A stretch of DNA of 64,000 nt from Candidatus Cloacimonadales bacterium (GCA_963663475.2 CAXXJV010000001.1:1440001-1504000); one strand, 5' to 3'; shown: positions 1 through 64,000, counted from the first letter of the stretch. A program made the numbers and translations. The notes: a model not told the origin generated them from the sequence alone.

Positions 1-1109
1 AAATTATTACAGAACTCAAGAGAGTTGGATCATCTAACCCAATTTTTATGCTTGATGAAATAGATAAGTTGGGGAGAGACTTTAGAGGAGATCCAGCCTC
101 AGCATTGTTAGAAGTTCTTGATCCAGAACAAAACTTCTCTTTTGTGGACCACTATATTAACTTGCCTTATGATTTAACTGATGTAATGTTTATTACAACA
201 GCTAACTCACTTAGTACTATACCACAACCCCTGTTAGATAGAATGGAAATCATAGAGTTCTCTTCATATATAGAAGATGAAAAGATTGAGATAGCCAAGC
301 GTTATCTGATTCCTAGAGAGATAGAAAATAACGGTATTAAGAAAGCTCACGTTACAATGACAAAAAGTGCTTTACAAGAAATTATTCGTTATTATGTCAA
401 GGAAGCTGGAGTTCGATCTTTACAAAGAACTATAGGTACAGTTATGCGTAAAATAGCTAGAAAGGTAGCTGAAGGCCATGATTCTCCTGTGCGTGTTACC
501 AATAGCAATATTAAAGATTTTCTTGGCTTTAGGAAGTTCTCAACTGAAATGAAGAATAGAAAAGCTGAAGTTGGCATAACTACAGGTTTAGCTTGGACAA
601 GTTTTGGGGGAGAAATCTTATTTTGTGAGGCAATTAAGATGCCTGGTAAAGGTAATATTAAACTTACAGGTCAGCTAGGTAAGGTAATGCAAGAGTCTGC
701 TCAGATTGCTCTAAGCTACCTCCAAGCAAATCACAAGAAGTATAATATCTCTCCAGATATCTTTAGTCAGAATTCAATTCATATTCATTTCCCTGCTGGT
801 GCTATACCAAAAGATGGACCATCTGCAGGAGTAACTTTAACAACAACTTTAGCTTCACTACTTATGGACAAAAAAGTTAAGCATGATATTGCCATGACAG
901 GTGAGATAACCCTATTGGGTAAAGTATTGCCAATTGGAGGCTTGAGGGAGAAAATACTAGCTGCCAAAAGAGCTGGGATTAATCATGTTATTGTGCCTTT
1001 TGATAACCAAGATAGTATTGAAGAATTACCTGATTATATAAAGACAGGTATTAGAATAGATTATGCTAAAAACGTAGATGATATTCTTAACCAAGTACTG
1101 GTGGATTAA
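1..1109 (+). CDS. lon: Lon (endopeptidase La) protease, 5'-truncated by window edge
   Basis: Frame is open from base 3; MLDEIDK Walker B, GDPASALLEVLDPEQN, PKDGPSAG catalytic Ser, GGLREK catalytic Lys. Confidence 0.95.
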   Translation, partial: IITELKRVGSSNPIFMLDEIDKLGRDFRGDPASALLEVLDPEQNFSFVDHYINLPYDLTDVMFITTANSLSTIPQPLLDRMEIIEFSSYIEDEKIEIAKRYLIPREIENNGIKKAHVTMTKSALQEIIRYYVKEAGVRSLQRTIGTVMRKIARKVAEGHDSPVRVTNSNIKDFLGFRKFSTEMKNRKAEVGITTGLAWTSFGGEILFCEAIKMPGKGNIKLTGQLGKVMQESAQIALSYLQANHKKYNISPDIFSQNSIHIHFPAGAIPKDGPSAGVTLTTTLASLLMDKKVKHDIAMTGEITLLGKVLPIGGLREKILAAKRAGINHVIVPFDNQDSIEELPDYIKTGIRIDYAKNVDDILNQVLVD

Positions 1110-1115
1110 ATTTTA

Positions 1116-1150
1116 AGTAAGCTTGCTTACCAGTCCTAGGCAAGCTTACT
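1116..1150 (+). terminator. Stem-loop after lon, putative terminator
   Basis: agtaagcttgc...gcaagcttact inverted repeat just after the stop; no strong U-tract. Confidence 0.5.
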
Positions 1151-1224
1151 AGCTTATTGAAGATTTAAACCCATATAATGCAGTAGATAATTTTGGTTGA
1201 AAATTCGTAAAATAAAAGGATATA

Positions 1225-2703
1225 ATGCAAAAAAAACTTAAAAACAAACTTAACATTCTCTTAGATATTGATGAGAACTTTTACAATAAAGCAGAGTATG
1301 TCTTTAGAAGCTATTGTACTATTTTGCAAATTATACCAGTTTTCTATTATGGTAGCACAAGAAAGAAGATTGATATTTATTATGGTAGTAAGGTAAATAC
1401 TTCTTATCCAGTTACTATCAAATATAAGGAAGGAACCAGCGATTTCTTCCAGGCTAATAAATATTATCCTCAATTTAAGGTGAGGTTTAATAACTATAAA
1501 AATGAAAAGATACCTTTTTTCTTTTCAAGTCCAGGAGCTATATTTTCAGTTGGACGAGAATCTTATAGTATTAATAAGGATATCATTGCTTCTGGATTTT
1601 ACTTCCTTTCTTGCTGGAAAGAGTATGTTAATAAAAAAAACACAGATCCTGATATTAGATTTAAGTATCAAAACTCAATGCAATATAAGTGGGATTTTGC
1701 TGAGATCCCAGTTGTTGATGCCTACTGTGATATTCTGGATAATATCCTTGATTTGAGTCTAGTAGATTATGAAAAAAGCTTCCGGTGGCGTCATGAGCAT
1801 GGCTTTTGTGTAACCCTTTCTCATGATATAGATTATTGGGATGTGTGGAGCAAAGACCAATATAAGGCTATTATGAAGTATAATCAGGGCCGTCTTTTAA
1901 AAGATCCTTTCAGATCATTATATAAAATAATTGGGCATACTTTAACTAAAAATTTCTATAATCCTGAGAAAGCAATTAAGAAAATTCTTAATAAAGAAAA
2001 GAGGTTAGGGGTAAGATCTACTAATTTTATTCTTGTACAAGATAATTCAGAAGACAGAAGAAGAAATTACTTTTCTGATGATAAATATAAATCAGGGGTA
2101 AAAAAGGTTTTTTCTCCTCAGAATGTAGGTTTGCACGGTTCGCCAGATTCAGCATATTTTATTAAAGAAACTAAAAAAGAGCTGGAGAGATTACAGAAAA
2201 TCTTTCCAGACCAATTGGGTTATCGTTCTCATAAGCTTTCTTTTCAATATCAAAGTTCTTATGATATATTAGAAAAGATGAATTTAAAGTATGATGCTTC
2301 CCTTGGGTATTGGGAACATATAGGTTTCAGAGCTGGAATATCATTTCCTTTCTATCCTTATGATATAGATAATGATAAACCTTTCAATATCTTAGAAATT
2401 CCTTTGATTGTAATGGATACAACCCTAATTTCTAAATTGGGTATGGGACATAATCCATTTGTAGCTTCATATAGATTAGGTAAGTTAATTCAAAGGGCTA
2501 AGAAATTCCAATCACATATCTCACTTCTCTGGCATAATAATACTTTTGACTCTATAGATTACCCTGCTTGGTCATGGCTCTATTGGTCAACTATTAGAAA
2601 AGCAAAAAGAATGAGTGCTATGGTATGTTCAACTGATGATTTATATGACTATTGGATAAGGCGAATGGCCAATAATCAAGAATCAGATAATAATGATAAT
2701 TAA
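1225..2703 (+). CDS. Polysaccharide deacetylase-family protein
   Basis: LSHDID, GLHGS, GYRSHKL, YDASLGY...GFRAG, EIPLIVMDTTL, LLWHN motifs typical of NodB-like carbohydrate esterases. Confidence 0.75.
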   Translation: MQKKLKNKLNILLDIDENFYNKAEYVFRSYCTILQIIPVFYYGSTRKKIDIYYGSKVNTSYPVTIKYKEGTSDFFQANKYYPQFKVRFNNYKNEKIPFFFSSPGAIFSVGRESYSINKDIIASGFYFLSCWKEYVNKKNTDPDIRFKYQNSMQYKWDFAEIPVVDAYCDILDNILDLSLVDYEKSFRWRHEHGFCVTLSHDIDYWDVWSKDQYKAIMKYNQGRLLKDPFRSLYKIIGHTLTKNFYNPEKAIKKILNKEKRLGVRSTNFILVQDNSEDRRRNYFSDDKYKSGVKKVFSPQNVGLHGSPDSAYFIKETKKELERLQKIFPDQLGYRSHKLSFQYQSSYDILEKMNLKYDASLGYWEHIGFRAGISFPFYPYDIDNDKPFNILEIPLIVMDTTLISKLGMGHNPFVASYRLGKLIQRAKKFQSHISLLWHNNTFDSIDYPAWSWLYWSTIRKAKRMSAMVCSTDDLYDYWIRRMANNQESDNNDN

Positions 2704-2724
2704 TTATAATATAGAGGAGTATTG

Positions 2725-4992
2725 ATGAATTTAACAGACAACGCGAAAGTAGTGCTTGAAAAGAGGTACTATAAGAAAAATGACAAAGGAGAAATAGTAG
2801 AAAAATGGGAAAATCTTATTAGCCGAGTTGCTGATAATATTTCTCAGGGAGATAAAAAGAAATTTGACCGTTACTACAAACTTCTAGATTCTGGTAATTT
2901 CTTACCTAATTCTCCAACTCTTATGAATGCAGGCAATGATTTACAACAACTATCAGCCTGCTTTGTCCTTCCTCTTGAAGATTCTATGGAAGGTATTTTT
3001 ACCACAATTAAGAATGCTGCCATGATTCATAAAAGTGGAGGTGGAACAGGATTTTCTTTTAGTAAATTAAGAGAGACAAATGCAAGAGTCCGTTCTACTA
3101 ATGGTGTCTCTTCTGGTCCTATTAGCTTCTTGAAAGTATTTAACTCTGCCACAGATGCAGTAAAACAAGGTGGTACTAGAAGAGGGGCCAATATGGCTAT
3201 TCTAAGTGTTCAACACCCACAAATTATAGACTTCATTACCTGCAAAGAAGATACATCTGAACTCAATAACTTTAATATTTCTGTTGGTGTAACTGAAGAT
3301 TTTATGAAAGCAGTAAGAAATGATGATGATTTCCCTCTCATTTCCCCTCATGATCATGAAGTTAAAGAAACTTTAAAAGCTAGAGATATTTTTTCTTTAA
3401 TTGTTGATAAAGCCCATAAGAATGGAGAACCTGGTATTATTTTCTTAGATAGAATTAATAAGCATAATCCTACTCCACATATCGGGGAAATTGAATCAAC
3501 AAATCCATGCGGAGAACAACCTCTTCTTCCTAATGAAGCATGTAACTTAGGCTCAATCAATCTCGATAATTTCTACTCTCCTCAAGGCATTCAATGGGAT
3601 AGCCTTAAAGAAGTGATTTATGATTCAGTAGAATTCCTTGATGATGTGATTAATGTCTCTAATTTCCCACTTCCTGAAATTGATGAGATGGTTAAAGCAA
3701 ACCGTAAAATCGGCTTAGGTATTATGGGTTGGGCAGACTTACTCTTCCAAATGGGAATACCTTATAATAGCCAAGAAGCTGTTAGCTTAGCCAGAGATAT
3801 TATGGAGTTTATTGACTACCATAGTAAGGTTAAATCAATGGAACTAGCTAAAGAACATGGTTCTTTCCCTAATTTCACAGGTTCAATTTATGATAAAATG
3901 TCATTAATCAGACAAGATAATAAGTTCAAATGGGAGCAATTGAAAAGTCAAATAAAAGAAAATGGCCTCCGTAATGCTACTGCAACTACAATAGCTCCAA
4001 CAGGTACAATTTCTATGATTGCTGATACTTCTAGTGGCATAGAACCTCAATTCTCACTTGTCTATGTTAAATATGTTATGGACGGTGAAAAACTTATCTA
4101 TGTTAATAAACATCTCAAGGCTAGATTGCTTAAGGCTGGAATATACAGTGAAGACCTAATGGAGAAAATTTCAGAAGCAGGTGGACTAACCCATATAGAT
4201 GAAATTCCTCAGGATATCAAAGACATATTTGTAACTTCTCATGACATAGCTCCAGAATGGCATATTAGAATGCAGGCAGCCTTCCAAGAATATACTGATA
4301 ATGCTGTTTCTAAGACTATTAATTTCAAGAATGATGCTAGTCCAGAAGATATCAAAATGGCTTATGAACTTGCCTACGAAACAGGTTGTAAAGGTGTTAC
4401 TGTTTACCGTGATGGTTCACGCCAATTCCAAGTACTTAATGTAGGTAAAAAGATTAATGAAGAGAAAGAAAGTCAGCCTGCCAAACGTTCACCAAGAATT
4501 AGACCTGAGATTACTACTGGATTTACTCAAAAAATAGAAACTGGTTGTGGTCATATGTATGTTACTATCAATTCTGATGACCAAGGTGCTTGTGAAATGT
4601 TTATCCAAATGGGTAAGGTTGGTGGCTGTGCTTCAGCTCAGTTAGAAGCTCAAGCTCGCCTCATATCTATGGCCTTAAGAGCTGATATAGATATAGAATC
4701 TATCACAAGACAACTTAAAGGTATTAGATGTCCTTCGCCAATGTGGAACAAGGGTAAGTTAGTAACTTCTTGTTCTGATGCTGTTGCAACTGCTCTCCAA
4801 AAGTTTATGGAAATTAATGAATTAAACGATATAGCTAAGATCAATATTCAAACAGGTCCAGAAAAAGGCGGAGAAAGTATAGAAAAACCAAAATCAAATA
4901 CTGCTATTAAAACCTGCCCTGAGTGTGGCTCAACTGTCTATCATGAAGAAGGCTGTTTAAAATGCCATGCCTGTGGTTGGTCTAAGTGCTAG
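2725..4992 (+). CDS. nrdJ: Adenosylcobalamin-dependent class II ribonucleotide reductase with C-terminal TSCPD domain and zinc ribbon
   Basis: PNSPTLMNAG, LSACFV, TNPCGEQPL, IAPTGTIS, KGVTVYRDG, TSCSDA, CPECG...CHACGWSKC; GAGGAG RBS upstream. Confidence 0.93.
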   Translation: MNLTDNAKVVLEKRYYKKNDKGEIVEKWENLISRVADNISQGDKKKFDRYYKLLDSGNFLPNSPTLMNAGNDLQQLSACFVLPLEDSMEGIFTTIKNAAMIHKSGGGTGFSFSKLRETNARVRSTNGVSSGPISFLKVFNSATDAVKQGGTRRGANMAILSVQHPQIIDFITCKEDTSELNNFNISVGVTEDFMKAVRNDDDFPLISPHDHEVKETLKARDIFSLIVDKAHKNGEPGIIFLDRINKHNPTPHIGEIESTNPCGEQPLLPNEACNLGSINLDNFYSPQGIQWDSLKEVIYDSVEFLDDVINVSNFPLPEIDEMVKANRKIGLGIMGWADLLFQMGIPYNSQEAVSLARDIMEFIDYHSKVKSMELAKEHGSFPNFTGSIYDKMSLIRQDNKFKWEQLKSQIKENGLRNATATTIAPTGTISMIADTSSGIEPQFSLVYVKYVMDGEKLIYVNKHLKARLLKAGIYSEDLMEKISEAGGLTHIDEIPQDIKDIFVTSHDIAPEWHIRMQAAFQEYTDNAVSKTINFKNDASPEDIKMAYELAYETGCKGVTVYRDGSRQFQVLNVGKKINEEKESQPAKRSPRIRPEITTGFTQKIETGCGHMYVTINSDDQGACEMFIQMGKVGGCASAQLEAQARLISMALRADIDIESITRQLKGIRCPSPMWNKGKLVTSCSDAVATALQKFMEINELNDIAKINIQTGPEKGGESIEKPKSNTAIKTCPECGSTVYHEEGCLKCHACGWSKC

Positions 4993-4999
4993 TAGTTTA

Positions 5000-5193
5000 A
5001 AGCCAATAATGCTGGAGATCTTTGAGTATCCAGAATATTCTTTTGCAAAAGTAAGATTCTTAATTCTACCGTATATATATATATTATATGCGTCTGAATT
5101 CTGTAAGTTTTTTGCTAAAAGAATCTGCACTATTCACCTGTGATACCTAGCTTTAGCCAAGTATTACTAAAGTTCTACTCCATCATTAGAGTT
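5000..5193 (+). mobile_element. MITE-like palindromic repeat family A, copy with ~30-bp insert
   Basis: Matches family core gaatattcttttgcaaaagtaag...ttttgctaaaagaatctgcact; insert cctgtgatacctagctttagccaagtattact. Confidence 0.8.
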
Positions 5194-5233
5194 TAAAAAT
5201 AAAGTAATGTAAGAAATTAATTAATTAAGCTAT

Positions 5234-5268
5234 AAAAGCTGAATCTTCTAGTAAGATTCAGCTTTTTT
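5234..5268. terminator. Bidirectional-looking intrinsic terminator
   Basis: aaaagctgaatctt-ctagt-aagattcagctttttt. Confidence 0.65.
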
Positions 5269-5422
5269 GCTTTTACCCAAAAGCTTTGTTTGAACAAAAT
5301 CCCAAATAATGCAGTAGATCTTTGAGTATAGCAGAATATTATTGTATTAGAAGATTTATATTGACAAGTATAAATTAAGTCATATTGTACGTAAAACATT
5401 TGAGAGAAAGAGGTTTAAGATT

Positions 5423-8400
5423 ATGGCTGAGAAGAAAAATTTACTATTTTTACTACTAACTTTTTTAATAACTATCTTAAATTGTCAGATTTATATCAAT
5501 GAAGTTGTAGCTTCTAATCAGACGATTATAGCAGACTATTATGGAGAGTATGGCGATTGGATAGAGCTCTATAATAATTATGACTATGATTTTGATTTAA
5601 GTAACTATTTTTTATCTGATGATCAAGATGAACTTGAACAATGGCAATTCCCAGAGATAACTATTCCTGCCCAAACTTTTATGCTAATCTGGGCTGACAA
5701 CAATGATGAGATTGACCCTCAAGGTTATCTTCATACAAATTTTAAAATAGGCAGTGATGAAAGTGTCTTCTTGTCTTCACCCGATACCCTTATTATCGAT
5801 ATGGTTACCTTGCCATCACCACCTTCAGATTATTCTTATGGTAGAGAAAGTGAAACATCTAATGAGTGGTTTTTCTTCCCTCAACCTACACCAAATCAGC
5901 CTAACTCAGGAGGATATGCTGGCTTTTTGGATAATCCCACACCCTCACATGAAGCTGGATTTTATGATTCTTCCTTTGCTCTAAGTTTCACTAATATTGA
6001 AGAAGGAGCAGTTTTATACTATACCCTTGATGGCTCAGAACCAGTAATTGGGGGAGAAAATACTTTTGTTTATAATCCTCAGGAAACCTTAATTATCGAA
6101 GATTTAAGCAATCAAGCTAATAATCTATCTGAGATTAGAACAACTGTGGAAAACGATGATAATCATTGGACTGATCAGTGGTTTCCTCCTGCAGGACTAG
6201 TGAAAAAAGCTAGGATTATTAGATGTCAAGTACTGAAAGCTAATCATTTACCTAGTGACCAACTATACCTAACTTACTTTGTAGGGCAAGACTTCTCAAC
6301 TGATTTTGCTGGAATTCCTTTAGTCTCTTTAATAACTAACCCTAGTGGTTACTTTGATGACTATGAGGGTATTTATGTTCCTGGAAAAGATGAAAATGGA
6401 GACCCAATAACTGAGTCCTTACAAGCACATTATCAAGAAAACTGGGAAAGACATACCTTCTTGCAGATGTGGGAAACTGATAGAAATCAGGGCTTTACTA
6501 CTCAATGTCTATCAGAAATACACGGTTCTGCCTCAGCAAGACTGATGAGGAAAGGTTTGAGAATGGGCTTTAAAGGTTCTTTAGGTTATGAGGATTTAAC
6601 CTATGACCTTTTTCAAGATAACATTACTGAAACATATAACTCTATTATTCTAAGAGCTTCCGGTCAAGATGCTCAACATACACTCTTTAGAGATGGTTTA
6701 GGACAGGTAATTTTTGAAAAGCAAGGCCTTGGAACTTCACCCTTTAAACCAGTAATCTTGTTCATTAATGGAGAATATTGGGGTATTCATAACTGGCGTG
6801 AAAGATCTGACGAAGAATATGCTGAGAGATTATATGGCGTTGATGTAGATGAAATGGATTTTCTGGAAAATAGTGGCTCTGCTAACCCAGAAGAAAGAGT
6901 TGGTAGCAGAACTAGGTATTCTTCAATATTGAACTATGTTAAAAATAATGATCTAGATATCAGCCAGAATTATCAAGAAATCACAGAAATGATTGATATC
7001 GAGAATTATATCAATTATTATATAGCTGAGATTTTTGTAGCTAATTCAGATTGGCCAGCCTATAATGTAAGAATGTGGAGACATAAAACAGAAATCAACA
7101 ACCCTAATATCTTTTTTAATCCTGATGCTAATAATCCTTATGAAGATGGCAGGTTTCGCTGGATGATATACGACCTTGATCAAGCTTTAGGACGTTTCCA
7201 TAATTATAATAGTAATACCCTACAAACTGCTGCAAGTGTAGGTTCTTGGAATGATAACTTTTTCTTACTTTTCCGAAAGCTTATTGGTGCTAGTGATGCT
7301 AATGGCTTAACTGTTACTGATAATAATGGACTCTATTCTAACGGAAGTCAAGACTTTAGAGATAGATTTGTTAGGACATTTTGTGATGCCCTAAATACCT
7401 ATCTCTTACCGCAAAGAACTAATGACCTCCTCCTAACTACTAGAGACCTCTACTCTCCCTATATGGAAGAACATGTGGCTAGATGGGGTCTGCCTGAAGA
7501 TGTAAGCGACTGGAATAGCTATGTCAATGGCTTAATGGATTTTCTTAATAACAGACCAAATGTTATCAGAAATCAGTTAGCTAATAAGTTTCAGTTAACT
7601 AATGGCTCAAGTAATCTAACAGTTAATATAAATAATGATCAAATGGGCTATGTTATCTTGAATTCTATTAAAATTGGGGCGGATGTGGATTATGAATCTG
7701 CTCCATTTACAGGACAGTACTTCAATGGCTTAACCTTACACTTACAAGCTATAGCAAAGCCTGGTTATAGATTCGTTAGCTGGGCAGAAAATCGAAATAC
7801 AAGTGATTCTCTGGAGATAACTTTTACCGAAGATACCAGCCTAACTGCTATTTTTGAGCTTGATGATGGAGTCTTTCAAGGCGATTTAATGAATCCTCAA
7901 GCATGGGATTTAAACAATGGTCCTTATCAATTATTGGATTTTTCTCCTGAAACACCTGCAGGACAATATCCCAATAATATGAGATTCTTAATAACTTCAT
8001 TAGTAGATCCTAATATAGATGCTGAATTGACTAGCTATTATTCCTCACCCTATAATATGGACTCTAAATCAAGAATTAATGGACTTGACGGAGACGGTAT
8101 CTCATTTATTAACACAAGCACTCCAGCAATAAATGGCTTAGAAACAAGTGGCTATATGGGAGCATGTATTTTGGCTTTAAATACTAGTGGACTGTCTGAT
8201 ATAAAACTAAACTATACTGTTGAAACTATGGAAGCTAATAGTCGCCTATATGGACTTTCATTATTATATAGAACCAGTATTAATGGTAACTGGTTACCTG
8301 TCCTTGCTAATAATGAACCTATCACTTATCAAGCAGGAGAAGATGGACATGTTAAGAGCTACTTCAGCCTGCAACTTCCTCCAGATTTAGCTGATAAACC

Positions 8401-9181
8401 TTATTTTCAATTATGCTGGCGCTATCATTATCTCTCAGGTGATAGTGGTTCCAGAACAATGTTAAGATTGGATGACATTCTGGTATATAATAATGCTTTA
8501 GACGATATCAGTAATATTAGGATAAACGAAGTAATGTCTGATAATGAAAACTTTGAACATGATTTGGCTATTGATGATTTGGGTGACAGGTCTGATTGGA
8601 TTGAGCTTTATAATGCTAGTAGCCAAGATATTAACCTCTTAGGATCTTACCTCAGTGATGATGAAGAAAAATATGGCCAATGGTTACTTCCTAATCTAAC
8701 CCTAAGTCCTGACCAATATCTTCTTGTCAGAGCCTCTAAAAGTAATAGACAGAATCCTAATCAAATCTTGCATACTAACTTTAGTCTCAAAGCTTCAGGA
8801 GAAGCTCTATATCTTACTGATTACCAAGGAAATCTTATTGATTCTATGCCAGAAATTGAGATACCTCAAGATTACTCTTATGGTAGATTACTAGATAATC
8901 CTGCTGAATGGTCTTTCTTTATAATCCCAAGTCCTGCTAGCCCTAATCAAATAATAGCTATTTCAGCCCCAAGTAATGTGGCAATAACTTATCAGAATGC
9001 TAGCTTAACCCTGGTCTGGGATAGTCTTCCTAATGCTACTAGTTATAAAGTTTATAGTGCAGATGAACCTCATGCTGAAGATTGGTACTTGGAAAGTGAA
9101 AATATACTTACCCCTTCTTATAGTATAAATAATCTAGAAGTAACTAGTAAAAAGTTTTACAAGATTATAGCTCTTTATTAA
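5423..9181 (+). CDS. Secreted CotH-kinase-family protein with two lamin-tail domains, FN3-associated domain and C-terminal FN3-like domain
   Basis: N-terminal signal peptide; INEV..N...DWIELYN twice; YYTLDGSEP; NGEYWGIHNWRER, NSDWPAYN, WMIYDLD CotH motifs. Confidence 0.8.
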   Translation: MAEKKNLLFLLLTFLITILNCQIYINEVVASNQTIIADYYGEYGDWIELYNNYDYDFDLSNYFLSDDQDELEQWQFPEITIPAQTFMLIWADNNDEIDPQGYLHTNFKIGSDESVFLSSPDTLIIDMVTLPSPPSDYSYGRESETSNEWFFFPQPTPNQPNSGGYAGFLDNPTPSHEAGFYDSSFALSFTNIEEGAVLYYTLDGSEPVIGGENTFVYNPQETLIIEDLSNQANNLSEIRTTVENDDNHWTDQWFPPAGLVKKARIIRCQVLKANHLPSDQLYLTYFVGQDFSTDFAGIPLVSLITNPSGYFDDYEGIYVPGKDENGDPITESLQAHYQENWERHTFLQMWETDRNQGFTTQCLSEIHGSASARLMRKGLRMGFKGSLGYEDLTYDLFQDNITETYNSIILRASGQDAQHTLFRDGLGQVIFEKQGLGTSPFKPVILFINGEYWGIHNWRERSDEEYAERLYGVDVDEMDFLENSGSANPEERVGSRTRYSSILNYVKNNDLDISQNYQEITEMIDIENYINYYIAEIFVANSDWPAYNVRMWRHKTEINNPNIFFNPDANNPYEDGRFRWMIYDLDQALGRFHNYNSNTLQTAASVGSWNDNFFLLFRKLIGASDANGLTVTDNNGLYSNGSQDFRDRFVRTFCDALNTYLLPQRTNDLLLTTRDLYSPYMEEHVARWGLPEDVSDWNSYVNGLMDFLNNRPNVIRNQLANKFQLTNGSSNLTVNINNDQMGYVILNSIKIGADVDYESAPFTGQYFNGLTLHLQAIAKPGYRFVSWAENRNTSDSLEITFTEDTSLTAIFELDDGVFQGDLMNPQAWDLNNGPYQLLDFSPETPAGQYPNNMRFLITSLVDPNIDAELTSYYSSPYNMDSKSRINGLDGDGISFINTSTPAINGLETSGYMGACILALNTSGLSDIKLNYTVETMEANSRLYGLSLLYRTSINGNWLPVLANNEPITYQAGEDGHVKSYFSLQLPPDLADKPYFQLCWRYHYLSGDSGSRTMLRLDDILVYNNALDDISNIRINEVMSDNENFEHDLAIDDLGDRSDWIELYNASSQDINLLGSYLSDDEEKYGQWLLPNLTLSPDQYLLVRASKSNRQNPNQILHTNFSLKASGEALYLTDYQGNLIDSMPEIEIPQDYSYGRLLDNPAEWSFFIIPSPASPNQIIAISAPSNVAITYQNASLTLVWDSLPNATSYKVYSADEPHAEDWYLESENILTPSYSINNLEVTSKKFYKIIALY

Positions 9182-9372
9182 ACCAAGATAGTGTTGTAGA
9201 ACTTTAGTAATACTTCGCTAAAGCTATGTGTCACAGGTGAAGAGTGCAGATTATTCTAGCAAAATAGCTTACAGAATTTCGAGGCATATAATATATATTC
9301 GGAGAAATTATGGATCTTACTTTTGCAGAAGGGTATTCTGCTATTCACAAAGGTCTACTGCACTTTTTAGTT
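9181..9372 (-). mobile_element. MITE-like family A copy (reverse orientation, with insert)
   Basis: Reverse complement matches the copies at 5000 and 44614; begins at the TAA stop of the CotH gene. Confidence 0.8.
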
Positions 9373-9512
9373 AAATTATTCTTCTTAGATAATTTTACTA
9401 AATCCTATTCCTTATTCAGGATTTATAAAAAAAAAGCTTGCCTTCTAAAAGTAGTTTTTTAAAACTTACATGTTATAATAAACATAAATAATATTTAAAT
9501 AAAGGAGAAGCT

Positions 9513-11066
9513 ATGTCAGCTACCTTACAGAAAATTCAAGAGCTTAAAGCTCGTGAAGCTAAAGTAGAAATGATGGGCGGTGAAGCTCAAGTAGCAAAAC
9601 AACATAATAGTGGAAAACTAACTGCAAGAGAGAGAATTAACCTCTTGTTTGATGCTGGAACTTTTAGAGAAATTGATAAATTTGTTGCTCATCGTTGCAC
9701 TAATTTCGGAATGCAAAAAGTAGATATTCCTTCTGATGGTGTGATAACAGGTCATGGATTAGTGAATGGCAGACCAGTATTTGCTTACTCACAAGATTTT
9801 ACTGCTAGAGCAGGTTCTCTTGGTGAAATGCATGCTGCTAAAATCACTAAAGTAATGGATATGGCTATGAAATCAGGTGTACCTGTAGTGGGTATGAATG
9901 ATTCAGGTGGAGCTCGTATCCAAGAAGGAATTGATGCTCTTAAAGGTTACGGTGATATATTCTTTAGGAATTCCAGAGCTTCTGGTGTAATACCTCAGAT
10001 TTCCTGTATCATGGGACCATGTGCTGGTGGAGCTGTGTATTCTCCAGCAATGACAGATTTTATCTATATGGTAAAAAATTCTTCCTTTATGTTCATTACT
10101 GGCCCAGATGTAATTAAAGCTGTGACAGGTGAGATGACAGATAAAGAAAGCTTAGGCGGAGCAATGGCTCATAATGAGTCTTCTGGAGTAGCTCATTTCG
10201 CTTGTGAAACTGATGAACATGCTATTAATTCTATCAAAGAACTCCTTTCTTTCCTTCCTAATAATAATATGGAAGAACCACCATATGTAGCAAGCTCTGA
10301 TCCTGCTCATAGAATCTGTGAAGACCTTAATACTATAATCCCTGATAATCCTAGCAAACCCTATGATGTAAAAGATATTATCAGATCTATTGCTGATGAT
10401 AGCCACTTCTATGAACCACATGAATACTATGCAAAGAATATTGTGATAGGTTTCATCAGACTCAATGGTAGGTCTGTTGGTATTATAGCTAACCAACCTA
10501 TGGTACTTGCTGGCTGTCTTGATATTGATGCCTCAGATAAAGCCTCTCGTTTCATTAGATTCTGTGATGCTTTCAATATCCCTCTTCTCTCAATAGTAGA
10601 TGTTCCAGGTTACTTACCTGGTGTACACCAAGAGCATAGTGGTATTATTAGACATGGTGCTAAATTGCTTTGGGTTTATTCTGAAGCTACAGTTCCTAAA
10701 TTAACTTTAGTTACTCGTAAGAACTATGGTGGCTCATATATAGCTATGTCTTCAAGACACTTAGGTGCGGATATGGTATTTGCATGGCCTACTGCTGAAA
10801 TTGCTGTTATGGGAGCTAAGGGTGCAGCTAATATTATCTATAGAAAAGATATTATGAAAGCTGAAGATCAAGATGCAAAAAGAGCTGAATGTATTAATGA
10901 ATACGAAGAACTATTCAATAACCCATACGTAGCTGCTTCACGTGGTTATGTTGACGCAATTATTGAACCTAAAGAAACTAGAATGAGACTCATTGAAGCT
11001 CTGGAAATTCTTTCTACAAAGAGTGAATCACTTCCTCCTAAAAAACATGGTAACCTTCCAGTATAG
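9513..11066 (+). CDS. Methylmalonyl-CoA/propionyl-CoA carboxyltransferase subunit (12S/MmdA/PccB-like)
   Basis: GKLTARERI, DSGGARIQEG, GPCAGGAVYSPA, RHGAKLL, C-terminal KKHGNLPV. Confidence 0.9.
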   Translation: MSATLQKIQELKAREAKVEMMGGEAQVAKQHNSGKLTARERINLLFDAGTFREIDKFVAHRCTNFGMQKVDIPSDGVITGHGLVNGRPVFAYSQDFTARAGSLGEMHAAKITKVMDMAMKSGVPVVGMNDSGGARIQEGIDALKGYGDIFFRNSRASGVIPQISCIMGPCAGGAVYSPAMTDFIYMVKNSSFMFITGPDVIKAVTGEMTDKESLGGAMAHNESSGVAHFACETDEHAINSIKELLSFLPNNNMEEPPYVASSDPAHRICEDLNTIIPDNPSKPYDVKDIIRSIADDSHFYEPHEYYAKNIVIGFIRLNGRSVGIIANQPMVLAGCLDIDASDKASRFIRFCDAFNIPLLSIVDVPGYLPGVHQEHSGIIRHGAKLLWVYSEATVPKLTLVTRKNYGGSYIAMSSRHLGADMVFAWPTAEIAVMGAKGAANIIYRKDIMKAEDQDAKRAECINEYEELFNNPYVAASRGYVDAIIEPKETRMRLIEALEILSTKSESLPPKKHGNLPV

Positions 11067-11077
11067 TGAGGTTGAAA

Positions 11078-11275
11078 ATGAATTCAAATACTAAGAAAAA
11101 AATGGTTGCTGCTTTAAGTGGAGTTATCCAATATTTGGAAGAAGAAAAACAAGAATCTCGCCAGATATCTGCTCCTATGACTCCGCAAAATACTTCATCT
11201 GCATGGACTTCTTACGGCCGTCAAACTACTATGATGAATGGTCAGATGATGCAAAGAAGAGTAGTTAGAAGATAA
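11078..11275 (+). CDS. Small acyl-CoA carboxylase accessory (epsilon-like) subunit
   Basis: Short ORF between carboxyltransferase genes with a VAALSGV...SAW..YGR pattern resembling AccE/PccE. Confidence 0.55.
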   Translation: MNSNTKKKMVAALSGVIQYLEEEKQESRQISAPMTPQNTSSAWTSYGRQTTMMNGQMMQRRVVRR

Positions 11276-11321
11276 AATTGATAATTAATAAATAAAAGAT
11301 AGAAAATCGGAGGATTTAATA

Positions 11322-13613
11322 ATGTTTGATACACATGGTGTAGTTAAAATGGCTGATATGAAATATGGAAAAGATCGCCCAAAAGCTTCTAATCCTATCA
11401 AAATTCAAGACCTCTCTTTCCGTGATGGTCATCAATCTCTCTTTGCTACTCGTGGCAGAACTGAAGACCTCTTGACTGTTGCTGAAAAAATGGATCAAGC
11501 AGGTTTCTACTCTATGGAAGTATGGGGTGGAGCTACCTTTGATGTTATGCACAGGTACCTTAATGAAGACCCTTGGCAAAGAATTAGAACACTTAAAAAA
11601 CACATAAAAAATACTAAATTCTCAATGCTCTTGAGAGGACAAAACTTAGTTGGCTATAGAAACTATGCCGATGATGTTGTTGAAGCCTTTGTGCAAAGAG
11701 CTTGCGATAACGGAATTGATATTTTCAGAGTTTTTGATGCCCTCAATGATTTTAGAAACTTTGAAGTTGCTCATAAAATAATTAAGAAAAATAATAAACA
11801 CTTCCAAGGAACTATCTGTTATTCTCTTACTGAGATGAGAATGGGAGGAGATGTTTATAATCTAGATTACTATATCAATAAAGCTAAAGAGTTAGATAAA
11901 ATTGGTGTAGATTCTATCTGTGTGAAAGATATGGCGGGACTGGTTTCCCCTTATGATGCTTATAACTTAGTTAAAGCTCTTAAGGAAACTGTCGATGTAC
12001 CAATTCATCTTCATACTCACTTCACCTCAGGTATGGGGGATTTAGCTCTCTTTAAAGCTATCGAAGCTGGAGTTGATATCATTGATACATGTATGGCACC
12101 TTTTGCCTACCGTACTTCTCATGCAGCTGTTGAACCTTTAGTGGTTTCTCTGTTAGGAACTAATAGAGATACTGGTATGGATATTAAACTTCTGAATGAA
12201 ATTGATAAAGAAATTGAGAAATTTATCCCTAAGTATAAACATTTGGCTAATGATACCAAGTTCTCTGTTATCGACCCTGAAGTTATTATTCACCAAACTC
12301 CTGGTGGAATGCTTTCAAACTTAGTAAATCAACTCAGACAAATGGATGCACTTGATAAAATTGACCAAGTTTTTGAAAAATTACCTGAAGTGCGTAAAGA
12401 CTTGGGTACTGTTCCACTTGTAACACCAACAAGTCAGATTGTCGGTATTCAAACAGTTAATAATGTGCTTTTTGATGGACAAGGTGAGAGATATCAAAGA
12501 TTTACTGAACAAGTTAAAGACCTTTGTTTCGGTTTATATGGTAAGACAACTCTTCCAATGAATCCTGAAGTCCAAGCTAAAGCTCTTGCTAATTATCCTC
12601 GTGGACAAGAACCAATCACTGTTAGACCAGGTGCTATATTAGAACCTGAATTACCAGAGATTAAAGAATCTGTTAAAGGCCTAGCTAAAGATATTGATGA
12701 TGAACTAATAGTCGCTCTTTATCCTGTAACAGGTAAGAGGTTCTTAGAATGGAAATATGGATTAAAAGAAGCTCCAGCTGAAGTTAAAGCTAAGACTTTA
12801 GCTGAAGTTAAGGCTGAAGAAGAACTAGTTAAAAAAGCTCTATCTGGCCAACTAACTGCTAAGAAAGCTAGTCCTGAAAAACCAGAAAACTTAAGAAAGT
12901 TTGATGTTTATGTTGATGGAGAATACTTCCAAGTTGAAGTAAATGCTGAAGGTGGTATGAATGCTATCCCTGCTGGGACATATGTTCAACCACAAACACC
13001 AGTAGTTAGACCAGCCAAAGCTGCAGTTCCTAATCCTGCACCAAGTAATCCAAGTCCACAAGTAACAAGTCCTCAGCCTACAGGAGGAGAGCAAGTTATT
13101 AAGTCTCCAATGCCTGGCATGGTATCAGCTTATAAAGTTAATGTTGGTGATCATGTTAAAAAAGGTGATACTGTTCTTATTCTTGAAGCTATGAAGATGG
13201 AAAATAATATTCCAGCTCCTTGCGATGGTGTGATTAAGAGTATTCCTAAGAGTGGAGGTGATAATGTTGCAAAAGATGAAATCTTGATTGTGATAGGTCA
13301 AGAAGCTTCTGCACCACAAGCAGCAGTTCAGAGTCAGCCTCAGGCACAAGCACCTGCTCAAAGTCAACCTCAAGCTCAAGTTCAGGCTTCTACAGCTAGT
13401 GGTAATCCTGTAAAAGCACCTATGCCTGGTATGATTATGGCTTATAAAGTTAAAGTTGGTGATCAAGTTAATGCTGGCGATGTTGTACTAGTTCTAGAAG
13501 CTATGAAAATGGAAAATAATATTCCTTCTCCTGTAAGCGGAAAAGTGCTTGAAATTAGTAAGTCTGCTGGTGATAATGTTAGCAAAGACGAAGTAATGAT
13601 AGTAATAGGATAA
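11322..13613 (+). CDS. Pyruvate/oxaloacetate carboxyltransferase (5S/OadA/PycB-like) fused to two biotinyl domains
   Basis: RDGHQSL, WGGATFD, MLLRGQNLVGYR, KDMAG, HLHTH, PGGMLSN; two EAMKMEN biotinylation motifs after Pro/Ala/Gln linkers. Confidence 0.9.
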   Translation: MFDTHGVVKMADMKYGKDRPKASNPIKIQDLSFRDGHQSLFATRGRTEDLLTVAEKMDQAGFYSMEVWGGATFDVMHRYLNEDPWQRIRTLKKHIKNTKFSMLLRGQNLVGYRNYADDVVEAFVQRACDNGIDIFRVFDALNDFRNFEVAHKIIKKNNKHFQGTICYSLTEMRMGGDVYNLDYYINKAKELDKIGVDSICVKDMAGLVSPYDAYNLVKALKETVDVPIHLHTHFTSGMGDLALFKAIEAGVDIIDTCMAPFAYRTSHAAVEPLVVSLLGTNRDTGMDIKLLNEIDKEIEKFIPKYKHLANDTKFSVIDPEVIIHQTPGGMLSNLVNQLRQMDALDKIDQVFEKLPEVRKDLGTVPLVTPTSQIVGIQTVNNVLFDGQGERYQRFTEQVKDLCFGLYGKTTLPMNPEVQAKALANYPRGQEPITVRPGAILEPELPEIKESVKGLAKDIDDELIVALYPVTGKRFLEWKYGLKEAPAEVKAKTLAEVKAEEELVKKALSGQLTAKKASPEKPENLRKFDVYVDGEYFQVEVNAEGGMNAIPAGTYVQPQTPVVRPAKAAVPNPAPSNPSPQVTSPQPTGGEQVIKSPMPGMVSAYKVNVGDHVKKGDTVLILEAMKMENNIPAPCDGVIKSIPKSGGDNVAKDEILIVIGQEASAPQAAVQSQPQAQAPAQSQPQAQVQASTASGNPVKAPMPGMIMAYKVKVGDQVNAGDVVLVLEAMKMENNIPSPVSGKVLEISKSAGDNVSKDEVMIVIG

Positions 13614-13632
13614 AAGATAAATATTAGTATAT

Positions 13633-13669
13633 AAAGCCCTGAAGCCCTGCTAGCAGGGCTTTTTTGTTT
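13633..13669 (+). terminator. Intrinsic terminator
   Basis: aagccctgctagcagggctt followed by a T-tract after the carboxyltransferase operon. Confidence 0.7.
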
Positions 13670-13678
13670 GAGCTGTTT

Positions 13679-13844
13679 ATCCCAAATAATGCAGTAGACC
13701 TTTGCGAATAGCACTATCTTCTTTTGCAAAAGTAAGCTACATAATTTTCAGGAATATATATATTATATGCCTTCAAATTCTGTAACTTATTTTGCTAAAA
13801 GAATCTAGCACTCTTCATCAAAGTTCTACTGCACCATTCGGGTT
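13679..13844 (+). mobile_element. MITE-like family A copy
   Basis: Terminal IRs atcccaaataatgcagtagacctttg / caaagttctactgcaccattcgggt; near-identical to the copy at 23103. Confidence 0.85.
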
Positions 13845-14428
13845 TATAATTTAGGGAAGTTAATAATTTTAGATTTTCTTGTTTTATCTGCTTGTATTTC
13901 ACTTTCAGCTTCCAAAAAGTTTGGGAAAAAGATTATTAACAAGTCCAACATTTCCTCGTAGTAAAAATCATAAGTATAATAAGCAATATCTCTTATATTT
14001 TCACATCTCTTTCGGAAGTCTTCAAGTAAGTCATGTTTGTCTATATATCTAAGAAAATCAAAAAGAACATTAATTGCACTGGAGAAAAGTTTTTCTCCGA
14101 AGTAATCATAATCATAAGCATAGGAGGTAGCATTTTCAACATAAACTAGCATTAAATCGGCAGTTAAAAGATGACTTGCATTAAACTTTTTAAAATCAGA
14201 AATAGCTTTTTTAGCTTCTGTTAACTTCAACTTGTTGCCATGTCTAGGATAAAAGCATTCAACTATTATTGAATGATATTTATCATAAAGCTCTTGTTCG
14301 TTAGGTTTTAACCAAAAATCTAAGTAATCTTTATTAGTTTTGTTTAGTTTATATAGCTGGGCAATTAAACTAACTAATTCATCTGTTTTTAAAGCTTTAA
14401 TTTTACTTTTTAATTCTCTTAATCCCAT
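13844..14428 (-). CDS. Hypothetical protein (DUF6155-like)
   Basis: 194-aa ORF with GGAG RBS; pattern LK..L..L...ELV..I..LYK...NKDYLDF. Confidence 0.6.
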   Translation of the reverse strand: MGLRELKSKIKALKTDELVSLIAQLYKLNKTNKDYLDFWLKPNEQELYDKYHSIIVECFYPRHGNKLKLTEAKKAISDFKKFNASHLLTADLMLVYVENATSYAYDYDYFGEKLFSSAINVLFDFLRYIDKHDLLEDFRKRCENIRDIAYYTYDFYYEEMLDLLIIFFPNFLEAESEIQADKTRKSKIINFPKL

Positions 14429-14454
14429 CTTATCTCCAATGTTTTTATAGAATA

Positions 14455-15738
14455 TTAATCTTTTTTTAGTTGTTTTTGTTTCAATTTATCCCACCATTCC
14501 AATCTTTTAGTAATTTCTTTTTCAAAACCAAAAGGGGAAGGACTATAGAGGTCTATTTCATCTAACTGATCAGGGAAGTATTTTTGATAAAAATAGCCAT
14601 AATCGAAGTCATGTGAATATTTGTAATTCTCGCCATAACCTAAATTTTTCATTAGTTTTGTGGGAGCATTTCTTATATGCATAGGTACTCCTAGGTGAGA
14701 AGTTTTCTTAGCTAAGTCTCTAGCAGCTTTATAGGCAGTATAAACTGAGTTACTCTTAGGTGCTGTTGCAAGATAGACCACTAATTGAGAAAGGGCAGTA
14801 CTTGCTTCTGGCATGCCTAAGAAATGAATAGCTTCTTTACAGGCAATAGCTTGAGTGAGAGCATTAGGATCAGCTAATCCAACATCTTCACTAGCAAAAC
14901 GGACTAATCTTCTAACAATATACATAGGATCTTCTCCTGCTTCTAGCATTCTAGCCAACCAATACAAAGCAGCTTGTGGATCAGAGCCTCTAAGTGATTT
15001 ATGGAGAGCAGAAATGACATTATAATGTTCTTCTCCATTCTTATCGTAGAACATACTTTTTTGTTGAAGAATCTTTTCAATATCCTTGATAGTTAGTTTA
15101 TCTAAGTCTCCATAAGATCGTAACATATCTAAGTTATTCAAAGCCTTACGTCCGTCTCCACCACTTATCTCTACCAGGTAATCAATTGATTGGGTATTTA
15201 AACTAGGCAGATATAAAGCTTTAGCTTTGAGGATTATTTGTCTGATATCTTCTTCATCTAATGAATTAAGGACAAAGACACTTGTTCGAGAAAGTAGGGC
15301 TGAAATAACTTCAAAAGAAGGGTTCTCAGTTGTAGCCCCTAAGAGGATGATAGTGCCAGACTCAACATAGGGGAGAAAGGCATCTTGTTGAGATTTACTA
15401 AATCTATGAATCTCATCTATGAACAGAATTGTTTGTTCTTGAGTAAGATCAAATCTTTGTTGAGCTTCTTGCATGACCATTTTTACTTCTTTGATACCAG
15501 ACAATACAGCTGAGAACTGAACAAATTCTTTCTTAGTTTTGTTTTCGATAATCTTAGCTATAGTGGTTTTACCACAACCAGGAGGTCCCCAGAGGATAAT
15601 AGATTTAAGATTATCATTTTCAATCATTTTATGTAACATAGAATGAGGGTTAACAAGGTGCTTTTGTCCGATAATATCGCTTATTTCTTGGGGTCTCATC
15701 AGTTCAGCTAAAGGGATATTTTTTTGCATATTTTCCAC
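14455..15738 (-). CDS. rarA: Replication-associated recombination protein A (MgsA/RarA AAA+ ATPase)
   Basis: PLAELMRP, GPPGCGKTT, FIDEIHRF, GATTENPSF, SALHKSLRGSD, PKSNSVY. Confidence 0.93.
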   Translation of the reverse strand: MENMQKNIPLAELMRPQEISDIIGQKHLVNPHSMLHKMIENDNLKSIILWGPPGCGKTTIAKIIENKTKKEFVQFSAVLSGIKEVKMVMQEAQQRFDLTQEQTILFIDEIHRFSKSQQDAFLPYVESGTIILLGATTENPSFEVISALLSRTSVFVLNSLDEEDIRQIILKAKALYLPSLNTQSIDYLVEISGGDGRKALNNLDMLRSYGDLDKLTIKDIEKILQQKSMFYDKNGEEHYNVISALHKSLRGSDPQAALYWLARMLEAGEDPMYIVRRLVRFASEDVGLADPNALTQAIACKEAIHFLGMPEASTALSQLVVYLATAPKSNSVYTAYKAARDLAKKTSHLGVPMHIRNAPTKLMKNLGYGENYKYSHDFDYGYFYQKYFPDQLDEIDLYSPSPFGFEKEITKRLEWWDKLKQKQLKKD

Positions 15739-15746
15739 AAGTCCTC

Positions 15747-16715
15747 TCAGTAACCAATCTTAAGGTCTATACCAGGTAAATTTGGCTTAGTTTCAATTTT
15801 CTTGAGTAAGCTAACCAGTGCTTCAACTCTAAAATCCTCATTCTCTGACATTCCTAATCCTCCTGCTCTATGAGGACTCATGATTACATTATCAAGGGTA
15901 TGGAAAGGGAAGTTAGCAGGTTGAGTAAATGTTCTCTCTTCAGGGTTTACAGGATACTTGTACCAGACATCTAAGGCAGCTCCTCCAATCAATCTTTTTT
16001 CTAAAGCTGTGAAAAGACTTTCTTCATCTACAGTAGAAGCTCTTCCTACATTAACAAAATATGAGCTTGTTTTCATTGCCTCAAAGGTCTTCTTATTAAA
16101 GACAGCTTTGGTTTGCTCAGTTGCTGGTAGTAGGTTAATAATATAATCATAATTACCCACAATAGAATCTAGATCATCTAGGGAATAGATTCCTTCTTGG
16201 GGATTAATATCTTTTCTTTTTATTTTATCGATAGTGACTTCATAAGGAAGCAGAAAACTTTCTAGTAACTTTCCTATATGGCCATAACCACAGATAAGAA
16301 GTTTTTTCTGATAAAGTAAACTAGAAGGGTTAGCTTGGTATCTAATAGACCAATCGTGTTTTCTAAAGTCTCGATCAGCAGGAATAATATGTTTAATCCC
16401 AGTAAGCAGCAGGGCCATAACATTCTCAGCCACTGGTCTAGCATTATGGTGTATATTCAAAAGCTTTATATGGGGATAGTCTTTCAAAAGCTGGGAAGTA
16501 GCTTGAGGAACACCTACAAAAGGAATTATTAGATATTTTAAATCTATGAGACTAGCCAGCTTTTCAGCAGTAGGGTAGGCTAAAATTAGTACTTGGGTAT
16601 CACTAGGTATAACTTTACCAAGAGTAATTCTATGTGACCTACCTAAAGCCTTTTCTAGCTTGTCTTGAATATCCTTATTATTTTCTCGGTAATAGTGAGT
16701 TTTTAGCTTAGGCAA
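15747..16715 (-). CDS. D-2-hydroxyacid dehydrogenase family protein
   Basis: GYGHIG NAD-binding, VNVGRA, AALDVW, SPHRAG. Confidence 0.85.
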   Translation of the reverse strand: MPKLKTHYYRENNKDIQDKLEKALGRSHRITLGKVIPSDTQVLILAYPTAEKLASLIDLKYLIIPFVGVPQATSQLLKDYPHIKLLNIHHNARPVAENVMALLLTGIKHIIPADRDFRKHDWSIRYQANPSSLLYQKKLLICGYGHIGKLLESFLLPYEVTIDKIKRKDINPQEGIYSLDDLDSIVGNYDYIINLLPATEQTKAVFNKKTFEAMKTSSYFVNVGRASTVDEESLFTALEKRLIGGAALDVWYKYPVNPEERTFTQPANFPFHTLDNVIMSPHRAGGLGMSENEDFRVEALVSLLKKIETKPNLPGIDLKIGY

Positions 16716-19101
16716 TTTCTTTCCTCTTTTTTATCACATCTAGATAAATACCAGCCAAGAGAATTATGAGAGAAAGACTGATACCAGCAAGAGAAAGTTT
16801 AGTACTTAAGTAGTAGCTTTCAGGAGCAAAAACCATTTCTACTTTCTCACTACCAGCAGGAATAACAAGTCCGCGTAAAATATGATTTACAGGGTAAATC
16901 TCACTTTCTTTTCCATCAATATAAGCTTTCCAGCCAGCAGGGTAATAGGTTTCACTAATAACCAGGAAGCCATCTTTATCTAAATCACTAATTTTGAAGG
17001 CAAGCTTGTGCATATAATCTTCTTGAGGAATTTGTTCAATTTTTCCCACACCCAAAGGCATCTTTAATGGTATTTCAGTTTCAACAATTGCTTGACTTCT
17101 TGGTCTGAAAGCGTTACTATTCATAAAATTAATTCTTTCTTGACTTGATTCTATCACATGTAAACCTCTAACAAACCAAGCTCTATCTAGGGCATCTGGA
17201 TTATAGTATAGTCCTACAAGATCTCCAGCTTTTTTCATAGTAACTAAAGGTGATTGTCCAATATTATCTTTAGAGATAAAGTATTTAGCATTTAGCATAT
17301 TAATTACATTTAAGTTCATTGCTTGATTAATTACATCGTTATATCTAAGCAATTTAGCGCCATGATAGCCACCAATTATTTGTAAATGAGCAGACCAAGA
17401 TACATCATTCATGTTATCAAAGGAGAATACTCTATAAGTTCCTTTTGCTTGCTTAGTGTTTAGATAAGTATCTATCTTGTTCATAGCAATTTCAGTATTT
17501 TCTTGTGGAGGATAAAGAGTTTGGAAGTAGGCTCTGTTTACAAGCATTAAATCTGATATCATAAAGACACCTATTAGGATGATAAAGACCTGTTTTGATA
17601 ACATTTTTTTGCTATAAAAGAAGATGATACCAAAGCCTAAAGCTAAGAAAAAGAGTCCATTACGAACAGAATTAACTGTCAATGTTAATCTTTCAGCCTT
17701 CAAGTTTTGTATATGACTCACTAATTGAGGACTTCCTTGATATTGTTGCCATTGGGCCATTTCTCCAGCAGAAGTAAACTGCATTCCTGAGAAGAGGCTT
17801 TTACCTCCTACTAAATTAAAGAGGAAGAGGGCAATTACTACAATCATACCAATTCTCATTCTTTTGGCAAACTTCTCATCACCTACTTTTTTGATAACTT
17901 CTCTTAAACCAATGGCTGCTAAGGGAATCAAAAGCAATTGGGCTATTACTAGATGAGTAGCTGGTACTCTAAATTTATTAAAGCCAGGTAAGTAGTCATG
18001 GAGAAAATTTGATAAGAGGGGGAAGTATTTGCCAAAAGACATAATAACTGCTGCTAAGATACCAATTCCAAAGACTTTTGAATACTTACTCTTAGCCAAG
18101 AAAAGACCTATTATTGCTAAAAGAAGAATAATTACACCAGTATAATGATAAGCTTGTGTGAAAGACATCCAACCCCAGTAATCTTGATTAATTCCTCCAA
18201 AAAAGTTAGGGAAAATCAAAGATACTAGTTCTAGTGGGTGCATTGACCAACCTTGGGCATACTCTTTGGTTAAACCATTTTCTCCACCTCGCATGGAATA
18301 GTGAGAGTATTCAAGGTTAGAAAGATGAGGATTCATAACAGCTAAACTTGCAATTCCCACAGCTAATATTAAAAGTAAGGAGAAGATGATAAAGGGCTTA
18401 AAGTCTTTACTCTTAATAACATTGACTAGTTCAAATATCCAAAAAATACCGATAAAAAGGAAGAAATAGTAGCTTATTTGCAAATGGTTAAGTCTAAGCT
18501 GGGTAATTAAAGCAACAGCAAAGAAGCCTAAACCAAGTAAATTTCTTTTGTCACGCAGGTACAAGAGGGCATAGAGTAGCCAAGGTAAAATCATAATTAC
18601 CTGAAATTTAGTATTATGTCCCATCTCAATTAGTGCTACAAAATGTGAGGAAAGGGCAAAGCTTAATCCTAAAATTGTTGAGGTTAAGACTCCCATTTTA
18701 AGATATCTCAGTAAGAAAAAGCCTCCTATAGCTCCTAGCATTAAGAAAGATAGTTTCCAATTTATTAATGGGTTAATAGCCATGAGAAGATTGTTTATGA
18801 AGGGATACTTAGTGGGGAAACTAATTAAATAATTAGGCATTCCTGAAAAGATATTGCTATTCCACAGGGCAGGATCAGAATGACTCTTGTTATATTCAAT
18901 AGATTCATTGGCAGTGTATCTCCACTGATTAGTGTCATGGGCAATTGGTTCATAACCTAAAAAACCCAATTTAAAGAAGGAAATAGATAAGAAAATTAGA
19001 ATTATTAAGATGCCTATCCAATTTTTGGTCAATAAATTATCTATGTTACTAGCAACTTTTACATCTTTTGTCTGACTTGTAAGATTCTTCTTTTTGGCCA
19101 T
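16708..19101 (-). CDS. YfhO-family multi-pass membrane protein (putative GT-C glycosyltransferase)
   Basis: Many TM segments, LWNSNIFSGMP, GGYHGAKL, SETYYPAGWKAYIDG. Confidence 0.75.
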   Translation of the reverse strand: MAKKKNLTSQTKDVKVASNIDNLLTKNWIGILIILIFLSISFFKLGFLGYEPIAHDTNQWRYTANESIEYNKSHSDPALWNSNIFSGMPNYLISFPTKYPFINNLLMAINPLINWKLSFLMLGAIGGFFLLRYLKMGVLTSTILGLSFALSSHFVALIEMGHNTKFQVIMILPWLLYALLYLRDKRNLLGLGFFAVALITQLRLNHLQISYYFFLFIGIFWIFELVNVIKSKDFKPFIIFSLLLILAVGIASLAVMNPHLSNLEYSHYSMRGGENGLTKEYAQGWSMHPLELVSLIFPNFFGGINQDYWGWMSFTQAYHYTGVIILLLAIIGLFLAKSKYSKVFGIGILAAVIMSFGKYFPLLSNFLHDYLPGFNKFRVPATHLVIAQLLLIPLAAIGLREVIKKVGDEKFAKRMRIGMIVVIALFLFNLVGGKSLFSGMQFTSAGEMAQWQQYQGSPQLVSHIQNLKAERLTLTVNSVRNGLFFLALGFGIIFFYSKKMLSKQVFIILIGVFMISDLMLVNRAYFQTLYPPQENTEIAMNKIDTYLNTKQAKGTYRVFSFDNMNDVSWSAHLQIIGGYHGAKLLRYNDVINQAMNLNVINMLNAKYFISKDNIGQSPLVTMKKAGDLVGLYYNPDALDRAWFVRGLHVIESSQERINFMNSNAFRPRSQAIVETEIPLKMPLGVGKIEQIPQEDYMHKLAFKISDLDKDGFLVISETYYPAGWKAYIDGKESEIYPVNHILRGLVIPAGSEKVEMVFAPESYYLSTKLSLAGISLSLIILLAGIYLDVIKKRKEIA

Positions 19102-19784
19102 TACTCAACTCCTATATTGCAAAAATTTAATAATACTAATTCAGCTTGATCGCAAGATTTATCATCCTCGCAATCATAATTGGCATATTCTTTAACTCTT
19201 GTATCTTCTTGGAGATTTCTCTCTAACATCTTAGACCCTTCAACATAATTTAATTCAGGATGGAATTGGACACCCCAGACCGGGAAGTCTTGCCACTGAA
19301 AAGCTTGGATTTTAACTTTATCATTCTTAGCAATGATTTTAAATGAATCATCTAAATCTACTACTTCATCAAAGTGAGATTGCATGAAAATTGCTTTGGT
19401 GATTCCCTTAAAGAGAAGATTATCCTCAATTTCTAGCTTGGTAAAACCAAATTCAGGTGTCTTTGCAGGAATACAGGAATGGTCTCCACTGAGTAGTCTT
19501 GCTAACATTTGATGGCCATAGCAGATGCCTAGGACTGGCTTGCCTGCAAAAATAAAGTCACTCATGATAGAAAAGACTTCCTTTTGTTCTATATGCTGAC
19601 TTGAGGCAGATAACTCTGAACCAGATATGATTAATTTATTATATTGACTATAATCTAGGTTTAAGTCATTATTATATATTCTTTTAAAAACGTATTTATA
19701 ATTATCTTTCAAAATTCTCTCTATACTCTTTCTAAAGCGAAAGGAAGCATCATCATTTTTGATTGTATCTAAAACTAATATCAT
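19101..19784 (-). CDS. Type 1 glutamine amidotransferase
   Basis: LGICYGHQ nucleophile elbow and GVQFHPE. Confidence 0.85.
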   Translation of the reverse strand: MILVLDTIKNDDASFRFRKSIERILKDNYKYVFKRIYNNDLNLDYSQYNKLIISGSELSASSQHIEQKEVFSIMSDFIFAGKPVLGICYGHQMLARLLSGDHSCIPAKTPEFGFTKLEIEDNLLFKGITKAIFMQSHFDEVVDLDDSFKIIAKNDKVKIQAFQWQDFPVWGVQFHPELNYVEGSKMLERNLQEDTRVKEYANYDCEDDKSCDQAELVLLNFCNIGVE

Positions 19785-19986
19785 AATTACCTCTTATTAT
19801 AATTCACAAAAAATAGGAAAAGTTATTGTTTTTTCAATCCATAATCTGTAAATCAACAATTTTTCCTAACCTTATCTAATATTACTAACTAACTGTCAAA
19901 TAAAAAAAACATTTGACAGCTACTAACTTTATAATTTTGATAAATAGATTATAAAAGATCTTATAAATAAAGGAAAAATATAAATT

Positions 19987-21519
19987 ATGCAACTACATCA
20001 GAGATTTATAGAGATTGCTAAACAGTATCCAAATGATATCGCAATTATAGATGTTTCAGCTGGTAAGTCAGTTACTTACTCTAAACTACTCTTAGCAGCT
20101 CTTATACTTTCTGAAAAGTATAAGAAATTCCCTGAGAAAAATATTGGTGTTATGATACCTACCTCATTCGGCTGTTTGGTGACTACCATAGCCTTGCTCA
20201 TGGCAGATAAAACACCTGTTATGATTAACTACTCAGTAGGAGCCTTAGAAAATCTACGTTATGCTCAAGATAAATGTAACTTCATGACTACTATTACTAC
20301 TGAAAAACTTTTAGATAAATTGAATATAAAAGCCATAGAAGGAATGATAAACATTGAAAATATTTTGGCTAACATTAATTTAATCGACAAAGTTAAAGGA
20401 ATGGCTATTTCTAAATTACCTGCTAAAATGATTCAAAATATGGTTCATAAGGGTTCAAGAGATGAAAATGCTGTTATTCTTTTTACAAGTGGTTCAGAAA
20501 AAGACCCTAAGGCTGTTCAACTCTGCCATCGTAATATAATGCACAATGTTAAGGGCTTTACGACTGTCGTAAAGGATATTAAGAATGAAATATTCTTGGC
20601 AAACCTCCCTCTTTTCCATGTTTTTGGTATTACTGTTACCTTCTGGACACCCCTTCTCTATGGTGGTAAAACTGTTACTATAGCTAATCCTCTGGACTAT
20701 AAACTAGTCTGCCGTTCTATCAAAAAGCATCAAGTTACCCTCATGGTCGGAACACCTACCTTCTACCATGGCTATTTACACAAATCAGAAGCTGGTGATT
20801 TTGCTTCTGTAAATATTGCAATTTCTGGAGCAGATAAACTTCCCAAGCAAATTAGAGATGAATACTTACAAAAACATAATTTAGAACTTTTTGAAGGCTA
20901 TGGTGCAACCGAGACTAGTCCTGTGATTTCTACTAATTACCAGGGAAATAATAAAGTTGGTACAGTAGGAAAGCCTCTACCAGGTACTCAGGTGAAAATA
21001 GTTGACAGGGTTACTGGAAAAGAAGTTAATGCTGGAGTTGAAGGTAAAATTCTGGTTAAGGGTGATCTAGTAACAATTGGTTATTATAATGATTACGAAG
21101 AGACTTCTCTCAGGATTAGAGATGGTTGGTATGATACTGGCGATATGGGAGTTATTGATAAAGATGGTTTTATAACTCATCGGGGCCGACTTAGAAGATT
21201 TGTTAAGATAGGAGGGGAGATGGTATCCCTAACTAAAGTTGAATCAGTATTAGAAACAATTCTCCCTGCAGAAACCCTTTGTTGTGTGGTTGAAGTACCA
21301 AACTTAAAGAAAGGGGCTGAGATCGTGGCTGCTGTAACTACTAAAGAAATCGAAGCTAAGCAAATTCATAAATATATGAAAAAAGAACTGCCAAGTCTTA
21401 TGGTCCCTCGCGAATATTATGTCTTAGATGAACTTCCCTTAATGCCTTCAGGAAAAGTGAATTTCAGAAAAGTTGAAGAAATTATTCGAGAAATGCATAA
21501 TGTGAAGAAGAAAAAGTAG
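19987..21519 (+). CDS. AMP-binding acyl-ACP synthetase (Aas-like synthetase domain)
   Basis: FTSGSEKDPK, EGYGATE, YDTGD, KIGGEMVSL, SGKVNF. Confidence 0.85.
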   Translation: MQLHQRFIEIAKQYPNDIAIIDVSAGKSVTYSKLLLAALILSEKYKKFPEKNIGVMIPTSFGCLVTTIALLMADKTPVMINYSVGALENLRYAQDKCNFMTTITTEKLLDKLNIKAIEGMINIENILANINLIDKVKGMAISKLPAKMIQNMVHKGSRDENAVILFTSGSEKDPKAVQLCHRNIMHNVKGFTTVVKDIKNEIFLANLPLFHVFGITVTFWTPLLYGGKTVTIANPLDYKLVCRSIKKHQVTLMVGTPTFYHGYLHKSEAGDFASVNIAISGADKLPKQIRDEYLQKHNLELFEGYGATETSPVISTNYQGNNKVGTVGKPLPGTQVKIVDRVTGKEVNAGVEGKILVKGDLVTIGYYNDYEETSLRIRDGWYDTGDMGVIDKDGFITHRGRLRRFVKIGGEMVSLTKVESVLETILPAETLCCVVEVPNLKKGAEIVAAVTTKEIEAKQIHKYMKKELPSLMVPREYYVLDELPLMPSGKVNFRKVEEIIREMHNVKKKK

Positions 21520-21521
21520 TT

Positions 21522-22595
21522 ATGAAAAAAAAACTAGTTTTTCTAATCTTATTATTAGTTACTAATCTTTTCTCACAAGCTATTAATTATCAGAGAGTTA
21601 AGCATTGGTTTTTCTTTCCGCTTTTTGCTTATAATCAAGAGACATCCCTTGTTTATGGGGGAGTGGTTATTTATGATACTGCCAAGAGTAAAGAAAGCTT
21701 TGACGGACAGTGGTCTAATGTTATTCAACACTCCTTAAAAAATCAATTCCGTTACCTTACAAAAGCTCAATTTGCTTTTAAAAAGAATTACTCTACTTCT
21801 TTCGCCTTAAGAATGAGAAATTGGCCAACAAGTATCTATGAATTTGGTAATGATAGCAACAAGAAATCTGAAACTAAATACACAGAAAAAGAATATTCTT
21901 TTGAATTTGACCTTTATCGTAGGTTATATCAACAAGTCTTTTTAGGAATTAATGCTGAAATTGGTAATCTGCAAGTTATCAAAAGACAAGAAAACAATTA
22001 TATCGATTGGGAAAATACTCTTGGTAATGCCGGTGGTTGGCTCAATGGTATTGGCTCTGTCCTAAAACTAGATACCAGAAACTTGATTAATTATCCATCT
22101 AAAGGACTCTACTACCGTCTTTCTTATAGAAATTATGATGAGAAATGGGGAAGTGATTATAATTTTGCTATGACCGAAATAGATCTTAAAAACTATTTCT
22201 CCTCAAATCCCAATCTAATTTTAGCTACCCACCTGGATGCTAAAATTACCCATGGTCATGTGCCTTTTCAAAGATTAGCTAAGCTAGGGGATAGATTACG
22301 AGGTTATTCTTCTAGAAGGTTTATGGATAATCATAGAATTGCTGGAAGAGCAGAACTGAGAACCTCTCCTTTCTCAAACGGATTAATCACTAGGGCTGGA
22401 TTTGTTCTCTTTGTGGAAGCTGGAAAAGTTGCCCATGATTTAGATCAACTTAACCTAAAAGATTTAAAACTTTCCTACGGAACTGGATTACGATATAAGT
22501 TAACTAACTCAGAAGATAAACTCAATGTAAGATTTGATATAGCCTTTACTGAAGAAGGACATTCTATCGGTATTTCAGCTTATGAAGAGTTTTAA
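21522..22595 (+). CDS. BamA/TamA (Omp85) family outer-membrane beta-barrel protein
   Basis: Signal peptide, DTRN...YPSKG, LRGY, YGTGLRY, terminal Phe. Confidence 0.75.
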   Translation: MKKKLVFLILLLVTNLFSQAINYQRVKHWFFFPLFAYNQETSLVYGGVVIYDTAKSKESFDGQWSNVIQHSLKNQFRYLTKAQFAFKKNYSTSFALRMRNWPTSIYEFGNDSNKKSETKYTEKEYSFEFDLYRRLYQQVFLGINAEIGNLQVIKRQENNYIDWENTLGNAGGWLNGIGSVLKLDTRNLINYPSKGLYYRLSYRNYDEKWGSDYNFAMTEIDLKNYFSSNPNLILATHLDAKITHGHVPFQRLAKLGDRLRGYSSRRFMDNHRIAGRAELRTSPFSNGLITRAGFVLFVEAGKVAHDLDQLNLKDLKLSYGTGLRYKLTNSEDKLNVRFDIAFTEEGHSIGISAYEEF

Positions 22596-22627
22596 CCCAA
22601 AAATTAAGTGAATTAACACTCAAAATC

Positions 22628-22822
22628 AACATATAATAATGCAATAGACCTTTGCTAATAGCAGAATCTTCTTTTGCAAAAGTAACTTACATAATTCTTC
22701 CGAATATATATATTATATGCGTCAGAATTCTACGAGCTATTTTGCTAAAAGAATTTGCACTCTTCTGAAAAGCTCTATTGCACCATTTGAGATTATCAAA
22801 GTTCTACTCTACCATTAGGATT
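22628..22822 (+). mobile_element. MITE-like family A copy followed by an extra right end
   Basis: Core family sequence 22628-22794, then a second terminal fragment tcaaagttctactctaccattaggatt. Confidence 0.75.
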
Positions 22823-22863
22823 GAAGAAGTCCGATCAACTATTGGCTAACAAATGGCCTTTCC

Positions 22864-22944
22864 TTGCATGTTCCTTCCTTTACACTCTTTCGATAAAAGT
22901 CAGGATTTCATCGAAAGAGTGTAAAGAAAGGATTAGGGATGCAA
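22864..22944. repeat. Long palindrome with a 17-bp perfect stem
   Basis: ctttacactctttcgat (22878-22894) / atcgaaagagtgtaaag (22910-22926) with imperfect outer arms. Confidence 0.8.
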
Positions 22945-22999
22945 TAGTCTATATTATGAGTTTATCCCAGACTTATCTTAGCCCTGGAAGGAGGACATT

Positions 23000-23276
23000 A
23001 TCCCAAATAGTGCAATAGATCTTTGAGAATAGCAGAATATTCTTTTGCAAAATAGGACCATTTTGAAAAAAATGGACCCTTAAAGATTATGAGGGCTTGT
23101 TAAATCCAAATAATGCAGTAGAATTTAGGGAAAAAGCGAATAGCAGAATATTCTTTTGCAAAAGTAAGCTACATAATTTTCAGGAATATATATATTATAT
23201 GTCTTCAAATTCTGTAACTTAATTTGCTCAAAGAATCTAGCACTCTTCATCAAAGTTCTACTGCACCATTCGGGTT
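23000..23276 (+). mobile_element. MITE-like family A: partial copy (23000-23052) and full copy (23103-23276)
   Basis: Sequence match to other copies; right end caaagttctactgcaccattcgggtt. Confidence 0.8.
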
Positions 23277-23316
23277 AAAAAACTTCAAGAAAATCTAAGA
23301 AAAGGAGGATAAAGCA

Positions 23317-23898
23317 ATGGTTATTATTGAATTTAAAATACCACATGGATTAAAAGCCAAAGCTAGAAGAGAGGGATATTCTCTAGTAAAATATTCAAAT
23401 CAGCCATTTTATCACCTCCGAAAAAAGAATTCTCCTAAAATAGGGAAAAATCATCATAAGTTCGGCAATACCATGCAAGAACTAAAAATATCTTATCGAA
23501 AGCTTAATGATGCTGAAAAGCAAGCACTGAAAGAAAGGAGAAAAAAGGAAGGAAGTACTAAGTCAGACTGGATTCAATTTGTCAGAGAATATTATAGAGG
23601 GATTAGTCGTCAAACTCTTAAAGAAAAAAGACAAGTAAAAGCTCAAAACAAGAAAGATCAAGTTAACAAGCCACAAAAAGGAAGTGAAAGTAAGAATTTA
23701 AGAGAAAAACACTTATTACCCAAACTGGCAAGATCTATATTCGCCCGAATGACGGGACTTTCTCACGGAGTAGCGACTTCAGACAACTTAACTTTCTTTC
23801 GCCCGAATGACGGGACTTGCTCACGAAGTAGCGGCTTCCGAAAACTCTCCGAAGTCCCTTGCCTAGGGCTGAGGAAGTCCGGTCTCCAACTCGAATGA
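23317..23898 (+). CDS. Lys/Arg-rich hypothetical protein; its 3' end runs through REP-like repeats
   Basis: Strong AAGGAGG RBS; no recognisable family; last ~50 codons derive from the repeats. Confidence 0.45.
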   Translation: MVIIEFKIPHGLKAKARREGYSLVKYSNQPFYHLRKKNSPKIGKNHHKFGNTMQELKISYRKLNDAEKQALKERRKKEGSTKSDWIQFVREYYRGISRQTLKEKRQVKAQNKKDQVNKPQKGSESKNLREKHLLPKLARSIFARMTGLSHGVATSDNLTFFRPNDGTCSRSSGFRKLSEVPCLGLRKSGLQLE

Positions 23899-23938
23899 CG
23901 GGACTTGCTCACGGAGTAGCGACTTCTGAAAACTCTCC
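23740..23938. repeat. Three tandem GC-rich REP-like units
   Basis: cgaatgacgggactt(g/t)ctcacg(g/a)agtagcg(a/g)cttc starting at about 23746, 23804 and 23892. Confidence 0.85.
23853..23886 (+). repeat. 34-bp direct repeat, left copy
   Basis: agtcccttgcctagggctgaggaagtccggtctc; 33/34 identical to 35697-35730. Confidence 0.85.
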
Positions 23939-23968
23939 TAAAGTTCTACTATACTATCTAGCTTTAAC

Positions 23969-24719
23969 AACAAATATCCCTGTGAAGGGATAAATAGTTT
24001 AGCCCAGGGTAAAAGCCTGAAAGGCTTGCAACCTTGGGTAAGATGGCTTCCATCTTAGAAATTCCCTGTAAGGGATACATAAATAAAATTATCTAACAAA
24101 TAATGAATATTGAATTAATATTTTTTAATTAATATAAGGTGGTAATATCAATGGCACAGTCAGTATCTCAAATTTATATGCATCTTGTCTTTTCTACCAA
24201 GAATAGAGTACCTTTTTTCAAAAATTCTGATATTCGTGATCCATTATATTCATATATTGCCAAAATAATCTACGAAAATGATTCATATCCGATTTGTATT
24301 GGTGGGTCTGAAGATCATATCCATATTTTTTTCAATTTATCAAAGAATATTTGTTTTAAAGATATAATAGGAGAGATTAAGAGATCTACTTCTAAATTGA
24401 TAAAGACTAAGGGTGATGAATATTCAAACTTCTACTGGCAAGCTGGTTATGAAGGATTTTCTGTAGGTCAACAACAGAAGCAAAAAACAATCAATTATAT
24501 TAACAAGCAAAACGAACATCATAAAAAAGGCTCTCCAAGAAGAACTCAGAATGTTCATGACGAAAAACAAAATGAGAATCAATGAATGTTATTTGTGGGA
24601 TTAATTAATTTAACCCTTTCAGGGTAGAGGCTTTATTTATGCTGTCGTACCCAGGGTTGCAAGCCTTTCAGGCTTTTACCCTGGGCTAAACTATTTATCC
24701 CTTTACAGGGATATTTGTT
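23969..24719. mobile_element. IS200/RAYT-like tyrosine transposase locus flanked by 79-bp inverted repeats
   Basis: 23969-24047 and 24641-24719 are near-perfect inverted repeats containing CCTG(A/T)AAGG-type hairpins. Confidence 0.8.
24151..24604 (+). pseudogene. tnpA: IS200/IS605-family HUH Y1 transposase, apparently frameshifted near the 3' end
   Basis: HLVFSTKNR, DHIH (HUH), WQAGY, YINKQ..HH; the expected tail (LQEELRMF...YLWD*) lies in the +1 frame after the A6 run at 24523-24528. Confidence 0.7.
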
Positions 24720-24881
24720 AAATCACAATTTTAATGAAACATTCTGATTTACTTGAGTTATTTCCACCAAACATGAACTTGAGCCTAAAAAAAAGAAGAT
24801 AATAATCTATCCACAAATTATTTCGTGATGATTACAGAGATAGAACAGGTAATTTGAGAGTGAAAGCATCCTTGCTTATAG

Positions 24882-25259
24882 TCACGAATTCTTCTTCAAC
24901 GATTGCTTGACCAAACTCATGATATACTCAAAATCCTCATCATCTTTCAGATTAATCTCATAATCTCCATTTCCCTGATGTCCGACCTGAGAAACATCTC
25001 TCATTATCCCCTTAGGATCATCTAAGTCCCCCTTACGTAGATTAATAAAGAGCTTCAAAGATTTTCTCTGAATAGAAATATCCACAACATTAGTCTTAGA
25101 TACAAAGGCAATATAGAACTTCAAAACTTTGATTTCAATAGAATCAAGATTTAATATCATATTTTTTAATTTTTCATATAAAGCACAAAATTCTTCAGAA
25201 CCCTTGCTCAAATGGTCTTCCTCTCTATATACCTTTATTTCTTTATCAACAATATTACT
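24882..25259 (-). pseudogene. DUF5655-like domain, probably a 5'-truncated remnant
   Basis: KEIKVYREEDHL...KFYIAF...DVSQVGHQGNGDYE; upstream in-frame stop and no convincing start/RBS. Confidence 0.55.
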
Positions 25260-25345
25260 TTATTTATTGGTAGAAATGATGTTCACTAAATCACTAAAAT
25301 GGGTTTGAATTGTGTTCATAACAATCACTTCAGATTAGTAATTAT

Positions 25346-25945
25346 CTAATTTAAATCATTCTCCATAACAAATTTAGTTACTGTGAATCTATGAACTTTC
25401 AAATATCTGGCAATAGCACTAATAGATACTCCAGCTTCGACCATCTCTTTAATGATTTTCTCCTTCCCGGTGAGTTTAACTTTAGCAGATTTCCTGCCCT
25501 TAGGACGCCCTAAAATAACTCCTTCGGCTTTCTTTCTAGCAAGAGCTTCTTTAGTTCTTTGAGAAATCAAGTTTCTTTCAATCTCAGCTGCTAAGCCAAA
25601 AGCGAAAGCTAATACTTTGGAATTTATATCATTACCTAATCTATAATTGTCTTTAATTGTCCAGATATTAACCTCTTTTTTCATACAATCATTTAAAATA
25701 CTCATAATCATTAAAAGATTTCTACCTAAACGGGATAATTCAGTGCAAATTAAAATATCATCCGCTTTCATTTTATTTAACAACCTTCCTAATTTTCTTT
25801 TATTTACTTCCTTTGCCCCTGAAATAGTCTCTTCTATCCATTTATCAATTACAATATCTTTCTTTTTACAAAATTCTACTATCTCAAATCTCTGATTTTC
25901 GACTGTCTGTTTATCTGTACTCACCCTAATATAGCCATAAATCAT
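25346..25945 (-). CDS. Serine recombinase, DNA invertase type (Hin/Pin/Mpi-like)
   Basis: YGYIRVST catalytic Ser, ELSRLGR, AEIERNLISQRTKEAL, GRPKG, C-terminal HTH; AGGAG RBS. Confidence 0.92.
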   Translation of the reverse strand: MIYGYIRVSTDKQTVENQRFEIVEFCKKKDIVIDKWIEETISGAKEVNKRKLGRLLNKMKADDILICTELSRLGRNLLMIMSILNDCMKKEVNIWTIKDNYRLGNDINSKVLAFAFGLAAEIERNLISQRTKEALARKKAEGVILGRPKGRKSAKVKLTGKEKIIKEMVEAGVSISAIARYLKVHRFTVTKFVMENDLN

Positions 25946-26052
25946 TGTTATCTCCTACTAATATTTTAATAATGACAATTATTTAATTAATGAATAATTA
26001 ACAATAATAATTAATTACTAAGATTATAAAACAAGCGAAGATTAGTTTATAT

Positions 26053-26116
26053 GACCTATTTTACGTGGCAGGGATATTAAAAGATATAGAGCTGAATTTG
26101 CGGACTTGTGGTTGAT
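26053..26116 (+). repeat. Outer inverted repeat, left copy (64 bp perfect)
   Basis: Exact reverse complement of 28964-29027; encodes PILRGRDIKRYRAEFADLWL. Confidence 0.95.
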
Positions 26117-26297
26117 ATGCACTTTTCCGAGTAAACGAATTGATATAGAAAACTATCCAGCAGTTAAAAATTGGCTAAAATCTTTTGGACAAAGATTAGA
26201 ACAGACTGGAAAAAGTTATGAAGACTCAACTGGAAGACTAATAAAATGTAGAAAAAAAACAAATAATAAATGGTTTGAGACACAAGATAGTATAGGA

Positions 26298-26327
26298 TAT
26301 TGGGAGGAATTTAATAGACAGAAAATT
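26298..26327 (+). repeat. Inner inverted repeat, left copy (30 bp perfect)
   Basis: tattgggaggaatttaatagacagaaaatt = reverse complement of 28735-28764; encodes YWEEFNRQKI. Confidence 0.95.
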
Positions 26328-26436
26328 GTGTGGAAGGCAGTTGGTCGAAATCTAGGAATATCAATAGTAGATGCTGGGATATATTGTGTCGTTCCATAAA
26401 AGTGGACTAGAAAATTAAACAAACTAGGAGCTTGAA

Positions 26437-26859
26437 ATGGAAAGAAAAAAGAATATGACTCATAAGATTCAAAAGACCTATAGTGAAAGTTTTAAAATTA
26501 AAGTTGTTGACGAAATAGAGAAGGGAGATTTAACTCAAGCTGGAGCTTGTAGACTTTACAATATTTCAGATAGCAATGTGAGTAGATGGGTTGCCAATTA
26601 TGGTATGAATGAACGAGTGGGAAAAAAGGTGGTAGTTATGACCGATAGAGAAATACGTGAATCTGACCTTTTAAGGAAAGAGAATAAGCAGTTAAAACGA
26701 GCATTAGAAGATAGTCAGTTCTCCAACGAAGTTCTAGAGAAATATATTCATTATATTGCAGAACAAAATGGTATTGATTTAAAAAAAAAGATCGATTCAG
26801 GTTTATCAGAAGATACTCAGAAACTCTTGATTTCAAGGTTGCTAAAAGGTCAGGAATAA
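26437..26859 (+). CDS. IS3 transposase OrfA (HTH)
   Basis: YSESFKIKVV HTH start; A9G slippery site at 26781-26790. Confidence 0.88.
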   Translation: MERKKNMTHKIQKTYSESFKIKVVDEIEKGDLTQAGACRLYNISDSNVSRWVANYGMNERVGKKVVVMTDREIRESDLLRKENKQLKRALEDSQFSNEVLEKYIHYIAEQNGIDLKKKIDSGLSEDTQKLLISRLLKGQE

Positions 26860-27650
26860 GCCAAATGTGTAGTTTATTACAAGTATCTAAATCAGGTTAC
26901 TATAAATATCTTCAAACTGTCTCCCAGAGTTCTACAAATGACTCCCTATGTCTTTCCAGAGTTAAACAATATAGAAAAATTCAGCCTTATGCAGGCACTT
27001 ATAAATGTTGGAAAATGCTACATAATGATGGTTTTAAAATTGCGAGAAATCATCTTAACTGCCTGCTTAAAGAACATAATATGTTGATCAGGAAGAAGAA
27101 GAAATATTGCAAAACTTCAATATCAGATGGTAGTAAGGTATATCCTAATTTACTTAAAGATACCGAAGTAAAGAGGAAAAATCAAGTTTGGGTAACTGAT
27201 ATTACTTATATTTCTAAAGGCAAAGGGTTTTATTATTTGTTTTTGCTAAGTGATATGTATACTAGACAGATATTGGATTATGAAGTTTCTTCTAATATGT
27301 TGACTGATAATCATATAAGGATGTTAAAAAGACAGCTAAACTATGTTGATAATGCTAACGATCTTATTCATCATTCAGATCATGGTTCTCAATATACAAG
27401 TAATGAGACTATTAGCCTTCTGAAAAAGCATGGTATAAAGATTAGTATGACTGGTGATGGTAAATGCTATGATAACCCTATTGCTGAAAGAATAAACTGC
27501 ACAATGAAGCATGAATTTGGTTTAAATCGGACATTTAGCACTATAGAAAGTCTTAAAAAAGCTACTAAAGATGCAGTAATGATCTATAACTCTCAGAGAC
27601 TTCACAAAAGTTTGGGGTATTTTACTCCAAATGATTTTGCAAATCATTAA
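26781..27650 (+). CDS. IS3 transposase OrfB (DDE integrase core), -1 frame
   Basis: WVTDITY, HHSDHGSQY, DNPIAER, YN..RLHKSLGY; the -1 frame is open from the slippery site. Confidence 0.9.
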   Translation, partial: KKKDRFRFIRRYSETLDFKVAKRSGISQMCSLLQVSKSGYYKYLQTVSQSSTNDSLCLSRVKQYRKIQPYAGTYKCWKMLHNDGFKIARNHLNCLLKEHNMLIRKKKKYCKTSISDGSKVYPNLLKDTEVKRKNQVWVTDITYISKGKGFYYLFLLSDMYTRQILDYEVSSNMLTDNHIRMLKRQLNYVDNANDLIHHSDHGSQYTSNETISLLKKHGIKISMTGDGKCYDNPIAERINCTMKHEFGLNRTFSTIESLKKATKDAVMIYNSQRLHKSLGYFTPNDFANH

Positions 27651-28350
27651 AAGAGGTTACCAGATGATGAACAGATACTTAGCTGAATGTATTTTCTTTT
27701 GGAAAATGCGACTAAATTACGAATGCAAAATGGAGTCGACAAAAGAACTCAAAAGTATGAGTAAATGTCTCATTTTTCAAAAGAGATACATGACTCAGGA
27801 TACATAAAAAAGGTGTCCACTATATTGGTACTTGACATATTTATCAGCCCCAGCAGCTTTTATTACATCTAATTGCAATGAATACTTGTTAATGTTTCTT
27901 CTCAGTAATTTTAGTAAATATTACATATATAATCACTCAGATAAAACAGGAGCTGGAGATTTAATGCTCAATATACAATCTCTTATCAAGCTGCCAATTC
28001 CAATAATCTCAGAAGAAATTAATGATTACTTTGTAAAGTTGAATAGTCAAATCATTTCAAATTCTCATAACCTTGCTAATATTGAGATTTTTGTAAATGC
28101 TTTAATATATAAGCTATTCAATTTTAATAAAGAGGAAATTGATTTAATTGACATAGAATTTACAGATTGTTTAACAAGCTTGAAAATTAATTATAAACAA
28201 TATGAAAATATGAGTATTAAAGAAATTGCGCAATACTGCTCAGAATTTGATTATAGAAAAGAAAGTGATTATTATAACTCTTAAATCCCCAAAGGGGAGA
28301 ACTAATTTAGCCATTTTTGGAAATTAGTAGAGTTAAGACATAAGCTAATA

Positions 28351-31300
28351 TCATTTGTATGATTTCAGAAAGGATATATCTTCTTTTGACAACTTGTATA
28401 ATTGATTAATTTTAATATCAATTTCATTTTTGATTGTCATATTTTCATACTTACTTGCTAATGCATTAATATTCTGGGTAATTTCATTGATAATGCTCAT
28501 CGGTGCTTTATATACTGGCAATTTAACTAATGCATGTTTATTGTATTGGTATCCATTTACTCCTAGTTCAATACTGGAATATAATCTTTTGTATGCAAAT
28601 TGAAAAAGTCTTGAGTTAAGTGTCCCAAGTAAATATTCAGGATTTTCAGCTATTATCATGAAACAAGTTTTATCTATCATAAACTTATTATCATCTAATG
28701 CAAATTCAGCTTGCTGTACAGTCTCAGGATATATAATTTTCTGTCTATTAAATTCCTCCCAATAATTTGCACCCCACCTCTGCAAAGCGTACCATTCATA
28801 ACGTATTCCAGTCTCAGATTTGTTTCTATTAGATAGTTGTTCTTTGTAACTTAGTAAATGTCCATAAATAGCTGGATATTGCTCTTGAAAAGCTTGCTCA
28901 GCTATTGGAGAAGCTCCTTTTATATTTGGATCATTTTGTAGAGGAAAATGCCATGGTACATAGATCAACCACAAGTCCGCAAATTCAGCTCTATATCTTT
29001 TAATATCCCTGCCACGTAAAATAGGTCGTATAATTTCAGCAGATTTTGGGTCTTGTCTGATGAGTTCATCTTTCTTAGCTCCACTAATAATAAAGGCTTC
29101 ATTAAATCCTGTTAGAATTCCTCTATTAATGTTTACATCCCAATCTTTGAGGGGAGTACCTATTCTTTCAATTTTTTCTTTGATTCTCATTTCTTCTTGA
29201 GAAGAGATGATAAGGCTTTCTTTACTAAAATTATTGATTACTACAGTGTTTTCAACAAAATAATTGGATAGGTTGCTGTCTTTTAAATAATCTGATCCAA
29301 TAGTACAGGCTTGTAAATAGTGTTTATGGGTAATTTTCTTCTGAGAAAGCAAAATATTGGTATCAACTGTAGCAGAATCAAATACTTTGAAACCTCCAAA
29401 ATCTATTAGTTTAATTGGGTTAGTGTATTTCGCAAAATAATCGCGTAATTTCTCTCCATATTTCGCTCTCATCCATTTATTAGATGTTATGAAGCATAAT
29501 AAACCATATTCTGATAGTATTTGAACTCCTCTTTCATAAAAAATACAATATAGGTCTCCTGTTTTAGCAAAGGAGAGATATTTTTGATTTTCATAGGTTT
29601 CTTGAATTTTCTGACCTGATAGAGTTTGAATTTGAACATACGGTGGATTCCCAATCACAATATCAAAACCTCCATTTTCTTTAAAGACATCAGCGAAGTA
29701 GAGATGCCAGGGGAAGAAGGGTCTAATTTTATCTTTTTTAGTAAACTCGTGAAGTTGAGCTTCAAGTTCTTGGTAGTCAAACTTATATTTTTTCTTTAAC
29801 TGAGCACTTTCTGCTTGGATGTAAGCTTCTCTTTGTTCATGAGTAGGCAGTTGATTTGCAGTGGATATCATCTGATTATAGGCTTGGAAGTATTCTTCTT
29901 TGTCATTCTCAATGCGAGTTTTAAAGATTTTGACGATAGTATCTTCAATTTCATTGCGTAGGGATACTTTTTGGTTTTTATCATTTTCTTTGTAAAGTTT
30001 TTCTTGGAGGTAGTGAAGCTGATCAATCATCTGGTCTTCTTCTAAGAGTAAGGAGTTTTTATTTAATTGTGTAGCCAACTTCTTTTTATCGTTAGTTAGT
30101 GTTTTTTTCTGTTTTTCCAGAGCTTTAATTTGGTCTAAGAAGTCTTGATTTTGGACTGAAGTTTCAGTAAATTCTGCAAAGAACTTCTTTTGAATCATTT
30201 CTACTTGCTGGTTGATATCTGCGATTTTGTTTGTAATTTCTTCATCTTTTTTCTCAAGATCGGAGTACTTTGTTCTTACTTGATTAATATTGATATCCCC
30301 AAATGATTCAATGAGGGAGTTACCTTGCATGAACTTATAATCGAAGTTGGGGAGAGCTTCAGGTATTTCAGCATCAACCACAAGTGATAGCCAGAAACGG
30401 ATTTTAGCAATTTCGATAGCACCATTATCAATATCTACACCATAAATACATTTTTGAATTGTTTCTTTTTTAAGTTTATAGAGGCTAACATGTTCATTGA
30501 GAAATTGATCTTTAATGTAGGAACGAATAGAGACAATCTCGTGGAGGATTCCCATTGGGAAGGCACCTGAGCCAACAGCAGGGTCTGCAATCTTAATATT
30601 AACAAGTAGCTTGTTTACTTCTTCTACAATATCATAGAGTTCATCGAATTGCTTTTCAAATTCTTTTTCCTGTTCATCGTTAGCAAAGTCACCCTTGTTT
30701 AGATAGAGATCTTTATATTCAAAGAGGTGGTCTAGTTTCTCTTCGATATTTTCTTTATCCTGTAGTTTAGTAATCAAGAACTGTTTCAGACTTTCTCTTG
30801 TCATATAATTAACTATTTCTCGTGGAGTATAGAAAGCACCTTTACCTTTTCGGTTTATATCATCTAGTAAATTTTCAAAGACTTTACCCAGCATTTCCGG
30901 GTCGATGGCAATATCTTGTTCAAAGTAAGTATTTTCATCTATGGTGAAGTTATATTGATCAAAGATATCGAGAATACCTGTATTCTTATCATTGGAGAAA
31001 AGCTCATTACTTGGAGCAAAAATAATAGTCTCATCATATTCATAAGGGCATTCAAAGAGACCACCATTTAGATAAGGTATTTTTAAAAAAGCATCATTAA
31101 ATTTAAAGGAATCACCTACTTGGTTTAAACCTTCATAGAAGAGTTTTTCTAAGAACTTATCGAAATAATTATATCCCTCTTTTTGGCATTTTTTAAAACC
31201 CCAACGGAGGAAGTCTTGTCTGCCGTCTGTCCAATCATTGGTATTGCTAGGGTCTCCACCTAACCATCTTTTCTTTTGGAGGAAGTAAAGGAAGGTAATC

Positions 31301-31962
31301 TGACCTAATAATTTACGGGCAAAGATATCAGAGTTAAAGCCTTCGGTTTTAGACATTACTATTTTGAAGTTGTTAGACTTTTCAAACTCATTTATTACTA
31401 AATCATAGAGTTCTTTATATTTATTAAAGAACTCTTTGGTAACTGGTTCAACAGCAAATCTACCCACTAAATCAGCAAAATCTTTTATTTTTGCTGTTCC
31501 GTTTATCTGTTTAGCTTTTACTAATTTATCAAAGAGTGTTCCTAGTTTAGCTTCATTTCCCAAGAGATAGGAATAACGTCTGGGATTTGAGAAAAATTTC
31601 TTAGTCTTTTTATTATCTAATTCTAAATCTATTGTTATCAAGGATAGTCTATAGTTGGCTAAATTAGCTGATGTAAAGAAAACTATGGCTCTATTCTTAT
31701 TGAAAGTAGCTAATATTTTGAAGGCATCACGGGAGATAGTAACACGAGGGTCATTTTCAGAATCATGATGCATCTCAAAAACAGCTAAATCTAAGACTTT
31801 TGAACTTCCTAATAAAGTAACTTGATTTATCTTATTAGCTTTGAAAGATAATTGATCAGTTACATCTTGGATATCTATTTCAAAATCATCTGGTAATAAA
31901 TATGTTTTTAAAAAATCTAAATATTTATCTCTATTGTATTTTTCACTGAATAATGAAATCAT
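28351..31962 (-). CDS. Type IIG/Eco57I-like N6-adenine DNA methyltransferase with C-terminal TaqI-like target-recognition region
   Basis: GAFYTPREIV, motif I DPAVGSGAF, motif IV GNPPY, ITSNKWMRA, RGRDIKRY. Confidence 0.9.
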   Translation of the reverse strand: MISLFSEKYNRDKYLDFLKTYLLPDDFEIDIQDVTDQLSFKANKINQVTLLGSSKVLDLAVFEMHHDSENDPRVTISRDAFKILATFNKNRAIVFFTSANLANYRLSLITIDLELDNKKTKKFFSNPRRYSYLLGNEAKLGTLFDKLVKAKQINGTAKIKDFADLVGRFAVEPVTKEFFNKYKELYDLVINEFEKSNNFKIVMSKTEGFNSDIFARKLLGQITFLYFLQKKRWLGGDPSNTNDWTDGRQDFLRWGFKKCQKEGYNYFDKFLEKLFYEGLNQVGDSFKFNDAFLKIPYLNGGLFECPYEYDETIIFAPSNELFSNDKNTGILDIFDQYNFTIDENTYFEQDIAIDPEMLGKVFENLLDDINRKGKGAFYTPREIVNYMTRESLKQFLITKLQDKENIEEKLDHLFEYKDLYLNKGDFANDEQEKEFEKQFDELYDIVEEVNKLLVNIKIADPAVGSGAFPMGILHEIVSIRSYIKDQFLNEHVSLYKLKKETIQKCIYGVDIDNGAIEIAKIRFWLSLVVDAEIPEALPNFDYKFMQGNSLIESFGDININQVRTKYSDLEKKDEEITNKIADINQQVEMIQKKFFAEFTETSVQNQDFLDQIKALEKQKKTLTNDKKKLATQLNKNSLLLEEDQMIDQLHYLQEKLYKENDKNQKVSLRNEIEDTIVKIFKTRIENDKEEYFQAYNQMISTANQLPTHEQREAYIQAESAQLKKKYKFDYQELEAQLHEFTKKDKIRPFFPWHLYFADVFKENGGFDIVIGNPPYVQIQTLSGQKIQETYENQKYLSFAKTGDLYCIFYERGVQILSEYGLLCFITSNKWMRAKYGEKLRDYFAKYTNPIKLIDFGGFKVFDSATVDTNILLSQKKITHKHYLQACTIGSDYLKDSNLSNYFVENTVVINNFSKESLIISSQEEMRIKEKIERIGTPLKDWDVNINRGILTGFNEAFIISGAKKDELIRQDPKSAEIIRPILRGRDIKRYRAEFADLWLIYVPWHFPLQNDPNIKGASPIAEQAFQEQYPAIYGHLLSYKEQLSNRNKSETGIRYEWYALQRWGANYWEEFNRQKIIYPETVQQAEFALDDNKFMIDKTCFMIIAENPEYLLGTLNSRLFQFAYKRLYSSIELGVNGYQYNKHALVKLPVYKAPMSIINEITQNINALASKYENMTIKNEIDIKINQLYKLSKEDISFLKSYK
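28735..28764 (-). repeat. Inner inverted repeat, right copy (inside MTase CDS)
   Basis: Reverse complement of 26298-26327. Confidence 0.95.
28964..29027 (-). repeat. Outer inverted repeat, right copy (inside MTase CDS)
   Basis: Reverse complement of 26053-26116. Confidence 0.95.
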
Positions 31963-32336
31963 TTTTTCTCCTTATAGGGTAAATTAATTCTTGAATTAGT
32001 TAAGACCTTAAGTTGATCAATAACTATTTTGTTAAGTAATAGAAGTCTTTCCTGAGCAGGAATATTTTCTTCAATATATATGACATTAGCATTAGAACCA
32101 GCTTGGTTTCTAAAGGTGTCGAATTCGACCCCTTTAAAACTAGGATTATGTAATTTCTCCCATAAACCCAAAAACTCAATTGTATTTTTACTCCTTAGCC
32201 AGTTTTTTACAACATCTTTAGGTTCATCTGGATTTTTATATCTTGCAATATCTGTTAATGATATGTAACTATTATTATCAAGACCCTTAATTTTAACCTC
32301 AATATTAAATACTTCTATAACCTTTGTTTTAGCCAA
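31959..32336 (-). CDS. KilA-N domain DNA-binding protein (short, possibly internally deleted)
   Basis: YISLTDIARYK, NWLRSKNTIEFLGLWE.LHNP.FKGVEFD; stop overlaps the MTase start (ATGA). Confidence 0.75.
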   Translation of the reverse strand: MAKTKVIEVFNIEVKIKGLDNNSYISLTDIARYKNPDEPKDVVKNWLRSKNTIEFLGLWEKLHNPSFKGVEFDTFRNQAGSNANVIYIEENIPAQERLLLLNKIVIDQLKVLTNSRINLPYKEKK

Positions 32337-32347
32337 ATCTCCCCCTA

Positions 32348-35300
32348 TTAAAACTCTTCTGCTAAGATTAGTCTTTCCTTACCATCATTAACACTAGTGG
32401 ATTTTTTTATAATTCTCTCAAGATATTGATGAGGTACTTCTTCTTTGAATTCTTCTATGTCATCTTTAAGTGTTTTTTTATCAAAAGCTCTAATCAATTT
32501 AGCAAATCTATCTGGTAAGCCATCAAGAGATTCTAAAACTACTAATAAGTCATCTAAATAGTCCTTATCTTCATTAAGCATTGATTTGATAACTTTTAAT
32601 TTGTCAATAGCTTGTCTTCTTCCTTTATCACTTGCTAATTCACTCTTCTTAATAAAGAGTTTTTCTTTAATTTTCTGATAGATATTATCAAAATTATTTG
32701 TTACAGATAAGCTTGATTCTTCAACTTCAGCCTCAAAGAGTTGAAAAGCATCTTTAACACTTAAAGAGACTACTTCCTTACCATCTGATGAGAATTTAAA
32801 GGTGTATTCATCACCTTTACTTCCAAAGACAATCACTCCACTGCTTTTACTTGCTGATCTTCTTATTCTTGTTCTATGAGGTATTTCTTTAGACTTTTCT
32901 ATGACCTCTGGATTAGTAAGCTTGAGTTTATTATAGAAATCTAAATATTCTGCATCCCAAGATACTTGTTCCTGATTGGCAAACTCTTTTTCATATTGTT
33001 TTGCATAAAAGGACTCAAGTGTTTCATCAGGAGTAAGGATTTTTGTATCACTTCCTAAAATTGCTTGAATAACAGCTAATTTTAAGGTTGAAATTTGCTT
33101 AGTTCTTACATGCTGAGCTCCAATGTCAGTGGGGAAGTAGTTATAGATATATAGTTTTTCAAAGACTTTCTTATCTATTCTGTTAATTCGTCCTACTCTT
33201 TGAATCACTCTTGTAGGATTATAAGGAATATCATAGTTGAAAATAGTACCTGCTCTATGGAGATTATAACCTTCAGATATAGAATCAGTAGCTACCAAGA
33301 TATCGAAGTCATTTTTTTGTGCATTCTTGTAACTGGCATCAAAGTTTTCTTTAATAATTTCTTTGTTATTCTTACTAGCTTCACTACCAGAGTATTTGAA
33401 TATTCTAAACTCATCTTTTAAGCTTTTATAGAGATATTGGGCTGTATCATTGAATTCAGTGAAAATAACTATTTTCCTATTTGGTTCACTGGCTAACTGA
33501 TTCTTGATTATCTCTTTGAAATGGTCAAGCTTGGGGTCTGTTTTGACCTTTTTCCACTCTTCTTGAATGGATTTCAAGAGGTCTATATCACTTCTCAAGT
33601 CTCTTGCAAAACTAACTTTTATTTCATTGGCTTCAATAATCATTAACCCTTTTTCATAGTATTTTTGCAGTTGACCCTCAAAAGTGAAATTAAATAATTC
33701 TTCCGATATATCATCACCCATATCATCCATGAGAGAATCTACATCAGGTAGTTTACCCTTTTTATAAATGGGGACTTTATGAAGTCTATCATGCCAATCT
33801 AGGATTAACTCAAAAGATTTAATCATATTCTCTAAAGAATTCATAAAGGCTTGGAAAGAACTTTCAAAACGTCTGACTAATAAATGCTTCATAAATTTAG
33901 CAATATTCATTTGAGATTTTCTAAAGAGGTTTATATCTCCAAACTCTTTAGTGATCTTCTCTTTATATTTATCATAATCTTTTAAATAAGATACTGGTTT
34001 ATACCTTGCACCCTCTAATCCCTTGCCTTTATCTTCTGTAGAGATTATTTTCAAGGTTTTAAGATAAAGTTCACTAAGACTACCCAGATTATATTCTTGC
34101 ACAATTGGGTCATGAACCTGTGAGTAAGAAATATTTTGATGGTCTAAATCTAGGCGATACTTTTCAATCTTTTCTAAATCAATTCTACTCCTTCTAATTA
34201 AAACAGGGGATAGTATATCTCTGATCTTATCAGAAAGTTCATTAATGCGTCTTTTTAATTCAACCTCATTAATAGAACTATCTTTCTGTTTTTTTTGGAT
34301 ATTTTTATATTCAATAATTAGGCTTTTAAACTGTAATGCTAAGTTATCAACTGTTTGAATTGTTGTCTTCGAGGGAAGTTGAAACAATTTAATCATAGAA
34401 AAGATGTCTTGAGGTCTGTTATTAAAAGGTGTTGCTGTAAGTAGTATAACCTTATTCCCTTGGCAAAGCTGATGAAGCATTCCGTAGTCTCGAGTCATTT
34501 CATTTCTATACTTGTGGGCTTCATCGATTATGATTAGTTTCTCTTCAGTAAAGTCGTTATCTTTCAAAGCATCTTCAATTTTTCCACTACTATATACTTT
34601 TGCTCTAAAATCGAACTCATACCAATAATCATTCCATTGTTCCACCAGATGAGGAGGGGCAATGATAACTGCTTTTCTTCTTAGATTATAGGCAATTGCT
34701 GAAGCTATAATACTTTTTCCTAAACCTACAACATCAGAGATAATTACTCCATTGTGTTTTTTGATTATGTCTAATCCTCTATGTAAAGCATCTGTTTGAT
34801 ATTCTAAATCAAAGTATGCTTCATCAGTAATCTGTGAGGGAAGTTTTATGTTATTATCTTTCTTAAGTGAAAAGTATTCATCTAAGACTCTGACATACAT
34901 AATGAATGGTTTTGGTAACTTTTCAAACCAAATCTTTTCAACTACACTTTCCAAAAAGTCAGCCAGGTTATTTTTACTTACTATATCAATTCCTGTTTCC
35001 CATAGCTCATCAAATAGTTTTTTCCCTTGATTATATGTTTTATCTCTAAAAATTGTATTGATTTCACCTTGGCCGTAGAGTCCTGATCTAGTTAGATTAC
35101 TAGAACCAGTTATCATTGTTCCAGGGAAACTTCCACCTTGATTATGTTCAGGTATCGCTTGGAAAAGATAGAGCTTCGAGTGATTTGGTTTTAGTGTTTT
35201 CCTAATCTCAAGACTTCCATTTTTTATTTTTTCTATAAATAGTTTGAATGATCTCTGCTTGTCTTCAGAATCAAAGAAATCACTATCATTGAAGAATTTA

Positions 35301-35572
35301 ACAAAATTCTCATTATATTCTCTTCTTATTTGGCTTTTAGATTTTTCAATATTTTCCACAAGCTCGAACTCTCTAAATTTGTTGAGAATGTTCTTTTCAA
35401 TGTCAAGACCTACAAGTATTTTTATCTCTTTATCTATGATCTCATCAGAAATTTCACTAAAACCAGAATAATAAAAATATCCTACTAAAACAAATAGCTT
35501 GTCTGTTGAAGGTAATATTTTACATATTTCATCACCAAGTTTTTGTTCATGATTTGTAATTAAATCAGCCAT
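32348..35572 (-). CDS. PLD-nuclease domain + SF2 (SNF2-like) helicase
   Basis: VGYFY, HSKLYL...GSSNLT (PLD-like), DVVGLGKS, DEAH, LTATP, SEGYNL, QRVGRINR; GGAG RBS before ATG at 35572. Confidence 0.88.
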   Translation of the reverse strand: MADLITNHEQKLGDEICKILPSTDKLFVLVGYFYYSGFSEISDEIIDKEIKILVGLDIEKNILNKFREFELVENIEKSKSQIRREYNENFVKFFNDSDFFDSEDKQRSFKLFIEKIKNGSLEIRKTLKPNHSKLYLFQAIPEHNQGGSFPGTMITGSSNLTRSGLYGQGEINTIFRDKTYNQGKKLFDELWETGIDIVSKNNLADFLESVVEKIWFEKLPKPFIMYVRVLDEYFSLKKDNNIKLPSQITDEAYFDLEYQTDALHRGLDIIKKHNGVIISDVVGLGKSIIASAIAYNLRRKAVIIAPPHLVEQWNDYWYEFDFRAKVYSSGKIEDALKDNDFTEEKLIIIDEAHKYRNEMTRDYGMLHQLCQGNKVILLTATPFNNRPQDIFSMIKLFQLPSKTTIQTVDNLALQFKSLIIEYKNIQKKQKDSSINEVELKRRINELSDKIRDILSPVLIRRSRIDLEKIEKYRLDLDHQNISYSQVHDPIVQEYNLGSLSELYLKTLKIISTEDKGKGLEGARYKPVSYLKDYDKYKEKITKEFGDINLFRKSQMNIAKFMKHLLVRRFESSFQAFMNSLENMIKSFELILDWHDRLHKVPIYKKGKLPDVDSLMDDMGDDISEELFNFTFEGQLQKYYEKGLMIIEANEIKVSFARDLRSDIDLLKSIQEEWKKVKTDPKLDHFKEIIKNQLASEPNRKIVIFTEFNDTAQYLYKSLKDEFRIFKYSGSEASKNNKEIIKENFDASYKNAQKNDFDILVATDSISEGYNLHRAGTIFNYDIPYNPTRVIQRVGRINRIDKKVFEKLYIYNYFPTDIGAQHVRTKQISTLKLAVIQAILGSDTKILTPDETLESFYAKQYEKEFANQEQVSWDAEYLDFYNKLKLTNPEVIEKSKEIPHRTRIRRSASKSSGVIVFGSKGDEYTFKFSSDGKEVVSLSVKDAFQLFEAEVEESSLSVTNNFDNIYQKIKEKLFIKKSELASDKGRRQAIDKLKVIKSMLNEDKDYLDDLLVVLESLDGLPDRFAKLIRAFDKKTLKDDIEEFKEEVPHQYLERIIKKSTSVNDGKERLILAEEF

Positions 35573-35696
35573 GCACACTCCAAGTAATAAGTTTAGTGTC
35601 ATATAATACAAGTATTAAAAATTAATCAAGAAAAAAAATAGCTAAAAATTATTCTACTAAAAATAAAAGTCACCTTGTATCTACCTATTCGTCGGT

Positions 35697-35730
35697 AGTC
35701 CCTTGCCTAGGGCTGAGGAAGTCTGGTCTC
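35697..35730 (+). repeat. 34-bp direct repeat, right copy
   Basis: agtcccttgcctagggctgaggaagtctggtctc. Confidence 0.85.
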
Positions 35731-35751
35731 TAAAATAAGATAAAAAAGTTA

Positions 35752-35775
35752 TTGACAGATTGACGTATTTGTCAA
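35752..35775 (+). promoter_or_regulatory. Putative ars promoter -35 with overlapping palindromic operator
   Basis: TTGACAgat...atttGTCAA inverted repeat immediately upstream of arsR. Confidence 0.5.
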
Positions 35776-35801
35776 ACTTGAAATCAAAAGGAGATTTTAC
35801 T

Positions 35802-36134
35802 ATGGGATATTCAAAAGAAAAGTATGAGATGTTAGCAGATATCTTAAAGGCTGCTGCTCATCCAGTTAGACTTTATATTTTAGAGACTTTAGCTGAGCGT
35901 AAGCTTTGTGTAAAGGAGTTTGCTGATGAATTAGGTTTTGATATATCAACAATATCAAAACACTTAACACAGATGAAGAAGAGTGGATTAATTTATGATT
36001 ATCGGGAAGGTAATTGTGTTTATTATAATATCAGATGCGATTGTGTTGCTCGGTTTTTAGCTGCTTCTAAAGATATTTTAATTACTAATTTGGAGAGAGA
36101 TAGACAGTTAATGACTAGGTTGGAGGACAAATGA
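35802..36134 (+). CDS. arsR: ArsR/SmtB family transcriptional regulator
   Basis: KAAAHPVRL.IL, LCV, STISKHL, REG..VYY; heads the ars cluster. Confidence 0.85.
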   Translation: MGYSKEKYEMLADILKAAAHPVRLYILETLAERKLCVKEFADELGFDISTISKHLTQMKKSGLIYDYREGNCVYYNIRCDCVARFLAASKDILITNLERDRQLMTRLEDK

Positions 36135-37426
36135 CCTGGAAAAAAGAGATAAAGATTTTATTGTTAATGATTGCTGTATTTTTAGTTTCCTTTAATTTAC
36201 CAGTTGATTCAGCACGTTTTCAAAACGCAGTAATGGAGTCTTTTCATCTCCTTAAGGAGTATGCTCAACTTCATGTTATATTATGCTTATTACCAGCTCT
36301 TTTTATAGCAGGTGCAATTGGTGTATTTATATCACAAAATGCAGTTATGAAATACTTGGGAGCCAAAGCTAAACGGGTAGTCGCATATTCAGTTGCTGCT
36401 GTTTCTGGTTCAATTTTAGCAGTTTGTTCCTGTACTATTCTCCCTCTCTTTAGTGGTATTTACAAACGAGGTGCAGGCTTAGGACCAGCAACAGCATTTT
36501 TATATTCTGGGCCAGCTATTAATATTTTGGCTATTATTCTCACAGCAAGAATTTTAGGCCTGGAGATGGGTATTGCTAGAGCAGTAGGGGCAATAGTTTT
36601 TAGTATAGTTATAGGTCTGCTTATGGGTTTTATTTTCCGCAAGGAAGAGAAGGCAAAAGCAGATATTCAAATGCAGATGCCAGATGTTGAAGCAGATAGG
36701 CCTTTATGGCATAATATGATTTTCTTTGGTTCAATGATTATGATTTTAGTATTTGCAAACTGGGCAAAACCAGCTGTTGAGTCAGGACTTTGGTATGCTA
36801 TCTATAATGTAAAATGGATTGTAACTTCAATCTTTGCTATTGCTTTAGGAGTTATTCTAGTAAGTTTATATGAAATGAAGGTTTGGAAAATGGGTCTAGT
36901 AGCCTTAGCAGTGGTAATTGCAGGTTTCTTAACTTCATGGCAACCTTTAATCCCTTTTGTTGTAGGAATTATCGGTTTATCTTATTTTACTAGTAAAGAT
37001 GAAGATGAGGCTGGAGAGTGGTTTGAATCCACTTGGGAGTTTGCCAAGCAAATTTTACCCTTGCTTTTCTTTGGTGTATTAGTTGCTGGCTTACTTTTAG
37101 CTAGACCAGGTCAAGAAGGTTTAATTCCTTCAGAATGGATTTCAAGCTTAGTAGGAGGAAACTCTGTATTTGCCAATTTCTTTGCCTCTATTGTGGGTGC
37201 CTTTATGTATTTCGCAACTCTGACAGAAGTCCCAATTATTCAAGGATTAATGGGAAATGGAATGGGAAAAGGTCCTGCTTTAGCACTCTTACTAGCTGGT
37301 CCAGCCTTATCACTACCTAATATGCTTGTGATAAGAAGTGTGATGGGAACCAAAAAGACCCTTGTTTTTGTCTCATTGGTAGTAGTTATGGCTACAATAT
37401 CTGGTTTGATCTTTGGGAAAATTTAG
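36131..37426 (+). CDS. ArsP/DUF318-type permease
   Basis: VCSCTILPLF, FLYSGPAIN, YFATLTEVP, GPALSLP. Confidence 0.8.
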   Translation: MTWKKEIKILLLMIAVFLVSFNLPVDSARFQNAVMESFHLLKEYAQLHVILCLLPALFIAGAIGVFISQNAVMKYLGAKAKRVVAYSVAAVSGSILAVCSCTILPLFSGIYKRGAGLGPATAFLYSGPAINILAIILTARILGLEMGIARAVGAIVFSIVIGLLMGFIFRKEEKAKADIQMQMPDVEADRPLWHNMIFFGSMIMILVFANWAKPAVESGLWYAIYNVKWIVTSIFAIALGVILVSLYEMKVWKMGLVALAVVIAGFLTSWQPLIPFVVGIIGLSYFTSKDEDEAGEWFESTWEFAKQILPLLFFGVLVAGLLLARPGQEGLIPSEWISSLVGGNSVFANFFASIVGAFMYFATLTEVPIIQGLMGNGMGKGPALALLLAGPALSLPNMLVIRSVMGTKKTLVFVSLVVVMATISGLIFGKI

Positions 37427-37456
37427 AAAGTATAAACATAAAAAAAAGGAGAAAGG

Positions 37457-37690
37457 ATGATTATTAAAGTATTAGGCACAGGTTGTGCTAAGTGTAAGAA
37501 ACTAGAAGAAGAAGCTAGGAAAGCAGTTGCTGAATCAGGAATTGAAGCTAGTGTGGAAAAGGTTACAGATTTGAATGATATTATGGCTTATAACGTGATG
37601 ATGACTCCTGCCTTGGTAATTGATGAAAAGGTGGTTTCAGCGGGAAGAGTCTTATCTGCCAAGAAAATTATAGCATTTTTACAAGGATAA
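37457..37690 (+). CDS. Small redox-active disulfide protein (thioredoxin family)
   Basis: IKVLGTGCAKC, MMTPALVID. Confidence 0.85.
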   Translation: MIIKVLGTGCAKCKKLEEEARKAVAESGIEASVEKVTDLNDIMAYNVMMTPALVIDEKVVSAGRVLSAKKIIAFLQG

Positions 37691-37700
37691 GAGGGATTAT

Positions 37701-38087
37701 ATGAAAAAAGTACTCTTTCTCTGCACAGGTAACTCATGTCGTAGTCAAATGGCTCAGGGATTTATGCAAGAGTATGCAGGGTATGAAGCTTTTTCTGCTG
37801 GAACAAAACCAGCAGAAAGAGTTAATCCCAAGGCAATAATAGTTATGCAAGAGCTGGGAATAGATATTTCAACCCATAGACCAAAGTTAGTTGATGAGTA
37901 TTTGGATCAAGAATTTGATTATGTAATAACAGTCTGTGATTCAGCTAAAGAGTCTTGCCCAGTATTCACTGGTAAAGTAAAGAATCGACTACATATAAGT
38001 TTCCAAGATCCAGATGGATATGATTTAGATAAATTTAGAGAAGTACGCGATTTAATTGCTGAGGCTATTAAAAACTTAGCTAAATAA
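37701..38087 (+). CDS. arsC: Arsenate reductase (LMW-PTP fold)
   Basis: CTGNSCRSQMA, VITVCD..ESCPVF, DP. Confidence 0.88.
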   Translation: MKKVLFLCTGNSCRSQMAQGFMQEYAGYEAFSAGTKPAERVNPKAIIVMQELGIDISTHRPKLVDEYLDQEFDYVITVCDSAKESCPVFTGKVKNRLHISFQDPDGYDLDKFREVRDLIAEAIKNLAK

Positions 38088-38096
38088 GGAGATAAA

Positions 38097-39200
38097 ATGA
38101 GCCAAATGTGCCAGGTAAGTCAGAAAAAGTTTGAGGGGCAAGAATTAAATATTTTTGAGAAATATTTAACTTTCTGGGTTTTTCTCTGTATAGGAATAGG
38201 GATAACTTTAGGGAAAGTGATTCCTGCAGTTGCAATAACTTTAGATTCATGGTCAGTATATCAAATATCACTACCAATAGCTATCTGTCTTTTCTTTATG
38301 ATGTACCCAATCATGGTTAAAATAGATTTTGGGCAAGTCATAAAGGCTGGTAAGACACCCAAGCCTGTTATTCTTACTTTATTGATAAACTGGCTAATTA
38401 AACCTTTTACTATGTTTTTTATTGCAAGTTTCTTTTTAACCCTTTTCCATAAGTATGGTTTTATATTCGGAAGAGAGATTTTGAAGAATGGACAAGAAGT
38501 TGACCTGTATAGAAGTTATATTTCGGGAGCTATACTCTTAGGAATTGCTCCCTGTACTGCAATGGTCTTAGTTTGGTCTTGGTTAGCTAAAGGTAACATG
38601 GGGCATACCCTAATTATGGTAGCAATAAATTCATTAACTATGCTTGTTTTATATGCTCCTTTAGGTGGATACTTGCTTGGTGAAAACCAAATGCCGATAC
38701 CCTGGCAGACAATTGTTTTATCAGTTTTGATTTATGTTGCTCTTCCTTTAGTGTCAGGTTATTTTTCCCGCAAATGGATTATTAATCATAAAGGTAGAGA
38801 ATTTTTTGAAAGAAAATTTGTTCCAAAACTAGGCAGAGTTTCAATTATTGCCTTGTTAACCACACTGATTCTTCTATTTTCATTTAAAGGAGAAGTGATT
38901 ATAAAACAACCTCTTACAATTATTTGGATTGCTATTCCACTTTTTATTCAGACTATACTTATTTTTGTAATTGGCTACATTTTAGCTAAAGTTTTTAAAC
39001 TGTCTTATGATAATGCAGCCCCAGTTGCAATGATTGGGGCCTCAAATCATTTTGAAGTAGCAATAGCAACTTCAACAATGCTCTTTGGTCTATCCTCTGG
39101 GGCTTCTCTTGCTACTGTGGTAGGTGTGTTAATCGAAGTACCAGTAATGCTCTTGCTAGTAAAAGTTTGCTTGAAAACAAAATTCCTTTTTAATAAATAA
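38097..39200 (+). CDS. acr3: Acr3-family arsenite efflux transporter
   Basis: [44 protein letters not shown]. Confidence 0.92.
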
Positions 39201-39424
39201 GGCTATAAGCCTGTAAATTTTTAAGGATAAGCTATTGGGGAAGGTGGATTGACTGTTGAACATTCTCTTAAAGCCAAAGTTATGGTCAAATTAATAAGTT
39301 CTTGACTTATTTTCCCTTGTCAAAAATCTAAAACAGTAATCTAAATAACTAATTCAATTATCCCAGATAGTGTTATTCACAAAGATCTATTGCATTGTTT
39401 GGGATTATACTAAGGAGAATGTTA

Positions 39425-41776
39425 ATGGCGACAAAATCCAAGAAAGATAAAATTATATTAAATGTTATTCCTTTGAGAAAAATGATTCAAGTACCAAAGG
39501 TTGTTGTGCCTATCTTAATAGGTCGTAAGCAGACTTTAGAAGCAGCTAATGATGCTATAGCAAACAACCAACCAATCCTTTGTATTCCTCAAAAGAATGA
39601 TGAAGAGTTTCAAGAATATCCAACTTCCAGAGATATGTATCGTTATGGTACAATGTCTATGATATCCCAAGAATTTAAATTACCCGATGGTAACTTAAGA
39701 CTTCTCTGTGAAGGAATTGAGATGGTTAAAGTGAAAAGATTTTTTCAAACTGGAAAATATCTCAGAGCAGAAGTTGAAATCATAGAAAAAACCCTTGAGC
39801 TAGAAGACCAAGATGTTATTGAAGCCTACCTTAGAAATCTTAAAACTTCTTTTAAAAACTATGTAAAACTAAATAATAGAATTCCTGATGAGCTGATTCA
39901 AGCTGTTGATATGATTGATGATAAAGATGAAATATTCTATTTTTGCCTGAATTACGTAGATTTAAATACAAGGACTAAACAAGCAGTTTTTCAACATTTA
40001 GACTTCTTAAAAGGACTGAAGAGTCTTATTCTTTATATTAACAAAGAAGCTGAGATTATTAGACTTGAAAAAGGTATTGAAAATGAGGTAAGGGCTTCAT
40101 TAAGTAAAATCCAAAAAGAGTATTTTCTTAATGAACAACTCAAACAGATTCATAAAGAGCTTGGTATTGGTGAGGATAGTGATTCTGATTTAGTAAGCTT
40201 AAAGAAGAGAATCGCTGAAACAGCTCTTACAAAAGAAGCTAGAGAAAAAGTGGAAGAAGAGTTTAAAAAACTAAGTAGAATTAATCCACAATCTCAAGAA
40301 CATACTGTTTTATTAAACTATATCACCTGGGTTTTAGATCTTCCCTGGGAAGAAAATACAAGCGTGGCTACTGATATTGAAAAATCAGAAAAGATTCTAA
40401 ATCAAGATCATTATGGACTCAAAGATGTGAAAGAGAGAATCTTAGAATATATTTCTGTAATGCAGATTAGTCAGGGTGTCAAAGGCCAAATTATCTGTTT
40501 TGCAGGCCCTCCAGGTGTAGGTAAAACATCACTTGGAAAATCAATTGCAGCCTCACTAGGTAGAGATTTTGTTAGAATATCTCTGGGTGGTGTCCGAGAT
40601 GAAGCAGAAATACGTGGTCATCGAAGAACCTATGTGGGTGCAATCCCAGGAATAATCATGAACTCTATGAAGAAAGCTAAATCAACTAACCCTCTTATTA
40701 TGATGGATGAAATTGATAAGCTTAGCTCAGATTTTAGAGGAGATCCAGCTTCTGCCTTATTAGAAGTTCTTGATCCTGAACAGAATTCTCATTTCAGAGA
40801 CCATTATATTGATATTGAATATGATCTCTCAAAAGTTGTCTTTATAACTACTGCTAATGATATTCATACCATTCCAAGACCCCTCTTAGATAGGATGGAA
40901 CTTATTGAACTTCCTGGTTATACAGAATATGAAAAGGTTAATATTGCTAAGAATCACCTTATTCCTAGACAGATGGAAGAACACTCTCTAACAAAACTAA
41001 TTAAAGTTAAATTTACTGATGAAATTATTCACTATATAATTAAATATTATACTCGTGAATCAGGGGTGAGAAACTTAGAAAGAACTATTGCTAAGGTTCT
41101 GAGAAAGATAATTAAAGACCACCTTAAAGGGAAAATTAAAAAAAGTATTACTCTTAATACAAAACATATACATGATTATCTAGGTGTTGAAAAATACTCT
41201 CATTCTGAAACAAATAAAGAGAGTCGGGTTGGGGTTGTTAATGGCTTAGCATGGACTGCTGTTGGTGGTGAGACAATGACTATTGAAGTTGTTAAATTAC
41301 CTGGTGAGGGTAAGATTAGTTTGACTGGTCAGCTGGGGGATGTGATGAAAGAATCTGCCCAGGCAGCTATCTCTTTCGCTAGACTTCATGCCCAAGAATA
41401 TGGAATTCCGCAAGACTTCTATAAAAACTATGATATCCATCTCCATATCCCGGAAGGCGCTGTCCCTAAAGATGGTCCTTCTGCTGGCGTTACTATGGCA
41501 ACCGCTATTATCTCTATTTTGAGTGATATGCCAGTTAGACATGATATTGCAATGACAGGAGAAATTACCCTCTCAGGTGCTGTATTAGCTATCGGTGGCC
41601 TTCCTGAAAAGCTTATCGCTGCCAAAAGAGAAGGAATCTTTGATATTCTGATTCCTCAAAAAAACGCCAAAGATTTAGAAGAGATTTCTGATGAGATTAA
41701 AAGTGGTTTGAACATTAAAAGTGTTTCAACTATTTCTGAAGTTTTAGATTTTGCCCTTATTAAAGATAAAAAATAA
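39425..41776 (+). CDS. lon: Lon protease (second paralogue)
   Basis: GPPGVGKTS, RGHRRTYVGA, MDEIDK, PKDGPSAG; AAGGAG RBS 7 nt before ATG 39425. Confidence 0.95.
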   Translation: MATKSKKDKIILNVIPLRKMIQVPKVVVPILIGRKQTLEAANDAIANNQPILCIPQKNDEEFQEYPTSRDMYRYGTMSMISQEFKLPDGNLRLLCEGIEMVKVKRFFQTGKYLRAEVEIIEKTLELEDQDVIEAYLRNLKTSFKNYVKLNNRIPDELIQAVDMIDDKDEIFYFCLNYVDLNTRTKQAVFQHLDFLKGLKSLILYINKEAEIIRLEKGIENEVRASLSKIQKEYFLNEQLKQIHKELGIGEDSDSDLVSLKKRIAETALTKEAREKVEEEFKKLSRINPQSQEHTVLLNYITWVLDLPWEENTSVATDIEKSEKILNQDHYGLKDVKERILEYISVMQISQGVKGQIICFAGPPGVGKTSLGKSIAASLGRDFVRISLGGVRDEAEIRGHRRTYVGAIPGIIMNSMKKAKSTNPLIMMDEIDKLSSDFRGDPASALLEVLDPEQNSHFRDHYIDIEYDLSKVVFITTANDIHTIPRPLLDRMELIELPGYTEYEKVNIAKNHLIPRQMEEHSLTKLIKVKFTDEIIHYIIKYYTRESGVRNLERTIAKVLRKIIKDHLKGKIKKSITLNTKHIHDYLGVEKYSHSETNKESRVGVVNGLAWTAVGGETMTIEVVKLPGEGKISLTGQLGDVMKESAQAAISFARLHAQEYGIPQDFYKNYDIHLHIPEGAVPKDGPSAGVTMATAIISILSDMPVRHDIAMTGEITLSGAVLAIGGLPEKLIAAKREGIFDILIPQKNAKDLEEISDEIKSGLNIKSVSTISEVLDFALIKDKK

Positions 41777-41777
41777 A

Positions 41778-42005
41778 ATGAAGTTTAAAATAATTGAAAG
41801 AAATATCCTAGTAGATGAAACTGTTGAACTGATAATTCAGATCGATTCTAAAGACCAAATTATCTTCTGTTTCATCCTAGAAGCCTGGGAGGGGGTCTTT
41901 AATTATACTACTATTGATAAGAAAAATTCACTTATCAACGTTAGAATTGCTGGAGATTTTACTAAAGAAGCTGATGAATTAATAAATTATTTGCAAAATT
42001 ATTAG
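41778..42005 (+). CDS. Small hypothetical protein (DUF4911-like)
   Basis: FILEAWEGV...TTID motif; directly follows lon. Confidence 0.55.
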   Translation: MKFKIIERNILVDETVELIIQIDSKDQIIFCFILEAWEGVFNYTTIDKKNSLINVRIAGDFTKEADELINYLQNY

Positions 42006-42126
42006 TTTGCTATCTTTCGTATTTATAGTGAGATATAAATCTCTATGAAAAATAATATAAGAAATATTAAAAAAGTGTCTTGACAGATTATAGGCATTTT
42101 ACAAATATGATTTCACATATTCGAAA

Positions 42127-42208
<82 letters not shown>

Positions 42209-42227
42209 CTTATGTAGCGATTATGAT

Positions 42228-42303
42228 GGGCGTATAGCTCAGTTGGGAGAGCTCTTGCCTTACAAGCAAGCGGTCGGGGGTTCAAGTCCCTCTGCGCCCA
42301 CCA
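42228..42303 (+). tRNA. tRNA-Val(TAC)
   Basis: Anticodon arm cttgc-ctTACaa-gcaag, GGTTCAAGTCC, CCA end. Confidence 0.95.
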
Positions 42304-42340
42304 TCATTTTCAAACCGATTAATAAAATTTCTTATACATC

Positions 42341-42416
42341 GGGCGTATAGCTCAGTTGGGAGAGCTCTTGCCTTACAAGCAAGCGGTCGGGGGTTCAAGT
42401 CCCTCTGCGCCCACCA
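42341..42416 (+). tRNA. tRNA-Val(TAC), identical copy
   Basis: Identical to 42228-42303. Confidence 0.95.
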
Positions 42417-42489
42417 TCATCTTACCCAAGCCAACCTTGTTGGCTTTCTTTTTAAGTACTTATTGCCATTAAGTACTTCATTTTTAGGA

Positions 42490-42568
<79 letters not shown>

Positions 42569-42833
42569 AAAATACCACTTATAACAATAAAAACTAAGCT
42601 TTTTTTTATCATTCTAAAAGTGACAGCAAGGTTGCCACTTTGCAAAAGCGTTTTTATCTCTCTATATTAAGGGTTATGGGATTCCAACCCGCTGTTACTC
42701 AGGTCAAAAAATAGACTTGAACTTAGCTGATACTCTCCATCTTAAGTTTGAATGCTAATCACAAATGTCTATTGCACTATCTGGGTTAAATGTATGATGA
42801 AATCAAGAAATTCTCATTATGTTTGCTTCATTT

Positions 42834-43050
42834 CAGGCTGTTGACAAACCCCTAAACATAAAATATGATAAAAAAACTTATTCTATATGCAAAAAAACAA
42901 GTGATTTGTAAAGTCGCTATATCTTTATCCAAACTCTTCACTGCAATGTATTTAAATACTATTTTGTTCGAGTTTGAGTAAATCAATTAGCGATCTCTTT
43001 TTGGAAAAAGAGACCAAAAACTCCAAGAAGCTGACTTTGTCAACACTCTG
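42834..43050. mobile_element. 217-bp MITE (family B) with 5-bp CATTT target duplication
   Basis: TIRs caggctgttgacaaa / tttgtcaacactctg (13/15 match); CATTT at 42829-42833 and 43051-43055. Confidence 0.8.
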
Positions 43051-43337
43051 CATTTAGATATTTCTAACATTTCTTACAAATAATAAATTGACGATTTGAC
43101 CAAGGAAATTATTTAAGTACTAAGTTTTGGAACTTCATACCAAAGTATGTAAAATGAGGATTCAAAACTCTCATGATGGATGAAGATTTAAAAACAGTTT
43201 CTCCTGTATGAGATGATTTACTTCCAGCCAAAGTATGCAATTAGGAAGTAATACACAAGTACTATGAGATTATTGTTGCATTTATTTATTTATAAAGGTC
43301 TGAAATCCTGAGTGAGTAAATTAATGGAGGAACTGAA

Positions 43338-44540
43338 ATGTTCTCAGATGGCTCAACCGGATTTATGCTGGTTGCAACAAGTTTAGTTATGCTTATGACC
43401 CCTGGATTAGCCTTTTTTTATGGTGGTCTAGCTTCTAAACGAAATATTCTTGGTATAATGATTCAAAGTTTTGTATCATTAGGTGTAACAACAATTCTCT
43501 GGTATGCTTTCGGGTATTCCCTTTGTTTTAGTGGCTCAGGTCCCATTATTGGAAATTTCGATAAGAGTTTCCTCTTAGGAATTAATCTTCTAACTCCCTT
43601 TGGAGATGGTGCAATTCCTGAATTTGTTTTCTTTTCCTATCAAATGATGTTTGCTATTATTACCCCAGCCCTAATTACTGGTGCCTTTACTGGTAGGGTT
43701 TCCTTTAAAGCTTATCTTCTATTTTTGGTAGTTTGGCAAATTTTTGTTTATTACCCATTTGTCCATATGATTTGGGGTGGAGGAATCCTTGCTGAGTGGG
43801 GAGTTAGAGATTTCGCAGGAGGTATTGTAGTTCATGTTACAGCTGGTTTTGCAGCTCTTGCTTCTGTTATTTTTGTTGGTGAAAGGAAAAACAGAAACTC
43901 TAAACCTAACAGTATTCCCTTAGTTGCTATCGGAACAGGTCTTCTTTGGTTCGGCTGGTATGGTTTCAATGCTGGAAGTGAACTTAGGGTTGACCATATT
44001 ACAGCTCAAGCCTTTGTAAATACTGATATTGCTGCATCTTTTGCTACAATTACCTGGTTAATTATTGAGTGGACTCTTAAAAAGAAACCAAAATTTGTAG
44101 GACTTATGACAGGGGCTGTTGCTGGACTAGCAACAATAACTCCTGCTGCTGGTTTTGTGCCAGCTTGGGCTGCTGCAATAATTGGTATCTTAGCTGGTAT
44201 TGGTTGTTATATGGCAGTAGCATTAAAGAATAAACTCAAATGGGATGATGCTCTAGATGTTTGGGGTGTTCATGGTATGGGTGGATTTATTGGAACTGTA
44301 TTTCTTGGAGTTTTTGCAAGTTCAAGTCTTAATCCAGCTGGAGCTGATGGCTTATTAAAGGGGAACTCTACTTTCTTCTTCAAACAATTAATTACTGCAA
44401 GTGGAGCTGCTATTTATGCTTTCTTTTTTACTTATGCAATGCTGTGGATTATCAATAAGATAACAATTGTCAGAGTTTGCGAGGAACATGAAGGTCAAGG
44501 ATTAGATAGATCTCTCCACGATGAAGATGCATACGCATAG
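43338..44540 (+). CDS. amt: Ammonium transporter
   Basis: MTPGLAFFYGG, QMMFAIITPAL, DFAGGIVVH, LWFGWYGFN, DDALDVWGVHG. Confidence 0.95.
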   Translation: MFSDGSTGFMLVATSLVMLMTPGLAFFYGGLASKRNILGIMIQSFVSLGVTTILWYAFGYSLCFSGSGPIIGNFDKSFLLGINLLTPFGDGAIPEFVFFSYQMMFAIITPALITGAFTGRVSFKAYLLFLVVWQIFVYYPFVHMIWGGGILAEWGVRDFAGGIVVHVTAGFAALASVIFVGERKNRNSKPNSIPLVAIGTGLLWFGWYGFNAGSELRVDHITAQAFVNTDIAASFATITWLIIEWTLKKKPKFVGLMTGAVAGLATITPAAGFVPAWAAAIIGILAGIGCYMAVALKNKLKWDDALDVWGVHGMGGFIGTVFLGVFASSSLNPAGADGLLKGNSTFFFKQLITASGAAIYAFFFTYAMLWIINKITIVRVCEEHEGQGLDRSLHDEDAYA

Positions 44541-44571
44541 TAAATAGAATTTAACTTTTACAAAAAAAAAT

Positions 44572-44606
44572 AACAAGAGACTGGCATACCAGTCTCTTGT
44601 TTGTTT
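44572..44606 (+). terminator. Intrinsic terminator after amt
   Basis: aacaagagactgg-cata-ccagtctcttgtt. Confidence 0.75.
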
Positions 44607-44613
44607 CTAGTTG

Positions 44614-44808
44614 AACCTAAATAGTGCAGTAGCCCTTTGTGAATAGTAGAATATTCTTTTGCAAAAGCAAGATCCATAATTTCTCCGAATATATAAATTA
44701 TATTAGTCAAAATTCTGTAAGCTATTTTGCTATAATAATCAGCACTCTTCACCTGTGATACGTAGCTTTAGCGAAGTATTACTAAAGCTCTACAACATCA
44801 TCTAGGAT
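44614..44808 (+). mobile_element. MITE-like family A copy with ~30-bp insert
   Basis: Matches the 5000 and 9181 copies; right end overlaps the stop codon of the 44802-45377 ORF. Confidence 0.8.
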
Positions 44809-45377
44809 AAAAATCTCTTTTTCACTTTATCCAAAAACTTAATCCTTCCCCTTTCTTTTCCTTTAGTGATGAAATCCTTATTCATCCACTTAATATTTTT
44901 CATTCCCACACTTTTTAGAGTTGCTTTGAAAGTTCTAGAAATTGGTCTACCAAAGCCAAACCTTAATAAGAATGTTGGCATTTCTGAAGTAGTTATGATT
45001 GTTGTTGATCTAATATTTGTTAATTTACCTATGAGGCCTAACTTACCATATTCATAGGCGTAACTTTTGAGCATAACTTTATCTATAAAGCCTTTTAAGA
45101 TTGCAGGCATACCGAACCACCAGATGGGGAAGATAAAGACTATTTGGTCAGACTCTTTTAATAGAACTTGGTATTTCTCTATTAACTTATCACTTGTTTT
45201 ACCCTTTGAAAACAAGGCTAAGTCATTTTCTTGCATAACTGGATTAAATCCATCTTTATTTAGATCAATAACTTCATAATCTTTCTTTCTAACTTTTAAT
45301 GAATCTTTAACAACATCTAATACTGCTTTATTAAAGCTTCCATGCCAAGGATGAGCAAATACTATACATGTTTTCAT
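44802..45377 (-). CDS. NAD(P)H-dependent oxidoreductase (flavodoxin-like, quinone family)
   Basis: AHPWHGSFN, FPIWWFGMPAILKGFIDKV. Confidence 0.85.
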   Translation of the reverse strand: MKTCIVFAHPWHGSFNKAVLDVVKDSLKVRKKDYEVIDLNKDGFNPVMQENDLALFSKGKTSDKLIEKYQVLLKESDQIVFIFPIWWFGMPAILKGFIDKVMLKSYAYEYGKLGLIGKLTNIRSTTIITTSEMPTFLLRFGFGRPISRTFKATLKSVGMKNIKWMNKDFITKGKERGRIKFLDKVKKRFLS

Positions 45378-45516
45378 AGTTTCTCCTTTGAAAATATAAT
45401 AATATGTTTTATCAACCTAGCTAATATTATTTGTGCAAAAAAGCATTCTCTGGGAAAAATTAATTATGGATAGTCATTTCTTAAAATCCAATAAGCCCTA
45501 AATGGTACAAAGACTG

Positions 45517-46176
45517 CTAATAAATACCTACATCTTCTCTTACACCAAAAGATTTTCTAGCTTGATATAGTTTTTCAACTTCTTCTTGATCCATAGTTTG
45601 ATAGGAGTCAAGTTGCTTTAAGTTGAAGAATATTTTAGAAAAATGTTCCACTGTTTCCATTCGGTAATAGGCTGTTTCCACATCACTTCCCAGAGTAAGA
45701 ACCCCATGTTTCTCTAATAAAAAAGCCTCATGATTATGGACATATTTCTTGATGTTATTAGGAAGTTTGTCAGTCCCAGGTGTGCCATACTCAACTAAGG
45801 GAATTTTACCGATAGAGACTATGACTTCAACTAAGATAGGTTGGTCAAGAGGAATTCCTGCTACTGCTAATGATGTAGCATACACAGGATGAGCATGAAA
45901 AATACCCTTTACATCAGGTCTTTCTTGATATACCATGATGTGCATTCTTATTTCAGAAGAAGCTCTTCCCTTACCTTCAATAATATTTCCTTGCATATCA
46001 CAGAGGAGAATATCATCATAGGTTAAATAGCCTTTGGATTTACCTGAAGCAGTGATTAAAAACTTATCCTTACTAATTCTTATACTAATATTTCCATCGT
46101 TAGAAGCAACAAAACTTCTATTATATGCCCGTTTACCTAATTCAATTATTCTATCTTTTTCTTCTTTGTAATTCAT
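45517..46176 (-). CDS. Class II aldolase/adducin family protein
   Basis: DGNISIR, SSEIRMH, HAHP, HG; GGAGGA RBS before ATG 46176. Confidence 0.85.
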   Translation of the reverse strand: MNYKEEKDRIIELGKRAYNRSFVASNDGNISIRISKDKFLITASGKSKGYLTYDDILLCDMQGNIIEGKGRASSEIRMHIMVYQERPDVKGIFHAHPVYATSLAVAGIPLDQPILVEVIVSIGKIPLVEYGTPGTDKLPNNIKKYVHNHEAFLLEKHGVLTLGSDVETAYYRMETVEHFSKIFFNLKQLDSYQTMDQEEVEKLYQARKSFGVREDVGIY

Positions 46177-46332
46177 TAAATCCTCCAAATAATGATAATG
46201 CTAGTGGTGTTTTTTTTGTCAACATAGGATGAATAAAATTTCAAGATTTTCTGGAATTGAAAGCATCATTGCTCTCAGAAGCTAAACTCAGAGATGCTTA
46301 GTATGGGATCAATTAATAACAAATTTAACGTA

Positions 46333-46383
46333 TTCATCGATAAAAAATTCTTAAACGTCGAATAGTATAAGCAATACATCTAC
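46333..46383 (+). promoter_or_regulatory. Putative LytTR-type direct-repeat binding sites
   Basis: catcga (46335), cgtcga (46356), catcta (46377) at an exact 21-bp period upstream of tolC. Confidence 0.5.
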
Positions 46384-46447
46384 TAAAGTTGAAATCAAAA
46401 CATACTTCAATTATATTGTTTTAGAAATAGAAAAGAAGGAAAAAGTT

Positions 46448-47782
46448 ATGAAAAGTTATCTAAAGGGAAGTTTACTCATTTTGCTGATGTTATTAATTAG
46501 GTATCCAGTATTAGAAGCTCAAACAACAGAATATTCTCTTGAACAGTGCATTGCCTATGCCTGGGAAAACAATACAGATATTTCCCGAGCCAATAATTCA
46601 AGAGATAGTAAAGAATCTATTCTAGAACAATCAAAAGCTGCTTTGTTACCAAACCTATCTTTAGGTTTAAGTCAAGATTTCAGTTCTTCAAAAAATTATT
46701 CAACAAGTGAAGAAACATGGAATAGTGAGAAGCATTCTGGCACAAGTTTATCTCTAAGTTCAAGTGTAACCTTGTTTAATGGGGCAAAACTTATAAACAC
46801 AATCCGTCAAAACAAAAGTGATTTATCAGCTACAGAGTATGAAATCCAAACTAGGAAGGAGTTGCTAAGTTTGGAAGTCCTTACAGCTTACATCAATGTG
46901 CTATTAGCTAACGAACAATATTTGAATAGGGAAACACAACTATATTCTACAGAAGAGCAATTAGCATTAGCAGAGGCACGAAAGTTAGCAGGAGTATTAT
47001 CAAATTCAGATTATATGAACATAAAATCTGAATATGCCTCTGATAAAGCTGCTTTGGTTTCTGCACAAAGTGCAAAACGAATTAGTCTTGTCTCTTTGAT
47101 GCAGATATTGAATATGCCAATTGAGGATTCTCTATCTATTGTAGAACCTGATTTAGAGACACTTATAGATGAAAATCAAATTACTAATGCTGATAAAATT
47201 TATAAAATTGCTTTAGAGATTCTTCCTGAAGTTAAAACATCAGACTTGAATCTTGAAAGTGCTGAGCTAGGCATCAAAATAGCCAAAGCAGATGCATTAC
47301 CAACGGTTTCACTCAGAGGAGCTTTAGCTACTAACTATTCTGATGCTTTGTCAGAAATTAATTTTGGTCAACAGTTCTCAAATAAGATAAGTCAATCTGT
47401 TAGTCTAGCAGTCTCTCTCCCAATTTTCCAGAACAAGAAAGTAAAAAATCAAGTTACTCAAGCTACTCTACAGGTAAAAGAATCTCAGTTATCTTTAATT
47501 GATACAAAAAATAACCTACGTAAAAGTATAGAACAAACTTGTACAGATTCTGAAATAGCTAAAATGTCCTATCAAGCAGCCCAAGAACAATATTGGGCAG
47601 CCCAAGAAGCTTACCGTCTTGCTGGAGAAATGTTCTCTCAAGGCCTTATTAATTCTGTTGATTTTCAATTTTCCAAAAACACTTACATAAATGCAAAAAA
47701 TGACTTAACCCAAAGCAAATACAATGTCCTCCTTCAGAATAAAATTATCAATTATTTCTGTGGACTTTCAATTCTATTTTAA
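46448..47782 (+). CDS. TolC-family outer-membrane efflux protein
   Basis: Signal peptide, SLEQCIAYAWENN, two OEP repeats, SLPIF. Confidence 0.88.
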   Translation: MKSYLKGSLLILLMLLIRYPVLEAQTTEYSLEQCIAYAWENNTDISRANNSRDSKESILEQSKAALLPNLSLGLSQDFSSSKNYSTSEETWNSEKHSGTSLSLSSSVTLFNGAKLINTIRQNKSDLSATEYEIQTRKELLSLEVLTAYINVLLANEQYLNRETQLYSTEEQLALAEARKLAGVLSNSDYMNIKSEYASDKAALVSAQSAKRISLVSLMQILNMPIEDSLSIVEPDLETLIDENQITNADKIYKIALEILPEVKTSDLNLESAELGIKIAKADALPTVSLRGALATNYSDALSEINFGQQFSNKISQSVSLAVSLPIFQNKKVKNQVTQATLQVKESQLSLIDTKNNLRKSIEQTCTDSEIAKMSYQAAQEQYWAAQEAYRLAGEMFSQGLINSVDFQFSKNTYINAKNDLTQSKYNVLLQNKIINYFCGLSILF

Positions 47783-47794
47783 AAAGGAAAAATC

Positions 47795-49090
47795 ATGAAA
47801 AAGTCAAAAAATGTCAAAACAATTATTATCATACTAGTTCTTCCCCTTATTATTGCTAGTTTAATAGTCTATTATATCATTGATAAAAAGGGTGGAGAAT
47901 ACGTTTTTGAAACAACTAAAGTAACTAAAGCTAACATCAGCAATACTATAACAGCTACTGGAACTCTAGGTGCTACAAATACTGTTGTAGTAGGGACTCA
48001 AGTTTCAGGAGTTATAAAGAAACTCTATGTTGATTTCAATTCGGTAGTTGAAAAAGGAGACTTGATAGCTGAACTAGATAAGTCAACTTTGCAGTATAGT
48101 TTAGAGAATGCTGAAGCTGAAGTTTCAAATGCCCAAGCTGAATTTGATTATCAACAATCTAGTTTTCAAAGGATGCAGGAATTGTATGCTCAAAATCTTC
48201 TCTCGGAAAGTGATTATGATTTAGCAACATTTAACTACAAGAAGAGTCAAGCTTCCCTTAAATCTTCAAAAGCAAATTTGAAGAGAGCTGAACAGAATTT
48301 AGCTTATGCCACAATCTATTCACCAATTAGTGGTATCGTACAAAATTGTGCAGTGGAAGAAGGACAGACTGTTACTTCTAGTATGAGCACACCTGAGTTA
48401 TTTACTATTGTTAATGACCTTACTACAATGCAAGTTGAAGCTAATATTGATGAAGCTGATATCGGACAGGTAAAAAAGGGACAAAGAGTTGAGTTTACAG
48501 TTGATGCGTTTCCAGATCGAACCTTCGAGGGTGAAATATCAGAAGTTCGTCTCCAACCAACTGAAGCATCAAATGTAATAACTTACCCTGTAATCATTAT
48601 GGTGGAAAACCCTGACTTAGAACTAAGGCCAGGATTAACTGCAAGTATAGTAACTTATGTTGAAGAAGCTTCTGATGTTTTAGTGGTATCATCAAAAGCC
48701 AAAAGTTTTACTCCAGACCAAGAAGTTTTACGAATGTATATGGAATCGCTTAGGACAGAAGAAGAAGAAGAAGTGGTAAATGGTAAATCAAGCAATAATT
48801 CTAAAAAGCTAGAAAATCGTCCACAAGCACCTAGGAAGTTAGATGAGTCCCAGGCTATGGTATGGGTCAAAGATGGCAATAAAATCTACCCAACCCTAGT
48901 TGAAACGGGTATTAATGATGGTTCAAAAATTGAAATAATCACAGGTCTTACTGAGAATACAGAAGTTATTACTTCATTTTCCTACACTAATTCAGGGAAT
49001 ATCTCAAAAAACAAAGAAGATGATGAACAGAAAAGCCCATTTGTTCAATCAGGACAAAGAGGTCCTGGTGGTGGCAGACCTAGGCCATAA
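47795..49090 (+). CDS. MacA-like periplasmic adaptor subunit
   Basis: VGTQVSG, IYSPISG, IDEADIG.VK.GQ.V.FTVDAFP. Confidence 0.88.
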   Translation: MKKSKNVKTIIIILVLPLIIASLIVYYIIDKKGGEYVFETTKVTKANISNTITATGTLGATNTVVVGTQVSGVIKKLYVDFNSVVEKGDLIAELDKSTLQYSLENAEAEVSNAQAEFDYQQSSFQRMQELYAQNLLSESDYDLATFNYKKSQASLKSSKANLKRAEQNLAYATIYSPISGIVQNCAVEEGQTVTSSMSTPELFTIVNDLTTMQVEANIDEADIGQVKKGQRVEFTVDAFPDRTFEGEISEVRLQPTEASNVITYPVIIMVENPDLELRPGLTASIVTYVEEASDVLVVSSKAKSFTPDQEVLRMYMESLRTEEEEEVVNGKSSNNSKKLENRPQAPRKLDESQAMVWVKDGNKIYPTLVETGINDGSKIEIITGLTENTEVITSFSYTNSGNISKNKEDDEQKSPFVQSGQRGPGGGRPRP

Positions 49091-49117
49091 ATATAAATAA
49101 GAATTCAAAGGAGAATT

Positions 49118-50020
49118 ATGATGAAAAATATAATAATGGTGCTCATAATAATTAGTATAGCAATTATACCTCAATTACTTACAGGCCAAACTAACAAAGG
49201 GCGTAGGCCAGAAAGACCTGAAAGAACTCAAGAAAAATTAACTGCTTACCAAATCAAAGTGGTAAAGGCTATCCTTTCTAAATATGATAAACAGGCATTA
49301 ACTTCAGAAGATGCAATAGCAATTCAAGATGAAATTCGTAAAGCAGGTTTAGAATTAGGTCCAGAAACTGATAAAGTTATTGATGATGGAGGTTTTGATG
49401 CTAAAAAGCTTAGAGATTTAGCTTCACCTCCCAAAAGGGCTGTAAAAGATGAAGTAAATTTGCAGAATACGAGACTGGATAATTCAAGAAATAATCGAAA
49501 TAGAGCAGAAAATATTCCTATCACTAAAATTTCTCCGACAAACTTGGATGTATTTCGGATTAGTAGTCCTGCTGTAGATAAAAACAATTTGCTTGCTAGT
49601 GAATTTACCAGGGATGGTAAAGGTGTATCAATGCCTTTGGAATGGGAAAATGCACCTAAAGATACTAAGTACTTTGCGTTGAATGTATGGCACCAACCTA
49701 ATCCTTCTAACGAGTCTATTGTAAAATCATATTGGGTTCTTTATGATATTCCTGTAGGCATAAGTTCACTTCCTAAAAATGTACAAAACATTGGTCTTGT
49801 TGGCTACAATGATAAGAATAGCCAAGATTATGATCCGATGAAATCTAAAGGACCTGGACTTAAACTTTATAATATAACACTATATGCGCTATCAGAAAAA
49901 CCAGTATTCACATCAGATAAGGTTCATAGAAAAGAACTACTAGAAGCTATAGAAGATATCACTATAGAAGAATGCACATTGCAGTATCTTTATGAGAGAA
50001 AGCAAAACAAGGCAAGATAA
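49118..50020 (+). CDS. Secreted YbhB/YbcL (PEBP) family protein with N-terminal extension
   Basis: DGKGVSMPLEW..AP..TKYFAL, YWVLYDIP, Y.ITLYALS. Confidence 0.7.
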   Translation: MMKNIIMVLIIISIAIIPQLLTGQTNKGRRPERPERTQEKLTAYQIKVVKAILSKYDKQALTSEDAIAIQDEIRKAGLELGPETDKVIDDGGFDAKKLRDLASPPKRAVKDEVNLQNTRLDNSRNNRNRAENIPITKISPTNLDVFRISSPAVDKNNLLASEFTRDGKGVSMPLEWENAPKDTKYFALNVWHQPNPSNESIVKSYWVLYDIPVGISSLPKNVQNIGLVGYNDKNSQDYDPMKSKGPGLKLYNITLYALSEKPVFTSDKVHRKELLEAIEDITIEECTLQYLYERKQNKAR

Positions 50021-50049
50021 TCTATCTGTAAAGGCTAAAAGAGGAATTA

Positions 50050-50814
50050 ATGAATAATCAAGAAATTATAAAAATAATAGATTTACATAAGAACTATATT
50101 GTTGGTAATCAAACAATAAGGGCTTTAGATGGAATCAATCTAACAGTCAATAAAGGTGATTTCGTTGCTATCATGGGCTCAAGCGGTTCTGGTAAATCAA
50201 CACTACTTAATATATTGGGATGTTTAGATTTACCATCTTCAGGAGATTACCTTCTTGATGGTTTAAATGTAAAAAGTCTAAATAAAAATAAATTAGCTGA
50301 AATAAGAAATCAAAAACTTGGCTTTGTTTTTCAATCTTATAATCTCTTACCTAGAACAACAGCTATAGAAAATGTTGAGCTACCCCTACTTTATAACCCT
50401 TCAATAAGTAATGCTGAACGAAAAGATAGAGCAGAGCAAGCATTAATATCAGTAGGACTTAAAGAGAGAATGCAACATTTGTCTAATCAAATGTCAGGTG
50501 GTCAACAACAAAGAGTAGCTATAGCTAGATCGATGGTTTCTAATCCTGTGGTTATATTTGCTGATGAAGCTACAGGTAATCTTGATACTAAAACTTCCTA
50601 CGAGATTATGGATCTATTCCAAGAATTAAATAGGAATGGTATGACAATTTGCTTTGTAACTCACGAAACTGACATTGCTGCTTTTACTAAACGTAATGTA
50701 GTTTTTCTCGATGGTAAAATAGTGGAGGATAAAATTAATAAAAAGGTTCAAAATGTAACAGATGCTTTGAACAGAACATTAGCAAATCAACCTAATTCCG
50801 AAACAGGACTATAA
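50050..50814 (+). CDS. MacB-type ABC transporter ATP-binding protein
   Basis: GSSGSGKST, FVFQSYNL, MSGGQQQRVAIAR, DEATGNLD. Confidence 0.92.
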   Translation: MNNQEIIKIIDLHKNYIVGNQTIRALDGINLTVNKGDFVAIMGSSGSGKSTLLNILGCLDLPSSGDYLLDGLNVKSLNKNKLAEIRNQKLGFVFQSYNLLPRTTAIENVELPLLYNPSISNAERKDRAEQALISVGLKERMQHLSNQMSGGQQQRVAIARSMVSNPVVIFADEATGNLDTKTSYEIMDLFQELNRNGMTICFVTHETDIAAFTKRNVVFLDGKIVEDKINKKVQNVTDALNRTLANQPNSETGL

Positions 50815-50815
50815 A

Positions 50816-52033
50816 ATGAAATTTATGAACATAATAAAAATTGCCCTAACGGCAATTAAACGGAACAAAATGCGTTCTTTTTTAACTATTCTGGGTATTG
50901 TAATTGGTGTAGCTGCCGTAATTGCCATGCTTGCAATTGGTTATGGCTCTAATAATAGTATTCGCGAAACTATATCTTCCATGGGAACAAACTTAATAAA
51001 CATCAGGCCTCTAAGCCCCAATTCTGGTGGAGTTAGGAGAAGCAGTTCAGCCTCTCAAACTTTGAAAGTCGCTGATGTTACTTATTTACAGAATAACAGC
51101 AAATTACTAGATGCTGTCTCCCCTGAGCTAAATGGCAATGGTCAAATAATCTATGGGTCTAATAACTGGCCTACGGATATTTACAGTGGAAATGAAGATT
51201 ATCTCTATATTAAAAAGTATGAAGTTGCAACTGGAAGAGTTTACACAGAAAAAGAGATAAAATTAGCAGCAAAAGTCTGTTTAGTAGGACAAACAGTTAT
51301 TGACAATGTTTTCGGCGATGAAGATCCTTTAGGAAAAGTAATTAGATTTAATAAAATACCTTTTACTGTCATAGGAACTCTAACAGAAAAAGGGAATAAC
51401 ACTTTTGGACAAGATCAAGATGATATGATCCTTGCCCCTTATACAACAGTAATGAAAAGAATATATAGACAAACATTTTTAAGAGCCATTGTTTTATCTG
51501 CTAAATCTGAAGATGCCATAGATACAACTAGCGCTGAAGTTACATCACTATTACGAATATCCCATAAGTTAAAAGATACTGAAGAGGATGATTTCGAATT
51601 AAAAACACAGGAAGAGTTAATTAGCAACTTTTCATCTGTTTCAGAAATGATGCTAGTTCTTTTAGGTTCAATAGCGGCAATTTCTTTGGTTGTTGGTGGT
51701 ATTGGAATTATGAACGTGATGTATATGTCAGTTACAGAACGTACAAGAGAAATAGGTTTAAGGATGGCTCTTGGTGGCAAAAGCAAAGACATCTTAAAAC
51801 AGTTCTTATTTGAAGCTTTACTACTAAGTATTCTCGGTGGTATAATTGGTATTTTAGTCGGTATTTTCTCTTCCTCTATTGTAGAACATTTGCTAGGATG
51901 GCCTGTGCTAGTAACTACTAATTCAATACTGCTTTCTTTCTTGTTCTGTACTTTTATCGGAGTATTTTTTGGCTGGTATCCGGCTCGGAAAGCTTCATCT
52001 CTTAATCCCATCGATGCTTTAAGACATGAATAA
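50816..52033 (+). CDS. MacB/FtsX-type ABC permease
   Basis: RSFLTILGIVIGV, GGIGIMN.M..SVTERTREIG, YPARKAS.LNPIDALR. Confidence 0.92.
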   Translation: MKFMNIIKIALTAIKRNKMRSFLTILGIVIGVAAVIAMLAIGYGSNNSIRETISSMGTNLINIRPLSPNSGGVRRSSSASQTLKVADVTYLQNNSKLLDAVSPELNGNGQIIYGSNNWPTDIYSGNEDYLYIKKYEVATGRVYTEKEIKLAAKVCLVGQTVIDNVFGDEDPLGKVIRFNKIPFTVIGTLTEKGNNTFGQDQDDMILAPYTTVMKRIYRQTFLRAIVLSAKSEDAIDTTSAEVTSLLRISHKLKDTEEDDFELKTQEELISNFSSVSEMMLVLLGSIAAISLVVGGIGIMNVMYMSVTERTREIGLRMALGGKSKDILKQFLFEALLLSILGGIIGILVGIFSSSIVEHLLGWPVLVTTNSILLSFLFCTFIGVFFGWYPARKASSLNPIDALRHE

Positions 52034-52050
52034 AATATTGAGCTATCATT

Positions 52051-52324
52051 AAAGCCAATAATGCACTATTCAATAAAGTTCTACTACACTATCTGGGCTT
52101 ATGCACTAGGATAATAATTTATCTTGACTTGGATTTAACTGTTTACTTAAATTATTATATATACCCAAATAATGCATTAGAACTTGAAAAATAGCACTAT
52201 ATTATTTGCAAGGATAAGTTCCATAATCTCAACTGAAATATATATTATTCAGCTTTCGATTCTGTAACTTATTTTGCTGAAAGAATCTGCATTCTCTTCG
52301 TAAGATTAATGCATCTCAGGGATA
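52051..52324 (+). mobile_element. MITE-like family A: short copy (52051-52100) and degenerate full copy (52163-52324)
   Basis: acccaaataatgca...ttttgctgaaagaatctgca match to the family. Confidence 0.7.
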
Positions 52325-52344
52325 ATTTTAAGGGAAGGAATATT

Positions 52345-53427
52345 ATGAAACTAAACAGAGACTGGGCCATTTCACTTATACCTCACTTTATCGGGTTAAT
52401 TTTTATAGCGATGATACCAATGTTTATTTTTGATGCTTCTGATATCAAAATTAAATTTTGGACTTATAGATTCTATTATCAATTGTTCTTCTTTATTATT
52501 GCTTTTTATGGTAATTACTTATTGATTGTTCCATGGTTTTTCTTTTCAAAGAAAAGAATTAGATTTTTTTTAGCTTTATTATTGTTCTCGTTTGGCTTGC
52601 TTAGTGTTTCACAAATTGTTTCCAAGAAAATGAACTTTTATAACCGTCCTGTGAGAATTGAAAGAGATTCCAGACTTCCTCAAAGTGAAGAAAGAACTAA
52701 TAATTTTTTAGGACTTCATCCTAGGGCTCTTGATGATACCTTCTTTTTGATACTAGTTTTTGGATTTAGTACTGGAATGAGTATCTTGCAAAAAAAGAGA
52801 AAAGATGATCAAGACAGAGAAAAATTAGAAAAAACAAATATAGAAAATGAGCTAGTGATTTTAAAGAATCAAATTAATCCTCATTTTTTTTTCAACTCTT
52901 TGAATAATATTTATGCTTTAATTGATATTGATGGAGAACGAGCTCAAAAATCTATAGAAACACTATCAATATTAATGCGTTATATAATTTATGAATCAAA
53001 TAGTGAAAGAGTAGATATAAAAAAAGAATTTGATTTCTCTAGAAGTTATATTGCCTTAATGAAGCAACGACTTACTTCCAAAGTTAAGCTAACTGTAGAT
53101 ATTAGTGAAGAATTTCCAGATGCTCAAATTCCTCCCCTCTTGTTTATTGCTTTTATAGAAAATTCTTTTAAACATGGTGTTAGTTACAGAGACTCGTCTT
53201 TTATAGATATAAAGCTAAACATAATTGGTAGAACTATAGTCTTCCATTGTATAAATAGTATTCCTACTTCTAATGATAGTCAAAAAACTAAGCAGGGTGG
53301 ATTTGGAATAGCAAATATTAAGAAAAGGCTAGGAATTCTCTACGGAGCTAGAGCTCAATTGACCCTTAATAATAGTGATAACAAATTTGAAGTTAAACTT
53401 AAAATCCCAATTGAGGAAATCTCATGA
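52345..53427 (+). CDS. LytS/YehU-type sensor histidine kinase
   Basis: TM helices, LKNQINPHFFFNSLNNIY, ENSFKHG, GFGIANIKKRL. Confidence 0.9.
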   Translation: MKLNRDWAISLIPHFIGLIFIAMIPMFIFDASDIKIKFWTYRFYYQLFFFIIAFYGNYLLIVPWFFFSKKRIRFFLALLLFSFGLLSVSQIVSKKMNFYNRPVRIERDSRLPQSEERTNNFLGLHPRALDDTFFLILVFGFSTGMSILQKKRKDDQDREKLEKTNIENELVILKNQINPHFFFNSLNNIYALIDIDGERAQKSIETLSILMRYIIYESNSERVDIKKEFDFSRSYIALMKQRLTSKVKLTVDISEEFPDAQIPPLLFIAFIENSFKHGVSYRDSSFIDIKLNIIGRTIVFHCINSIPTSNDSQKTKQGGFGIANIKKRLGILYGARAQLTLNNSDNKFEVKLKIPIEEIS

Positions 53428-54167
53428 ATACTTTAAATAAAATAACTTGCATTGCAATTGATGATGAGCCCCTAGCCTTAGGGTTGATTGTCAGCTACAT
53501 TATTAAAACTCCTATCCTAGAACTTAAAGGACAATTTGATAATCCTATTGATGCTATGGAATTTATCGAACATAATCCTGTGCAATTGCTTTTCTTAGAT
53601 ATTCAGATGCCCGACTTCACAGGAATAAACTTTGCTAAAGTTTTGGAATCTTCTGTCAAAGTAATCTTTACTACTGCCTATGAAAAGTTCGCTGTGGATG
53701 GATTTAAGGTTGATGCTCTTGATTATCTTCTAAAACCAATTTCTTATGATGTCTTCTTAAAATCTGCTAACCGAGCTAAGCAATACTTTCATCTATTAAA
53801 TGGTAGTCAGGACAATCTAGAAGACTCTCATCTAAGATCAAACAATGACTTTCTCTTTGTAAAAGCAGACTCTCAACTAAAACGTATTGAATATAAGAAT
53901 ATTCTCTATTTCGAAGGACTTAAAGATTATATTAAACTCTATTTAAATAATTCAAAGAGCCCTATAGTCTTCCATGCTACTTTAAAAGCTGTTGAAGAAA
54001 AATTACCTACTGGCAATTTTATGAGGACCCATAGATCTTATATAGTTAATCTCGAAAATATTAGAACTATTGAACGTTATCGGATTATCTTTGGCGATAA
54101 GTTTATTCCTATAAGTGAGAAATATAAAGATGCTTTTGATGTATTTGTAAAAAAGAAATTTCTTTAA
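53424..54167 (+). CDS. LytTR-family response regulator
   Basis: IDDEPLA, FLDIQMP, DYLLKP, FMRTHRSYIVN. Confidence 0.92.
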   Translation: MNTLNKITCIAIDDEPLALGLIVSYIIKTPILELKGQFDNPIDAMEFIEHNPVQLLFLDIQMPDFTGINFAKVLESSVKVIFTTAYEKFAVDGFKVDALDYLLKPISYDVFLKSANRAKQYFHLLNGSQDNLEDSHLRSNNDFLFVKADSQLKRIEYKNILYFEGLKDYIKLYLNNSKSPIVFHATLKAVEEKLPTGNFMRTHRSYIVNLENIRTIERYRIIFGDKFIPISEKYKDAFDVFVKKKFL

Positions 54168-54179
54168 CATATTACTTTG

Positions 54180-54620
54180 AATCCAATAATGCAGTTGACC
54201 TTTGGGCATAGTACTACATAATTTCTCCGAATATATTTATTACATGCTTACTTTATGAAATCATCCCCTTTATCTCATTAAAGAAGGAGATTTTGCTAGA
54301 ATAATCTGTACTCTTCAATAAAGTTCTACTAGGCTGTCTGGGATTAACAATATAAGTCAGAATTTCCATAAGTTAGAAATTACTCCAAAGTTGGAACAAA
54401 AATTGAATAAGAAAAAGTGAATAAAATATTATTAACCCAAAAAATGCAGTAGGTCTTTGAGAATAGCACTATATTCTTTTGCAAAAGTAACTTACATAAT
54501 TCTTCCGAATATATATTATATGGGTTGTATGGATGCACCCCATGTGTCCCCCTCAAAGAAGGGGATTTTGCTAAAAGAATCTGCACTCTTCTCTGAAGCT
54601 CTACTGCACCATTTGGGATT
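54180..54620 (+). mobile_element. Two MITE-like family A copies (54180-54345, 54434-54620) with a different internal module
   Basis: Family termini with a cccc...aaagaagg(a/g)ga insert. Confidence 0.75.
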
Positions 54621-54636
54621 AACAAAATGAGGTGCA

Positions 54637-57099
54637 ATGAAGTATTTAAAGCCTATAATTTTTATCATTTGTTTATTAAATATTGTTTCTTTACTGTTTG
54701 GAGATATTGCAAAAAAACAAGATCCTATTGTTTTAAAAGTATTTGAGTTACCTGATCCACGTAAAACAGATGCTTATACCAAATCTAATATAGCTGTTAT
54801 TGAGGCTTTTAAAGAAAAATACCCCTATATTGAGTTGCGTTCTTTTTCTGGGATTCAAATTGAGGGTATGGATTTAGATTCAGGTCCTTTAATGGCAATT
54901 GCTGGAGGGGTAGCTCCAGACATTATGTATGTAAACTTCAGACAAAGTGATACTTATATTCAAAACAATTTCTTATATCCCTTAGATGAATTTATTGAGA
55001 AAGAAGATCCTGAGTTATTAGATTTAAGGGTTGAAAAACCAGTTTGGCAGGTTATTCAGAGAAAGAAGAAAGGTGATAATAAAGAAAAAGTCTGGATGTT
55101 ACCTTATGAAACTTTAGTCAGAATTTTGATGTACCGTAAGGATGTTTTCAAAAGGGCAGGATTAGATCCCAAACAAGCACCCAAGAATTGGCAAGAATTC
55201 AAGGAATATGCCAAGATTCTTAGTGATCCTGCTAATGGTAACTATGGTATAATCTTATCTAGTGGTCCTCAGGCTGCTTATGATTGGCTACCTTTCTTAT
55301 GGGCTGCTGGTGGTGATGCAGTTGAGTATGATGAAGGTAAAGAAGTCTGGCAAGCTAGCTTTGCTAGTCAAGCTGGTCTTACTGCTATGGAGTTTTATCT
55401 TGATCTAACTACTGAAGAGTGGATTGACAGCAATGGCAATAAACAGTATGGTTATGCAATTCGAGAGGGTGATTGGGGTTATATGTGGAAAGATGGTAAG
55501 ATTGGTATGCGGATGGACTATCTTTCTCAGCAGAATATGGCTGGTGAATATGATCCTAATCTCTATGGTTTTGCTCCAAGTCCTGCAGGTCCTTCTGGTA
55601 AGGGAGGAAGTGAAATAAACTGTCGAATGATGGGTATCTTCTCTGAAGCAGGAATTAGTAACAATGCTGGTTTAGGTGATAGAGACCCTGAGAGAGTGAG
55701 AGATGCTGCTTGGAAATATATAAAGTTTTATGATAGTGAAGAAGCTAGAAAGATACGCTTAAAGGTCATGATTGAAAATGGCTATGGCAAGATGCAGAAT
55801 CCAGTATTTCTTAAAAGATATGGTTATGAAGAGTATTTGAAATATGCTCCAGAGGGCTGGCTGGAAACTTTTCAGACTGCTATGCGAGAAGGGAAGCCTG
55901 AACCTTATGGAGATAACTGTCAAAAGGTTTATGAATTTATGACATATCCCTTAGATGAATTGATAAAACTAGACTTAAAAGGCAATTTAGGGAGTAATCA
56001 AGCAGGTAGATCTTCTAAGATTATGTCTGTTTTACAAGCGGCCCAGGAGAGAACAAACCAAGAAATGATAGGTTCTCTTCCTGAAGATGTAAAGATAAAG
56101 CGAGAAAGAATAGCAGGCGTAATTGCTACTTTTATCTTGCTGATTTTTGCCTTCACCCTGTGGAAAGTCTGGAAGATCTTAAGTCCTGAGACCAAGGTTA
56201 AAGGAAAGAAAAACAATAAATACTTATTTTACATTATTATTCTCTTAGCACCAGCAGTTTTGAGTATTCTGCTGTGGAAGTATATTCCTATGATCACAGG
56301 TTCTTTGATGGCAGTTCAAGATTTTAAACTTGTAGGGGATAGTCCTTTTATTGGTTTCGGTAACCTAGCAGAAGTCCTGTTTGATTCAACCTGGTGGGCA
56401 TCAGTGGGGCGAACTCTATATTTTATGGCTTTAAGTTTAGGCTTAGGCTTTTTCCCGCCTATTATCTTAGCTATTCTTCTCCAGGAAGTATCTCGTGGTA
56501 AATTAATCTATCGAATTATCTACTATCTGCCTGCAGTTATTTCAGGAGTAATAGTTATTTATTTGTGGAAATTATTATATTCACCTGGTGATAATGGTGT
56601 TCTTAATCAGCTTTTAATGGCGGTTGGCTTACCAAAGAGTATGTGGATTAGGGATGAATCATTAGCTATGTTATGTGTAGTTTTACCAGGTATTTGGGCT
56701 GGAATGGGACCAGGTTCTCTGATCTATTTAGCAGCCTTAAAAAATATACCCAACGATATGTATGAAGCTGCTGATATTGATGGTGCTGGCTTTTTTGCTA
56801 AGGTAAGACATATTGTTTTACCAAGTTTAAAAGGACTTATCATCATCCAATTTATCGCTGCTTTTATTGTAGCAGCCCAGTCAAGTGACTTTATTTTAAT
56901 TATGACTTTTGGTGGACCTAATGAAGCTACTCGGGTAGCTGATTTACTTATTTTTGAAAAAGCTTATCTATATTTAAAGTTTGGTTTAGCAACAACCATG
57001 GCTTGGATGCTATCTTTACTTATGATGGGCTTTACCATTCTGCAAATTAAATATATCTCTAAGATGGAATTCAGAACAGGAAAGGGAGGAGAAAAATGA
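54637..57099 (+). CDS. Carbohydrate ABC transporter: solute-binding domain fused to permease
   Basis: Signal peptide, SBP-like N-terminus (AIAGGVAPDI, YRKDVF..AGLDP), C-terminal TM domain with EAA loop YEAADIDGA. Confidence 0.85.
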   Translation: MKYLKPIIFIICLLNIVSLLFGDIAKKQDPIVLKVFELPDPRKTDAYTKSNIAVIEAFKEKYPYIELRSFSGIQIEGMDLDSGPLMAIAGGVAPDIMYVNFRQSDTYIQNNFLYPLDEFIEKEDPELLDLRVEKPVWQVIQRKKKGDNKEKVWMLPYETLVRILMYRKDVFKRAGLDPKQAPKNWQEFKEYAKILSDPANGNYGIILSSGPQAAYDWLPFLWAAGGDAVEYDEGKEVWQASFASQAGLTAMEFYLDLTTEEWIDSNGNKQYGYAIREGDWGYMWKDGKIGMRMDYLSQQNMAGEYDPNLYGFAPSPAGPSGKGGSEINCRMMGIFSEAGISNNAGLGDRDPERVRDAAWKYIKFYDSEEARKIRLKVMIENGYGKMQNPVFLKRYGYEEYLKYAPEGWLETFQTAMREGKPEPYGDNCQKVYEFMTYPLDELIKLDLKGNLGSNQAGRSSKIMSVLQAAQERTNQEMIGSLPEDVKIKRERIAGVIATFILLIFAFTLWKVWKILSPETKVKGKKNNKYLFYIIILLAPAVLSILLWKYIPMITGSLMAVQDFKLVGDSPFIGFGNLAEVLFDSTWWASVGRTLYFMALSLGLGFFPPIILAILLQEVSRGKLIYRIIYYLPAVISGVIVIYLWKLLYSPGDNGVLNQLLMAVGLPKSMWIRDESLAMLCVVLPGIWAGMGPGSLIYLAALKNIPNDMYEAADIDGAGFFAKVRHIVLPSLKGLIIIQFIAAFIVAAQSSDFILIMTFGGPNEATRVADLLIFEKAYLYLKFGLATTMAWMLSLLMMGFTILQIKYISKMEFRTGKGGEK

Positions 57100-58964
57100 G
57101 TATAATTGGTAAAGTTGGTAGAAATTCAAAGCGGACAAGACTTCTAAACTTTTCTATTCATTTTGTTCTCATCTTAGGTGCAATTACAATGATCTATCCT
57201 TTCTTGCTAATGATATCCTTCTCTTTTAAAAGTAACGTTGATTCCTCATCTCTAGACCTTATTCCTGCCTTTGTCTATCAAGATGAAGCTCTTTATCAGA
57301 AGTATATTGAAAGTAGATACAATGAAGAGTCTTCTAGGCTAATGGACAATTATCCTGGCTCTTGGATTTCTTTTTCTGAAGTAACCTTACCAGATAATCC
57401 TAATGAAAAAATTTACCAAGAATGGCTTGATTTTCTCCAAACAAACCAAGTAAATCCCTATGAATATTATGTAGCAGAACACTATGGAAGAGGTATTTAT
57501 CCTTACGCCCAAAGGATATTTAGGAAAGAACTCAGAAAAGAAAATAATAATTCCTTAATCGAGTTTAATAAAAAGTATCATACAGGAGCTCAATCTTGGG
57601 AAGAGATAGTGGTTGAAGAGAAAGATATCTATCGGAGAAATTTTGTTTCTTCTACTCAAGGTTATTTAGGAAGATTTAGAAAATTCAAAGTTAATACCCC
57701 TCAGTGGATGAGATATTATGTAAATCCTGAAGGGACTTTCATTAATACAGAGCTTATTCCTAAATATGGCGATGATATTGCTGATTTTAACCAAGCAAAC
57801 TCAACAAATTATCAAGCTTGGTCTGATATTAAAATACCTTCCCAAGTACCTGAAATTGGTAACCCCCTCAGGGATGAATGGATCCACTATACTAAAAAAG
57901 TTATTAATATTAGACATCTCCAAATAAAAGCTGAAGCTCAAAGTGATTTTCAAGCTATGCTTAAAGATAAGTATGATAATATTGCGACTCTTAACAAGAC
58001 TTGGAAAAGTAACTTTAAAGATTTTTCAGTAATCACTATCCCAGACCCTCTACCTGATTCTGGTGCTTTAGTTGAAGATCTTGCTCATTTTATTCAAAAT
58101 ATTGCCCTAGCTGAAGATATTTTTTTAAGATCTATAACAGAGGATTTTCGTTCTCATTTACGAGAAAAATACAAGAGTATAAGTAATCTAAATAATAGTC
58201 TTAATACAAATTATGAAACTTTTGGTGCTATTACATTTCCAATCAATGAGATAGATTACTTTACTTTTTCAGATAGAAAAGCAGAAATTAAAAAAGAATT
58301 TCTTTGGAGAAATTATGCAATGGCCTTAGACCAAATGCTATCTGATACAGGTTCCTTGCAAAATACTGGAATCTATGTCTTGCTATCTATTTTTCTTGCA
58401 ATAACCGTAAATCCATTAGCCGCTTATGCTTTAAGTAGATTTAAACCTCGCTTTTCTTATCAAATTATTCTTCTCTTCATGCTTACTATGGCTTTCCCAG
58501 CTATGGTTATGGGTATTCCTAACTTTCTAATGCTAAAAAATTTGAGTCTGTTAAACACCTTCTGGGCCCTAGTTTTACCTGCTGCTGCCGATGGCTACTT
58601 TATATTCCTTCTTAAAGGTTTCTTTGATAGCCTACCAAGAGAATTATATGAATCTGCCAGTCTAGATGGAGCTGGAGAATTTAGACTCTTCTGGCAGTTT
58701 ACTCTTTATTTGAGCAAACCTATTCTAGCTGTTATTGCCTTAGGTGCTTTTAATGCTGCTTACCGAAACTTTCTCTTTGCTTTCTTAGTCTGCCAAGACC
58801 AATCTATGTGGACTCTTATGGTCCATATTTATGAGTTGATGCAAAGAGCTTCTTCTGGTGTTGGTTATGCTGCCTTAGTGATTGCTGCTATGCCAACATT
58901 AGGAGTATTTATTTTCTTCCAAAGAATTATTATTGAAGGTATTGTCATACCTATGGAGAAATAG
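57096..58964 (+). CDS. Carbohydrate ABC permease with a large repeated extracytoplasmic insertion
   Basis: N-terminal TM helix, ~350-aa soluble insert, C-terminal MalG-like domain with ESASLDGA. Confidence 0.85.
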   Translation: MSIIGKVGRNSKRTRLLNFSIHFVLILGAITMIYPFLLMISFSFKSNVDSSSLDLIPAFVYQDEALYQKYIESRYNEESSRLMDNYPGSWISFSEVTLPDNPNEKIYQEWLDFLQTNQVNPYEYYVAEHYGRGIYPYAQRIFRKELRKENNNSLIEFNKKYHTGAQSWEEIVVEEKDIYRRNFVSSTQGYLGRFRKFKVNTPQWMRYYVNPEGTFINTELIPKYGDDIADFNQANSTNYQAWSDIKIPSQVPEIGNPLRDEWIHYTKKVINIRHLQIKAEAQSDFQAMLKDKYDNIATLNKTWKSNFKDFSVITIPDPLPDSGALVEDLAHFIQNIALAEDIFLRSITEDFRSHLREKYKSISNLNNSLNTNYETFGAITFPINEIDYFTFSDRKAEIKKEFLWRNYAMALDQMLSDTGSLQNTGIYVLLSIFLAITVNPLAAYALSRFKPRFSYQIILLFMLTMAFPAMVMGIPNFLMLKNLSLLNTFWALVLPAAADGYFIFLLKGFFDSLPRELYESASLDGAGEFRLFWQFTLYLSKPILAVIALGAFNAAYRNFLFAFLVCQDQSMWTLMVHIYELMQRASSGVGYAALVIAAMPTLGVFIFFQRIIIEGIVIPMEK

Positions 58965-59063
58965 TCATACTGGCAACGTCTGCGTCTTTGCAGGCAACAA
59001 TCAAAGGTGATTGCTTATAAAGATACTTACAAACAAAGAAATAAAATAATAAAGGAATAGATT

Positions 59064-62000
59064 ATGGTCAATGAAAAGATTTATAAAGAGAGAATCCAAC
59101 ATTGGATAAAAAGAGTTGGAGATGCTGTGTATAGTCAGCCTCAGAAATTAAAAGCTCAATACATTTATAATCCCAAAGAACCAATTGCATATGATAAAAT
59201 AAATGAATATTCATGGAAAGAAATCAAAGTTGGAGATAAATGGGCAGATTTATGGGGATGTGGATGGTTTAAGTTTACTGGGAAAGTTCCTTCCATAATG
59301 AAGGGGGCTTATGTGGGTGCTTGGCTTGATGTTGATGGAGAAGCTTGTCTTTTTAAAAATGGTATTCCTTACCAAGGTCTGACTAATAAAATAGACTGGA
59401 ATTTGCAAGCAGGAAAGTATTTTGTTCCTCTTTTCCCAAACTCTCAAGGTAATGAAGAGATTGATTTATTAGTAGAAACTGGGGCTAATGGACTATTTGG
59501 GGAAGATAAGAAAGAGTATAAACTCCAGCGAGCTGATATTGTTGTCTTTGACCCACAGGCTTTTAACCTATGGATGGATATAAGAACTTTATTCTCTCTT
59601 TGGCAAGGCTTACTTGATAATAGCCCACGGAGGAAGAGGATTCTCTTTGGATTAAATCAAGCTTGTAATATTTGGGATGATGGTCGAAATAAGGATAAAT
59701 GTCTTAAAATCACTAAAGAATTACTTGCCTTGCCTGCTAATGCTTCAGCTTTAACAGCTTGGTCCATAGGTCATGCCCATATAGATGTAGCTTGGCTATG
59801 GCCAATTAGAGAAACTAGAAGGAAATGTGGTAGAACTTTCTCAACAGCTCTAAGATTCTTGGATGAATACCCTGAATATATCTTTGGTGCTTCCCAAGCT
59901 CAGTTATATCAATATGTTAAGGAAGACTATCCTCAATTATACCAAGAAATTAAAAACAAAGTTAAAGAAGGTAAATGGGAGTGTCAAGGAGGAACTTGGG
60001 TAGAAATGGACACTAATATCCCATCTGGAGAGTCCCTCATTAGGCAGTGCATTTATGGTAGAAGCTTCTTTGCAGAAGAATTTTCTAAAGTTATTGATTA
60101 CTTATGGTTACCAGATTGTTTTGGCTATACTGCTTCTCTACCTCAAATTCTCAAAAAATGTAAAGTTGATACTTTCATCTCTCAGAAATTATCCTGGAAT
60201 GATACTAATACTTTCCCTCACCATACCTATAGGTGGCAAGGTATAGACGGCTCAGAAGTCTTGTGTCACTTCTTACCAACTAACGATTATAACTTCAGTA
60301 ATTTACCACAAAGCTTTATTGAAAGTGAAAGGAGATTTGCCCAAGCAGATATTTCAGATGATTTCTTAAATCTCTATGGGATTGGAGATGGGGGAGGGGG
60401 ACCTTCTAAAGAACATATTGAGCTAGGACTAAGACAGCAGAATTTAGAGGGAAGTCCTAAGGTTAAATTTGCCCAAGCAAAGGACTTTATTAAGGAGATT
60501 AGGAAACTTGATAAAGAAAGCTTACCAGTTTGGTATGGAGAACTATATTTCGAATTACATCGTGGAACTTATACCACCCAATCTTTGATGAAAAAGTATA
60601 ACAGAAAGCTAGAACAAAAGATGCAAATGGTTGAATTTTTGAGTGTATTAGTTGGGCAGAATACTAATAGCTATTTACAAGGAATTTGGAAAGATATCCT
60701 GCTTAATCAATTCCATGATATTATCCCTGGCTCTTCTATTGGTTGGGTCTATGAAGATGCCCATGCTTTATCTCAAAAGAATTTAGACAAACTTGATTTA
60801 GTAGAGCAAAACTTGACATCACAGATCTTAAGAATCCAGACTTCTGTAAATCATCTCCTTATCTTCAATAGTCTTAGTCATGCTAGAAAAGAAGTAATTG
60901 AATTTGCTTGTCCCAAGGCCTATAAAGTCTTTGCAGATGACAAGCTAATAGAATCCCAACATCAGAATGGAAAAATATTTTTCCAAGCTACTATTCCACC
61001 TCTTGGTTATCAAGTTTTTACACTTCAAGAAACTGAGGATAATAATCTTCTTCTTTTACCAAAAAATGATAAGCTGGAAAATTCACTTTTGAGAGTCGAA
61101 TTTGATGATAAAGGAGCCATAATATCTATTTGGGATAAGCAAGAGGAGAAAGAGTGGTTAAAGTCTCCTGCAAATGCCCTTAAGTTATGGGAAGATTTGC
61201 CAAATAACTGGGGTGCTTGGGATATTAATCACTTCTATAGGGAAACTAAAGCCCAAGAAGCAAGTCTTTTAGAACGTAAGATGATAACTGATAACAAGTT
61301 TAAACAAACTATTTATCAAAGACTAAGTATTGGAAATTCTGAGATAAAACAGCTTATTTCCTTATCTAAAGATTCTACTTTAATTGAGATTGAAAACTGG
61401 GTTGATTGGAATGAAAAACATAAAATGTTACGAGTAGCTGCAAGTCCAAATTTAAATATGCCTATTGTAAAGTCAGAAATTCAATTCGGTCTAGTTGAAA
61501 GGCCAACTCACAAGAACACATCTTGGGATTGGGCAAAATTTGAAGTGTTAGCCCACACATTTATTGATATGTCTGATAATAAACATGGCTTCGCTATCCT
61601 TAATGATTGTAAGTATGGTCACTCTGTACAAGATAATAGTATGGAGATTAATCTCTTGAGAAGTCCTGCAGATGTTCATAAAGAAGCTGACTTAGGACAG
61701 CATACTTTCACCTTTGCTTACTACCCTCATAATAATAGCTTAGCTGATAGTGATGTGATTCAACAAGCTCATTCTCTGAATCAAAAACTCTACCTCTTAG
61801 AAACTGATGTAATTCCTCAGGCTAGTCAAAAATCTCTTTTTAAAATAGATAATCAAGCTCTTATTGCTCAGACCGTTAAGTACTCGGAATCAGGTAATGA
61901 TATTATTGTAAGATGCTATGAAGCTCAAGGCTCAAGTCAAAAGTGCAAACTTGAATTAAACGATAACTATTCTTCAGCCTATCTATGTAATATGCTAGAA

Positions 62001-62099
62001 GATGAGGAAGAGAAATTAAGTATTGAGAATAAATCACTCAAACTTTCTTTTACTCCTTTTGAAATTAAGACTATCAAACTTATCAAAAACGAGGATTAA
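59064..62099 (+). CDS. Alpha-mannosidase (GH38)
   Basis: GHAHIDVAWLWP, WLPDCFGY, GDGGGGP, ELHRGTYT, NQFHDIIPGSSI. Confidence 0.92.
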   Translation: MVNEKIYKERIQHWIKRVGDAVYSQPQKLKAQYIYNPKEPIAYDKINEYSWKEIKVGDKWADLWGCGWFKFTGKVPSIMKGAYVGAWLDVDGEACLFKNGIPYQGLTNKIDWNLQAGKYFVPLFPNSQGNEEIDLLVETGANGLFGEDKKEYKLQRADIVVFDPQAFNLWMDIRTLFSLWQGLLDNSPRRKRILFGLNQACNIWDDGRNKDKCLKITKELLALPANASALTAWSIGHAHIDVAWLWPIRETRRKCGRTFSTALRFLDEYPEYIFGASQAQLYQYVKEDYPQLYQEIKNKVKEGKWECQGGTWVEMDTNIPSGESLIRQCIYGRSFFAEEFSKVIDYLWLPDCFGYTASLPQILKKCKVDTFISQKLSWNDTNTFPHHTYRWQGIDGSEVLCHFLPTNDYNFSNLPQSFIESERRFAQADISDDFLNLYGIGDGGGGPSKEHIELGLRQQNLEGSPKVKFAQAKDFIKEIRKLDKESLPVWYGELYFELHRGTYTTQSLMKKYNRKLEQKMQMVEFLSVLVGQNTNSYLQGIWKDILLNQFHDIIPGSSIGWVYEDAHALSQKNLDKLDLVEQNLTSQILRIQTSVNHLLIFNSLSHARKEVIEFACPKAYKVFADDKLIESQHQNGKIFFQATIPPLGYQVFTLQETEDNNLLLLPKNDKLENSLLRVEFDDKGAIISIWDKQEEKEWLKSPANALKLWEDLPNNWGAWDINHFYRETKAQEASLLERKMITDNKFKQTIYQRLSIGNSEIKQLISLSKDSTLIEIENWVDWNEKHKMLRVAASPNLNMPIVKSEIQFGLVERPTHKNTSWDWAKFEVLAHTFIDMSDNKHGFAILNDCKYGHSVQDNSMEINLLRSPADVHKEADLGQHTFTFAYYPHNNSLADSDVIQQAHSLNQKLYLLETDVIPQASQKSLFKIDNQALIAQTVKYSESGNDIIVRCYEAQGSSQKCKLELNDNYSSAYLCNMLEDEEEKLSIENKSLKLSFTPFEIKTIKLIKNED

Positions 62100-62103
62100 T
62101 TAA

Positions 62104-64000
62104 ATGAAACAATATAGGTCCTTAATTCCATATCCTCAAAAACTGCAAGCTAAAGGGGAAAACTTCTTTTATTTTTCTAAAACAGCTATTGATGTTAAAA
62201 ATTCTGAACTAAAAGAACTAATTGAAAAAGAAGTAAGTCAGACTCCTCTTGCTAACTTGCAAGCACAAGTAACAAGCATTGATCTAGTTAATGATAATAG
62301 CTTAGTTAGTGATGAAGCATATATATTGAAAATAGCTCAAAATCAGATTATTTTCCATATCAAAAGTGAAAAAGGACTCTTTTATGGCTTGCAAACTCTC
62401 AAACAGTTAATTCGCTTTAACCATAATAAATTATACCCACTAGAAATTCAAGATTATCCTGCCTTTGAATGGCGGGGCTTACATCTAGATGTAGCTAGAC
62501 ATTTCTTCTCAATTACTGAAATCTATAGTCTTCTAGATAGAATGGCCGAGCTTAAACTAAACAGATTTCATTGGCATCTAAGTGATGATCAAGGGTGGAG
62601 AATAGAATCAAAACTATATCCTAAACTGCATGAGCAAGCTTCAATTAGGATTCAATCAGATAATAGTATTTATCAAGCCTATTATAAACAAGCAGAAATA
62701 AAGGATGTAATTGCTTATGCCCAATCGAAAATGATAATGGTAATTCCGGAAATAGACTTGCCAGGTCACACACAAGCAATAATATCTGCTTATCCTGATT
62801 TATCTTGTCACAAAAAGCACCTTCCTGTCTGGAACCAATGGGGTGTATCTGAAAATATTCTTTGTGTTTCAGATGTAAAGACACTTGCTTTTCTAGATTC
62901 TTTATTAAGTGAGATTATTCCTCTTTTCCCAGCTCCTTACTTTCACATTGGGGGAGATGAATGTCCTACTCGCCAATGGGAAAATTGCCCTAAGTGCCAA
63001 GCTAAACTTAAGGAAATTAATGCTAAATCATTTAGGTCCTTGCAAGGAGACTTTAATCAACACTTAGCTAGCATACTTCAGAAACACGATAAAATCATGA
63101 TAGGATGGGATGAAATAGCTGATGCTAAAGCTCCTGCAGGATCTATTTTAATGGGCTGGCGAGGTGATGGAAAAGAAGCTGTTAGGAAAGCGAATGAACA
63201 AGACTTAAAGTATATTTTGACTCCTAATCATCCGCTATATTTCGATTGGAAACAATCTGCTCAACCTCAAGAAGAAGGAGCCTTTGGTATTTCCTCACTT
63301 GCAGATGTTTATAATTATGATTATGCTAGCTTGAAGTCTGCTAAGATGTTAGGTATGCAGGGGAATATTTGGACTGAGAGAATTAACAGTCTTGCAAAAC
63401 TACAATATATGGCTTTTCCCAGAACAATTGCTTTAGCTGAAAGTTGCTGGACATCTAAGGAGAATAAAGACTATAATAGATTCCTGCTTTATCTAAAAAG
63501 ATTTTTAGCCTATTATGTGGAACTTAAACAGAATTATGCAAGTTATGAAATTGACAAGACTAGTAAATTTGAAAAAAAACAAATCATTTGCAGAGATAAT
63601 TTAGTATCTGACTTACCAGAGTTGAATGATGTATCTTCTATTTTCAATCCAGGAGCTATCAAGCTTAATGATATGTTTTATTTACTTTTGAGAGTGCAAA
63701 ATAGAGGAAGAGAAACTTTCTTAGTTAAAGCTCAAAGCTCTGATGGAATCAACTTTACTCTTGATGATAAACCTCTTACTATTCTAGGAATGGAGTCTAT
63801 AACTCAAGATATCAAACATATTTACGACCCCCGTATTACCCACATAGATGATATTTTGTATCTTGTCACTGCTGTAGATACAAGTCAGGCTTGTTATTTG
63901 GGCTTATTTACTAGCAAAGATTTAGAAAGCCTAGAATGGCATGGATTTATTTCTGAGCATGATAATAGAAATGGAGTAATCTTTCCAGAAAAGATTAAAG
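62104..64000 (+). CDS. GH20 beta-N-acetylhexosaminidase fused in frame to a GH130-like domain; runs off the window
   Basis: Not in the ORF track because it has no stop; hand translation gives WRGLHLDVARHF, HIGGDE, NIWTE, then FNPGAI, YDPRIT, DNRNGVIFPEKI. Confidence 0.85.
   Translation, partial: MKQYRSLIPYPQKLQAKGENFFYFSKTAIDVKNSELKELIEKEVSQTPLANLQAQVTSIDLVNDNSLVSDEAYILKIAQNQIIFHIKSEKGLFYGLQTLKQLIRFNHNKLYPLEIQDYPAFEWRGLHLDVARHFFSITEIYSLLDRMAELKLNRFHWHLSDDQGWRIESKLYPKLHEQASIRIQSDNSIYQAYYKQAEIKDVIAYAQSKMIMVIPEIDLPGHTQAIISAYPDLSCHKKHLPVWNQWGVSENILCVSDVKTLAFLDSLLSEIIPLFPAPYFHIGGDECPTRQWENCPKCQAKLKEINAKSFRSLQGDFNQHLASILQKHDKIMIGWDEIADAKAPAGSILMGWRGDGKEAVRKANEQDLKYILTPNHPLYFDWKQSAQPQEEGAFGISSLADVYNYDYASLKSAKMLGMQGNIWTERINSLAKLQYMAFPRTIALAESCWTSKENKDYNRFLLYLKRFLAYYVELKQNYASYEIDKTSKFEKKQIICRDNLVSDLPELNDVSSIFNPGAIKLNDMFYLLLRVQNRGRETFLVKAQSSDGINFTLDDKPLTILGMESITQDIKHIYDPRITHIDDILYLVTAVDTSQACYLGLFTSKDLESLEWHGFISEHDNRNGVIFPEKIK

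Follow-up and report, generated by a model that had tools for sequence, protein, structure and literature searches.

A probable inversion switch in the recognition domain of a single-chain adenine methyltransferase, with one silent cassette split by an IS3-family element

The locus at positions 25346 to 31962 of a 64,000-nucleotide stretch of Candidatus Cloacimonadales bacterium DNA (GCA_963663475.2 CAXXJV010000001.1:1440001-1504000; here termed the window, positions being counted from its first letter) is very probably a programmed-inversion switch, or shufflon, that acts on the methyltransferase recognition domain in a two-gene restriction-like system, and one of its spare parts, B2, has been damaged by an insertion sequence (IS). 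The system would comprise a PLD-SNF2 nuclease/helicase and an Eco57I/TaqI_C N6-adenine methyltransferase, with a neighboring Mpi-family invertase recombining either the outer or the inner of two nested repeat pairs. Inversion at the outer pair would exchange A and B together, inversion at the inner pair B only, and both inversions in combination A only, and a constant body of 980 residues would thereby be joined in frame to A1B1, A1B2, A2B2, or A2B1. Such an exchange of alleles would be expected to change the motif that is methylated and restricted.

Results

The methyltransferase gene (28351-31962, minus strand) encodes a 1203-aa N6-adenine DNA methyltransferase, as judged from Pfam (Eco57I, 126.5 bits; TaqI_C, 55.6 bits), PADLOC (REase_MTase_IIG, 547.8 bits), and a structure model. 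An N-terminal domain is followed by a helical HsdM/MmeI-like domain, a gamma-class methyltransferase core with an NPPY motif, and a TaqI_C recognition domain; methyltransferase and recognition domain are thus carried by a single polypeptide, which is a feature of Type IIG enzymes. The model of residues 741 to 1203 (pLDDT 87.5) had as its best PDB match the CamA-DNA structure 7lni (E = 2.4e-32), followed by M.BseCI, M.TaqI, PglX, and MmeI. The N-terminal model (residues 8 to 168) weakly matched restriction-endonuclease-like folds (BpuSI 3s1s, Z 5.2, rmsd 8.3, 204 aligned; 9y1l, Z 5.2; 3ijm, Z 3.9) and gave no Foldseek match at an E value of ≤0.001, and the invariant columns of methyltransferase alignments contained no acidic/lysine catalytic pair. 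The PLD domain of the partner protein would appear to be the likelier nuclease.

That presumed restriction partner (32348-35611, minus strand; 1087 aa) unites a PLD(HKD) nuclease with an SNF2-type helicase (Pfam PLDc_2, SNF2-rel_dom, ResIII, and Helicase_C; PADLOC DrmD, 114.7 bits, and "HKD+Snf2," 105.2 bits), and of 75 assessable genome loci, 67 have a homologue immediately upstream of the methyltransferase gene. We infer from these features a role for the pair in defense. It is conceivable, although we think it rather unlikely, that the switch mainly regulates genes through alternative genome-wide methylation patterns (a phasevarion) instead of serving in phage defense; phase-variable methyltransferases do act as epigenetic regulators, as described in the literature on Type I systems and gut bacteria, but the regular presence of a nuclease/helicase ahead of the methyltransferase argues for a restriction function, and the two roles are not mutually exclusive. 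Between the two genes lies a truncated KilA-N domain gene (31959-32336, minus strand; 125 aa; Pfam KilA-N, 33.3 bits), for which the PADLOC PDC-S22 match covers profile positions 1 to 84 of 281; its counterpart has 277 aa in one congener (G004) and is absent from another (G006). The flanking open reading frames (ORFs) include ars genes and encode Lon, an AMP-binding enzyme, an Omp85 protein, and transposases, and a DUF5655 fragment occurs near the locus. BREX was rejected as an identity for the system (NCBIfam BREX-1 PglX, 69.5 bits against a cutoff of 500; no BrxC or PglZ among flanking ORFs), as was DISARM (DrmMI/DrmD), with DrmD at 147.4 bits against a cutoff of 610 and no DrmA, DrmB, or DrmC among flanking ORFs. 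A promoter and terminator scan was uninformative (20 promoter-like sites versus 18.4 expected; 0 terminators).

The 3' end of the methyltransferase gene faces a start-less copy in inverted orientation, with which it shares two nested inverted repeats. The outer arms (26047-26116, plus strand, on the silent side; 28964-29033, minus strand, within the expressed gene) are 70 nt long and complementary at 69 of 70 positions, with 64 nt of these perfect; the inner arms (26298-26327, plus strand; 28735-28764, minus strand) are complementary at all 30. An exact inverted repeat of 64 nt is the longest in the interval 24500-32500, for which 200 first-order Markov simulations gave a mean longest repeat of 13.7 and none above 20, and the outer repeat occurs exactly twice in the genome. 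In both copies, the repeats encode identical peptides in frame: PILRGRDIKRYRAEFADLWLI for the outer and YWEEFNRQKI for the inner. The Pfam TaqI_C domain (residues 980 to 1150) covers both repeats, the expressed cassette A1 (28765-28963, minus strand; 66 codons), and most of the expressed cassette B1 (28351-28734, minus strand; 127 codons plus stop), which forms the 3' end of the 1203-aa ORF. On the plus strand, silent cassette A2 (26117-26297; 60 codons) lies in frame between the two repeats, and the frame continues from the inner repeat into the 5' piece of B2 (26328-26384), whose 3' piece (27841-28284) ends at its own stop codon. A1 and A2 are identical at 15 positions, or 23% of the 66 aa of the longer cassette. 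The initial annotation had described perfect nested repeats of 64 and 30 nt, both set in the same frame at conserved linker peptides and separated by divergent sequence, and this description holds, with the outer repeat extending to 70 nt.

In silico inversion yielded ORFs of 1203 aa for A1B1, 1099 aa for A1B2, 1093 aa for A2B2, and 1197 aa for A2B1, lengths which imply that the junctions are in frame. The earlier expectation of four in-frame fusions is therefore upheld for the junctions but not for the products, as A1B2 and A2B2 are truncated because an IS splits B2, leaving only A1B1 and A2B1 whole among the four predicted alleles; with the IS omitted, the same alleles, in the same order, would have 1203, 1242, 1236, and 1197 aa. 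What had been read as a continuous paralogous 3' end at 26053-28284 is in fact divided by a 1453-bp IS3-family element (26385-27837, plus strand) with ends TGTGTCG...TTGACA and a flanking 3-bp target duplication, TAT (26382-26384 and 27838-27840). Assignment to the family is based on the orfA/orfB organization (HTH_Tnp_1 in orfA and rve in orfB by Pfam, with an A9 run within their overlap), the inverted TG...CA ends, the 3-bp duplication, and the presence of several copies, together with an NCBIfam transpos_IS3 score of 235.8 bits (cutoff, 160). Eight full-length copies at ≥99% identity, matching query positions 1 to 1453, are present in the genome, six of them with a 3-bp duplication. The silent B2 frame stops inside the IS at 26399, so that both B2 alleles terminate 23 codons past the inner repeat, and once the IS and one copy of the duplication are removed, a single frame stays open for 257 codons, from outer repeat to stop. 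A contig from metagenome run X1 joins 26380 to 27837, the empty site in a near-identical strain, whereas the silent cassette carries the IS in 3/3 isolate runs. Retention of the duplication, the ≥99% identity to the other seven copies, and this empty site point to a recent insertion, which would have come after the switch arose. The only other full-length form now within reach would be A2B1, by way of two inversions through a truncated intermediate, and after a single inversion the methyltransferase would lack the latter half of the recognition domain, a state that is probably OFF.

The candidate recombinase gene (25346-25945, minus strand) lies outside the outer repeat, 101 nt from the 70-nt arm, where a Hin/Mpi-like serine recombinase had been placed at a distance of about 110 bp. 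It encodes a protein of 199 aa with an N-terminal YIRVSTDKQ serine motif and a C-terminal helix-turn-helix (HTH) (Pfam Resolvase, 123.7 bits; HTH_38, residues 164 to 193), and its score of 339.8 bits for NCBIfam NF009949, "master DNA invertase Mpi family," exceeds the equivalog cutoff of 272. The ORF is intact, and the protein is the sole match to itself in the genome (E ≤ 1e-5). This invertase probably catalyzes recombination at the outer or inner repeat pair.

In the syntenic locus of a sister species, congeneric genome G006, the segment bounded by the outer repeats is inverted relative to the present one, while the flanks are collinear (DNA identities of 78% for the recombinase, 76% for the methyltransferase body, and 84% for the arsR flank). 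The interval 26047-26327, silent here, matches the expressed gene of that species at 94.3% over 281 nt, and 28502-29033, expressed here, matches its silent cassette at 82.4% over 534 nt. A1 agrees with the silent A of G006 at 65 of 66 aa (88.4% DNA identity) and A2 with its expressed A at 57 of 60 aa (95.6%); B1 and the silent B share 54% aa identity. This difference shows that an inversion took place at some point after the two genomes diverged and gives no rate. The arms within one genome resemble each other more closely (69/70 here; for G006, 97% of 70 and 38/38) than do arms compared between the two genomes (66/70, 65/70, and 28/30), which suggests that exchange between arms has continued. 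Within the present strain, no strand-changing joint is listed in the Logan contigs of four runs, but these contigs break at the repeat arms and cannot show minority forms.

A decaying neighborhood is evident from the DUF5655 fragment, the shortened KilA-N gene, and the IS, and selection for the switch may therefore have lapsed. We regard it as unlikely, and slightly more so than a mainly regulatory role, that the locus is a frozen relic in which an ancestral switch has ceased to invert at any meaningful rate, the strain expressing A1B1 and the IS marking decay. The presence of the IS in all isolate runs, the shortening of KilA-N relative to the G004 protein, the lack of an alternative junction in contigs that break at the arms, and the state of the G004 locus, which has an 81%-identical methyltransferase and is without a spare cassette, repeats, or invertase, are in keeping with such a relic; the intact invertase scoring above its equivalog cutoff, the perfect or nearly perfect repeat pairs, and the recent date of the insertion weigh against it.

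The arrangement of PLD-SNF2 helicase, methyltransferase, inverted cassette, and Mpi-like invertase recurs across phyla, in agreement with the synteny that the initial annotation had proposed as a check. Among 56 genome loci with at least 1.5 kb downstream, an inverted partial methyltransferase ORF was found in eight, an Mpi-like invertase (259 to 333 bits) in eight, and both in seven, the seven being from Bacteroidota, Ignavibacteriota, and a Woesebacteria metagenome-assembled genome. In five loci (L019, L022, L023, L027, and L089), an inner repeat likewise falls on the YW..F...KI motif; it is nested within an outer pair in L019, L022, and L027 and weakly so in L089, and no outer pair was found in L023. 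Many homologues carry RGRDIKRY...DLWLI. The invertase is present in 57 of 80 metagenome loci bearing an A2-type cassette; 29 of the 80 express this cassette, 17 hold it as a silent copy, and 34 are not assignable. Recombination by RecA or gene conversion at the 64-nt and 30-nt repeats, with the invertase incidental or directed at another target, is very improbable: the two repeat pairs share no established invertase-binding consensus, and some identity is expected from protein constraint where repeats coincide with conserved peptides, but a stretch of 30 nt is short for RecA to exchange efficiently, the invertase is the sole one of its kind in the genome, and it accompanies the cassette in seven of eight genome loci with an inverted cassette and in most of the metagenome loci with an A2-type cassette. 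A role for the invertase is also consistent with the available text of Milman et al. 2023 (PMC9881135), in which Mpi-family recombinases are 16-fold enriched beside inversion targets.

Discussion

We suggest, tentatively and with more doubt than conviction, that the two tiers of the switch halve one TaqI-type recognition domain and that the halves assort independently, each reading a distinct portion of the target. Natural A × B mosaics would in that case amount to a combinatorial specificity code for single-chain methyltransferases. In full-length proteins of other organisms, A2-type halves are joined, as judged by eye, to B1-, B2-, and B3-like halves, and metagenome contig L100, which is 96% identical to G006 through the end of the inner repeat and unrelated thereafter, supplies a fourth B type. 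The A segments are 88 to 96% identical in DNA between the two species though the constant methyltransferase parts are 42% identical in protein, and A and B halves may for this reason move between species as cassettes.

Type I invertible hsdS loci mostly use tyrosine recombinases. Such loci (pneumococcal SpnIII/ivr, Bacteroides fragilis, and Mycoplasma pulmonis) resemble the present one in having silent partial specificity genes, repeats at conserved half-domain linkers, and combinatorial alleles that change methylation specificity, a consequence that we consider probable here. They differ in that their target is a separate S subunit with two recognition domains, whereas a single TaqI_C-type domain is fused here to the methyltransferase, and in that the enzyme here is a small serine invertase. 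An hsdS inverton was rejected as an identity for the locus, since Pfam found no S-subunit domain and the recognition domain is TaqI_C and methyltransferase fused. The Hin, Gin, Cin, Min, and Mpi systems likewise pair a small serine recombinase bearing a C-terminal HTH with an adjoining invertible segment, and Min and other shufflon-like systems have multiple nested or alternative sites, but the targets are flagellin promoters, tail-fiber genes, and polysaccharide promoters and not a methyltransferase recognition domain.

Closer parallels are to be found in the available text of Milman et al. 2023 (PMC9881135). In Lacticaseibacillus rhamnosus, the BREX type 1 PglX inversion locus described there involves a methyltransferase that is likewise single-chain and belongs to the same superfamily (PglX 8c45 fold match, E = 9.7e-17), with nested inversions and nonfunctional one-inversion intermediates, the latter now paralleled here through the IS. 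In that locus, however, the exchanged part is in the middle and the invertible region itself contains the recombinase, whereas here the C-terminal end is exchanged, and BREX partner genes are absent from the flanking ORFs. The same text reports programmed inversions, confirmed by long reads, in "Type II RM enzymes homologous to Cj0031" of Campylobacter jejuni, with a PLD+SNF-helicase coding sequence (CDS) immediately upstream, variants that coexist in long-read data, homologues from three phyla, an enrichment of Mpi-family serine recombinases as neighbors, and, as an example, Bacteroides ovatus CP083813.1 5322008-5329826 (Milman, Yelin & Kishony 2023). Common to those loci and ours are a methyltransferase of about 1100 to 1200 aa, the upstream PLD+SNF CDS, and inverted repeats overlapping the CDS, a match that is based on the domain description in that paper and not on alignment with CP083813.1; Eco57I and TaqI_C domains, an inverted partial paralogue, and a nearby recombinase complete the set of such features present here. 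The initial annotation is supported in its reading of the locus as a serine-invertase-linked, two-tier switch on subdomains of a single-chain methyltransferase, as indicated by the placement of the repeats within TaqI_C, the Mpi score, and the opposite orientation in the sister species, but its view that the arrangement was not well characterized does not stand, given that inversions of this type had already been described. As far as that text extends, the locus belongs to a known kind of methyltransferase inversion switch, to which it may add a further phylum and from whose described members it differs in that one spare part has been split by an IS.

Repeat architecture and reading frames

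The locus holds a genuine invertase switch with clear limits and two tiers. It acts on a single-chain methyltransferase, which is encoded at 28351-31962 (-) and is 1203 aa long. Both inverted repeat pairs lie where the initial annotation had placed them: the outer pair (26047-26116/28964-29033) agrees at 69 of 70 nt, 64 nt of them perfect, and the inner pair (26298-26327/28735-28764) at 30/30. The longest exact inverted repeat in 24500-32500 is thus 64 nt, against a mean of 13.7 nt and a maximum of 20 in 200 first-order Markov simulations of this interval, and the outer repeat is found at these two sites alone in the 3.3-Mb genome. An opposite-strand frame, open from 26055 and lacking both a start and the methyltransferase body, shares with the expressed gene the in-frame peptides PILRGRDIKRYRAEFADLWLI and YWEEFNRQKI; the sequence between these peptides is unrelated, with 15 identities between the expressed half A1 and the silent half A2, or 23% of the longer length (66 aa).

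Inversion at the outer pair would exchange both halves of the recognition region, the inner pair would exchange B only, and the two together would exchange A only. The prediction of four in-frame alleles holds for the junctions, all of which remain in frame after in-silico inversion, but full length is now reached only by A1B1, the assembled form (1203 aa), and A2B1 (1197 aa); A1B2 and A2B2 give 1099 and 1093 aa. The two convergent 3' ends are separated by a spacer that contains a short element with a CCCC-AAA-GGGG hairpin region (28273-28312), at which depth is approximately doubled in the isolate runs and contigs lead into other sequence on both sides; the element is therefore repeated elsewhere in the genome. 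A promoter and terminator scan of 25200-28500 stayed at chance level.

An insertion sequence in the spare half

The spare copy had been described as continuous, an account that overlooked an IS3-family insertion sequence of 1453 bp (26385-27837) interrupting B2; the spare frame meets the element 23 codons into that half. The element encodes HTH_Tnp_1 in orfA and rve in orfB, scores 235.8 bits on the NCBIfam IS3 transposase model (cutoff, 160), has the ends TGTGTCG...TTGACA, and sits between two copies of the duplicated 3-bp sequence TAT. Its own genome contains eight full-length copies (positions 1 to 1453, at least 99% identity), six of them with a 3-bp duplication. The last 44 nt (positions 1410 to 1453) also occur alone at at least 10 other places in the genome with 98 to 100% identity and may be solo ends or an end common to another element.

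The insertion is present in three isolate runs. A contig from X1, a microbial-mat metagenome run, connects 26380 with 27837, with 4 differing letters in ~930 nt, and is the empty site of a near-identical strain. At 26333, an X1 contig carries the inner repeat plus six bases and then 255 nt unlike B1 or B2, which is another B-type half in the same community. Removal of the element and one copy of the duplication leaves a single 257-codon frame, and without it the A1B1, A1B2, A2B2, and A2B1 ORFs obtained by in-silico inversion are 1203, 1242, 1236, and 1197 aa long. The only route between full-length A1B1 and A2B1 now crosses a truncated state. We infer that, through the insertion, a switch among four specificities has become one that mixes specificity with ON/OFF control and must pass through truncated intermediates, the truncated forms presumably being OFF.

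Orientation in congeneric genomes

In the congener G006, the syntenic locus comprises the invertase, the spare cassette, a 1102-aa methyltransferase, and the helicase, without the insertion sequence, and its nested repeats fall on the same peptides as those in the window (70 nt at 97% and 38 nt at 100%). The flanks are collinear (78% DNA identity for the invertase, 76% for the methyltransferase body, and 84% for the arsR flank), whereas the segment between the outer repeats lies in the opposite orientation. Accordingly, the silent repeat-A2-repeat stretch of the window matches the expressed G006 gene (94.3% over 281 nt), and the expressed B1-A1-repeat stretch matches the G006 spare copy (82.4% over 534 nt). 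A1 agrees with the silent A of G006 at 65/66 aa, and A2 agrees with the expressed A at 57/60 aa, whereas the constant methyltransferase bodies are only 42% identical. Between the two species, the A cassettes are thus conserved far better than is the remainder of the gene, a pattern that points to probable cassette exchange between species. Each genome's own repeat arms resemble each other more closely than they resemble those of the other genome. In a second congener, G004, the methyltransferase is 81% identical, its recognition domain is unrelated, and the locus has no switch; the switch is therefore dispensable.

Methyltransferase, recombinase, and adjoining genes

The methyltransferase contains the Pfam domains Eco57I and TaqI_C, the latter (residues 980 to 1150) spanning both repeats, A1, and most of B1, and its top PADLOC model is "Type IIG restriction enzyme-methyltransferase" (547.8 bits). 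A structural model of the C terminus (residues 741 to 1203; pLDDT, 87.5) best matches CamA-DNA complexes (7lni; E, 2.4e-32), followed by M.BseCI, M.TaqI, BREX PglX, and MmeI. In the N-terminal model (pLDDT, 79.1), residues ~171 to 393 resemble the helical N domain of MmeI, PglX, and HsdM (Z, 7 to 9), and residues 8 to 168 weakly match restriction-endonuclease-like folds (Z, 3.9 to 5.2); Foldseek returned no match at an E value of ≤0.001 for the N-terminal 440 residues, and the methyltransferase family alignments contain no conserved catalytic pair of an endonuclease.

The Mpi-family recombinase (25346-25945 (-); 199 aa) would catalyze inversion at the locus, and inversion would be expected to alter the methylated motif. 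Restriction would fall to a protein of 1087 aa (32348-35611 (-)) that combines PLD, SNF2, and helicase-C domains; its gene lies upstream of the methyltransferase gene on the same strand. Between the two genes lies a truncated KilA-N gene (31959-32336 (-); 125 aa), whose counterpart in G004 encodes 277 aa (L018, 11496-12329 (-)) and is a PADLOC candidate, PDC-S22; it is missing from G006 and is apparently an accessory gene that settled in the operon and lost part of its sequence in the window. Downstream of the invertase are a gene for an IS200-like Y1 transposase (24139-24585 (+)) and a fragment of a DUF5655 protein (24882-25211 (-); 109 aa) whose match to the PADLOC candidate PDC-S18 is confined to the final third of the latter; the interval 24139-25211 is the decaying edge of a defense island. 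At the other end, the helicase gene directly adjoins an arsenic resistance cluster (35760-39200) encoding an ArsR-type regulator, an ArsP-type permease, a low-molecular-weight phosphatase/ArsC-like protein, and an ACR3/SBF transporter.

Recurrence in genomes and metagenomes

A survey of 588 relatives supplied 80 genome loci, and a helicase homologue lies directly upstream of the methyltransferase in 67 of the 75 that were assessable. Among the 56 loci with at least 1.5 kb of downstream sequence, eight have an inverted partial methyltransferase ORF and eight have an Mpi-like invertase (259 to 333 bits). Seven loci, from the Bacteroidota, the Ignavibacteriota, and one MAG of Woesebacteria, combine the two features. 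Less than 1.5 kb follows the gene in 24/80 loci, and in 11 of the 80 (L020 to L099) the contig stops no more than 2 nt from where the methyltransferase frame ends; contigs may tend to be interrupted at switches of this kind, and 7/56 is therefore probably an underestimate.

An inner repeat falls on the YW..F...KI motif in five other loci, with a clear nested outer pair in three (L019, L022, and L027), a weak one in L089, and none found in L023; some loci have three repeat tiers. The motif is present in five of the nine invertase-bearing loci versus 3 of the 71 others, a comparison that is underpowered for distinguishing DNA from peptide conservation of the inner repeat. In nine C termini compared by eye, from a set of 120 homologues, A2-type halves adjoin B1-, B2-, and B3-like halves. 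In L071, from a Prevotella MAG, the catalytic GFDIVIGNPPY motif is the site of a 48-nt inverted repeat (8374-8421/10486-10533; 94%), which is followed by two large silent cassettes, so the portion of the methyltransferase exchanged would far exceed that in the window.

Among 80 metagenome loci whose sole selection criterion was an encoded A2-type cassette, the invertase is found in 57; the cassette is expressed in 29, silent in 17, and on short contigs without an assignable position in 34. One metagenome contig, L100, follows G006 at 96% identity as far as the final base of the inner repeat, after which an unrelated B half begins; the inner repeat is therefore also a natural breakpoint. Logan contigs from three isolate runs and one metagenome run show no alternative orientation in this strain; no strand-changing joint is listed and contigs end at the repeat arms, but such contigs drop minority forms and are uninformative on inversion frequency. 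Three lines of evidence, namely, the G006 orientation, the L100 breakpoint, and the wide recurrence, say that the architecture is selected and has inverted.

Significance and relation to known systems

The locus cleanly illustrates how specificity can be switched in a single-chain methyltransferase whose nuclease-helicase partner is a separate protein. Since the repeats lie inside one recognition domain, locked A1B1 and A2B1 forms would show which TaqI-type half reads which bases, and a switch broken by an insertion sequence, with truncated intermediates, offers a natural test of tolerance to methylation loss. We offer only tentatively the broader suggestion that each half of a single TaqI-type domain reads its own part of the target and that the halves move between species as cassettes.

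Neither its scores nor its flanking genes place the locus with BREX or DISARM. The BREX-related "BR" systems, as outlined in the excerpted text of PMC12839542, are centered on DUF499, which is absent from the locus, and the allelic diversity of Type IIG recognition domains reported by Furuta et al. in 2010 (PMC2853133) is, in the part of that article considered here, not a matter of inversion. Nor is the locus a Type I hsdS inverton, although it works like one. The initial annotation did not recognize the arrangement as well characterized, but the excerpted description by Milman, Yelin, and Kishony in 2023 (PMC9881135) already covers its kind: those authors confirmed programmed inversions by long reads, 11 of the loci encoding Type II RM enzymes, and described nested inversions of BREX PglX in which one-inversion intermediates are unstable. 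A 2025 preprint (PMC11741434), in its excerpted text, counts 294 structural variants in methyltransferases and specificity units in gut long-read metagenomes. The locus belongs to the kind described in 2023, as matched by that description, and leaves the 2023 picture unchanged; its particulars are the spare half broken by an insertion sequence, a sister species with the reverse orientation, and much stronger conservation between species of the A cassettes than of the gene body.
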